Source: the human T2T-CHM13v2.0 reference genome, Homo sapiens
NCBI RefSeq assembly: GCF_009914755.1
Contig: NC_060947.1
DNA length: 64,000 bases
Direction: 5' to 3' (one strand)
Shown: positions 1 through 64,000 of the stretch, piece by piece
How the letters are laid out: each line of letters begins with the position of its first letter
Position numbering within the stretch: the stretch's first letter is position 1
The notes under the pieces: model-generated
The model's input: the letters and a program-made list of their open reading frames with translations, nothing else
Databases searched by the model: none
Told to the model about the DNA's origin: nothing
Program-made: the position numbers and the translations under genes

Positions 1-105
1 ATTTCAAGTATTCAATAGCCACTTGTGTCTAGTGGCCACAGTACTGAACAATGCAGATAATAGAAGATTTTTCATCATCACAGAAATTTCTATTGGACCA
101 TGCTG
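1..105. mobile_element. MER3 (hAT-Charlie) DNA transposon, terminal part
   Basis: TTCAATAGCCACTTGTGTCTAGTGGCCACAGTACTG...CATCATCACAGAAATTTCTATTGGAC resembles the MER3 end. Confidence 0.8.
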
Positions 106-199
106 CTCTTAGGAGATGAGAAACCAAGCAACCTTGAAGTACTGGCTTAGACTCCCAGGGCTGGAGGTTTGGATGACAGTTAAGACATTTGGTAACTGT

Positions 200-345
200 T
201 AGTTCATTAGCAAATACTTTACTTTCTAAGTATTGGTTTTGTCATCTGTGATATGGAGGAATAATTGTACTTTTTTTTAGGTGGTTATGAAGGCAAAATA
301 GTGGATTGCTCTTTAGAAGCTGTAAAATGCTACATAAATATAAGA
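200..345 (+). mobile_element. MIR SINE fragment
   Basis: Degenerate MIR core GGTTTTGTCATCTGTGATATGGAGGAATAAT. Confidence 0.5.
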
Positions 346-409
346 CATTGTTGTCATTTCAGTGATACCATCTCTGTGCTTTCAGGCAATTCTCATTATT
401 TCTTTGCTT

Positions 410-1005
<596 letters not shown>

Positions 1006-3254
1006 TTGGTCCTTGCTCCCTTTTGTTCATTCAATTTGTTTAACATTTTTTCTTAGCTCTTCATTTACTTTTTGCTCTCTTAGCTCGTTATGGTACTAGA
1101 AACCAGCTATGTGACTGGTTATACCTACCATTCCCTAAAGAATCTTCTATCTCTGGAAACCAGGAAGGCCAGACAATAGTAAATGGATGGATTAGGCAAA
1201 TCCATGGCATCTATGTTAAGGCTATTGCTAAAGAATCAATGCAAAATTTGTGTCTTACTGTAGTAGGAAACATGCTGTCTCTTGGGAGAAGAACTATATA
1301 ACATTAGTGTTTATAACTTATTGTTTTGTCAAGAAAAAATGTAGTTTATTGATTTATATAGTAGCCTTCGATGGGGCAGAAAAAGACAGAAGAAGGAGAT
1401 AAGAGACAATGAAGGATGGGAAAGGAAGGGACACTAAGTTGAGAAAACTTCATGAACAAGACACAGAAGTGGAAAGGATGATGGGAAATTCAAGAACTAG
1501 TGAGTGATGAGACTAAACTGACGTATTTGAGTTCAGTTGTTTTGACAGCATAAGTAGGTAGTATGTGAATCCTAGAGGTCTTCCCATAATGTTTCAATCT
1601 CTGGTCAGATCTACCAAACCCAGCTCTGGAATCCCATTGTTTATAGTGGTCTCTGGTTCAGAGGGAGTCATTAAGCAGTGTCTTGGATTCTAAGGAAATG
1701 TCTCTCAGCAGAACAAAAAAATTAACTCTCTACTTCTTTACAATCACAAGCTTAGCATTGTATTACATTGTTTCAGAGGCCTTTCTTTCTCCAGGAAAGG
1801 TAAACAGGTTTTATTGTACCTTCCCTCCATTATATCCCCAACTTTCCATTATGTTCTGTATGTTAATCTGAGGAGTCATCAATCAAGCCCTTTGTATTCA
1901 TGTCAAGAACAGATTTATGACCTCCCAAAGATCTCGCCACTGTGGGGTACATGGTAAGCATCATCTCCAGGGCCCTTGTGCATTATATTCCTCTCTATCC
2001 AGCTCAGTTTCAAGGTTACCTTGTTTTGGCTGCAGTGCCAGTCTGCTGACTCATGTTTAGTTTACTTGACCACAGGCTATTTTCTCAAGCTCCAGTAATG
2101 TCATTCCTATCTTAACTCCTGTATCAATGAAGGGCTAGGATCAGCTTCTTTATTGTCCATTTCCCCTTCCGGAGACATTTACCATTTTACAGCTCCCTCT
2201 GCCTCCTGGGTATCCAGCTACAATTACCATTAGTACATGAACCTGGCATAGGCCAATTTCTGAGGTTATTAGTTTTTTCTTCCTTTATCATTTGACCCAG
2301 GCTGTGCCATGTTTGTATCCACAGAATTCTCCAGCTTGTCAGAATTATTTCAAATGTTTCCCTTCAGCTGTCAGTCACATCCGCCAACTTGGCATTATTA
2401 GGAAAATATTACATGAGTATATTCTTTAAGCCCATTATGTAAATCACAAAGCATCATGGTATACTGAGAACTAACCCTTATGGAACTGATTTAATGCAAA
2501 CCATTTATTAGCAGTTCTTAGAAAATGATCCTCAAATCAGACATATTATATAACTTTTTTTTTAATTTTAGTTTTCTTGACAAGCATATAACGTGCTTAT
2601 TAAAAACCTTACTAGAGCCAGGTCTCACTTTTCCCCCATGCCATGAATGGAGAGGAGTCATCTACTCAGATTTCCTCTATACCTTCATTCAGAGGACGCC
2701 AGCCCCAGATTTGACAGCACAGTCACTGGTTTTCAACCGTGCCTCAGTCTACTGCTGATAATAGACAGCAACAAGTGACAGGGAGCAGGAGCTACTTAAA
2801 GTCTATCCTCTGGTCTCTCTGCTCAAACAAGAGAGAAGACAACTGCTATCCATGAAGGGCCAATCTGCTGTTCCAGTAACTCATGACATTCATCATTCTG
2901 CTCTAAATTAACTATTTTTATGGCATTTAGAATTTATAATGACAAGTGAATCCTATCTGCCCTAATATTTACAAGTTCTTATTTTTAATGCTACATTCCA
3001 GTTGTTTCATGGGTCTGGAAGCTCACTTCTGCAAGCTAAAACATTTGACTAGGTCTGACTTGAGAGATAGGATATAGGCATCCCTGTGTACTTGGTGCCC
3101 GTTTTACAGAGAGTTAAGCGAGGTATTATGGGAAGCAAGCAAGCAAGAAAGCAAAAGATAGTATTTTTCCATTAGAGATTTTTGTGCTTCAAAGAGGAAG
3201 GAGCAAAAGAAAAAAGTCTATGGATGCAGAAAACAGAATTATATACATACTGGA

Positions 3255-3278
3255 GTGTGTGTCTGTGTGTGTGTGTGT
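3255..3278. repeat. (TG)n microsatellite, interrupted
   Basis: Seen directly. Confidence 0.85.
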
Positions 3279-4119
3279 TTAGGGAATTTGAGGGAGAGAG
3301 AGCTGTGTCTGGATAGCTGCTGAAAATATACAGCATCAAGTACTCTGTGATTTTTATTGAGTATAAGCTTCAGTGGAGGCGATAACTGCATAAGTACCGT
3401 AGCCCATGACAGAGAAGTGGGATATAAGGATCTAAAGGTGGAGTTGTGATGATTAAAGTGCAAATCTTCCTCCCTTTCCCAATAAATAACAGTGTAAAAC
3501 ACCATTCTAGACAGTAAAGGACAAATAAATTAGCTTGATGAGGACTCTGTGGTTGGACCCACAGATATATAAAGAAGAAGAAGAGTGGGCGAATTCTTTG
3601 CTGCATTTCTGTAACTGGCAACACTATGCTTGGATTTTGAAAAAAGCAACATTCTTGACAATTTTTTTTTAATTCTAAAAGTGTGGTCAAAGGGATTGAT
3701 CTTTATGTAGACTAACTTTGGCAAGATTGTCATTTCCAAGTTCAGGAATTTTAAGAATACATGCTACCATCCCTTACCCTATCTTATATTGTAGTTCATT
3801 TCATAGTAAGTTTAAAAAGCTTAGTTTCCAGGTCTGTTTGGCCATCTCCCCAGTCTGAAGGTAGAAAGAAGAGAACACACTGCCCCTCATCTTAGCTAAT
3901 TCCTATTTATTTCTCAGGTTTCACTTATCGATAATTCTTTTGTGATCATTTCATCTTCCCCTCATTAGATCACATTGCCTCATTGGATGCTTTCATACCA
4001 ACCTGCACTTTTTTCATTTTTCGACTTACCAAAGCTTGTTATTGTACATTTTTGTAATTGTTTCTTTTGTGTCTGTCACCAGATAGCTTACATATTTTGC
4101 TCCTTTTATTCTATCTAAA

Positions 4120-4580
4120 ATAATCCTATTGTGTTTGGGGTGGAAATTTTTCCATGTAAAATCTACATTTCCTAGTCTCCTGTGCATTTATGGCTGGCCA
4201 TGTGACATAATTCTGACTGACCATTAAGATGTAGGTAAAATACATACAGTTAGTCTTCAAGGGATGTTCTTTAGAATAGCAAGAAATACAGCTGACTTGG
4301 GTAGCTTTTGCCTATCATCCTGTTTCTGTTCCTACTTTGGGCACAGTCACAATATTGGAAGAGGAGAAGCAGCTACTTTGTAACCATGAGGCAGCAGGCA
4401 TGAGATGACAGCCACACACTATGCTGAGGCTGAGCAGAAAGACAGATGTGAAATAGACTCCCTATTGACATCACAGAGCCACCATACTCATTGGGGCTTT
4501 ATTTTCACACAAGAAAAATAATCACTCTGCTGATTTTCATTGCCATTTTCTTTTCAGAGTTTCTCTTACTTGCAGTGGCA
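4120..4580 (+). mobile_element. MLT1J-like MaLR LTR
   Basis: CTACATTTCCTAGTCTCCTGTGC...GGCCATGTGAC...GTAACCATGAGG...TTACTTGCAG motifs. Confidence 0.65.
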
Positions 4581-6643
4581 CAGAAAGATAAGCAAAGAAG
4601 GAACGATAGGAAAACTATTTTACCTAGAGAAGAGGGTTGCATTCCATTGGATTCTATAACTTGGCTTTGGACAGTAATGCAGGGAAAATTATACACCTTC
4701 CTGGGAACTCATGATTGGAGAAGTCAGTAGAAGAGAAGAAAGTTGAGAGTGAGGCCAAGACACCCCTAGAGAGAAATGAGAGAGTTGCTCCTTGAATGAG
4801 TTAAGTCAAAGGAAATGGAAGGAAAAATATGAGGTCTGTGGGCTATCTAATGCTCCTCTTATGAAGTGTGGTTGAGTTGGAGGAGAGAGGCTCAATGTGG
4901 TTAGCGTACTTATTATGTGCATTAAGCAGACTAGAGTGCATTAAATGTGGAGTGAATTGATTTTATACAACTATCCTCAGCTGTCTTTTTTAAAAAAAAT
5001 AATGACTAATGCATTCCTGCAAATGTGTTTCTCCGGAAAAGCTTTTGGGGAAGGGAGATTATTTTACCTAATCCCTTTTCATCTATGTTATAGAATATTT
5101 AGTGTGCTTATTTGACCTTGAGAGTTATACCTCTTGTCATTAGGCAAAGGAAGGTTAGCTAAAGGAAAAAAAAATTACATGGAGCACTATCCTTATAACT
5201 TTAGGTTAAAATAATTTTTCCATACTTAAATATACAGAGTACATTGCCAACAAATGGAAATCTCTGCTTTTGGAAGGTGAGGTATATAGGCCAAAGTACA
5301 ACTAAAGTTAGAGAACGCCTCTCTCTCTCCTCTCCCGACTCCATTTCTTCCTCAGGAGAGATTTTCCCAAATGACGCCAGCTATGGACCTCAGCCTGTCC
5401 ACACAGGGGAAAAGCTCACCTTTCCAATGAAGCAAGCCAAAGCCTCTATTGGAAGCAAACCCTGGCCTTCCTTCTCCAGAGCTTGCATCTTGACCTGAGC
5501 TTTACACTGTTCCTTTCTTTCCCCATTGACTAGGCTGTTGTGTGCCTTAGAATAGGCTTGCTCCATATACTGCTACTATTTATATCCTCCTGCTTCATGC
5601 TGATTGACCTAGCTTTGGGCTCTTTACTTGCCCTGATCTTGGATAGTTTGTGTACGCTTCCTTACTGGCTTATCTTGTGGATTCTGATCCATTTCCTGCT
5701 CTCACTTCTAGTACCTTCTCAAGCAATGACTACTAACACTCTGCCTCTGCTTCCTTGGTTCTTTGGCTGGGCCCTTGTAACTCATTGAATTATTTTGCAG
5801 GGCTGAATGCAGAGAAGCAGAAGAGGATGGGACTGTTCAGGACATTTATATGAGTATGTAACATGAACATATTCCAGCCACAAAATAGAAGCTAGACTTT
5901 CTGCCCATGGCTGTGTTTATAACATCCTCTCTCAGCAAGTCAGGAACTGGTTATTCCCTGGAATCTGATTTTATGAGTAAGCTCAGTTTCAGATGTCCAC
6001 ATTTGAAGTACTTAACTATCAATTCTTTTTTTAAAACATTTTTTATGTCAAAGGGACATCAAACACAGCCCTTCATGAAAGAGCTCGTTCAGGCCCAATA
6101 AATGGTCAGTGAAGGGTCAAGAGTATATTGTCCAAAAATAAGGGAGAGGTTTATGATATAAAACTATTAATTTCTCCTCTATTTTTTGTAATTTGTCTCC
6201 TATTGTAAATGCTTTTATTGTCCCTAGGGAATAGGAACTAAAGACTATATGGTTTTCTGTTGATAGTTCAAATTCAAATCTTGGGGTCCTTATTCTCTCT
6301 CAAAAGATGGACTATATGAGGCTCTATGTGGGAGGATTAGCAGTATACATTCACAGCACCTTGATTCTCTAGACTGAAAGGAGCTCAAGGGTTATTTTCA
6401 ACATTTAACCCAGGTTCTAGCTTGGTAACTGGAGCATGGTATGTATTTGAGAAGTAATTATTGAATTGGGTCCTGGCTATCTGGATAGCTAGCTGAGTGA
6501 CATTGTCCTAGTCTTTTCATTTCCATTTAATAGATGAGAAATATGAGGCTCAATATCACCTCTTCCACAAGGAGTTTTGTAACTAAGATAATGAGAGCAA
6601 TTTTTTATAAATTAAAAAGAGAACCATACAAACTATACCACTT

Positions 6644-7450
<807 letters not shown>

Positions 7451-7454
7451 CATG

Positions 7455-7775
7455 CACGAATCTCTTACACAAAGTCCTTTGGCCAGAGGTGTTTTGGAAT
7501 TCAGATGTTTTCAGATAGTAGAAAGGCAGTACAGTGCATATACCATCTATTAAGTATTACTCCCACCACGTTGTAGAGTAACACCATGTGTTCAAACACT
7601 GTATTATTTTCACAGAAAATACAATTATATTAACACTAAGTGAGATAAATAAAGAACTCTGATATGATCTTATCCATTCAGAACCCACTTTACTGCCAAA
7701 TGAGTTTCAATTTTTTGTTTAGAGATTTTTTTTTTTTTTTGGATAACAGAATGGCAGATAATGAGTTTGGGGCCA
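7455..7775. mobile_element. MER46C-like (TcMar-Tigger) element
   Basis: GGCCAGAGGTGTTTTGGAATTCAG...ACACTAAGTGAGATAAATAAAGA...GCCAAATGAGTT...GCAGATAA. Confidence 0.75.
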
Positions 7776-7799
7776 ATATCAAATACTGACTTGGATACC

Positions 7800-8400
7800 A
7801 TTCCTCTGAAAATCTTTGTCTCATAATATCTTTCTTCCTCAGCCCCGTTGTCATTATCCTAGTTCTGGTCCTCATTAATTCACAGCTAAACCACCATACC
7901 AGGTTCCTAATTGTCTCCGGCTTTCACATATTCATAACTTTCTAACCAGTGTCTCTCTCTCTCTCTCCCTCTCTCTCCTCTCTTCAATCCTGTTTACACT
8001 CTGTTGCTAGATTAATCTTTCTCTTATACAGCTCTGACTAAGCCATTCCCCTGGTTAGTACCTTCTGTTACTCCCAATATAAAAGAGTTTGGCGTAAAGA
8101 AATGCCAAACTCCTCAATAGAGCTTTCGTGCTTCTACAACCTGGACCCTCTTCTTCCCTGCAGGTTCCCTGGGTGAGAACTCAACTGGACTGCTCACTTT
8201 TTTTTTTTTAATCACTTGCCCCATAATGTCCTCCCTGTATGTGTGCCTTTCCTCTCTGCTTTGAAGATATGGACCCCAAGCCGTGACTTCTAAATATCCA
8301 GGCTCTACCCATCTATCAAGGCCAAGTTCAAATGATACCTGCAGGAAGCTGCCTTTGGCCCTTTCAGTTGGATACAACCTCATTTCCTCCCCTTGCCCCA
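7800..8400 (+). mobile_element. L2 fragments with an internal (CT)n tract at about 7952-7985
   Basis: Pyrimidine-rich L2-like text, e.g. CAAGGCCAAGTTCAAATGATACC. Confidence 0.5.
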
Positions 8401-8652
8401 TAATAATGATGACGATAACATTTTTAAGCACTCACTATGTGTCAGGAATGTTCACAGTGCTTTGCATGTATTAATTAGTTTAATCCTCACGACAATCTGT
8501 GAGATAAGTCCTGTTTGCAGCCTTGTTTTATGTATATAGAAACTGAGGTTCAGAGAAAATAAGTAACTTTCCCAAAGTCACAGAGTTGTTAGTGGCAGAT
8601 CTGGAATTTGAACACGTGACATCTAGCTCCAGAGCTTATGTTTAACCACCGT
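8400..8652 (-). mobile_element. MIR SINE, near full length
   Basis: AGCACTCACTATGTGTCAGG...TTTAATCCTCACGACAA...GAAACTGAGGTTCAGAGA...GGAATTTGAAC. Confidence 0.9.
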
Positions 8653-8834
8653 ACCCTTTATTGTACTCTTATTGTATCATTTATCACTCTCTCTTGGGTT
8701 ATGAATATCAACATCTATCTCCTGATCTAGGTGCTAACTCTTTAATTTAAAAAGTTATCTGGATTTTTATATTTGTATCCCCCATAACCTTCAGCACAGT
8801 ACTTTGCACATAGCAAGAATTTATTTACTGTTTA

Positions 8835-9245
8835 AGGTGATGCAACCTACAGTAATATATGGATTAACCCTGCAATCTTAATGGCTTAACACAGTGAAGT
8901 TTATTTCTTGTTCACACAACCAGTCATTGTAGGTGTTTCTGGTTAGGTGGCTCTTCTCCCAGGGAAAATGTAAAGGCCTGGTTTTCTTTCACCTCATGAC
9001 TCTGTTGTTTTCATCACCTGGCTTCCAGGACTGCCCCAGGGTTGTCTTTCTTCCTGCCAGTAGGAGAATGGATAGTGTATGAAGAACTGCGAAAGGGAAG
9101 TTTTCATGAGCCAGGCCTGGAAATGGTGCACATTACTCTACTGGCCAGAGCTCAGTCACCTGGCCACATGGAACTGCAGGGGAGGCTGAAAGATGTAATT
9201 GAGTTACATATGTATGTGTCCAGGAGGAAAAGGAAATTGCACGAG
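8835..9245 (-). mobile_element. Old MLT1 (J/K-like) MaLR LTR
   Basis: AATCTTAATGGCTTAACACAGTGAAGTTTATTTCTTGTTCAC...GGCCAGAGCTCAGTCACCTGGCCAC. Confidence 0.7.
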
Positions 9246-10459
9246 AACAAATAAATGTTGAGTGAATGCATGCTATAGAGAGCCCTGCAGTATGCATCCA
9301 TTGTAGGGTTTCAATTAATTAATCAACCCCCTTTGAGTAGAGTCTTTCTACCATTCAAAAAAATTCCCCAAACCAAATCATCATGCAGGCCATGATTCTC
9401 TACCTTGTCCTTAGGATATTGGGAAAATTTTTGTCTAAAGTCTTGGCAAAATCTGGTTATAATACCCTATTTCTATTATTTCCCCCACAAACATGTATGT
9501 TAATCAGCTTTCAAATCTGTATTGAAATAAAATGGTTTTACAGAGGTCTGTCCTAGTGAGCTGTGCTATTCAAGAATCCTGTGATCTCATCTGCCTTCTC
9601 ATAGCTGACTATAAGAGATTATTTGTCTATTAAATTAAAAATTGCATGCAGATAGATATACCCACGAGTCAATGCATCAGTTTATTTAAAATCAAATTGC
9701 CCAGGAGTGGAGAGGTATTTTGCTGAGTCTGTTTTTTCTAGCCTCAAACCTATATAAAAAATAACTGAAAATAATAACATATTTACCTGTTTAACATACT
9801 TCTTTTTTCTTTCCCAAATGAGAAGTGTTAGAGCAGTGTTCAAGTGATATATAAAAACACTTCTGTGCTTTCTTCTCTCTACATCCTGTAAGGCTGTGAA
9901 TTTAAGGGGACTGAACAGTTCTCTTACTTTAAAAAAAAATTATTGGTTTACATGGCTGACAAATCGAATTGATAATTATATTCATCAAATATTAACAAAA
10001 TATTCATTTGGGGCTTAAATAACTCAATATCATTTAAAGGAACAAGGTTCAAACATGAAATAAGCATAACAGTAATTTAAAAATTATTATTCCAGTTCTA
10101 TTCAGTTCTTCATAACCTATGCAAGCACAGGTTCTATTAGGAAAAGCCTCCCCTGCCTGCTTCTATCTGCTCCCAAATGTGTTTTTTAAAAATCCATTGG
10201 CCCTTGGGAAGATTATTTTCTCAACACTTAAAATACTCATCTAGTGTTAAATTTTGACCCTGGAAATTTATGCACAGCTAGTTCCTGGGATATTACTAGA
10301 TCACTAGTCAGAAGAAGTCCCGTTTTCACATCAAGCATATAGGCAGATATTTTCCTTGGAGCATTTTGGAGCCTTAAGTCTTTTGAGCTTATCAACTTGC
10401 TGGTGACATGTTGGACTGTGTCCCAGAACAACACCATGTTACTGGTTGAGACCTTCAGC

Positions 10460-10800
10460 ATAGCTGAAAGAGCACAGAGTGAGAGCTGGAAGGCTTGGGT
10501 GACAGCCTCTGCTCTGGTGCTAAGCTGTGCTCTGCTGTGTCACCATGGGCAAGTAAGACTTTCTCTGGGCCTCAGTTTCTTCCTCCTTGCATATCAAAAG
10601 GTTGGATTGGAAAATCCCCAGGATCCCCTCCCATAGATCATGAGTTCTCAGCCAGAAATGTGTCATTCGTTTGTGTCCCCAGAACTTGGTATGATGCCTA
10701 ATCAATAGTTGGTACAGTATGTATGTTTAAATGAAAAAAATTCAATGACATAATACATATAAAGCACTTTAGAAACTGTCTGGTCAGTATAAGCACTGGG
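10460..10800 (+). mobile_element. MIR and L2 3'-end fragments
   Basis: GGGCAAGT...CTCTGGGCCTCAGTTTCTTCC core; AAAGCACTTTAGAAACTGTCTGG. Confidence 0.6.
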
Positions 10801-11527
10801 AAACTTTTTGCTAGTATTTCAACTAAAAGGCCATCTGCATTTGTGAGAACTGCTGACAGCATGCACACCTTCAGCCCATGTGCTAGCACAGGAAAGTTGC
10901 TGAGTTCACTCTTCCTTGAGAGTTAGGCCCACTCTTTCCCTGCTAAAAGACACACATCAGAGATTTTCAGTACTAGGGTTTCTCTCAGAAATGGACATGA
11001 AGATTAAATACTTCTGCACTTCTCTTCTCCCTTGCCAGGAGCAGCTCACTCCTAGGTCATTCCATGTTAAATCAGCATGAAGCTGGGCTGGGACATGATG
11101 CACCCAGCCTTCTCAGTTATGCTCAAGACATCACCAGCATCATTATGTCTCTGAAAGCCCAGATCTAGGTATCTCCATGCTCATCTCTCTTCGGATGCAG
11201 GCTCTCCCCTGTGCTGATGCCTCTAATCACAGAATCCTTCACAGTGTCTCCCATCTGAAGCAGAGTTGGGAACCAACAATGTATTTCTTCTACCGCCAAT
11301 TTAGTCTTGGCTTTCGGTAGGGTATTTATCTCAAACTTCTTATAAAAAACAAACCAGAGTCAAGAAGGAGCCCTGGGGATTTGTATGCAGCTGGCTAGAT
11401 CACTCTGTCTCACGTCCCCCAATCCTCCCTCTTTCCCCCTACCACACTCAGTCTTGCTGCCACTATCGATGTGACTTGAAACCATCAGTTCAAATCTCAT
11501 CTTGTTTTTTTATCCCTGTCTGCACTA

Positions 11528-11893
11528 TGCTATGGACTGAATGTTTGTGTTGTCCTGAAATTCAGATATTGAATTCCTAACTCTCAAGGTTATGGAATTA
11601 AGAATTGTGTCCTTTGTCAGGTGACTATGTCATAAAGTTGGAGCCCTCATGTATGGGATTAGTGCCCTTACAAAAGAGAACCCAGAAAGCTCCCTCATCC
11701 CTTCTACCATATGAGGTTACAGTGAAAAGATGGCTAACTAGGAAGCAGAAAGAAGACACTCACCAGACTCCCATCTGCCAATGCCTTGATCGTATACTTT
11801 TCAGCCTCCAGAACTTTGAGAAATAAATTTCTATTGTTTATAGGACACCCAGTCTATGGCATTCTCTTATAGCAGCCTGAACAGACTAAGACA
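11528..11893 (+). mobile_element. MLT1A0-like MaLR solo LTR, complete
   Basis: TGCTATGGACTGAATGTTTGTG to AGACTAAGACA, with AATAAA; near-TSD CACTA/CACCA. Confidence 0.9.
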
Positions 11894-12884
11894 CACCAGG
11901 AGACCCAAGAAGTTCAGACCCCTCAGTCATCCCTCATCTCCTGGACTCAAATTCCCACGCATGGCACATGACATCTTATCAATGAGTTTGTTCCTGCTCA
12001 CTGGATTTTTAATTTCCAACCCTTCCCCATAGTGCCCATCTGCTTTGCTTTTCTAAGTTACCATTGCTTGTAATTTCTTTGATTATTTACCATTTCCTAC
12101 CACTAGAATATAACCTTCATGAAGCCATGGGCTTTTTCCTATTTACTGATGGTGTCTTCATGCAAAGAACAGTGCCTGGCACTTAGTAGTCACTTGAAAG
12201 GCAATGGTTGGATGACTCTTTGCCAGTAATGGACACGGGGCACTTGGAGAAATGTTCTCAGGTCTTTATGCTCTCTCATCCACCTCCAGGAACTCTGCTC
12301 CATTTTTTTTTAAGCAATAACTCCCTTTAAGTTTCTGCTCAGGGTCTTTAAGCTTAGTTTGCCTTTCCCATCCTAGTCATAACTACAGTGATCATCTTCT
12401 TTAGGTTCCTGCCTCAGCCTGCCATTTCTTAGTTAAGCAGTTGCTAAAGAGATGCCCATTCGCTTTGTTCCTTGAATCTTTATTGGGAGAGTGGCAGTGG
12501 TGAAGAAGGTAGGGCTGGGAGACTACTTTTTTTTCTAAAGTCAGGTAACTGCAGTCGAACCACAAAGCTTCTGAAGTTCTTTTTACTTCTCCTTTCTTTG
12601 TACTAATTCAGACAGATATGAACACCATTTGGCAATATTCCCTGCCATTTTCTTTTGCCTTCCATTTCCATTTCTTTTATCTATAATCTGTACTCTAGCT
12701 AAGCTCTGAAAGATTGTCTTTTTTTAGTTCTCACCATGAAGGTTGAATTATAGCTCTAATTTGTTTATTGCCTGCAATACATTTATGATACGTGCATATG
12801 TGTGTGTCTGTGCATTTATGAATGTGTCATGCATATATATGTACACATACATACTCATGCATGTACACACCCACATATTCAGGC

Positions 12885-12965
12885 ACTTATATACCATTGT
12901 ACAGATGAGAAAACTGAAGTTCGGAGAAGTAAAATAATTTCTCCAAGGTCACTCAGAGAGTGAAG
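12885..12965 (-). mobile_element. MIR core fragment
   Basis: TACAGATGAGAAAACTGAAGTTCGGAGAAGT. Confidence 0.75.
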
Positions 12966-13044
12966 TTTAGTTTCTTTTTAGTCCATTTTAACTTACTCCA
13001 CTTAAAGCCACTCTTGAAAGAGTTGCCAAATCTTGTCAAATTTT

Positions 13045-13550
13045 GTTAATTTAAAACTTTCACTATGACACATTTTAAGCATATAGACAGAAAGAGAGAA
13101 TAATATCAAGAAAATCCATGTATTATCCTATACTTGTTTTCACATTTTAGAAAGGAATGATGCCTTACAGAGAAGTAGCTGTTGTATACTTCTTCCTGAT
13201 CGCATTTTCCCTACCCCCTCCCCAGAGGTAACATTTTCATGATTTTAAAAAATAATTCACATGCTTGCTTTTACATTATTTCTATATACAAATGGATTTA
13301 TACAAATATATACTTAGTTTTAGCTTTTAAGCTTTTAAGTAATATCTGTTTTGCAGCAGTTGCTTTTTGTTAACATTATGTTTTTGAGTTTTTTCCATGT
13401 TGATGGGAGTGACTCCCTTTTGCATTCATTTTAATTGCTCACAGTAGTCCATTGTATGAATATTCCGCAATTTATTTACCTGGTCTCTTGCCAATATATA
13501 ATTATTCTTTTTCCACATTTTTATTTAAAAAACAATAATGTCACTGTCTG
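13045..13550 (-). mobile_element. Old L1M (L1ME-like) 3' fragment
   Basis: CCCTCCCCAGAGGTAAC...CATTCATTTTAATTGCT...CCATTGTATGAATA. Confidence 0.6.
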
Positions 13551-14750
13551 CATCTTATTCTGCCTCTCTGCAACATTTGCCATAATTGACCATCTTTTAT
13601 TGTACAATTTTTTTTTCTCTTGGCTCTATAACCTCAAGAGTCTTGGTTTTTCCCCCTTCTCCTCTGGCTACTTCTTGGTTTTCATTACCTTCTTTCTTCT
13701 GTGTAACCTAAAAATGTCAAAATTCCCCACTCTTGGTCTTGAATCCTTTTCCCTTATCTCTCTTTCCATTTTTTTTTTTCCTGGAAGATCTCACTTATTT
13801 ATGTGACTTTAAATATAGGTTGATACTCTTCAAAGTGGTGTCTCCTGTCCATACCTCCCCTCTAAGCTCCAGACTCATGAATCATGACAATTGCCTACTT
13901 GACTCCTCCTCTTAGGTATCTCAGAGGCCATTCAAGGTCAAACTTAGGACATCTAAGAAAAAAAAAAGGAACTCCTGATTTTTCTGTGTAAACCTGTAAT
14001 AAAGAGCTTTTAAAATGGCCCTCAACAAGCTGGCCTCCTAGTATTCACATTTTGTCACATCTTTGTGTAATCTCCTCCCTTGTGTACAGACTGGACTCAC
14101 TGAATTGCTTCTAATGAATCTATGGCAAAAATGATGGGATGCCACTTCCAAGATTAGGTTACAAAAGACTGACTTCCATCTTGTTTGCATTCTCTGTGGC
14201 TTTCCTTACTTGTTCACTCTGAGGAACCCATTTGTCATGTTCTGAACTGCCTGATGGAGAGAACCACATATCAAGGAACTGAGAACAGCCTTGGGCCAAC
14301 AACCATTTGATTGTTAAAGGACTGGACTCTGCCAATGACTACAGGAGTGTGAACTTGGAAGTGGTTCCTGCCACAGTTAAGCCTGATGACTGCAACTACT
14401 GCTGACACCTCAATTGCACTCTTGTGAGAAACCCTGAGCCAGAGAGGGTGCAGCTAAACCACACTGGGGCACCTGACCCACGGAAATAATGACATAATAA
14501 ATGTTTGTTATTTTAAGCTGCTCATTTTGGGGGTAATTTGTTACATAGTATTAGATAACTAATATAACTAATACAAGTCCTATTCATCTCTCAGTGGTCT
14601 ACATATCAATAAACAATTCACTTGGATATTCAGATTATAAAGTCTTTCTTGACTCATGCCTCTTTCTTATCCTCCACAGCAACCCATTTGCTAGTCCTGT
14701 AGCTTCTATCTCCGTTGGCATACACTAGGCCAAGCCACCATCATCTCTTG
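13550..14750 (+). mobile_element. L2 fragment interrupted by MLT1F
   Basis: AAGCTCCAGACTCAT...AATTGCCTACTTGAC before the LTR; CAAGCCACCATCATCTCTTGCC after it. Confidence 0.65.
13995..14566 (+). mobile_element. MLT1F-like MaLR LTR
   Basis: GATGGGATGCCACTTCCAAGATTAGGTTACAAAAGAC...TTTGGGGGTAATTTGTTACATAGTATTAGATAACTAATA. Confidence 0.85.
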
Positions 14751-16541
14751 CCTTGAGAGAGAAATAAGAGGTCTTTAGACAGAATCCTTAGGGAATGTTA
14801 AGGTTGTTTTATCCTCCTGTCTTCTTTTCCTTATCAATTTATTTGTTTACTTATTTAATACATTTTTATGTATCACTGAGGTCCTTTTTTAAGTACTAGG
14901 GATGGAGATAAAAACTTAACATTGTTCCTGCATCATGGATTTTGCAATAAAATAAGGGAGATATAAATTAATTTAACCGAGAAATGTGAAAAGTCTCTGA
15001 AAAGGAGATAATTGGTTCTATGAGAAGAAGATCATATTATTTCATATTGCTACCCAATATACTAATGATTTCTCAAGGAAATGATATTGAGGATCTTTCT
15101 TGATCCCAACTTGTTTAAGGCATAATTTTCAAGCACTGTGCAGAAAGTGGTGGTTGATAAAGCTATGCATGTGCCATTGTATTCTATCCTTTAATTGTTC
15201 TCTTTCCTTCCTTAATTACCCTCCCCATGTATGAATCACTAGGAGTGAAGTCTTAAATACCAGCAACTGTGTCTGGGCATTCTGCCCTTCACCATCAATG
15301 AGTTGGTCAAGCAATAATTATCAAGATTGCATTATACCTAAGGAGGGAAAAAAAAACATTAATTCGTATTTTTCTTGTAATATATAATGGGTGATATATA
15401 TATTTCATGTCATAAATCATGGCTTAATACAAGCGTGTAATGGTGTAGGATTTCTCTTTAACTGATCACGTCATGTTTTTAGAATCATGAAATCTCTTAG
15501 ATTGAAATGGTGACTTTTACTGGTTTTTGTGTTCACTCTCCCATATAGTATAGGAATTTGCTCTATAGCCTTCATAACTGGTGATTTTCCAACTTCTGCA
15601 TAATCACTTCTAGTGATTGTCAACTCATTATCTCACAAGGCAGCTTATTTGATTGTTAAAAAGATGAAATTGTTGTAACTTCTTATATCACTTAGAGTTC
15701 TGCTTCCTTTTGACTTATATCTGTTCAACCTGTTTACTTGCAAAAACGAAGTAATCTAATCTAGGGCTCATTGTTACTCTGAAAATTCTTATCAAAAGGC
15801 TTAAACTCCTTATGACTAAGGCTTTTTAGATGGCTTATTACTTGTAGGTCTTCAAAGTTAATTCAGTTTGTTCTCTCATCAGTCCAATGTATTCTTTATC
15901 TATAGCTAGAGACAATCTTCAAATCTTGAATTGTGAGAAACTATAATTTCCTCAACCACATAAATATTTGATGCCATCATGTGATGTGAGTGAGTAATCT
16001 GTGTGAGGAAAACTAAAATCAGCCTGAAACAATTTCTTCCTGTTACATTGAGTGTGACAGAGTGATCAGCAATAACTGTTCAGGGAAGTCAATACTCATT
16101 CTTCAGCCTTTGCTTCCTGAAAATAAATTTGCTGAGGTATAAATAAAATAAGCAACAATAGTCCTGATGCAAAAAAAAAATCAAATAAAAATATTTCAGT
16201 CCTTGATTCTTTTAAATTGGACTTCATAATGCAGTTATTGACATCGAATGAAATATTTTAAACTAAATTGTTTTCCTAGTCAAAAGGAATAGTAAAACTA
16301 ATATCTGGGTTAGGTTACTTGTATAGATGAAATTACTCCTGAGAAATGGCCAGTGTAATCTTAAATATAAAGAAATCATTTGCTTATAAACCACTGAAAA
16401 TAAACCATTTTCTATTGTCTGGTGTTTAAATAGTGCTCATATCTTTGAAGTTCCTATAAGATGGAAGAAGCAAGTTTATTAAATAAGTCACTAGTCTTCT
16501 TCTGTTGCCAACCATTGAATTTTATAACCCAACATAAAGGA

Positions 16542-18509
16542 TGCGTTCGTTTTCAATTGCTGCATAACAAATTGCCACAGAATTAGTGGCTTAAAAAACA
16601 TGCAGTTTATATGGGCCAGGAGTCCATGTGTGGCTTAACTACGTTCTCTGCTCAGCACGTCACAAGCTTGAAAGCAAGATGTCAGCCAGGCTGAGTCCAC
16701 TACGAAGCTCATGAGGTTTTTGGCAGAATTGAGTCTTTTGCACTTATAGGACTGAAGTCCCCACTTTTCTTGTTGGTGGCCAGCTGCTTCTTCAAAACCA
16801 GCAGGAGAATCTCTCTAATCTCTAGGCATTCTTTTGTTGTTGTTAATGTGTGGGGATTGTTTGTTTGTTTGAATAGACTTTATTTTTTAGAGCATTCTTA
16901 GGTTCACAGCAAGACTGGGAGGAAGTTATAGAGATTTCTCCATATACTCCCTAGCCCCACACATGCATAGCCTTCGCCATTATCAGCATCTCACACTAGA
17001 GTGGTACATTTGTTACAATTCATGAACCTACATTGCTACATCATTATCACCCAAAGCCTATGTTTTATATTAGGGTTCATTCTCGGTGTTGTACATTTTA
17101 TGGGTTAAGACAAGTGTGTAATAACATGTGTCTACCAATATAGTATCATAAAGAGAAGTTTCACTGCCCTAAAAATCCTCTGTGTTCTACGTATTCATCT
17201 CTTATTTCCCCCCAACTCCTGAGAACCACTGATCTTTTTACTATCTGCATAGTTTTGACTTCCACAATGTCATATAGTTGGAATCATGCAGTATATAGCC
17301 TTCTCAGATTGGCTTCTTTCACTTAGTAATATGTATTTAAGTTTTCTCCATGTCTTTTCATGGCTTGATAGCCCACTGCTTTTTAGTGATGAATAATATT
17401 CCATTGTCTGAATGTACCACAGTTTATACATTTATCTACTAAAGGATGTCTTGGTTGCATCCAAGTTTTGGCAATTATGAATAAAGCTGCTGTAAACATC
17501 CATGTGCAAGTTTTTGTGTGGACATAGGTTCTCAACTCCTTTGGGAAAGTACCAAAGAGTGTAACTGTTTGATTGTATGGTAAGAGTATGTTTAGTTTCA
17601 TAAGAAACTGCTAAACTGTCTTCCAAAGTGGCTGTACCATTTTGCATTCCCACTAGCAATGAGTAGGAGTTCTTGTTGCTACACGACCTTGCTAACATTT
17701 GTTGTTGATAATGTTCTGGATTTTGGTCAGTCTAATAGGTGTGTGGTGGTATTTAGTTGTTTTAATTTGCATTTCCCTGGTGACATGATGTGGAATATCT
17801 TTTCATATGCTTATTTGCCATCTGTATATCTTCTTTGTTGAAGTGTCTGTGAATTTCTTTGGCCCATTTTAAAAATTGGGTTACTTATTTAATTATTGAG
17901 TTTTTGGTATATTTCGGATAGCAGTCCTTTATCAGATGTATCTCTTGCAAATATTTTCTACCAGTCAGTGGCATATCTTTTCATTCTGTTGACAGTGTCT
18001 TTTGCAGAGCAGATATTTTTAATTTTAATGAAGTCCAGCTTATCAGTTCTTTCTTTCATGGATCATGCCTTTAGTGTTGTATCTAAGAAGTCATTGTTAA
18101 GCCCAAAGTTATCTAGATTTTCTCCCATGTTATCTTCCAGGGGTTTTATAGTTTTGCATTTTACATTTACGTCTGTGATCCATTTCGAGTTAATTTTTTT
18201 GAAGGGTGTAAAGTCTGTGTCTCCATTACTTTTTTTCTTTTTGCATAAACTCTGTTTTAAAGGGATCACCTCTTTAGGTCATGCTCACTCAGCCAATATC
18301 CCGTTTGATTAAATTAATGTCAACTAATTAGGGGCTTTGATTATATCTACAAAAATGCCTTCATCCCTGCCATTTAATATAACCTAATCATGAGAATGAC
18401 TCCACCATCATAAAAACAGGCCATGTTTACACTTAAGGGAGGGGATTACATAGGGCATATATACCAAGGGGGTGAGAATCTTGGAGACCTTCCAATTCAA
18501 CATAACACA
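16542..18509 (-). mobile_element. MLT1E-like MaLR LTR in two pieces (about 16542-16830 and 18250-18509), split by L1MC1
   Basis: ATTGCTGCATAACAAATTGCCACAGAATTAGTGGCTTAAA on the left; ATAACCTAATCATGAGAATGA...GGAGGGGATTACATAGGGC on the right. Confidence 0.75.
16865..18245 (-). mobile_element. L1MC1-like LINE 3' portion
   Basis: AATAGACTTTATTTTTTAGAGCA...GAGTGGTACATTTGTTACAAT...TTCACTGCCCTAAAAATCCTCTGTG; ORF2 C-terminal remnants (HTKTCTWMFTAALFIIAKTW). Confidence 0.9.
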
Positions 18510-18529
18510 TTCTGTATACTCATTTCTGG

Positions 18530-18605
18530 TCCTAACATTTCTGAGCCTCACATTTATCATCTGTCAAATGAGAATTATTGTAGATCAAATGAGAATTGTT
18601 ACATA
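18530..18605 (+). mobile_element. MIR core fragment, probable donor of the inverted copy at 21431-21481
   Basis: CTGAGCCTCACATTTATCATCTGTCAAATGAG resembles the MIR core. Confidence 0.65.
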
Positions 18606-20068
18606 TATTAGGACCCCACCCCTAACAGCACCACTGTGTTTTTACCTTTATGCTATTGTGGTAACGCTAAAAACCAGTCTAACTTATAGAATCATAAGAA
18701 ACTTTCCAGACCTCATGAGGCACACTGGCATCCTGGTAGGAGAATGCTATGTCTTCTAGATCATCTCAAAGCAAAAGGTTTTCTAGAAAAGTTAGCATCT
18801 ACATTGCAACATCTTTTGTTGTTCCCTTCCAGTTCAGCACCACTCTATTAGCATTAACACCCCACAGTAAAGAGAAAGGACACTCACAGTCAAGATGATG
18901 GAGTAAACTTGCAAATGAGACATCCCCAGGTAGACCTGTTGGTACTTGGGGTCCTCTTCTAATAGCTTTTTTTTGTGGGGGGGAGGTCCCGATGCTGGTC
19001 ATCAACTTGGAAACCCTCATCTTGAGCTATTCGGAGAGGACCTTATTTCTTGGCAACTGAAATTTCTGAAAATACAGCATTAGGTAACACAGCAGACAAC
19101 AAAAACAATATATTCTCTATGGGCAATCTGGGAATGGCAACAAACCACAGGCATCTAACAATTTATTTGTTACGAGAGGAACCTGAACCATGCTAAGACA
19201 AATGGACATCAACATTGTTAGAGAAGACACTGTCCATTAGCAAGCACTAGCAGGGAGAAAAAGAAAATGAAGCCTAAAAGCAAGTTGGAGGTAGCCATCT
19301 ACTTACTAGAGATAAAGACAGAATATTAGCTAAAACAAAGCAATAGGATGAGGAATAAAGGCTATGTTTTTGTGGTAGACATTTCCCTCTTGAGCTGAGT
19401 ATCTAATACCCCTCACCCCAAACCCAACTGAGCATCTCCTTTTCTAAGGTACTCTAACAGATTCCAATAATGCCTCCACAGGTGGGTTTGGGTGAGGATG
19501 ATTGATAATGTTTATAAAATATCTACCATAATGTCTGTCAGGTAATGAACACATGTAACAAATGCTAACTAGCAGTGTTCTTAGAAAGAGTAGTATGAGT
19601 AGTATACAGTGCACTTTCTCTAGAGGGAAAAACTATAATGTAACAACACCAATGTTCACAGTAATTTATGAGAGGATTGGGTAGAGGAGGAGTAAATACA
19701 GAACAGCATATTTCAACGTGCTTGGTCAATTTTCAGTAACAGGAACAGTCATGTTTTCCCCAGGAGGGCAGTCTTTTGGTAGAAACTGTAGTGAATACAA
19801 GCATGCATCATCTTTGTCAATGTGATGAATGCTATTCAGAAAAAAGTGTTATTTATAAGAATCTTCCAAAATAAATTCTACAAGAGATATTTGGCAGGTT
19901 AAAAACAAACTTGGAGGAATAAAAGAATGTCCAGAACAAAAGCTCAAAACATTAGAGACAATGTTCATGGCTGTGAACTTCCCATTGCAAGGTGGAAATG
20001 ATAAGTATAGATGATGAACTGGGAGGATAAAAGCTGAGGAGTCAAGGTTTTTTTCTATTACTCTAGGT

Positions 20069-20245
20069 CAGTGATTCTCAACCAGGGATGAATTTGTCAC
20101 TTAGGAGGCATTTAGCAGTGTTTGGAGATGTTTTCTCGTTGTCACAGCTTAGGGGAAGAGAGATGGTGCTACTGGCATCTAGTGGGTGGAGGCCAGTGAT
20201 ACTTGTTAAACGTGCTACAATGTCCAGGACAGCTTCCACAACAAG
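20069..20245. mobile_element. MER20 (hAT-Charlie), partial
   Basis: CAGTGATTCTCAACCAGGG...GGTGCTACTGGCATCTAGTGGGTGGAGGCCAG. Confidence 0.85.
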
Positions 20246-20259
20246 GGGCTGGTCTGGAA

Positions 20260-22651
<2,392 letters not shown>

Positions 22652-24604
22652 TTATAAGATGAGGAGACTATGCAGATTTCACTTGAGACATCTTTGAGGA
22701 AACATATGGGAGAGAAGAAAAAAAGTCAACCATAATTTCATCATCCTGAGCAATCACTGTCAACACATTTAAGAAGACTGTCCTGGAGACGGGGTAAGAA
22801 TTGGTCAGAGTGGGAAGACAACTGAGACAAAAAGGTAATGCAGTCTTCGTTGTAGGGCTGCAGTGGTCGGGATAGAGAGAGAGAGATGATTGTAAGCAAG
22901 ATCAGCATTCAGATAGTTAATTTTCCTACCTCAAATGTCATTTCCTAAACATTATCTGTATTATAAGGGCTGCAAGTTTTTTCAGTGCTCCTTTTGCTTA
23001 TCCTTCATTATGAGCCCCAATATATCTAGCTATTGTCATCTGCTGCTTCCTTCATCTGGGAGTTGGATTACCTGAAAAGATTTTCATCTGGTACATGGTT
23101 GTTTTATATAACGCTTCTGCTCCAGTCACTAGCTTTACCATTGCTTGTTTCAGCACTTGGGAGTCGAGCAGGAACTATGATACAGCTAGACCATTCGTTT
23201 CCAGTCTTTTCGGTTTTTTTTACTGGGAAGGTACACTCAGCCACTGTCCCTGTAGTCTAACCATTCAAGAATTGGATTAGGTGAATACATAAAACAGCAT
23301 GTAGGCAGTCCTTGAAGGGAGTTATACTTTGGTTAACTGATTTATTCCTTTGCCAGAACCATTGTGTGTATGCATGGCCATGCGTATGTGTGCGTGTATA
23401 CACACAACTGATAAAAGCAACCAGCGTTTGAGTGTTTCCTACAGCCTTGTGTGTAGGCAGCTCTAGCATCACTGTAAAAGGTATGCGGTGGGCTGACGAC
23501 TCAAGTTGGCAGCTGTTCCTCTTAAAACTGCTTCACTCCATGAAGTCAGCAGAGAAAGCAGTCAGTCTCTTGAACAGTTTATGCCTGGTTCTTGGCATCA
23601 TTAAAATTCTGTTCTTTTCAGTGTTGCTTCATTTGCACAATCAGGATGCTCCGTTTTCAGACATTCAAAGTGTTGAAAATTTTTTTAATAAATAGATTTT
23701 CATTGGCATCAAGTCCAAGTTGAGTGATTCTCAATGTAGGAAATAACAGTATAATTTTTGGAGTATGTATTTTGGAGAGTCTTTCCCCCTCTTTGGCTAA
23801 CCTTTGTAAGTGTTATATGGTTTCCAAAGCTCTTTCATGTATGATGATTTATTGCTTATACAACACCACAAAGTTGGTACCGTGAGCTCTAATTCAAGAT
23901 CAGTAAATGGATTTTCAGAAGGGAAAAGTGAACAATCAAAGGCTGGTTTCGGTGATGGAGTCAAGCTAAAAACACTGGTTGTCTTAGACTCTAGGGATCT
24001 TTCTATTATAACATGGTAACTTTGAGCAAGTGAGGTCTCTATTGTATTAACAGTTTGTATTGTAATAAAGTGTGTTCAACTTTTTCTCAAGCTGTATTTC
24101 AAGGTTAACACTTTATAAATGGAACTAAATCATTGGAGCTTAGGCCAGGGGCTGGAAGTTTATTTATTGATCTAGTCTGGCCTCTTGGGTTTCTTGATAT
24201 TTGGTAAAATGGTACATTTCTCAGTACATTGGAAAGGCATTTTATTTCCTCTAGAATGAAGAGCACTGCTCTTGAATTTTAAAGCGAGGTCCAACAGAGA
24301 TCATGGGCCCAAAGCACAAACCACAAGCCTCACGTTGCTACAGGAAAAAAATCATAGGTAATTTCTGAAGAGCCTTTCTATCAACTTCTACTTAAATCTG
24401 TGCCTTGAAATGATAGGCACATATGATAGCTTCTGGAAGTATGCATAGTAATTAAATGTATCATTCTATTCCAAACTATACTGAATGAAGTTACTAATGA
24501 TTAAATGTGTTTATTTTCAAAGATATTATACTTTACAATGTCATAATATTTGAATGTTAAAATATATGTAATAGAAGTAAATTATATGCTATCAAAGTAC
24601 TTTA

Positions 24605-25000
24605 CATGGATCATTTATTAATCACAAAGGATAATAGATCCCTTTACCATGGAAAGATGGAAAGATCTGACAAATACCACCTAAACCATATTACCCAAGT
24701 TAACATCTCCAATAATAGAACCAATGAATATCAAGTGCTTCCTGGTGTGATGTAGCTTGAAGGACACAATATCAAATCTGTGATATACCAGCCTAAAATG
24801 CTTAATCATTATCTAATCATGAGAAACATCAGACCAACCAAGATTGAGAGACATTCTACAACAACACTGGTGACACTCTTCAAAATGACAATGTCATAAA
24901 AGACAAAGGCAGAGGCATGAGAAATAAATGCAATAACTTACATCTGGATCAGAAAAACAAAATTGTTATAAAAAATATTATTAGGAAAATTTGCAAGATA
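24605..25000 (+). mobile_element. L1MC4/5-like 3' UTR fragment
   Basis: CAAGTTAACATCTCCAATAAT...ATCTAATCATGAGAAACATCAGAC...GACATTCTACAA. Confidence 0.7.
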
Positions 25001-26113
25001 AAAATTGAACAAGAAAAAAAGTGGTATCTTTGAGAACAAGTGAGAACATTTTGACATTTCTTTAGAAATAATATGAATTGATTTGAAAATTATTTTGAAA
25101 ATAATTTAGAGCTAAGAAAGTAATGGCTTGCGGAGAACCCTTTGAGTTTGCTTCATTATTTAAAAATTCAATAAAATAAGTAATTATTCCTATTTTAAGT
25201 GAAACAGTTTATTATAAAACCTTATTTCAGCTCAGGCAATTTCTAATCTATGCAGATTAATTTCACTTGCATAGAATTTTGAGATTTGGGTAGACTTTAT
25301 TTCAATTTGTTTATTTTAATCTTTAAGAGAGTCATTTTGTTATTTATGCATGATCCCTTTTAAGAAGTGTTTATTTGTTTACTGATTTGGAAGTATTATT
25401 ATGTGCAAAGATTCTAAAACAGCCATCCAGATGCCATTGACACGGTAATGTGGGGATTTTCATTAATTTATACGATTTATCTGTTTTCATATTTCACCAT
25501 TTACTATTCCACCTCCACACCTGGAAGAGTATCTGATCTTGGCTAAGTATCTTTGTGAGGATACATTTATCTGTCCATTTGTTAACATAAATATTTATTG
25601 AGTAGCTATGAGATTGTCTAGTACCTTTGCCGGGTACTAGAACTTTACAGAAAAGCTGTATCGTGTCTTTCTCCTCATACAGGCAATGTATTGACTCATG
25701 AAACTTCCAGGTAGTTCTCCAATGTTCTCAGCTGGATGATAGGTAAATATTTAGAGTTTTTAGAATGAGAACATGAGGAGACCTACTTCTATACCTGTGT
25801 TTTCTCATGAGGATTATATTTGTCAATAATCTTTACCCTCCATTTGTACCTATTTATTCATGATGCATTATGACAAATGTATATAGTTATACAGCTGCCA
25901 CCACAGTTAAGATATAGAACATTTCGATCATACCAAAAAGTTTCTCCTGCTCCTTTATACTTATCTTTACTTCCCATCACCCTTGGCCCTTGATCTGATT
26001 TTTGTTCTTGTGAGTTTGCATTTTCCACGGAATTATATAAATGAAATCATACAGTGTGTGGCCTTTGGGGTCTGGCTTGTTTCACTTAGCATAATGCTTT
26101 TGAGTTTCAACCA

Positions 26114-26485
26114 TTTTATTTATTTATTTTTATTTTATTTTTAATCTGTTATTTTAGGTTCAGGGGTACATGTGCACATTTGTTATACAGGTAAACTCGT
26201 ATCATGGGGGTTTGGTGTACAGATTCTTTTATCATACAGATACTAGGCCTAGTACCTAATAGATACTTTACTGATCCTCTCCCTCCTCCCACCCTCCACC
26301 CTCAGGTAGGCCCCAGTGTCTTGCTGTTCTCCTCTTGCATTCATGTGTTCTCATCATTTGACTCCCACTTATAAGTGAGAACATGCGGTATTTGGTTTTC
26401 TGTTCCTGCATTATTTTGCTAAGGATAATGGCCTCCAGCTCCATCCACGTCCCTGCAAAGGACATGATCTTATTCTTTTCTATGA
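26114..26485 (-). mobile_element. Old primate L1PA 3' end, 5'-truncated
   Basis: CAGGGGTACATGTGC...CCCACTTATAAGTGAGAACATGCGG; TSD TGAGTTTCA(A/G)CCA at 26101-26113 and 26486-26498. Confidence 0.9.
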
Positions 26486-27540
26486 TGAGTTTCAGCCAGT
26501 TTTTGTGTGTATCAGTAATTTGTTCCTTTTTAGTGCGGAATAGTATCTCATTGTATGGATGTACTACAATTTATTTATTCATTCACCAATTGATTTGGTA
26601 TTTATTTTCCAGTTTTTGACTAATAGTGAATAAATGCATTATTAGCATTAATATACTAGTATTTTGACATATAATTTCATTTCTTTTGGGTAATTAGCAA
26701 AAGTAGAATATCTGGGATGGATATTAAGTGGTATGCTTAAGTTTTTAAGACATGCTAAAGTCTTAGCATTTAGTTCCTAAGTGGCTGCGTCACCTTGTAT
26801 TCCCATTAACAATGTATGAGATTTCCAGTTGCTCCTTATCCAAACTAGCACTTGATATTTTCAGTCTTCTTCATTTTAGCCATTCTAAGAGATGTATAGT
26901 AATCTAACATTGTAATTTTAGTTTTTCATCCAAATGTGCTTTTAGCAGCTTATTTGAGTTGTAATCGTTCTTTATATATTCTAGGTACAAACCCTTCTTT
27001 AGAATGTTTTTTTGGAAATATTTTCTCCCAGTTCTGTGGAGTGTCTGTGCTTTCTTTACAGTGTCTATTGAAGAAAAACAATTTGATGAAGTCCAAATTA
27101 CTAATTTTTGTTATAGTGTGTGCTTTTTATATCTATATCTAATAAATCAGTAGCTAACTTAACTTCTCAAAAATATTCTCCTATGTTCTCCCCTAGAAGA
27201 TTTAGTTTCAGCTCTGACATTTAGGTCTGTGATCAAAATGTCTTCCTAGGAATTTGTCTATGTCAACTGATGTGCATAATTGTTTGGCATAAATTTTTTC
27301 ATAATGTTTTCTTATAATGCTTTTAACTTCCCTAGGATTGATAGTGATGTACACTCATTCCTAATTTTGGTAATTTGTTTCTTCTATTTTTTTGTCATAT
27401 GGCCTAGAAATTTATCAATTTTTAGTGATTTATTTTTTCTATTTTTTTTTGTTTTCCATTTGATTGATTTCCCCTTTGATCTTTATGGTTTCCTTCCTGT
27501 TTGCTTTGTCTCTAGTTTGTTCCTTTTTTTTCTAATTTCT

Positions 27541-27870
27541 TTCTCTTTTTTTGAGACAGGGTCTCACTCTGTCTCCTAGGCTGCAGTGCAGTGACATGAT
27601 CAGAGTGGTGCAGTGGAGTGCAGTGGCAAGGCTCACTGCAGCTTTGACCTCTCTTGCTGAAGCGATCCCCCCACCTCAGCTTCCCAGGTAGCTGGGACCA
27701 CAGGCATGTACCAACAAGCCTGGCTATTTATTTTTATTATTTTTTATTTTTGCATTTAATTTATTTATTTATTTATTTTTATTTTTTTTTTGACTCCTGG
27801 GCTCAAGCAATCTTTCCACCTCAGCTTGTGAAAGTCATGGGATTATAGGTGTAAACCACTGTGCACAGCC
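27541..27870 (-). mobile_element. AluJ-like, rearranged
   Basis: GAGACAGGGTCTCACTCTGTC...CTCCTGGGCTCAAGCAATC; expanded linker, part of the left monomer missing. Confidence 0.85.
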
Positions 27871-28118
27871 CCTCTTTTCTAAATTCTTAAGGTGAAAACT
27901 TATTATTGGTTTGAGATTTTTATTTTTTTAATATAGATCTTTAGAGCTATAAATTATCCTTTACTACTTTGGCTACATCAAAGGAATTTTAATATACCTG
28001 ATTTTGTCTTAATTCAGCTCAAATACTTTCTAATTTTCCTTTTTATTTCTTCTTTACCTATATGGCATTTAGAAAATTATTGTTTAATTTTCTATTTTTT
28101 TGTTGTTTTGCTAATTTA

Positions 28119-28560
<442 letters not shown>

Positions 28561-29111
28561 AATGTATTATGTTGCTATTGGGTGCAGTATTCCATAAATG
28601 TTAATTAGGTCAGGTTGGTAGATAGTGTCGTCTAAGTCTTCTACATCTTTATTGATTTACTGTATAGTAGTTCTATAAGTTATTGAGAGTACTGAAATCT
28701 GTAACTTGAAATGTTGAATTGTTTATTTCTTCTTTTGATTCTGTCATTTTTGTCTGTATATAATTTGATGCTCTATGTCTAGGTACATACATGTTTATAA
28801 CTATTATGTCTCCCTGACATATTGATCCTTTCATTAGGAAAGTTCCTCTTGTATCTCGTAATTTTTTTTTTTTTTTGTCTTAAAATCTGTCTTTTTTTCT
28901 AGTGGTAATATAGCCACTCCAGCTTCTATAGTTACCATTTGTATGGTTTGTCTTTTTCTATCTTATTACTTTCAATGTATATATTTCTCTTGTAGACATC
29001 ATATAGAAGTCTACTGATTTTCAGCCAATCTGGCAATCTCTAGCCTTTGATTATAGATTTTATTCCTTTTATTTTAATGTCATTATTGATATAGTTGGAT
29101 TTATGTCTGCC

Positions 29112-29399
<288 letters not shown>

Positions 29400-30544
29400 T
29401 TATTTGCTTTCTGCATCTCTTTTTGTTGTTGTTGTTGTTCCTCTATTGCTCCTTTACTGCTTTCTTTTGTATTAAATATGTTTTGGTGCTTTGTTTCAAT
29501 TCTATTATTAAAAAAAATTTCCCCATTGTTTTCTTAGTGGTTACTCTAGGGATTACTATACGCATCTTAAATGATCACATTCTACTTCAAATTAATACTG
29601 ACTTAATTCCAGCAAAATATAGCAACTTTCCTTCAATACAGCTTTACCTTTCCCCCTTCCCTTTTGTGTTACTATTGTCTTATAAATTACATATGTGTTA
29701 TAAACTTAGCAATATAGTGTTATAATTGTTGCTTTATACAATATATTTTTAAAGACATTAAGAGAAGAAAAGATAAAATATCTTTGAGTCTTTTATATAT
29801 ACACATATATGGTTCAGTGTTCCTACTTTCTTCCTATGAATTTGACTTACTGTCTGGTATCACTCCTTTCAGCCTGAAAGATTCATTCAGTATTTCTTTT
29901 AAGGTAGATCTAGCAACAGATTCTGTAAGTCTCTCTTTATCTCACAGTAATGTTATTTCATCTTCATTTATAAAGGATAGTTTTGCTGGACAGAATTCTT
30001 GGCTAACTTTTTTCTTTTAGCACTTTGAATATGTCATATACTTCCTTTTGCCCTCCAGATTTCTAATTTGAAGTCAGCTGTTGTATTGTTGTGCCCGTGT
30101 ATATCATGAGTCATTTTTTTTTTTCTGCTTTCAAGATTTTCTCTTTGTCTTTGGCTTTTAGCAGTTTGACTATCATCTGTATACATGTAGATCTCTGTGT
30201 TTATCTTACTTGGGGCTGATTGAGCTTCTTGGATCTATAAATTAAGGTTTTTCATCTAACTTGGGAAGTTTACCATCACAGTTTCTTCCTTTTTTTCTCT
30301 TCCTTTATCCTCTCCTCCCTTCTCAAATTCCCATGGAAATACGTTGGTATTCTTGATGGAGTCCCATGCATCTGGGAAACTTGATTATTTTTCTTTTTCT
30401 ATTTTTTAAATTGGATAATTTCCATTGATATATCTTAAGTTCTTTGATTCGTCTGTGTTCTCAAATCTTCTGTTGAATTAATCTTGTGAATTTTGCATTT
30501 TGCTTATTGGACTTTTCTCCTCTAGAATTTCAGTTTGGATGACT

Positions 30545-30576
30545 GGGTGTATGGCTCAGGGGTAGAGAATTTGACT
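30545..30576 (+). pseudogene. Tailless retrocopy of the 5' half of tRNA-Cys(GCA)
   Basis: GGGTGTATGGCTCAGGGGTAGAGAATTTGACT matches the remembered tRNA-Cys 5' half GGGGGTATAGCTCAGGGGTAGAGCATTTGACT at 29/32; flanked by a 17-bp repeat CTAGAATTTCA(G/A)TTTGG. Confidence 0.85.
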
Positions 30577-33515
30577 AGAATTTCAATTTGGTTCTTTAGT
30601 ATCTATTTCTTCAGTGATATTCCTTATTTGTTGAGTCATTGTCATAAATTTTCCTTTTAATCTTTTAAATATGGTTTCCTTTAGCTTTTGATCATATTTG
30701 TAATAGCTACTTTGAAGTCTTTGTCTGCTAACTCCAACATCTACACTCATTTAAAGTCATTTTCTTTTGACAGCTTTTTTTTTTTTTCCCAGAGTGTGGG
30801 AAACACTTTCCTATTCTTTTGCATGTCTCATAAGTCTTTGTTGAATGCTGGACATTTTAGGTATTTATGTTGTAGCAATTTTGGATTCTTGAGGTTTTAT
30901 TTTTGTTTGTTTATATATTTTTTCATTAACTTGCTTAGACTATAGAATCTGGCTCTCCTGTAATGTGTAGTATGTGGTCATTGTTCTCTTCGTTCAATTT
31001 TTTTCCTAATTTTTATTTTTATCCTGCATTATTTATATCCTGCCTGTGCTCAATCTGTATAGCTTAGCACTCAGGCAATAATTGGGTAGAGGTTTTGCTT
31101 AGACACTTCAAGCTGTCTGACTCTCACACTCTGTCAGTGAATTTGTGTGTGGGTTGAGAGCACACTTAAAATTCAAGCAGTTTTACGTCTACCTCGGCTT
31201 TTACTCTCCACTGGGCCCTTTCATTTCATCCTGCCAATACACACATTTTCCTAGTCAGTGAAAGATGTGTGGAGAGCTTTTCTTGTACTTCTAAGGTGAT
31301 ATCATTTCCAGAACCATGTCCTTGTGAAATTTGTGGTTGGCTTCTCACTTGCCCTAGAACCTAAGGCTAGCAAGACCGTGGGTTTCTCCCTTTCGTTTTA
31401 TACTGAGTTTGCTACTTTTACTGACAACTTTGCTGAGCATGAGTTTTCTGCTCTGCTTCAGATCAAGTTAGCCCTCTTTGGCAGTGAAGCTGCTGGGTTT
31501 TAGTCTAGACATATACCCTTACAATTACCATTCTCATCTACTGAACCAGACAGTGGGGATGAGAGCAGCCCCAGGCAAGAAGGTCACAAACTCTCATAGT
31601 TCTTGCCTGAAGTTCTGGGAGCTTTTCTTGGATAAGTGCTTTTCTGTTTATTGTTTGCCTTTGGTCACTTTTTGGAGCTCTGAAATGGTTGTTTGTGACC
31701 ATTTTTTCCTAGCTTTATATATGTTTGTTGGTGGCAGAATTTGCCAAAATCTTCACTCTGTCATACATTGAAAGCCCTATGAACCGTAAGGATTTTAAAA
31801 TAAATATGTATGTATGTATGACTTTTTTGTGGTAAACGAAATGATATCCAGCTAATTTAGTGAGCTAATGATGAAAACCTATAAATCAAACAATAAGATA
31901 ATTGAAATTGATAAAGATTTAAATTAGAAAGTAAATTCAATATCAAGTTTCAGGAGAAGAAACGTTTAAGAAGCTTCTGAAAAAAAACTATCTCAGGTGC
32001 TCTCTTATGAGGTTTGCTCTAAAGGGTACAGGCATCATACACTATATGACCATGCATAATCAGAATTTAATTATGTTTTAAAAATCAGAGCTAGAAGAGA
32101 CCTTAGGTGTTCTCTCATCCAGTGGTCCCCAAATACTGGGCTGTAGATTATTGGGGCCTTTGGGACCTGTGAAAATGTTTTCTCTAATCTATAGCACAAT
32201 TAAAAAAAAGTAACAATTTAACATGCTTTTCATAAAGCTAAATCTGTTTAATTTAAAGGACTACATTTTAGCCAACTTAACATTTTCTTCCTACATCTTG
32301 ATATTAAAATATTCCTTCTATTCTGTGAAATGCTGGTAATAGAAGAATATACATATCATAGTCTTATTTAGCAAAATTATTTTTTTTTCACTGCATGTTA
32401 TTCTCTAGCATTTTGAAAATTCACTGCAGCTTCTGATAAATTACATGCTTTTCTCAATTTTACTGTTTTTTTAGTGTAAAAAATATCATTTTTATGATAA
32501 AATATAGTTTATTCTTCATGAGAAAGGCTTTTTATATAACTAACAGGAAAATGAATTACTGCTTTCCCTTTTGTGTAATTTGGCTATTTGAATTAATTTT
32601 TTACCAGTTTTCTGAATGATAAAACCTTGTTTGGGCTGGGGAAAAATTCATCCATAGCTCTTAAATCTTTCTGTCTTAAATCAATTTAGCAATAATTTTT
32701 ATAATGAGCAATCTAGAATAATGTTCATATAATTTTTTATGATCTTATCACAAAACTTGTATTCTAAAGATCCAGAGCTTTGTATGCATATGCAAGGGAT
32801 TTATATACCATGTCATTTTTCTTATATTGTATGATAAGCAACCAGCTCGTTCTTAACTCTGTCAGTTCATCCTGTGTCCTGGAAATACATGAGCTCTGCT
32901 CTGTTGGAGTCACATTTATTCATTAATAATCTTTAAATGAGTGATTTGCTGGTGTCAGCTTCATTGGTCCAGATATAAGAGATAGGAAGGTGAGTATGGA
33001 ACACTCAAGCAAGAGAGAAAGCAAAAGTTTCCAGTGAACTGATAAGTGCTACCAGGGAGGATGTGCAAAGGGTCAAGTAAGTTCGGATGACAGAAACATT
33101 AACATTGGACAGTTCAAGGGAGGCATCTGTGAGGAGGTGACCAGTTTGAGCTGGATTTTGAATAATGAGTGTGGTTTTCTATGCCACTCTTCTAGTGTCA
33201 GACACTAATCAAGTCACTTAAACATTTCAGGTCCCAACTATCTAAGTCTTAGGTCTAAAGTTCTGCTCTTTCAGATCAGTGCAGGTCCGACTATTTTATT
33301 AGATCAATAATACATAGAAAGTTATGATCTCATGTATCATAGGCTCTCTGAATTTGCCTTAAGAAGCACAATAAGGGCTTCTCTTTGCCAGTTTCCTGAG
33401 AAAATGCTATGGAAATGAAAGTATTCTTTTTAATTAGCGATTATTAATCTGCTTGGTTATAATAATAATAGCAAATACAGACATCATTTACTATGTATTA
33501 GAAAATGTGCTAAAC

Positions 33516-33845
33516 TAGGGATTGGCAAACTTTTGCCTGTGGGCCAAATCTGACTCATTGCTTGTTTTTGGATGGCCCACAATCTAACGATGTCTTTTAA
33601 CATTTTTAAATCTTGAAAAAGGAATAAGAATATTTATTGACATTTGGAAATTATATAAAATTCAAATTTGTGTCCATAAATAAATGTTTATTGGAACACA
33701 ACCATGCTCATTCATTTACATATTGTCCGTGGGTTGCTTTCGTGCTAAAATGGCAGAACTGAGTAGTTTCAACAGAGACCACATGGCCTACAAAGCCTGA
33801 AATTTTATTATCTGTTTCTTTATGGAAAAGGTTTGCAAGCCCCAC
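33516..33845. mobile_element. MER58B (hAT-Charlie)
   Basis: AGGGATTGGCAAACTTTTGCCTGTGGGCCAAATC...TTTATTGGAACACAACCATGCTCATTCATTTAC...AAAAGGTTTGC. Confidence 0.85.
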
Positions 33846-34844
33846 ATGATAATGAATCATTTTGAGGCCTAAGTTGAAGGTATTTCTCTCCAAATATGTT
33901 TGATGTTTACTTCCGGGATTACTACTAATGGGAAGCCATCTTTTATTACTTACTTCTTGGGGTGGGCTTTTCAAGGTTGTTTTTCCTTTGCATCCTGGGG
34001 CATTAGCAATAGGTAACCATTTTAAATTATTCACTCATTCCTTGGCTTTGAGGCTCCTAGATAATATCAATATTGAAATCTGAACCCAAAACCCATATGA
34101 GAGCTGGTCTGTGATTTTAAATTGCAGAGGAAGTCTTCCATTTTCCCCTGCAAGAGCCCATGTTGAGATGGATACATTACCCTGATTTTCTTGGCTAGTA
34201 TGGGGATTATTTTTCCCAAGTCTATCCTTTTGCTGAAGTGTGTATAGTTCTCCAAGGATCCTTAGCAAGAGAAAAAATGAACTCAGAATTGAGATTTAAG
34301 AATGGGACAGAAGATGAAAAAAATCACTGAACAGGTAGATAAATCTAAATATTATGACTATATGAGACAATGTAAATGCCCAAATTTTAGAGGCAAAAAA
34401 AGCAAGAGTAAAATAAATTAATGAGCTTCAGTGACACGTAAAACAGATGGGGGTATTTTCAGAGTTAAATTGCTCTAAGTTTCCTGTATTCTCTGGAAGA
34501 AGTAGACATGTCCATTAGTTTGGGACAAATAAGCTTTAAGTCAAAAATTATTATTAGGGATAAAGTAGACCACTACGCAATGAAAAAAGCTACAAAGATA
34601 CGCACATTCTAAACCTTTATGATAAAGTAAGAATATAATCTTGAATATAAAAAGGACTGTTTAGAGTCACAAGGAGAAACCAACAAATTCATGGTGAGAA
34701 GAATTAATACACTATTCTTGGTAAATGTTCCATTTACCAAAATTGACCAAGAAATAAGTCTCAGCAAATTTTCAAATATTAGTATCATCTGGACCACATT
34801 CTTCAACCATGATGCAATAAAGTTCGAAATCAGTAACAAACATT

Positions 34845-35793
34845 GTGTAAGGAAAAACTCACCACGTTTTTTTCTCTGCTCTGATACCACCGCAGAGGTC
34901 ATCAACACAGAAGACTTCTGTGACCAAACATGTGCGTGTTTTTCCCCACATGCCAAGCAGCTGGGTGTCCTCCAATTAAATTCTGACACTATCTACCTGG
35001 AGGTAGTGTCAGATCCCCACCGCTTGAGGGCTCATTCCCCAAGACTGCCCCCGACCCCCAGACACCAGTCGTGAGTCTGGGCTTCCAGAACATCTGACCA
35101 ACCTGCATCAAGTTGGGGTTCCCTCAGCCCCCTCTTTGGGTTTGATTAATTTGCTGAAGCAGCTCACAGAAATCAGGGAAACATACTTACAGGTTTGTTA
35201 TGAAAGATATTACAAAGGATACAGATGAAGACATGTGAAGGGTGAGGGATGGGGGAAGGGGCATGGGAATGTCCACACCCTCCCTGGGCACACCACCCTC
35301 CAGTAACCCTCAAGTGTTCAGCTATCTGGAAGTTCTTTGAACTCTGTCCTCTTGGGTTTCTATAGAGGCTTCATTACACAGGCATGATTGATGAAACCAT
35401 TGGCTATTTGTGATGAACTTGACCTTCAGTCTCTGTTCCCTCCTTGGAAAGTCTGAAAGTCCCAACTCTCTAATCCTGCCTTGATCTTTCCTGTGACCAG
35501 CCCCACTCTGAACCTATCAAACAAAAGATCCACAGAACTTTGGATATCCCAAAGGTTTTAGGAGTTACAAGCCAGGAACTGTGAGTGAAAACCAATATAT
35601 AACCATATATATGGTTATGTATAAATATTTATACATGGTTATATATATATATAGTTGTGTATATATGGTTATATATATGGTTATATATGTGTTTTTATAT
35701 ATGTAATTATAGATATGTGATTATATATGTGGCTACATATATGTATGGTTATATATATGGTTTATATATGGTTGTATATATCATAATACCACA
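34845..35793 (-). mobile_element. MER21-family LTR with an internal AT-rich expansion
   Basis: AATTCTGACACTATCTACCTGGAGGTAGTGTCAGATCCC...ATTACAAAGGATACAGATGAAGA; terminus TCATAATACCACA. Confidence 0.85.
35595..35782. repeat. Degenerate (ATATATGGTT)n / (TA)n array
   Basis: Seen directly. Confidence 0.85.
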
Positions 35794-36049
35794 CATATAT
35801 AAAGTACATATAACACCACAAACATATAAGAAAAAGTACCTGTGAACTTGAAAATTAAAGAAGAAATTATAATAGAATTATAAAATATTTGTAATTAAAC
35901 AATGATAAAACAATACTGTATTTCAGAACTTATGATATGTAGCTAAAGTTCTCAGAGAAAAATTTATAACCCTAAATTCTTAGATTAATAAACACAAGAA
36001 ATCCAAAAAAATTAAAGAGCGTATATGTGTGTGTACATACCAATTTTTA

Positions 36050-38068
36050 AAAATAATTTCAGCTTTTATTTTAGATTCAGATTCAGGGAGTACATGTGCA
36101 GGTTTGTTACCTGAGTATTTTGTGTGATACTGAGGTTTGGGATGTCAGTGATCCCATCACCCAGATAGTGAGCATAGTACCAACAGTTTTTCAACCCTTA
36201 CCTCCCTCTCTCCCCACTTCTAATAGTCTCCAGTTCTATTTTTGCCATCTTTATGTTCATGTGTACCCGATGTTTAGCTCCCACTTATAAGTGAGATCAT
36301 GCAGTATTTGGTTGTCTGTGCCTGTGTTAGTTCACTTAGGATAATGGCCTCCAGCTGTCCATGCTGCTGCAAAGGACATGTTTTTATTCTTTTTTATAGC
36401 TGCATAGTATTCCATGACGTATACGTATGTACCACATTTTCTTTATCCAATCCACTGTTGACAGGCACCTAGGTTGATTCTATGTCTTTGCTATTGTTAA
36501 TAGTGCAGCAATGAACATGTGAGTGCATTTGTCTTTTGAGTAGAACAATTTGTTTTCTTTTGGATATATACCCAGTAATGGGATTGCTGGGTTGAATGGT
36601 AGTTCTGTTTTAAGTTCTTTGAGAAATCTCCAAACTTCTTTTCACAATGGCTGCACTAATTTACATTCCCACCGGTGGTGTATAAGCATTCCCTTTGCTT
36701 CACAGCCTCACCAGCATCTGTTGTTTTTTGACTTTTTAATAATAGCTGTTCTGGCCGGTATGATATAGTATCTCATTGTGGTTTAGGTTTTCATTTCTCT
36801 GGTTATTAGTGATGTGGATCTCATTTTTTCATATATTTGTTGGCCACTTGTTTGTCTTTTTTGAGAAGTGTCTGTCATGTCTTTTGCCCACGTTTTTGTT
36901 TTTTGCTTGTTGCATTGTTTAAGTTCCTTATAGATTCTGGATATTAGACCATTGTCAGATGCATAGTTTGCAAATATTTTCTCCCATTCTGTAGGTTATC
37001 TGTTTATTCTGCTGATAGTTTCTTTTGCTGTGCAGAAAGTCTTTAGTTTAATTAGGCCCCACTTTTTTGTTTTTGTTACAATTGCTTTTGAGGACTTAGT
37101 CATAAATTTTTTTCCAAGGCTGAAAATGACCAGAAAGGTGTTTCCAAGTTTTTCTTCTAGGTTCTTATAGTTTGAGGTCTTATATCTAAGTCTTTAATCC
37201 ATCTTGAGTTAATTTTTGTATATAGTAAAAAGTATGGGTACAGTTTCATTCATCTGCATATGGCTAGCCAGTTATGCCAGCACTATTTACTGAATAGGGA
37301 GTCCTTTCTACACCACTTATTTTTGTTGACTTTGTTGAAGATCAGATGGCGGTAGGTGTGTGACATTATTTCTGGATTCTCTATTTTGTTCCATTGGTCT
37401 ATGTGTCTATTTTTGTACCAGTACCATGCTGTTTTGGTTACTGCAGCCTTATAGTATAGTTTAAAGTTGGATAATGTGATGCCTCCCACTTTATTCTTTT
37501 TGCTTAGGATTGCTTTGTCTATTCAGGCTCTTTTTTGGTTACATATGAATTTTAGAATTTTTTTTCTAATTCTGTAAAAAAATGAAATTGGTAGTTTAAT
37601 AGGAATATCATTGAATCTGTAGATTTCTTTGGGCAGTATGGCCATTTTAACAATATTGATTTTTTCAATCCATTAGTGTGGAATGTTTTTCCACTTGTTT
37701 GTGTAATCTATGATTTCTTTCAGCAATGTTTTGTGATTCTCCTGGTAGAGATGTTTTACCTCCTTCGTTAGATGTCTTCCTAGGTATTTTATTTTTTTGT
37801 GTGGCTGTTGTAAATAGATTGCATTCTTGATTTGGCTCTCAGTGTGAATGTTATTGGTGTAGAAAAATGCTACTGATTTTTGTGCATTGATTTTGAATCC
37901 TGAAACTTTACTGAAGTCGTTTATCAGTTCTCCAAACCTTTTGGCAGAGTCTTAAGGGTTTCCTAGGTATAGAGTCATATTATCAGCAGAGAGAAATGGT
38001 TTTTCTTCTCTTCCTATTTGGATGCCTTTTATTTCTTTATCTTGCCTGATTGCTCTGGCTAGGACTTC
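36050..38068 (-). mobile_element. L1PA15/16-like LINE, about 2 kb of the 3' end
   Basis: L1PA 3' UTR plus ORF2 remnant [40 protein letters not shown] (37283-37489). Confidence 0.92.
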
Positions 38069-39113
38069 ACACATACTGATGTTGAAGTCAATGATGGACT
38101 GCCTGTATGACGGTGGTCCTATAAGATTATAATGGAGCTGAAAAATTCCTGTTGCCTAGTATTTACTATACTATTTACTATTATTTTAGAATGTATTCCT
38201 TCTGCTTATAAAAAAGAAAGTTAATGGTAAAAAGAGCCTTAGGCAAATCCTTCAGGAGGTATTGCAGAAGAAGGCATTGTTATCATAGAAGATGACAGCG
38301 CCATGTATGTTGTTTCCCCTGAAAACCTGCCAGTGGGACAAGTTGGGAAGGTGAAAGACAATGATAGTGATGATTCTGACCCATCGTAGGCTTAGGCTAA
38401 TGTGTATATTTGTGTCTTCATTTTTAATAAAAAAAGTTTAAAAAGAAAACAGTATTAAAATAGAAAAAAGTTTATAGAATAAGAATATAACAAGAAAATA
38501 TTTTGTACAGCTCTACAATGTGTTTCTGTGTTAAGTGTCAAAAAGTTAAAGTTTAAAGCTAAGAGTCAAAACATTAAAAAATTTAAAGTTTATAAAGTAA
38601 AATATACAGTAAGCTAAGGTTCTAAGGTTAATTTATTGAAGAAAGAAAAGTATTTTTTAAATAAATTCAGTGTAGCCTAAGTGTATCATGTTTATAAAGT
38701 TTACAGTAGTGTACAGTAATGTCCCAGGATTTCACATTTAGTCACCACTCACTCACTGACTGACCCAGAACAACTTCCAGTCCTGCAGGCTCCATTCATA
38801 GTAAGTGCTCTATATAGATATACCAATTTTTATTATTTTATTCCATATTTTACTGTACCTTTTCTATGGTTAAATATGTTTAGATACACACATACTTAGC
38901 ATTGTGCTGCAATTGCCTACATATTTAGTATAGTAGCATGCTGTACAGGTTTGTTGCCTAGGAACAATAGGTTATATCATATAACCGAGGTGTGAATTAG
39001 GCTATAGCATGTAGATTTGTGTAAGTACAATCTATGATGTTTGCACAATAATGAAATCCCCTAATGACACATTTCTCAGAATGTTTCCCTGTTGTTAAGC
39101 AACACATGACTGT
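38069..39113. mobile_element. Tigger3b/MER7-type (TcMar-Tigger) DNA transposon
   Basis: GACGGTGGTCCTATAAGATTATAATGGAGCTG...ATTTCTCAGAATGTTTCCCTGTTGTTAAGCAACACATGACTG followed by TA. Confidence 0.9.
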
Positions 39114-39274
39114 ATATGTGTATATAAGATAGTCTTTTCAAAGAACAAAATTTGGTTTTATTGATTTTTTCTATCATTTTTTGTTTTCCATTTCTTTTTT
39201 ACCCTATTAGTTGTTTCTAATTTTGAGGGGTTTATTCTAACAGCTGAACTGGAATGCTTAGCTTTTTAACTTTT

Positions 39275-39880
39275 AGGTGGGCATACAAAGTGATACAGTT
39301 ACCTTAGAGAGTAATGTGGCAGTATCTAGTAAAGCCAAAGATGTTTATATCCTAGTGCCAAAAAATAGTTCCAATCATACTTAAACACAGTTCATATTTG
39401 TGCACAAATAAAAAAAGAGTTGTACAAGATGTTTATATTAACATCATAAGAACCAAATATTACAAACGACCTAAGTAGCCATTAAGAGGAGAATGGATAG
39501 ATAAATTGTGATACATTACTACAATGAAACACACACAGCAGGGAGGATGAATGAGCCAGAGCTCCATGTATTAATATAGATAGCTTCCATGTTGAATGAC
39601 ATAAAGCACATTGCATAAAGATACATACAGGCTAATACCATGTATATGAAGTTTAAAATCATGCAAAACAGTACTATGTATGTTTATAGGATACATGTCT
39701 ATGTAGTAAAAAGTATAAAGGTGTTCATGGGAATGATAAACAACAAATTCAGAATAATGCAACTTTAGAGAGTGTAGAGAGAAGTACATACAGAGAAATA
39801 TGTTTGTAATATTTTATTTAGATGGGTGATGAGTACATAAGTATTTTTAATCATAAATGTTTTACTTTTTTGGGTATCCA
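39275..39880 (+). mobile_element. L1ME-like 3' fragment
   Basis: GGCAGTATCTAGTAAAG...GAGAATGGATAGATAAATTGTG...AAACAACAAATTCAGAATA. Confidence 0.7.
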
Positions 39881-41613
39881 AGGTAGCAACGGAAACATTA
39901 CTACATGAGGTATATACTAATTGAGAAGGAAAACTCTTAGATAAAACCTTTTATGATGATAGTAGTGGGGAAATGTGGGCATTTCAAAGGTAGTAAGATA
40001 ATTTTTAATTGTTTGATCAGGTACAAAGTGTAAAAAATATAATAAATTAGAATACTTTATATTCCAACTTCATAAGCTTCAGTTTTATCTGTTTTAGCTT
40101 GAACTTACTTGAAGCTTTTTACTCAGAAGTACAAAATAAGATAACATTGAGAAAGCTAAAACATTGTGTCCTTTTCTTTGCATTGCATTTGAAGCTTGAA
40201 AAATAGAGTTGTTTAAAATTGTAATGATCTTAGAGATGACTTGGTCCAATTCTCCCACCCCCTCCTTTTATAAATGTCACAGTGATACAATCATCCATCC
40301 ATTCACCCTCCATCCATCTGTTTATTCAACCAATAAATGCCCAATATTGTGTCAATCATTGGGGTGGTTGAAGTGATGACAAAGAAAGAAACCATGGTCC
40401 CTTTCCTACAAGTCTAGAAGAAAGAACTTTAGGGAAGAAAACAGTCACATAACCGTATGGGTAGAGATATATTACAAATGCTTCAGAAGCACAGAAGAGG
40501 GAAGTAATAACTTGGTCAGTGGAGGTACTTTTCAGCTGTGTTTACTGTAGAGATTATAAAATATTTATTTTTATTAAATGGAGCCAGCAATTTTATTACT
40601 CATTTGGACATATTTTAAGGTATACCTCAAAGATATTTTTAATTTTTTAACCATATGAGATATGTCTAATAAACATGGCAATAAGGTCCAATGGCATTCG
40701 GCCTTTTACATGTATTGTGCCAAATAAAGACACCAAGATTTTACCAGGCTCCTTATTCTTGAGGTTATTTCTGCTAGTCAGGAGTAGAGTCAAATGAGCT
40801 CTTTGTAAATCACTGTGTCAGATTTATAGAGAAAGGAAGCTTGTAAAAGTGTTTCTTGTGGTCATTAAATGCCCTTTGTTTTCTGCCTAGAGCTTGCTAT
40901 ATTGATGGTCTAACCAACATATCCAAGAAATTTATGGGGTTGTAGTTTTGATCTCACTCAGTGAGAGAGTCAGAAGGGAGTAGGGAAGAGAGGGCATTTG
41001 AGTACTCAGTGTCTTTACAGTATTCCCACAAATAAAATGCTTGGTGTTTGTATGAGTGGGCAAAGGAATATATACTTAAAGCCCTGAGTTGAAAACCGAA
41101 AATACATAAACTCTGTCATGTTGTTAGTTCTGTCACTCTGCGACATTGGGCAAATCAATCAGCCATTCCAAAGCAATCATTAAGTATGCAGGTCTCTTTA
41201 TCTGCTTTATCCCCACGGCCATTCAGTTACCATACAGGCAGGGCTTTTCCTAATATTTTGTGTCTCAAAAAAAAAAGTTTGACTATTGACTTACAATTGA
41301 GCTTTTCCTAAGTCTCTTATTTAGTAAGCATTCTCTCAATTACCTTATTTTAAACAATCACCACCAACAAAAAGGGACCTGTAATAAATTAGCAACAATT
41401 TCCTAATATTATCAACATAAATATGGCCGTATTTAAGGCCAAGAACCAAGCTATCAAGGAAGGTTGAGGAGTGTTTAAGGGAAATTAAAAGATTAGTCTG
41501 AGAGTAGTCAACATACAGTGTATTCTAAACTTGGATCACGCTCTCTCTAGCTAAATTATGACATATTGCAAGATTTGGGATTCTTGTGAAACACTGTTAA
41601 AAATTGAATTTAA

Positions 41614-42153
<540 letters not shown>

Positions 42154-42290
42154 TCAATCGAGGCCTGCACATCACATATGAAAAAAAGGGAAAAGAAAAC
42201 TTTTAGGTGAACAACTGAATTGTGGCCAGTTCTTAAGCCTCTTCAAAATCTCTCAGTGATGACACCTGGGAAACAAAGGTAAATAGCCAC

Positions 42291-42824
42291 TGTAGGGGAA
42301 GAAAAATATATTTTCCTCACCTTTATGACAAAAGACAGATTAACAAGAGAAAAGCATACAAATTTATTTAATATAACTTTTATGTGACATGGGAGCCATT
42401 ATAAGAAAACAAAGACCTAAAGAAATGGTTAAACTTGTATATTTTTGTGCTGGGTTTCATGAAGAGTATACAGTTATGGAGAAATATAACTGGACAAAGA
42501 GTGCATGATCTAATGGTAATAAACTGGGGAAATTTAGCAAGGCCTGTCTATTCTGATTCTTCTCTTTATGCTATGTCTTCAGAGATAAAGATGTTCCTTT
42601 CCACTGGGAATAGAGAGGGCGCCTCTCGTATGAGGGTTTCATGAGGGTTTTACAGTCTGCTTTAGGGAAAAGTCAAAACCCTTCCTAGGTTTTATGACCT
42701 GCTCCAGAGGAGATGAGTGGTGTTTGGGGAGAGGGGAGGTGAGAGTGGCCTTTCTACTTCTGCAGTTTTCTTAAATTCTTTCAGCTTAAAATATTTTGGG
42801 GGTAGTGTGTCCTAAACCCCATCA
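42291..42824 (-). mobile_element. MER34-group ERV1 solo LTR
   Basis: AAAAGACAGATTAACAAGAGAAAAGCATACAAATTTATT; reverse strand starts TGATGGGGTTTAGGACACACTACCCCCAAAATA. Confidence 0.8.
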
Positions 42825-43391
42825 GCCAATCAATTCCAATTATGGGCTTCAGGGTGAGGGGCCGTCAGCATTTGCAGATCCACAGATAATGGTTTAAAGG
42901 ACAAGCAGGTGGGGAAAGGTGGCAGATAGATACCTCCTATAGGCCAGCACCTCCCTCTGCTCCTTGGACTGGTCTTCAGTGTTATGACTGGTGTTTGAGT
43001 CATCATGGCACCTCACAACTTTGCTTAGTTTCCTAAACATTCAATTGATATGAACACCCCTGACCCCCCATTCTCATTACCCACATCTTCTCTTTCCATT
43101 TTCCTTCCATATAACTTACTAATTTATTTTGTTTGTTGTTTAAGCCTTTGCCTCTTCTCTCTAGAATGTAATTTCCCTTAGGGCATTAATCTTTGTCTGG
43201 TCACTCCTTTCATTTTGGCCAAAAACTGGTCAGGAAATATTTGTTGAATTAAGTTTAACTAACTCTGGCAAGATGAACATAAAATGGTTATTTTATTTGG
43301 AACAAATATTACTCCTGAAAAGCAAATGGAAAGGAAGTGTATATCAATTTTTTTAAGTAATCTAAAATAAAATGTTTAAAAAAATTTTTTT

Positions 43392-43492
43392 AAGACTAGT
43401 CAAATTCAGTGGTGAGAAGCGGGGAAAGGGTAGAACAAGGAGTTTAATCTGTGAACAGTCAATTGAGATAATTCATTACCTTTGGGCCAGCC
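43392..43492 (-). pseudogene. Y1 RNA (RNY1-derived) retropseudogene
   Basis: Reverse strand GGCTGGCCCAAAGGTAATGAATTATCTCAATTGACTGTTCACAG...CTCCTTGTTCTAC...TTGACTAGTCTT plus a short A tail; matches hY1. Confidence 0.93.
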
Positions 43493-43559
43493 AAAACATG
43501 TCTGATATAAAAAAATTATTATAGAAGTGTGATGTGACAAGTCAGTTTATTAATATGTA

Positions 43560-43710
43560 GATGTTTCCAATGATAAGTATGTGAGGTGAGGAATCTGTTA
43601 ATTAGCTTGATTTAATTATTTCACAACATACACATACATCAAAACATCACATTGTACACTGTAAATAAATAGTTTTGTTAATTATATCCTAATAAAGCTG
43701 GGGGATAAAT
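43560..43710 (+). mobile_element. L1MA/MB 3' terminal fragment
   Basis: GTGAGGTGA...GTTAATTAGCTTGATT...CATCAAAACATCACATTGTACAC...AATAAAGCTGG. Confidence 0.75.
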
Positions 43711-43812
43711 TATTTTTAAAAATCTCTTTGCCTGAGCTAACTCAATGAAGATAAGAGTTTGCCTGCTTTGGGTCGGTTTCTGAAGGTTTTTGGAGTGAAC
43801 CAGAGAATGAGT

Positions 43813-44220
43813 TGATACGATTTGGATGTTTGCCTCCTCCAAATCTCATGTTGACATATAATCCACAATGTTGGAGGTGGGGCCTAATGAGAGGTGTCTG
43901 GATCATGGAGGTGGAATCCTCATGGCCTGGTACTTTTCTTGTGATAGTGAGTGAATTCTCACGAGATCCAGTTGTTTAACAGTGTGTGGCACCTCCCTGC
44001 ACCCCTCTCTTGCACCTACTCTTGTCATTTGAGACACCTGCTCCCCCTTTGCCTTCTGCCGTGATTGGAGGCTTCCTGAGGCCTCACCAGAAGCCAGGCA
44101 GATGCTGGTGCCATGTTTCTTGTACAACCTGCAGAACCACGTGCCAATTAAACCTATTTTCTTTATACATTACCTAGCCTCAGGTATTTCTTTATAACAA
44201 TGCAAGAACAGCCTAACATG
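43813..44220 (+). mobile_element. MSTA-like MaLR solo LTR
   Basis: TGATACGATTTGGATG...CAAATCTCATGTTGA...GCCTCACCAGAAGCC...CAATTAAACCT...CTCAGGTATTTCTTTATA. Confidence 0.9.
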
Positions 44221-44700
44221 TGGCTAGAGGAAAATGAGGCCTAAGGGTTTGAATCATGGGGGAGACTGCTTATAATAGGCCACATCTATCTTTTAGTTCA
44301 TAAAAGGCCACAGGTCAGGAAGAAGCATGTCCAACTAGAGAGGATGGAGGGTAATATGATGTTTCTGGGTGATAGGACTTAAATCTGATTTCATGTCTGC
44401 AATATGGATAATTAGACATTTTAGAAATTAGATTAGAAATGAGACACTTAAAACGATAAGTATTCTGTTTGTTTGGGCCTTGTGGGTACAGAATTCATAG
44501 GAGTTATAGTGAATAAAATAAAGGTAAAATTTCCCAAGTTCCTCCTCCTCCTCATTTTTTCTCCCCAAGTATTATCTTCTGTTAGCAGATTGATTTTTTA
44601 TACTTTATTTTTTAAATTTTTACAAAGTTTGTATTTTTCAAACCATTTTATGTGTACAAACTAAAAATTTGTACATAATATTTAAAAAATAAAATATCAT

Positions 44701-45242
44701 TGTCAGGGCTAAGGGGAAAGTTCCCATTTGCCAGCAGAAGCTTTGCTGAAAAATCAACTCACAAAAATCAGAATAGGAGAAAAGGCATACAAATTTATTT
44801 AACGTGTATACATGGGAGCCCATAGGTACAGGGAGAATTTTCTATTTTTATGCTTAGGTTCAGTAAAATATGGACAGTTGTACAGAAATAGGATTGGACA
44901 AAAAGGGCTAATCTAATACTATAGGGGCCCTCTCTGAAACGGGGGTCTTAGGACCTACAGTCAAACAAGGTAGGTCAGATAATTTCTTCATGGCCAGTTT
45001 CTACACAGGAACGTTGGGGGAGGAAGTTAGAGTAATATATTTAGGTGTTATGGCTGGCTTTTGGAAAAGAGGTTCTGGTTTCTATGACCCGCCTTGGGGA
45101 AGATGGATTCTAGTTTCTACGACACCTTGGAGAGAATGGGAGTGAGAGACAGGAGGGCAGGAGAAGGTCAAAGAGAAACTTTTGCTTTTCAGAGTGCTTT
45201 TGAGGCTTTCATTTTTGGGGTATTGTTTTCTGAGTCCCGACA
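44701..45242 (-). mobile_element. MER34/MER39-group ERV1 solo LTR
   Basis: Reverse strand starts TGTCGGGACTCAGAAAACAATACCCCAAAA...GACCTTCTCCTGCCCTCCTGTCTCTC; AATAAA seen as TTTATT. Confidence 0.8.
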
Positions 45243-46109
45243 TCATCAAACTGTACTGTAACTGTTACAACTATTTCATTTAATAAAATATAGATGTGTC
45301 CACATCAGTACATGCTGGCAAACTTGTTCTTTGTAATGGCTATATAACATTTCATGATACGAACATACTAAAATTTATTTACCAGTTCCTGTATTGATAG
45401 GTATATGGGGTGTTTCTATGTTTTATTATAGCAAATAATGCTGTAATGTTTATTTGTTAGGAATTATGTCTATTCAAATGACTTACAAAATATAGTCTGC
45501 TTTAAAATAGAAGCTTCTTTGAGAATAAATTATGTTTTCTTTTTTGCCACTAAGTCCAATTTCTGGTGCTTATTTAAAAATCTTAGTATTATAAAATGCT
45601 TTGAAACAAGGAATAAAAACACTATACAGTAATTGTATGATGAATTTAATGTTTACATAATAAAGATAGGCATTTATTTTAATTACCCAAATTTTGGCAG
45701 ATGTCCCTTCTGCTTTCCTCTATCAATTAGTTACATTACTGATGATGGTGTTTTTGAACAGAGCCTAATTTCGTCTCATCAGCATCACTGAAAAGAATTG
45801 AAATCACAATTACTATTTTTAGTTATTTCTCTTGTGTCATTTCTTACTTTTAGCATAAATGGAAGCTATTTAAATATTTAGATCATGAATTTGGATTTGT
45901 GTCTGCTGTTCTGTGTGTTATAAATTTGGAATTATGTTATATATTAATGATATATGTTAAGAAATGGTGAAAAACAAAAAATTGCCCCCCTTTCACCAAG
46001 TCTTGTTGGGGCCTGAGATATTCTAAGAGAATGTATTTTCAGATACAATAAATTGAAGTATACTTTCTGAAAATATTTTAACCATTTTAATGGAAGTGAT
46101 CCTAAATCA

Positions 46110-46310
46110 GTATTAGTCACCTCTTAGAGTGTTTGTTTTCTATTCCTAGTAACCACAAACAGTGGCTTAAAACAGCACATTTATTCTCTGAATTTCCATG
46201 GGTCAGGAAGTTGAGCACAGGTTAAGTGGGTCCTCTGCTCAGGATCTCATCAGGTTGCCACCAAGAGGGTGACGAGCCTGGGGATCACCTTAGAATTCTG
46301 TCTTTCCGTG
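46110..46310 (-). mobile_element. MLT1 LTR fragment
   Basis: AGTGGCTTAAAACAGCACATTTATT...GGGTCCTCTGCTCAGGATCTCA. Confidence 0.65.
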
Positions 46311-46689
46311 ATTATCTTCTCAGACTGTATTATACTTCATTTAATAAATTTTGAAAATGCAGAGCAACATTATGAATATCCATTCCCATACTTTGCTATT
46401 ATATAGAACACAATTCTCTATCAGCTCTTGAGTTACAGAAACAATCACTTCTGCCTTTGCCTTTTAATCTTTGCTTGAGGGTTGGTTTCCAGAGGCCTGA
46501 GTTTACTAGACAGTTTAGATAAAAAATTAATGGGAAGTGCTTATATAAGCATCTGCATGTTATGCACACTAATTTACTTGTTTCAGAGGGGAAGGGAGAT
46601 GAGGGAAATGTGGCAATTTGGGGGTTGTAGTAAATAATTTTTAGGGGAAAATTAATGGTCTTGCAGAACATGTAGTGGCCCGGGACAAA

Positions 46690-47041
46690 GTCTCTTAGGC
46701 CCACAGACCAGACAATGATTTGTGACTAAAGTCTGTCCATGTGTCTTGACAAACTTCAGTCTCTTTTCCCACTTAACCTGTGCTCAGTATCTTTTCCTGA
46801 AATATGAGTTAAGTTAACAAAAACTCCAGGAAGGAACCAGAGGCAATTGTTTTCTTCTTTGGCAAGTCCGGACATGAGGCAGATAGGGGAAGTTTAGAGA
46901 ACACCTTCAGCCTTTATTTTGGGAGACACAAAAGATTGAGAGATGGGGGAATGAGGGGATGTTAGAGAGACTTTGAATCGACTTCTTCAGGCCAGCATGT
47001 CAAAGTGCCATATTTTGGATATCGGTTTCTGGGCCCCAACA
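46690..47041 (-). mobile_element. MER39-like ERV1 LTR, partial
   Basis: Reverse strand starts TGTTGGGGCCCAGAAACCGATATCCAAAATATGGCACTTTGACATGCTG. Confidence 0.75.
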
Positions 47042-47298
47042 AGAGTCAATCATAAAATAAAATGGCTTTAAGCTCATTGCAAGGTAAGTAGGAAAATAAA
47101 TGCCAATAAATAAGAATTTTATACCATGATGTGGTGTACAAGTATACACACAAGTGTGCAAGTGTTTCTTATTTACGATGAAACAAAAGGTGATGAAACT
47201 AAAATATCTAATTAAATATAATTATTAAAATTATTATATGTGATTATATTTAAAAATGATTAAAAGATGCATTTAGCGACTATTTCATTTCACTAAGT

Positions 47299-47524
47299 GA
47301 GTGATTTTTCATCCAGGGGTCATTTTGCAACCCCCCTCCCTGCCCAGAGATATTTGGCAATGTCTGGAGACATTTTTCCTTGTCATAACTGGGGGACGGG
47401 TTGCTTCTGGCAGCTAATGAGTAGAGGCCAGGGATGCTGCTAAATATCCTGCAATCCACGCAACAGCCCCCGTATCAAAGAATTATCTAGGCCAATAGTC
47501 AATAGTGTTGGGGTTTAGAAACTG
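47299..47524. mobile_element. MER20, full length
   Basis: TTTGGCAATGTCTGGAGACATTTTT...GTAGAGGCCAGGGATGCTGCTAAA; 8-bp TSD CACTAAGT/TACTAAGT. Confidence 0.9.
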
Positions 47525-48028
47525 TACTAAGTGAAAAAAGCAGTCTCTAAACCTATTTTATTCTATGTCATTTTTTTACACTTTTAATAAGCTATCTTTA
47601 TTGTTCATTTTAAACAATTGTATTATTCAAATATTTAACATTTATTGAGACATTTCACCTGACTTAGTGTACAGACACCTTTTATAAATGCCCCACATGT
47701 GCTTAAGAAGAACGTACATTCTCTGTTCAGGATTCTAAATATACTAAATAAAAAATGTATCTAATGTTAGATCTAAATCCTTACTAACTTGTGTACGCTT
47801 GATCTAATAATGGTGTGTTGAAATCTCTCACTTTTATTGTTTTGTTCAATTTTTATTTGCAGTTGTATCATTAAAAAGTTTGGAACTATTTTGTTAGGTA
47901 CATACAAATTCATGATTGTCCTATCTTGTTAAAGTGTTGTTCCCTTCATCATAATTTGGTGTGCTTTTTTATCCGTACTCATAATATTTCATCTAATGTC
48001 TTTTTGTCTGATAGTACTAGTGTCACAA

Positions 48029-49025
48029 TTTTTTTTCAACTTTTATTTTAGATTCAGGTGGTACATGTGTAGGTTTGTTAACTGGTTATATTGCGTGATG
48101 ATGAGGTTTGGGGTACGAATGATCCTGTCACCCAGGTACTGAGCATAGTACCCAACAGTTTTTCAATCCTTGTCCCCCTTCCTCCTGCCCCCCATAGTAG
48201 TCCCCAGTGTCGATTGTTGCCACATTTATGTCCATGCATACCCAATGTTTAACTCCCACTTAGAATATGCAACTTTTGGTTTTCTGTTCCTGCATTAAAT
48301 CATGGAGGATAACGGCCTCCAGCTGCATCCATGTTGCTGCAAAGAACATGATTTTGTTCTTTTTTATAGTGGGGTGGTATTGCATAGTGTATATGTACCA
48401 TATTTTTAAAAATCCAATCCACCATTGATGGGCACTTAAGTTGATTCCATGTCTGCTATTGTGAATAGCGTAGCAATAAACATGTGAGTGTATGTGTGTT
48501 TTTGGTAGAATAACACTACTGGGTATCTATCCTCTGGCTGGCTTTTGGAAAAGGGGTTCTGGTTTCTATGACCTGCCTTGTGGAAGATGGATTCTAGTTT
48601 CTATGACACCTTGGAGAGAATGGGAGTGAGAGACAGTACCATTTCTTAACATATATCATTAATATGTATTCTTTGGGTAGATACCCAGTAGTGGGATTGC
48701 TGGGTCAAATGGTAGTTCTGTTTTAAGTTCTTTAAGGAATCTCCTGACTGCTTTCCACAGTGGCTGAACTAATTTATATTCTCACCAACAGTGTATAAAC
48801 GTTCCCTTTTCTCCACAGCCTCACTAGGAACTGGTTTTTTTTTTTTTTTTTGATATTTTAATAATAGCTATTCAGACTGGCAGGAGATGGTATCTCATTG
48901 TGGTTTTTATTTGCATTTCTGTGATGATTAATATTGTTGAGCATTTTTTCATATGTTGCTGGCTGTTTATGTGTCTTTTTTTTTTTTGAGGTGTGTGTTC
49001 ACATCTTTTGCCCGTTTTTTAATGG
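48029..49025 (-). mobile_element. L1PA15/16-like 3' end carrying a complex insertion at 48514-48665
   Basis: Collinear with the L1 at 36050-36890 except for the insert. Confidence 0.9.
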
Positions 49026-49536
49026 ACAAAGCTATTTTAAATAATGATTCCAATACTGTGAAAGAAGCCCCAACTATATATTTTCCTAGCTATTTATATA
49101 ATGTATCTATAAAGAATCAGACTTCCCCCCACTATCTATAAGATAAGAACATTATTTTATGTAAAAGTTAGTGCTGAATGGATCATTGGCCTGGAATGAA
49201 AGAGTCAATCTATGAAGTCGCCTCACTTCTTACTCACTTGTCTTTACCTGTTGTGTGTATCTGGTTGTCCTGTCTCCCCGTTCATCTAACATCTCTTTTA
49301 AAATTGTATGCCTTGTAGTCACTACTCTCCTACATAGTTATTATATGTATTCTTTGTGTTTACATGTAATGAGTCAAGATTATATATGTAATTTAATGTG
49401 CTGTGTATCTGAGTCTGCTGCTGCACATTTCTCTCTGATCCCATGCTATTTAGGAATAGTAACAATTTATTTTCCTGCATAATATCTACTATGTGCTTCA
49501 CTAAATCTTCCTGTGTGGTAGATAAGATTAGGCTAC

Positions 49537-50048
49537 TACAGGGGAGGAAAAAGTAATTTTCCCTCTAGCCTTCCAAGTTCTTGGTTGGGGCCTCTATGCC
49601 AAAAGACAGATTAACAAGAGAAAGACAAGTTTATTAATGTGTTTATCTCATGTGTATGTGGGAGATGCCCAGGAAAATGAGTAAATGTCAAAGAAGTGGC
49701 TTAGAGCTTGGGTTATATATCATCTTCAGCTAAAACAAAGAAAGAAGGGTGTGGGGGAGGCAAGTTATGGGAAGGTGACCAGGAAAAACACAAGAATAAG
49801 GTCTGTTGTGCAGACTTGGGTGAGTGAGTCTCTAGTGATTTAGTTGTCCTTCTGTTTCTGGTATAGAGAGGAAGTTACCCTTACAAATGGGAGATTTCCT
49901 TTATCAGTGTAAATTTCCCTTACAACAGGGTAACTTCTACTCTGTTTTCAGGGCTTCTCTGTATCTGCAGTTTCTCAAAATAATCAGCTCAAAATAATTC
50001 TTATGCAAAAGAGGCATATTTTGGGGTGGCATAATCTGGTCTCCTGCA
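49537..50048 (-). mobile_element. MER34 ERV1 solo LTR
   Basis: Reverse strand starts TGCAGGAGACCAGATTATGCCACCCCAAAATATGCCTCTTTTGCATAAGAATTATTTTGAGCTG. Confidence 0.85.
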
Positions 50049-51057
50049 ATACCCATTGGGGAGATGAGGTAAGTGGTAAAAAGAGAGATGAAGTTAACCA
50101 GTTAGGAAGATACAGAAATGAGTGGCCAAATGGAGTCCTACAATTTGGAGAAAAACACAAAGAAGCAAACAAATACAAAAGAAAGAAACTAAGTCATGTT
50201 TAATTTATGATTGCCACATGCTAAAGGCAGGTGATATTTATTTGGAAACTCAAAAATGAAATCTTACATTTTATAGTAAGAATAAATATGATTATAGGGG
50301 TATTTGCTTTTTAAAATCCATTTTAAAATAATTCACTTATTTTCATGCATTTTTCTGTTCCATTATATTGAAGAACATTTTTGTTACCCCAAAAACTCAA
50401 GGTCAAACATATATTTATTATAAATTAAGGTGTGTTGAGCTGATATTAGGGAGATTTCACTAAAATATATTTTGACCTAATTTGAGGAGACTAATGTTCT
50501 TATGCTTAGCAAGATGTGAAACACAATTTGTATCTGAATGCATTTAGAAGACACAAATAAATAAGTCTCTATTCAGTCTTAGTAGCCTTAAAATTTTTAA
50601 TTAATAAACTAAAACTTGATGTAAAATACCAGAGTACAGTCATAGGAATAAAATATAATTACACTTTCCTGGCCTCCTCCTGCCCTGAGCTCCACTGTGA
50701 TTCTACTGTTTCCATATAACCTCTGTGTCTATGCATAAATGCTCATGGACTAAACTTTTTTTCATTACTGGAAACATTCTGGGAAACATTTCACTAGACA
50801 ATGTATTGCGGTTATCTTTTTCAGTACATACAAATCCATTTCGCTGTTTTGTAGCTTTATGGTATTCCAAAATATGTATGTAATAAATTTAACCATTAAT
50901 ATAGATTATTTGGGTGAAAATGCCCAATTTTCTCAATATTGAGTCTTCCCTTCCAGTTTCTCTTTTAATTCAATCTTTTAAAATACACTTTAATATTTTA
51001 TAATTTTATTCATATAGGGCCACCACATTTCTTATTAAGCTTATTCCTAGTAGTTTA

Positions 51058-51177
51058 TTTTTATTTTTGTTTTTTGAGACAGGGTCTCACTCTGTCACCC
51101 AGGCTGGAGTACAGTGGCGCAATCTCGGCTCACTGCAACCTCTGCCTCCAAGACTCAAGTCATTCTCTCTCCTCAGC
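51058..51177 (-). mobile_element. Truncated AluJ-type fragment within old L1M sequence
   Basis: GAGACAGGGTCTCACTCTGTCACCCAGGCTGG...CCTCAGC. Confidence 0.85.
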
Positions 51178-51656
51178 AGTGTTTTAGTATTTGTTTCTTT
51201 TCTTCATGTTTGGTGGGTGGGTGGATAGATAAATGTGTGGAGCAGAGGTTGTTTGTGCTGTTGTCAAAAACTCTTTTATTTTTTTCTAATTATATTTTCT
51301 AACTGGTTATTGGTGGTTATAGGGCAACTTTGGTTTTATAAGATTTTCTATCTCACATGTTACTGAGTTTTGTTAGTTTTACTGATTTTTCTATTGAGCT
51401 GCTAGAATTTTCTAGATAGAAAATTTGTGTCAGAATATTATGACAAAAACAGTTATAGCCATTTCCCAATGTTTATGCTTATATTATTTATATATTGAAT
51501 CATATAGGACTTCCAGTCCAATGTTGATTAGTCGAGATGAGAATGGGTATGTTTGCCTTATTAATGGCTTTATGGCAATGCTTCTAATATTCTATCACCA
51601 AGAGTGATGTTTACCATAGATTTCTGGTAGACCTCTTTATTCAAATTAAGAATGCT

Positions 51657-51974
<318 letters not shown>

Positions 51975-52129
51975 TCACCATTCCTATATTAGTTTTTCTT
52001 AAAGAACAAATATTGAAATTTATCAAATGCTTTTTATTATCTACTGAAAAGATAATAAGCTTTTCTGCTTTAACAGAGTAATGCAATTAAATCCATATAT
52101 ACATTTTAAAATAATGATTGCATTGTTAT

Positions 52130-52325
52130 TTAACATAGACCCCATCTGTACAAAAATAAAAAGAAAAATAATTATCCAGGTGCAGTGGCACATGCCTGTA
52201 GTCCTAGCCACTCATGTGGCTAAGGTGGCAGGATCACTTGAGCCTAGGAGTTTGGGGCTAAAGTGAGCCAAGCTTGCAGCACTGCACTCCAACCTGGGTG
52301 ACAGAGCAAGACCCTAACAACAAAA
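52130..52325 (+). mobile_element. Partial AluJ/FRAM
   Basis: AACATAGACCCCATCTGTACAAAAA...GGATCACTTGAGCCTAGGAG...GACAGAGCAAGACCC. Confidence 0.85.
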
Positions 52326-53799
52326 CCCATCTATGCCTTTGTGGGGGTTAATTTTGACTACCCTTTCCAATTCTTCTTTGGTTATTTGGCATTTCATGTT
52401 ATCTGTATCTCCTTATTTTGCAAATTTATATTTTCATAGAAAACTGTTTATTTCATCTAGGTTTTCAAATTAGTGTCATGTATAGAGAAAAACAAATGGA
52501 TTCACTTTTGTTTTGATAAAGACATCTAAATTCCACTCAGAGTATAATGTTGCACCTCATTCTACTTAAAATACTTGAAGTTTGTGGGCTGAGTTTCCAG
52601 TGAACCTTCCATATGTCTATATGTGCCTATCAGTTCAAAAGCAATTGACACATTGGCATTCTTAGCTGTTCTGTACTTAGCTGTAAGCCAGGAAGTTGCA
52701 TCTTTGAAAGTCAACTGTATTTGTGCATCACGGAATTGTTTGTGGCAAACCATATTATTTTTTGACCACTACTTATTCCAGGCATTGTTCTAGGTACTTT
52801 ACATATGTAATCACTGACATTGCACAAATGATATAATACGTACTTAAGGCAATATTGTATTTCTTCAACGTTCCAGGACAAGTTTGTGTCAGAGTTGGGA
52901 TTTGAACCAAATTTTGTGGCAGCAGGGGAAAATTCATGAGAGAGTACCATATCCCTGGCACAGATTTGAATTGTTATAGAACTAGAGCTTTTTAGGGATC
53001 TAGATATATCTGTATACTCCAAGAATATGCCTCCTGTGCCTATTTTAAGCCTGGCAGACATTTGGCCAGGAAATGTGTCTGATGTGTGACTTACTAGTCA
53101 GGTGCCTTTTTCTAGAGGTGAATGAAGGCATGTTTTAAATCTATTACTGAAAATACTTGAATGTAGAGCTTTAGAATTGTTGATAATCAAAGTGAGGTGC
53201 AGATGAGTAAAAAGTGAGGTACACTGAGGGTAATCTGTGCAGGAGTAAGAAATCATCATCCAGATTATTATGTGATTCTTCCAGTGCTCAAAAAGGAAAC
53301 AGGTTATAGGAATCCCTGACAATATATCCTGGGATAAAATTTATTCTGGAGCTTTATACAGTAATTAGTTGAGCTCCAAAACAATTGAAAATGTTCATTT
53401 CAGTGGATTAATATAACAGTTTTTAATAAGGATTACTAAAAATTTTCTGTCTCGTTTAACAATAATGGGCTTATTTGTGAAGGAAGAAATATGGTTTGAA
53501 CCCTTCAGGTTAGTAATAAGTACACAGAATCCATATGATTTTTATATGTCAGTGTGCATATTAATAATATCCATTTACTAAAGGAAGAGAAGGCAATTAA
53601 CATAAAAATAGAGTAATTAAGCTTGTGTAGTTTGTTAAAGGATGTAAAGATTCCTACTTGCAAATCCTATTGAATACTATTGAAATCATTCTCAGTTGGC
53701 AAATTGAGTGGGTCTTATAACTTTTAAGAAGCCAGTGAATACTAGAAGGAAATAAATCACTAAACCTTTAAACAGATTTCTGTATGAGCTCCAGGTATT

Positions 53800-54149
53800 C
53801 TGGTTTATCCCTTTCAAACAGAGCTGTTCCTGGCCAGGCTTAGGTGCTGAGCCACTGCGAGAAGCAGGTGGCTGGAAATGCACAGTGACTCATGGTAGAA
53901 GAAGGGAAGAAAGGGAGAGTGTTTCCAGCCAACGCCAAACAGTGACTGTTGACAATTTCATATTGTCATCAGGGGAACCAAGGCTTATTCAGATGCCTAT
54001 TTCAGAACCTAGGACAGTTCCATTGAAAAGGCGCAGGCGTTCGGGCTGGCTGACTAGATGGATCAGGCCTGGCTGCCTGATGGCTATATTCCTCCTTCCT
54101 CCCTCTCCACTTCCATCTCAACCCTTGAGGCTGCATATTGAATGTGAGT
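53800..54149 (+). promoter_or_regulatory. Candidate promoter/enhancer plus non-coding first exon ending at a 5' splice site (54143/54144)
   Basis: Repeat-free, locally GC-richer; AP-1 TGACTCA at 53886-53892; NRF1-like GCGCAGGCGT at 54031-54040; donor AAT|GTGAGT followed by a T/G-rich tract. Confidence 0.45.
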
Positions 54150-55430
54150 AGCTCTTCTGGCTTTGTGTGTTGCTGCAGCAGTCTGCCTACTGTGGCTGTT
54201 CTTGTTTCTGCTTTTGGTTTGGTGGTTCAAGGCTGCCTTTGATGATTATTTCGAACAAAGTATTCCCTAAATACTAATATTCCAGAAGTAGATGGGGACA
54301 TAGACACACCTTATGATTTGTCCTTGGTTTTTATACCTTGAAGGAAGGCTCTCTTTTGATCGAAGTAATTTTAATGTTTATATGTTTAGAAATCCAAATT
54401 TGTACTTTGGAATTATGTGAGAAATTACTCATTTTTTCAGTCTATATAAGTCTCATTTATGTTGTAGTTCTAGTCTTACTCATTATTAAGTTTCACAAAT
54501 CAGCCACTATTGTTTAAACATTTAAATCTAACTCTATTCCTCCTCTGGGAACTATATCATGTCACAGCTATTGGGTTAAATATGAGAAATTTCATGTGTT
54601 TCAGAAAATGAAATCATTTGGTTGGGGTCCAAGATTAACTTGTTAGATAAAAATATCCTGCAGTGAATTAAGTTTCAGCAAGTTTCCAATTTTGTTTCCT
54701 TCTCCTGCTATTTTTATTAACTCAAATAAATTAAATTTTCTTCCAAAAAATAATACCCACCCGAGATCCTTCTTTTAGGATGTCTATTCAAGTCATCTTC
54801 TGTTCCCAAAATATACACTATGTAGTTTTAGGATCTTTATCCATGTGTAGGAGCAAAATGATGTGGCACTAATATCAGATTTGAAGGGGTGTTACCTAGG
54901 AAACAAATCAAATTCTAAGACTGTCTTTTCTGTAATCTTTCATGATTGGAGATAAACCCTTGAAATTTAACTTCCCAAGAATATGCCTTTTTGTGAGCAT
55001 GATGCGCACAGGAACAATGAAAGGGATCAATTAAACAAATATATTTGTTGGGATGTTCATTATTTCTTTTCTGCTTTTTGCCCTTTAAACAACTTGAGTT
55101 CTGTTTGCACTTTAACAAATATAACTACTTTGGGCATGTTCATGGGGGTAGGAAGAATTTAATTATGGAATATTTAGGTTTTTAAAAGTTTTGGATATTT
55201 GGAAGTCAATAAAATGTAGGGAATTCATATATTGTAGACCACCTAAGTTCCCCAAATAATGTTTTATTATAGGTTTTCTAAAAAAAAATCTGGATGGTTT
55301 TTTTTTATAGGAACACTATATTTTAGGCATCATTTGGTGGGAAACCCTATTGTAAAACTCAAACTATATTTTCTCTAGTTTATATTCCAAATACCTAAAA
55401 AAAAAAACAGAGCAGCAGTCCCCAAGTTTT

Positions 55431-55737
<307 letters not shown>

Positions 55738-55785
55738 AGCAGTCCCCAAGTTTTAAGGAAGCACTGAACTCCATGACAGGTTTAG

Positions 55786-56283
<498 letters not shown>

Positions 56284-56416
56284 AGTGGAGATACTTTTAA
56301 TGTAAAACAAAATTGTGTGTTCTCAAGTTCTGTCACAGTTTTGGCATGCCCAAGTTACTGATCTGATTACTCAGTATAGTACATCTTTTCCCCTATTTTC
56401 ACAGTACTTAACTGTT

Positions 56417-56934
56417 GTATAGGCAGAGTAATGGCCCTGCAGAGGTGTTCATGTCCTAATCCCAGAACCAGTAAATATGTTACCTCATATGCCAAAGGGA
56501 ATCTGCAGACATGATTAAGCTAAGGATCTTCAGATGGGGAGATAGATTTTCCTGGATCATCTGGATGGACTCCATGTCATCCTGAGGGTCCTTATAAGAG
56601 GGAGTCAGTAGGGTCAGTGTCTGAGAAAGATGGAAGCAGAGGTGAGAGAGGGAGAGGGAAATGATTTGAAGATGCTATGCTGCTGGCTTTGCTAATGAAG
56701 GAAGGCACCATGACCTGAGGAATGTGGGTGGCCTCTAGAAGCTGAAAAAGGCAATGGAATAGGTTCTCTCCTACAGACTCTAGACGAAACACAGTGCCAC
56801 TGACACCTTGACCTTGGCCCAGTGAAACCCATTTTGGACTTCTGGCCTTCAGAAGTGTAAGAAAATAAATTAACACTGCTTTAAGCGCCTAAATTTGTGA
56901 TAATCTGCTATAGCAGCAAGAAGAAACTAACGCA
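56417..56934 (+). mobile_element. MLT1D MaLR solo LTR
   Basis: AGGCAGAGTAATGGCCC...CATGTCCTAATCCCAGAACC...GGCCTCTAGAAGCTG...AGCAGCAAGAAGAAACTAA. Confidence 0.88.
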
Positions 56935-57394
56935 ATAAAAATTTTGTTTTTTTTCAAATGAAAGCTACTTTTCTCTGATTATAATAATAAGCTCAGATTT
57001 TTAAAAATATTTACTCTTCAGAAAAACTATAAAGGGAGGAAGGAAACCATCATTTGGGGAACACAGCAGATCTATTGACAACTAATCTGTGTTGTTACCT
57101 TTTGACCCTCAAGCTCCTCCCCTCCTCTGCTTTCCCACTGCTGAAGTCTATGTATGCAGTATGACAGAGTATGTTTAAATGAAACTATGGAACTAGGCTG
57201 TTTATTTTTCTAACTTTCCTCCTTAACTGTGAACTCTTAGAGCTCGGTTTTCTTTGGTTTCATTCCTGACTTTTATCAAAATTCCTAACACACAGTAGAT
57301 CAATAATTGGTTAACTTGTCGATTAGTTGATTAATGGATTGAATGCTATTAAAACAGAGCACTCTATATAAATACCCATTAAGTAACAAATGTA

Positions 57395-58830
57395 ATGTTT
57401 AGTGAATATTTGTTGAGTGTCTACCATATGTCAGACTAAATTCTAGGAACTTTATAAGAAAAAATAAACTTTCTGCTCCTGAAGTGCTTACATCTGGAGG
57501 GTATACACTGACAATAAACAAATAGACAAATACTAATAAATTTATAGTCTCTCCAGCAGTAATCTGTGTTTTGAAGAAAAATCAAGAGCATGCAGAATGA
57601 AGAGTGTTAGGTTGAGGTTTTTTATATAGGGAGGCTGGGAAGGCCTCTCCAATAGCGTAACATTTGAGTGGAACTGGAAGAAAATGAGGTACTGAGCAAT
57701 ACCATTTTCTCAGCCAAGAGCAAGATCCTTGAGCCAGGAGGATGCTTTGCAGGTTCAATGACATATAAAGAGATGCTTGTGGAGATAAGCCTTGCAAACG
57801 AGGGGAAGACTGCTGGTAGCAAGGTCAGAGAAGTACATTGGGCTGGTCATTAGGGCCATGCATAGGGATTTGTCTTTTACCCTGAGTATGAAGGGAAGCT
57901 TCGGGAGGCAGTGTATCTGATAGTTTAAAAGTATCACCCGGTTTGCTACATGGAAATTAGACTATAGGCAGCAAGGGTGGAAGCAGAGAGAATGGGAGTC
58001 CAGGCAACTTGTGATGGCATCTTAAATGTCAGTTGCCACAGCAGAGGTGCCGAGAAGTCACCAAACAGTGGATATACATCTTTAGAAGTGCCAATAGGAT
58101 TTTCTCATGGGTTGGATGTGAGATATAGGGTATGAATCTGGTGTTCTGACAAGGGGTCCAGGCTGAAGATAGAAATTTTAGAAAGGTCAGTGGGTGGAAG
58201 GTAACTCAATCCAGGAAGCTTGATGAGCTCACCTAAGGAAGAGGGCTGGGCCCAGGGCACCCCAGTGTTTTGAGGTAGAGAAAATGAGACTGAGAGAGAT
58301 TCACCCATGAGGGGGAAGAGAAGCAGGAGAGGAGTTCCCCAAGTTTATGAAGAAAGTGTTTTGAGGAGCAGGGAGAGATTAGCATATCAAATATGCAAAT
58401 GAGATGACAAAGATGGGCTGGATCATGGGAATTGACTTCATGGGAGTCACTGGTGACCTTGTATGAGTAGTCTGGTGGAATGATGGAGAAAAAACGACCT
58501 GATGGCAGTAGGTCCAAAGAGAAATAGTAGACAGGAAGAGGAGTCAGTGAATGTGGGTAAACCTTTCTAAAGACAAACAAAGAAATGAGCAGGAGCTAGT
58601 GGGGAATGTGGGACCAAAGAAAGGCTTTTGAATTTTTTATATCTGTGATATTACAGAGTATTGAATGCAGCTAGCAATGATCACATAGAGAGGGGGAAAT
58701 TGAGGATGCATAGATGAGAGACAGTTGCTAAAGTCGTGAGCTTGAGTGGCCAAGAGGAGGGGTGGGTCCAGCAGGCAGGTGGAAAGCTGGATCTTGTAAG
58801 TAGTGAATGGACAGCTCACATGCATTCACA
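57395..58830 (-). mobile_element. L2a-like LINE, about 1.4 kb of the 3' portion
   Basis: AATATTTGTTGAGTGTCTACCATATGTCAGAC (L2 3' end, reversed) followed by a purine-rich L2 body. Confidence 0.85.
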
Positions 58831-59734
58831 ACAATTTACAGGGATATATATGTTTTAATAGAGAATTTTTTTCCCACTTCTTGATGTGAGAGGTGTTTCA
58901 AGAAATGTGATTTTGATCCAAAAATTTAAAAAAATAGAAATTTCTGGGTAATTTCATGGTTTAGCAGGAACAAGACGACAGAATATTTTTTAAAGTCTGG
59001 GCTTTCATAGAAAACCCACATATATAGGCAACTATCCAATTGAGTGGTAGTTATTATATCTGGTTTGTTTAACTCATTTGTTAGAATGTTATGCTGAGGC
59101 CATTGTTCAAATCTCTAGCCTAATGTCATTCTGTCGCCTCTAAACAGATAAATAGTTGCTCTACAACTGTGGACCACACCACTAAAGTGAACCATATAAA
59201 TAAAGGCCAGGGTGCATGAGCCGCATGGTGCTAATTTATTGCAGAGCCCTCGTCACTACTGGGGAAAAAAAATAGTTCCAATGACTGTGTGTCAGCATCA
59301 TCTCATATAAAAGATGGCCCTTTGGGACAAAAGTCTATATGTATTATGGAACTGATATTGTCCATGTGATGAACCAGTCTTTTCAAAGATGAGCTCCAAT
59401 TGAACTAAATCATTTAAAGCGCAAGCCTTCAAGCTTCCTGGACATTTGCATTGCAAACCACTGGTTTCATCACAGCGATTTGGTGGCTGGTTTTGTCATT
59501 AAGATCTTTCAGGGGAGTGTGCCCTTTGAACTTATCTTGAAGAGTCAACTTTTTGTCTTAGAAAATTATTTCACAGGATTTATGAGAGACTGGCTAAATA
59601 ATCCACACGTTGCAGATGACAATAATAAGATGGTTGAGTTACTTGCCCAGAGCCCATAAATAGCGCCAATAGAATGGGTCTCTGAGTATTGATCAGACTT
59701 GGTCAAGATGTTCCTTTGGGGTGGTAAACAGGCT

Positions 59735-59870
59735 TCCCTTTCCCCTTCCTCCTCCTGGCTTCGTCATTCCTAGCTTGCCACCCTCCCCATACAGCTCTTT
59801 CTCCTCCTTCCTTCTTCCTCCTATATGTCCCTCTTGCACCTTTCCTACCTCCCTCCCTCCTTGCCTATAA
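59735..59870. repeat. CT-rich low-complexity tract
   Basis: Seen directly. Confidence 0.7.
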
Positions 59871-59989
59871 CCCCTTTTTAAATGACAGGAACCATGACAT
59901 ATAACACACATATCAGCGGAAATGGTCTCAATAAGTTGCATGTTACACAAACCAAAGCATCTGATAGAACACCTAATATCTTTGCAGAA

Positions 59990-60215
59990 CTTAACTCTTT
60001 ATAAGGCATTTTATTTTGCAGAAATTCTTCTTTAAAATGTTCAACAATCCTATGAGATAGATGTTTACTCTTATTAGATTACAATTTCATTAATTCAGCC
60101 TCAGAGAGGACAAGGAAACAAGGAGCTTACTCAGAGTTGCAAGCACAGAAAGCAAGTTGTAATGCTGATAATGAAATCCAGGTTGCATGATTCCAAGACT
60201 CTTACACTAATGCTG
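59990..60215 (-). mobile_element. MIR fragment
   Basis: CAACAATCCTATGAGATAG...AAATCCAGGTTGCATGATTCCAAG. Confidence 0.55.
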
Positions 60216-60549
60216 CATAATCTCTGCTCCCGCTTGTCTCCTTGTTATTGAAGGCAAACAGGCACAATTGTGAGGCTGATATAGCCTGACAAGCCACCCG
60301 TGTCTGCTACTTGCCCTTTCTCTGCTTTTACAGGGTGGTGAAAACTTTCCCTGTGCTCCACTTCCACCCTTACCAGCCAAAGGAAGGACCAGAACTGGCC
60401 AGGCAGGCATGTGACCCAGTAATGAGTGATTATACAAGGAAATGCACTTCCATGAACACTTTCTGGCCCCAGGAAACCTCAAACTTCCCTACGTTTAGAT
60501 AAATGGTCTAAAGTTTACCACGTCTGACATCATTCTCATTGGTATCTAT

Positions 60550-60723
60550 TTTTATTGTATTTTATTAATTTATTTAGAGCCAGGGTCTTGCTCTGTTCCT
60601 CAGGCTGGCATACAGTGGTGCAATCATAGCTCGTTGCAGCCTTGAACTCCTGGGTTCAAGGGATCCTCTCATCTCAGCCCCCTCAGTAGCTGGGACTACA
60701 GGCATGTGCCACCACACCTGGCC
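60550..60723 (-). mobile_element. Alu monomer (FRAM/AluJ right arm)
   Basis: CAGGGTCTTGCTCTGTT...CTCCTGGGTTCAAGGGATCCTC...CCACCACACCTGGCC. Confidence 0.88.
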
Positions 60724-61254
60724 CTTCATTGGTGTTTAATCATGACTCATAGCAATATCACTGTCGACTTATAGCTGGGAACAGCACATTTCTATTTCTT
60801 TTTCAGATGCTGCTGTTGAAAATGAAGCTGTTTTTAATTCATCGTGTCTGGGAAATTCACACTGTTTATTAAGAGAGGAATGATGGGGAGATACCTTACT
60901 CCTCATGCAATATATTGCTACTGAATTTGTTCCCATTTCCATCTCCATTCCAAAATTCATAAAGCATTTGTATCGGGTTACAGCAATTATTTTGTCACCC
61001 GTACTGTATGTTGCTCACTGTAATTAGGTGTATAGTCAAATAACATGGCTTTGTGCACTATGTAATTAATCATGCCCGGTTGTGTGCATTTCCTAGCATC
61101 CAACATTTCAGAGTTGACACTAGCCAAACCTCCTGTCTGATTTCTTTCCCTAAGTATTACATAATTCAAAGGGCATTTGCAGAAAAGGTGGCAGTCAGCT
61201 GAAAATGTGGACAATAGACTTAATAGCTTATTGGAGTGGTTTTGCAATTCTGAA

Positions 61255-62760
61255 ATAATATTTTATTATGAAAATATTTCATACATTTCAAAGATACAGA
61301 GCATGTCACAATAAACATATATATGCCCCGGTTAAACACACTGAGCTTTTTATTTGTTACAAGTATTGCTTTTTAAAGCAATATAATTTATAGATGCAGA
61401 TGAAGGTCCCCATCCCGTTCCACTCTTCTGCAAAAATAACTGGCAACCTGAGGGTGTGTATTTTTTAATTACCTACCTTCTATTATTTATATATATATGT
61501 ATATATATATTCATGCAACATGTACTGTATCACTTAGGGTATTTATCAGAATGTGTATAAGTAGTTTCTTACTGTATCCTTTTGCAACATGCTTTTTCTT
61601 CCTCATTCAACATTGGGTGTTAAAGGTTTATCTAAGTTGATACATGTAGGTCTATTTTTTTAACTATTCTAGTTCATTGTATAAATATACGGCAGTTTAT
61701 TCAGTCATTTCTTAATTAACATTGCTTCCAGTTTCTTTTAATATAAACAAAATTCCAGTGAACACTCTTGCACATCCTCCTTGTACGCATATATGAGAGC
61801 TTCCCTAGGGCCAGAGTTCCCAAACATTTTCTGTAAAGGGCCAAATAGTAAATACATTCAGCTTTTCAGGCTGGAATGGCCTCTGTCACAACTATTGAAC
61901 CCTGCTGTTATAACATGAAAATTACCATAGAAAATACATAAACTAGTGGCCATGGCTGTGTGTCCATGAAACTAGTTGCTGACATTTGAATTTCACATCA
62001 TTTTCCCATCATTATTATTCTTTTGATTATTTTTCTCAGCTGTTTAAAATGTTTGTGTAAAAAAATTCCTACCTCATAAGCCATACAAAACCCGTCAATG
62101 GTCTTGATTTGTCCTATGGCCCATAATTTGCTGACCCTTGTTTTATGGCATATGCCTAGCAGTGGCATTACCATACCAAATGGAATGTGAAACTCCATCT
62201 TAAACTAGATAGAGCCAGATTACTCTCCAAAATGAATGTAATAATGTATCTTTCTCTTCCTGCCCAATCTGATGTGTGTGAAAACATGTCACATTTTTTG
62301 TTTTGCATTTTGTTTTATTTTAGAAAGGGGATCTTGCTAGTTGTCCAGGCTAGCTTTGAACTCCTGGGCTCAAACGATCCTCATGTCTCGATCTTCCTGT
62401 GTCCAGGATTACAGGTGTGTACCTCCATGTCCAACTCTCATTTTTGTTTTAATCGGTATTTTTCTACAAACTAGCACTTTCATCTTTCCATTCATTCAGA
62501 CTTAGTGGAGAATATTCCATATGTTCATTAGCCACTTGCTTTCACTCTTCTATTGATTTACCTATCTGTTTTTTCAAGTTTTCTGCTGGATTGTTTGCTA
62601 AATTTTCTTACTAATTTGTAGGGTTCTTTATAAAATCTGGATACTAATCTTTTTACAAATACAAATATTACATTGTATATGTTTTAGGTTTGTGACGTGT
62701 TTGTTATACAGGAATAATTTATGTCAAAATTCATAATAGGTTGTGCTTTTTGTAAAAGAA
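61255..62760 (-). mobile_element. L1ME-like fragments hosting MER58B and a FLAM-like monomer (about 62295-62435)
   Basis: ACTGTATCCTTTGCAAC...TGAACACTCTTGCACATC...ATATGTTCATTAGCCACTTG. Confidence 0.65.
61812..62140. mobile_element. MER58B (hAT-Charlie)
   Basis: CAAACATTTTCTGTAAAGGGCCAAATAGTAAATA...TAATTTGCTGACCCTTG. Confidence 0.85.
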
Positions 62761-63674
62761 ATTTACAGATTAGATTACTTGCTATAAAAACATTGATACC
62801 TATTTAAAAGATCACCACTACTGCTATAACTCCAACTCCAAAATTGAGAAGGAGCTGACACTCATCTCAGGCAAGCCCGTCTTCTGATTTTTCCCAGGTG
62901 TTTTCCCTCCAGCCCTCATCTCCTTGTGTTGCTCCTTCCGTTCATTCTTCCACCTCTTTCTCTTGTGTGTCTTATTAAATCCTGCTCCTAGGTCCCCACT
63001 TAGATGCAAATGCCTGATACCTGCTTAGAGATTTTTCCAGACAAAGAGATCAGTGTCTTAATCTAAAGAGATAATTGACTGATATAAAATTTGAGGCATC
63101 AGTCAGCAAGATAAGGTAACTTTCTTGGTTCCCTGAAATCAAGCCAGATAGACCTGCTTTACCATTTCAATATAAATGAGATTATTCCTTCAACACAACA
63201 TATTATTGATTCAACATATGGTTTTTATATTCTATTAGGGAAATTTGAGATAATAAGAAAATGTAAGTGTTCCAAAAATGTATTACATGTTTTGCTAGCT
63301 TTTCTCCAGTGACAAGAGATGGAAAATACATTTGCTCTGTGTGGATCTTGCACCATGTCGAGTGACATAAATAAGATAATCTCTTTCATCCTATAATTCT
63401 TAAAACAATGTTCAGAGATATTCTTTCCCAAATGCTTTAAATTATGGTCTTTCAAAAGACAAGTACAGTATTTGTAAAGGGAAGAAGGATTTTGTAGCTT
63501 GTGTGGGAAGAGGGTTGTAATCAATGATAAAAAAGCTGAAGAACCACAATCTTGCAGGCAGCAAAGGGCAATTTACTTGGCTAGATCATGTCTCCAATAG
63601 TTGAGCTCTTATCTAATTGTACTAAAATGCTATAATGCCTGTTATGTTTATTTGGAGTATTACAAATAATTTTA

Positions 63675-63995
63675 GGAGGAGGGAGAAGTGAAAAGGTGGA
63701 GCACAGAGGATTTTTAGGGCAGTGAAACTACTCTATATATTATAATGGTGGATACTTGTCATTATACATTTGTCTAAACCAATCTAATGTACATGGGGTG
63801 AACCCTTATGTAAACTATGGGCTCTGTGTGATAATGTTGTATCGATATAGGTTTATCAGTTGTAACAAATGTACCACTCTGGTGAAGGCTGTTAGTAGTG
63901 GGGGAGGTTATGTGTGTGTGGGGGGTGGTATATAGAAAACCTCTGTACCTTCTGCTCAATTTTTGCTGTAAACCTAAAATGGCTCTTATGAAAAA
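63675..63995 (+). mobile_element. L1MC1-like 3' end
   Basis: GGAGCACAGAGGATTTTTAGGGCAGTGAAAC...TGTAACAAATGTACCACTCTGG...TTTTGCTGTAAACCTAAAA. Confidence 0.9.
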
Positions 63996-64000
63996 AGATG

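What the first reader, a model, noticed from the sequence alone, without database searches (positions are those of the whole stretch)
48514..48665. Three-part templated insertion inside an L1, stitched from three local donors
Seen: the L1PA at 48.0-49.0 kb matches its relative at 36.5 kb but breaks between ...TTTGGTAGAATAA and ...TTTGGGTAGATACCCAG. The insert has three parts. (A) 48514-48529 CACTACTGGGTATCTA is the exact reverse complement of the downstream flank at 48678-48693. (B) 48535-48636 is a direct 102-bp copy of the LTR interior at 45051-45152, with 98/102 identity and two of the four differences being CpG transitions. (C) 48638-48665 is an exact 28-bp reverse complement of 45941-45968. 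The insert has no poly-A tail and no TSD. Established: local multi-template insertions with mixed orientation are the signature of polymerase theta end joining or MMBIR/FoSTeS template switching. Inference: this is a germline repair event in which one break end copied a fold-back and two sites 2.7-3.5 kb away. Annotation software would probably report it only as an LTR fragment within an L1.
Basis: partly seen in the sequence, partly recalled or inferred. Interest (0 to 1): 0.8.

Follow-up and report, generated by a model that had tools for sequence, protein, structure and literature searches.

The report
Patchwork repair scar inside an L1
An old L1 repeat in an intron of FRMPD4 carries a 152-base patch stitched from three nearby pieces of the same chromosome, a clean but ordinary example of the scars left when a broken chromosome is mended by copying local DNA.

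Summary
A 152-bp insert (48514-48665) interrupts an old L1. It consists of:
- a 16-nt exact inverted copy of the right flank;
- a 5-nt filler;
- a 102-bp direct copy of 45051-45152 (98/102);
- a 1-nt filler;
- a 28-nt exact inverted copy of 45941-45968.

The local donor matches the 102-mer at 96%; the next best copy reaches 86% (40 of 562 candidates scored). The 28-mer occurs only twice in 3.1 Gb at up to 3 mismatches: in the insert and at the local donor.

All 20 L1 relatives examined are contiguous across the site. The window lacks only 3 nt there, with no target-site duplication and no poly-A.

The four differences in the 102-bp piece fall on both lineages. The event is therefore old and inherited, not an assembly artefact.

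Best reading: one germline break repaired by serial DNA-templated copying, of the polymerase-theta end-joining or MMBIR kind. The enzyme is not resolved. Junction microhomology is only 0-1 nt. The 102-bp piece is longer, and its donor farther away, than is typical.

This class is already described, including germline cases with up to five templates (PMC8421209). It is a new member of a known kind, of modest interest.

The parts
48360..48513 (+). L1 left flank, ending ...GGTAGAATAA
   Evidence: 81-85% identical over its full length to L1 copies genome-wide. Aligned to 20 relatives.
48514..48529 (.). Segment A: 16-nt exact inverted copy of 48678-48693 (19 nt with 1 mismatch if extended to 48532)
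   Evidence: (pair I2).
48530..48534 (.). Filler TCCTC. No template assigned; the first 3 nt may continue A's template with one mismatch.
   Evidence: Junction-spanning 9-mers gave 44 scattered hits in the window, against a rough expectation of about 19 for uniform base composition, with no local cluster.
48535..48636 (+). Segment B: 102-bp direct copy of 45051-45152 (98/102)
   Evidence: (family D1).
48637..48637 (.). Single filler base T
48638..48665 (.). Segment C: 28-nt exact inverted copy of 45941-45968
   Evidence: (pair I1).
48666..48850 (+). L1 right flank, starting GTATTCTTTGGG
   Evidence: It continues the L1 3 nt after the left flank ends.
48678..48693 (+). Template of segment A, 12 nt inside the right flank
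48675..48686 (.). Quasi-palindrome GGGTAGATACCC, one mismatch from a perfect 12-nt palindrome carried by many L1 copies. A's template starts inside it.
45051..45152 (+). Donor of segment B, still in place
44700..45240 (+). Dispersed repeat that holds the B donor (approximate ends; family not named by any tool)
   Evidence: 6 relatives align over about 44700-45246; 1148 first-look candidates, 40 scored, the best at 85%.
45941..45968 (+). Donor of segment C, still in place, in single-copy sequence outside the repeat

Best explanation
A single old germline break, or collapsed replication fork, occurred in the L1 between 48513 and 48666. It was sealed after a free 3' DNA end copied three short stretches of nearby DNA in turn and was then joined to the other end. 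This left a 152-bp patchwork in place of 3 lost bases.

Shown:
- The three pieces are copies of local sequence.
- The donors are intact.
- The pieces have mixed orientation.
- There is no target-site duplication and no poly-A tail.
- The event is old.

Inferred, the order of copying. In the simplest version the 3' end of the right-hand break end (bottom strand) took these steps:
1. It primed at 45941 and copied 28 nt rightwards.
2. It moved 0.8 kb to 45152 and copied 102 nt leftwards on the other strand.
3. It snapped back on its own strand, inside a quasi-palindrome 12 nt from the break, and copied 16-19 nt.
4. It was ligated to the left end.

The mirror version, starting from the left end or from a stalled leading strand, fits equally well.

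Also inferred, the enzymes. The process works like polymerase-theta-mediated end joining with iterative aborted synthesis, or like MMBIR/FoSTeS template switching.
For: - Local origin of B: 96% to 45051-45152, against at most 86% for the other 38 scored places of 562 candidates (the same with the whole insert as query).
- The whole donor element has no relative above 85%.
- Insert and donor share 6 derived substitutions and shared gaps against 26 other family copies.
- Local origin of C: the 28-mer occurs only in the insert and at 45941-45968 in 3.1 Gb at up to 3 mismatches. The donor context is single copy.
- A is one of only two exact inverted repeats of 16 nt or more with arms up to 200 nt apart in the window, and 0 of 30 shuffles gave any.
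- The L1 is otherwise intact across the site: 20 of 20 relatives are contiguous, and the window lacks 3 nt.
- Age: at 48554 the insert keeps the family state (G in 24 of 26 copies) while the donor has changed. At 48581 the insert has changed. At two CpG sites the donor keeps CG and the insert has TG.
- C (0/28 differences) and A (0/16) are compatible with the same age as B (my arithmetic).
- Mixed orientation (A inverted, B direct, C inverted) needs both DNA strands as templates.
- Passages of a review (PMC12426944) describe templated insertions as patchworks of several segments of different origin, interspersed with bases of unknown origin.
Against: - Junction microhomology is almost absent. 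No exact match extends past any segment end. Only the C/right-flank junction has 1 shared base (4 nt if one mismatch is allowed). Two junctions carry fillers of 5 nt and 1 nt.
- In PMC8421209, 138 of 155 and 135 of 148 resolvable junctions had at least 1 bp of microhomology (passage).
- B is 102 nt long and its donor lies 3.5 kb away. The review states that templated insertions are generally under 25 bp and use sequences flanking the break.
- A single event is the most economical reading, but it is not proven.
- No orthologous empty site and no population data could be examined.
Confidence: 0.7

Rival explanations
1. Patch capture by classical end joining. Two or three separate double-stranded fragments, either cDNA made from the nascent FRMPD4 intron transcript or DNA pieces released nearby, were ligated into the break in random orientation, as proposed for class 2 templated sequence insertions.
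For: - The junctions look like end joining: a 3-nt microdeletion, 0-1 nt of microhomology, and 1-nt and 5-nt fillers.
- There is no target-site duplication and no poly-A, and the donors are intact. These are the stated features of class 2 events (PMC5110952, passages).
- All donors lie in one intron of a gene on the + strand (hub annotation), so one transcript contains them all.
Against: - All three sources lie within 3.5 kb in cis. The experimental insertions described in PMC5110952 mapped to 18 of 24 human chromosomes with no preference for any region.
- A 16-nt fragment that happens to be the inverse of sequence 12 nt from the break is what fold-back synthesis gives; random capture would rarely give it.
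- One cDNA strand would give all pieces the same orientation, but they are mixed. Three independent fragments would therefore be needed.
Confidence: 0.15
2. Stepwise origin. Two or three separate small insertions hit the same spot at different times.
For: - Short local inverted copies are not rare here. Two other places in the same 64 kb show them (46.2/46.8 kb and 18.5/21.4 kb).
- Other L1 copies show fold-back changes at the same L1 position, so the site may be fragile.
Against: - It needs three hits within 152 bp, each drawing on donors within 3.5 kb.
- The divergence of the three pieces is compatible with one age.
Confidence: 0.1
3. Assembly or cell-line artefact. The junctions are mis-joins, or a somatic event in the sequenced cell line.
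For: No reads or other assemblies could be inspected.
Against: - B differs from its donor at 4 of 102 sites, with changes on both lineages, including one where the insert keeps the family state and the donor has changed.
- A recent copy or a mis-join would be identical to its source.
Confidence: 0.02

Closest known systems
[quoted passage not shown]
   Same: - The insert is made of copies of sequence near the break.
- It includes an inverted copy of the immediate flank (fold-back).
- It is a patchwork of several segments with a few unassignable bases between them.
- There is little loss of sequence at the break (described in PMC12426944, passages).
   Different: - One segment is 102 nt and comes from 3.5 kb away, and another comes from 2.7 kb away. 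The review gives a typical size under 25 bp, templated on flanking sequence.
- Priming microhomology is not visible (0-1 nt).
- Dependence on the enzyme cannot be tested for a historical event.
MMBIR / FoSTeS templated insertions (MMB-TI), including germline multi-template events
   Same: - There are serial switches between several templates on both strands, followed by a return to the original locus.
- Such events are seen as germline variants in normal genomes, with up to five templates and no larger rearrangement (PMC8421209, passages).
   Different: - That study searched only for inverted templates within 100 bp. Most of its junctions had at least 1 bp of microhomology.
- Here two donors are kilobases away, one is direct, and only 1 of 4 junctions has a shared base.
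Class 2 templated sequence insertion polymorphisms (TSIP)
   Same: There is no target-site duplication and no poly-A. There is a microdeletion, there are non-templated bases at the junctions, and the donor is left intact (PMC5110952, passages).
   Different: - Those are described as patches templated from distant genomic regions, thought to come from RNA (abstract and conclusion of PMC5110952).
- Here there are three pieces of mixed orientation, all from within 3.5 kb.
Short-range template switch mutations (four-point model)
   Same: Segment A, and the separate 28-nt insertion at 46.77 kb, are short inverted copies of nearby sequence. That is the kind of event these studies model (PMC5453318, PMC7954356, PMC9435742: search listing and abstract starts only).
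   Different: As far as the abstracts show, those events involve one inverted stretch at short range. They do not involve a chain that includes a 102-bp direct copy from 3.5 kb away.

Membership tests
Polymerase-theta-type templated insertion | The inserted bases map to sequence flanking or near the break | tested here: met
   146 of 152 inserted bases map within 3.5 kb. A maps 12 nt from the break.
Polymerase-theta-type templated insertion | A patchwork of several segments, with interspersed bases of unknown origin | tested here: met
   Three segments and two fillers. The feature is as stated in PMC12426944.
Polymerase-theta-type templated insertion | Small segment size (generally under 25 bp) | tested here: not met
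   A is 16-19 nt and C is 28 nt, close to typical, but B is 102 nt.
Polymerase-theta-type templated insertion | Each synthesis step is primed by minimal base pairing at the junction | tested here: inconclusive
   No exact match extends beyond any segment end. There is 1 shared base at the C/right-flank junction. 2-3 nt become visible only if one mismatch is allowed.
Polymerase-theta-type templated insertion | Dependence on POLQ | not testable with these tools
   This is a historical germline event.
MMBIR/FoSTeS templated insertion | Microhomology at the template-switch junctions | tested here: not met
   1 of 4 junctions has 1 shared base, and 2 of 4 carry fillers. Later mutation could have erased some, but the copies differ by only about 3%.
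MMBIR/FoSTeS templated insertion | Several templates, on both strands, in physical proximity | tested here: met
   There are three templates within 3.5 kb, two inverted and one direct.
MMBIR/FoSTeS templated insertion | An inverted template within about 100 bp of the insertion (the search signature of PMC8421209) | tested here: met
   Met for A only, whose template starts 12 nt from the right break end. B and C lie 2.7-3.5 kb away.
Class 2 templated sequence insertion (cDNA/DNA patch) | No target-site duplication, no poly-A, a microdeletion, and non-templated bases | tested here: met
Class 2 templated sequence insertion (cDNA/DNA patch) | The donor lies in a distant genomic region | tested here: not met
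   All donors lie within 3.5 kb on the same chromosome.
Class 2 templated sequence insertion (cDNA/DNA patch) | The template is RNA | not testable with these tools
   Mixed orientation of the pieces argues against a single cDNA strand, but it does not exclude separate fragments.
L1-mediated insertion (target-primed reverse transcription) | Target-site duplication and a poly-A tail | tested here: not met
   No duplication at the junctions; instead 3 nt are lost. There is no A-run at either end of the insert.

The most novel reading that the evidence does not exclude
The scar may be one of several left by a single error-prone, replication-type repair episode that ran across about 4 kb. A second local templated insertion lies between the donors and the acceptor. 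It sits at 46768-46795 and consists of a 17-19-nt inverted copy of 46212-46230, a 4-nt filler and a 7-nt duplication.

The trigger may be the 12-nt palindrome that this part of L1 carries next to the break. At least five other L1 copies show fold-back copies at the same position, so this would be a recurrent fragile site present in very many L1 copies.
Probability: 0.12. Interest if true: 0.5.

Novelty: new member of a known kind. Interest (0 to 1): 0.28.

Why it matters
It is a well-resolved natural example of a multi-template repair insertion:
- Both donors from kilobases away are still in place.
- Every junction can be read to the base.
- A built-in clock comes from the divergence between copy and donor.

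It shows that inherited scars of this class can include a 102-bp piece copied from 3.5 kb away, with almost no junction microhomology. That is outside the search space of tools that look for inverted templates within 100 bp.

It lies deep in an intron of FRMPD4, with no exon, no RNA family match and no sign of function. Its value is as a mutational record, not as a functional element.

Tried and rejected
- Another genomic copy as the source of B: rejected. The next best place is 86%, and the donor element has no relative above 85%. Only 40 of 562 and 40 of 1148 candidates were scored, so a closer copy is unlikely but not strictly excluded.
- B and C as neighbouring parts of one repeat family: rejected. 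The repeat ends near 45240, and C's donor lies in single-copy sequence.
- L1 twin priming or L1-mediated insertion: rejected. The L1 flanks are co-linear, with no duplication and no poly-A.
- A further local template for the fillers or junctions: not found. 38 junction-spanning 9-mers gave 44 scattered hits in the window, against a rough expectation of about 19 for uniform base composition. The longest is a 12-mer at 2802-2813, 46 kb away. I read all of these as chance.
- A 17-nt match (16 of 17) of 48662-48678 to 49343-49359: it lies outside the L1, in AT-rich sequence. I treat it as chance; it remains unexplained.
- A structured RNA made by the new inverted repeat: no Rfam family reached its threshold in 44500-49500.
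- Orthologous primate loci, other human assemblies and reads: no tool here holds them, so the event could not be dated by phylogeny or checked for polymorphism.
- Repeat family and L1 subfamily names: no repeat library was available.

Full report
**1. What is in the sequence**

The stretch 48514-48665 reads, in order:
- A, 48514-48529: 16 nt, the exact reverse complement of 48678-48693.
- TCCTC.
- B, 48535-48636: 102 nt, matching 45051-45152 at 98 of 102 in the same orientation and without gaps.
- T.
- C, 48638-48665: 28 nt, the exact reverse complement of 45941-45968.

No exact match can be extended by one base at either end. If one mismatch is allowed, A grows to 19 nt (48514-48532) and C to 31 nt (pairs I2 and I1). 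A self-comparison of 48400-48800 against the whole window finds only these matches and the L1 relative at 36.5 kb.

**2. More than chance**

- Exact inverted repeats of 16 nt or more with arms up to 200 nt apart occur at two places in the 64 kb. One is A; the other is an AT-rich low-complexity site. They occurred in 0 of 30 block-shuffled windows.
- The 28-mer of C occurs at 2 places in the 3.1-Gb genome at up to 3 mismatches: the insert and the local donor. The reversed control pattern gave none.

**3. The host element and the break**

The flanks belong to an old L1.
- The 154 nt left of the insert match L1 copies across the genome at 81-85% (40 of 5431 candidates scored).
- I aligned 19 of these loci and the window's own relative at 36.5 kb across the site. 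In all 20 the two flanks are adjacent.
- All 20 carry three bases that the window lacks, TTT in 14 of 20, between the end of the left flank (...GAATAA) and the start of the right flank (GTATTC...).
- The event therefore replaced 3 nt (2 if the last T of C is counted as L1) by 152 nt. There is no target-site duplication and no A-tail.
- This excludes L1-mediated insertion and twin priming.
- The label 'L1PA' could not be checked. The identities suggest an older copy than the young L1PA families, but that is my judgement; no tool said so.

**4.

- With B as query against the whole genome, the best place other than itself is 45051-45152 at 96%. The next 38 scored places reach at most 86-88% over shorter spans (40 of 562 first-look candidates scored; the same picture with the whole insert).
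- The donor element as a whole (316 nt) has no relative above 85% (40 of 1148 scored). No hidden near-identical copy could therefore have served instead.
- In an alignment with 26 other family copies, insert and donor share 6 substitutions where at least 60% of the other copies agree on another base. They also share gaps.
- The repeat holding B's donor spans about 44700-45240.
- C's donor lies 700 nt beyond it, in sequence that is single copy in the genome.
- B and C are therefore not two parts of one mobile element.

**5. Age, and why it is not an artefact**

The four B differences polarise as follows:

| Insert site | Insert | Donor | Other 26 copies | Reading |
|---|---|---|---|---|
| 48554 | G | A | G in 24 of 26 | the donor changed after the copy |
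| 48581 | T | G | G in 22 of 26 | the insert changed |
| 48574 | TG | CG | mix of TG, CA and CG | an old CpG that decayed in the insert |
| 48604 | TG | CG | mix of TG, CA and CG | an old CpG that decayed in the insert |

- Changes on both lineages cannot come from a mis-assembly or from a recent event in the cell line.
- Overall, 4 of 146 copied bases differ, or 2 of about 142 outside CpG. That is 1.4-2.7%.
- With primate neutral divergences as I recall them (about 1% human-chimpanzee, about 3% human-orangutan; no call supports these figures), the event falls very roughly 5-20 million years ago. The error on four differences is very wide.
- Three of the four changes lie on the insert lineage. 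Some could be copying errors of an error-prone polymerase, which would make the event younger.
- C (0/28) and A (0/16) fit the same age. At 2.7%, about 1.2 differences would be expected in those 44 nt.

**6. How it most likely formed (inference)**

The pieces have mixed orientation, so both DNA strands served as templates. One cDNA strand copied from one transcript would give a single orientation.

The simplest path is a 3' end that copies, lets go and re-primes three times before the two ends are joined. Read from the right-hand break end (bottom strand), the steps are:
1. 45941 to 45968.
2. A jump of 0.8 kb, then 45152 back to 45051 on the other strand.
3. A fold-back onto its own strand at 48678-48693.
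4. Ligation to the left end.

The mirror path, from the left end or from a stalled leading strand, is equally possible.

The fold-back template begins inside GGGTAGATACCC (48675-48686). This is one base away from a perfect 12-nt palindrome that many L1 copies carry at this position.

The literature fits this picture. Passages of a recent review describe templated insertions as patchworks of several segments with interspersed unassignable bases, and as a mark of polymerase theta (PMC12426944). [quoted passage not shown]

**7. What does not fit neatly**

- Microhomology, the defining feature of MMBIR/FoSTeS and the usual primer in theta-mediated joining, is nearly absent. There are 0 shared bases at the left-flank/A junction. 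There are fillers at A/B and B/C. There is 1 shared base at the C/right-flank junction, or 4 nt with one mismatch.
- In PMC8421209, 138 of 155 and 135 of 148 resolvable junctions had at least 1 bp.
- B is 102 nt and its donor lies 3.5 kb away. The review gives under 25 bp and flanking templates as typical.
- The junctions look as much like classical end joining as like microhomology-driven switching. This keeps the patch-capture rival alive: class 2 templated sequence insertions have no duplication and no poly-A, and show microdeletion and non-templated bases (PMC5110952).
- Against that rival stand the strict locality of all three sources, the fold-back nature of A, and the need for three separate fragments.
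- I therefore commit to DNA-templated serial copying at one break (0.7). I leave open the choice between theta-type end joining and MMBIR.

**8. Things found on the way**

(a) Another L1 copy on another chromosome (L024) has a 16-nt insertion at the same L1 position. It contains a 14-nt inverted copy of its own downstream flank.

(b) A pattern search found four further L1 copies in which the palindrome is extended to 24-40 nt by inverted copies, with rearranged sequence just upstream. The control pattern gave 0. No denominator was obtained, so a hotspot is suggested but not shown.

(c) There is a second local templated insertion at 46.77 kb.
- 46768-46786 is the exact reverse complement of 46212-46230 (19 nt, 537 nt apart).
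- 9 of 9 relatives of the repeat at 46710-46850 lack a 28-nt stretch there.
- The stretch reads as a 17-19-nt inverted copy with 2 nt of microhomology, a GTAT filler, and a 7-nt direct duplication (CTTTTCC).
- The source 19-mer lies within the stretch of another old repeat that its relatives also cover.
- The insertion lies between the donors and the acceptor of the main event.

(d) A window-wide scan for isolated exact local matches of 16 nt or more within 5 kb returned four inverted ones: A, C, the 46.2/46.8-kb pair, and a pair at 18.5/21.4 kb. The last extends to 54 of 59. With so few events, the placing of (c) inside the 3.6-kb span of the main event has roughly a 1 in 10 chance, so a link is possible but not supported.

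**9. Verdict**

The mechanism is inferred.
- The class is already described, so this is a new member of a known kind.
- There is no sign of function: deep intron, no exon, no Rfam match.
- Interest is modest. The main value is as a clean, datable example that extends the size and distance range of such scars, plus the side lead that this palindrome-bearing L1 position may be a recurrent site of fold-back copying.

Noticed in passing
46768-46795 (source 46212-46230): A second local templated insertion. A 19-nt exact inverted copy of sequence 537 nt upstream sits inside a 28-nt stretch that 9 of 9 relatives of the host repeat lack. It has a GTAT filler and a 7-nt direct duplication, CTTTTCC. It lies between the donors and the acceptor of the main event.
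   Followed up: partly
L024, about 1640-1720 on the reverse strand of the locus: An L1 copy on another chromosome carries a 16-nt insertion at the same L1 position as the window's break. It contains a 14-nt inverted copy of its own downstream flank.
   Followed up: partly
L051, L052, L053, L054 (around position 1500 of each): Four L1 copies in which the 12-nt palindrome of this L1 region is extended to 24-40 nt by inverted copies of the downstream arm, with rearranged sequence just upstream. The reversed control pattern gave 0 hits. This may be a recurrent fold-back site; no denominator was obtained.
   Followed up: partly
about 18531-18588 and 21428-21486: An isolated inverted match of 54 of 59 bases (36 exact), 2.9 kb apart. 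The flanks on either side are only weakly similar. It may be another old local inverted copy, or two copies of an old repeat with an unusually well-kept core.
   Followed up: no
48662-48678 and 49343-49359: A direct 17-nt match (16 of 17) that spans the C/right-flank junction and recurs 681 nt downstream, outside the L1. I treat it as chance in AT-rich sequence, but it is not explained.
   Followed up: partly
22218-22233 and 22554-22569; 55414-55430 and 55738-55754: Isolated direct repeats of 16 and 17 nt. Each sits at the two ends of a stretch the hub lists as masked repeat (22225-22557 and 55388-55741). I read them as probable target-site duplications of inserted elements.
   Followed up: no
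48836-48852: A run of about 17 T inside the right-hand L1 flank. It was not compared with the relatives.
   Followed up: no
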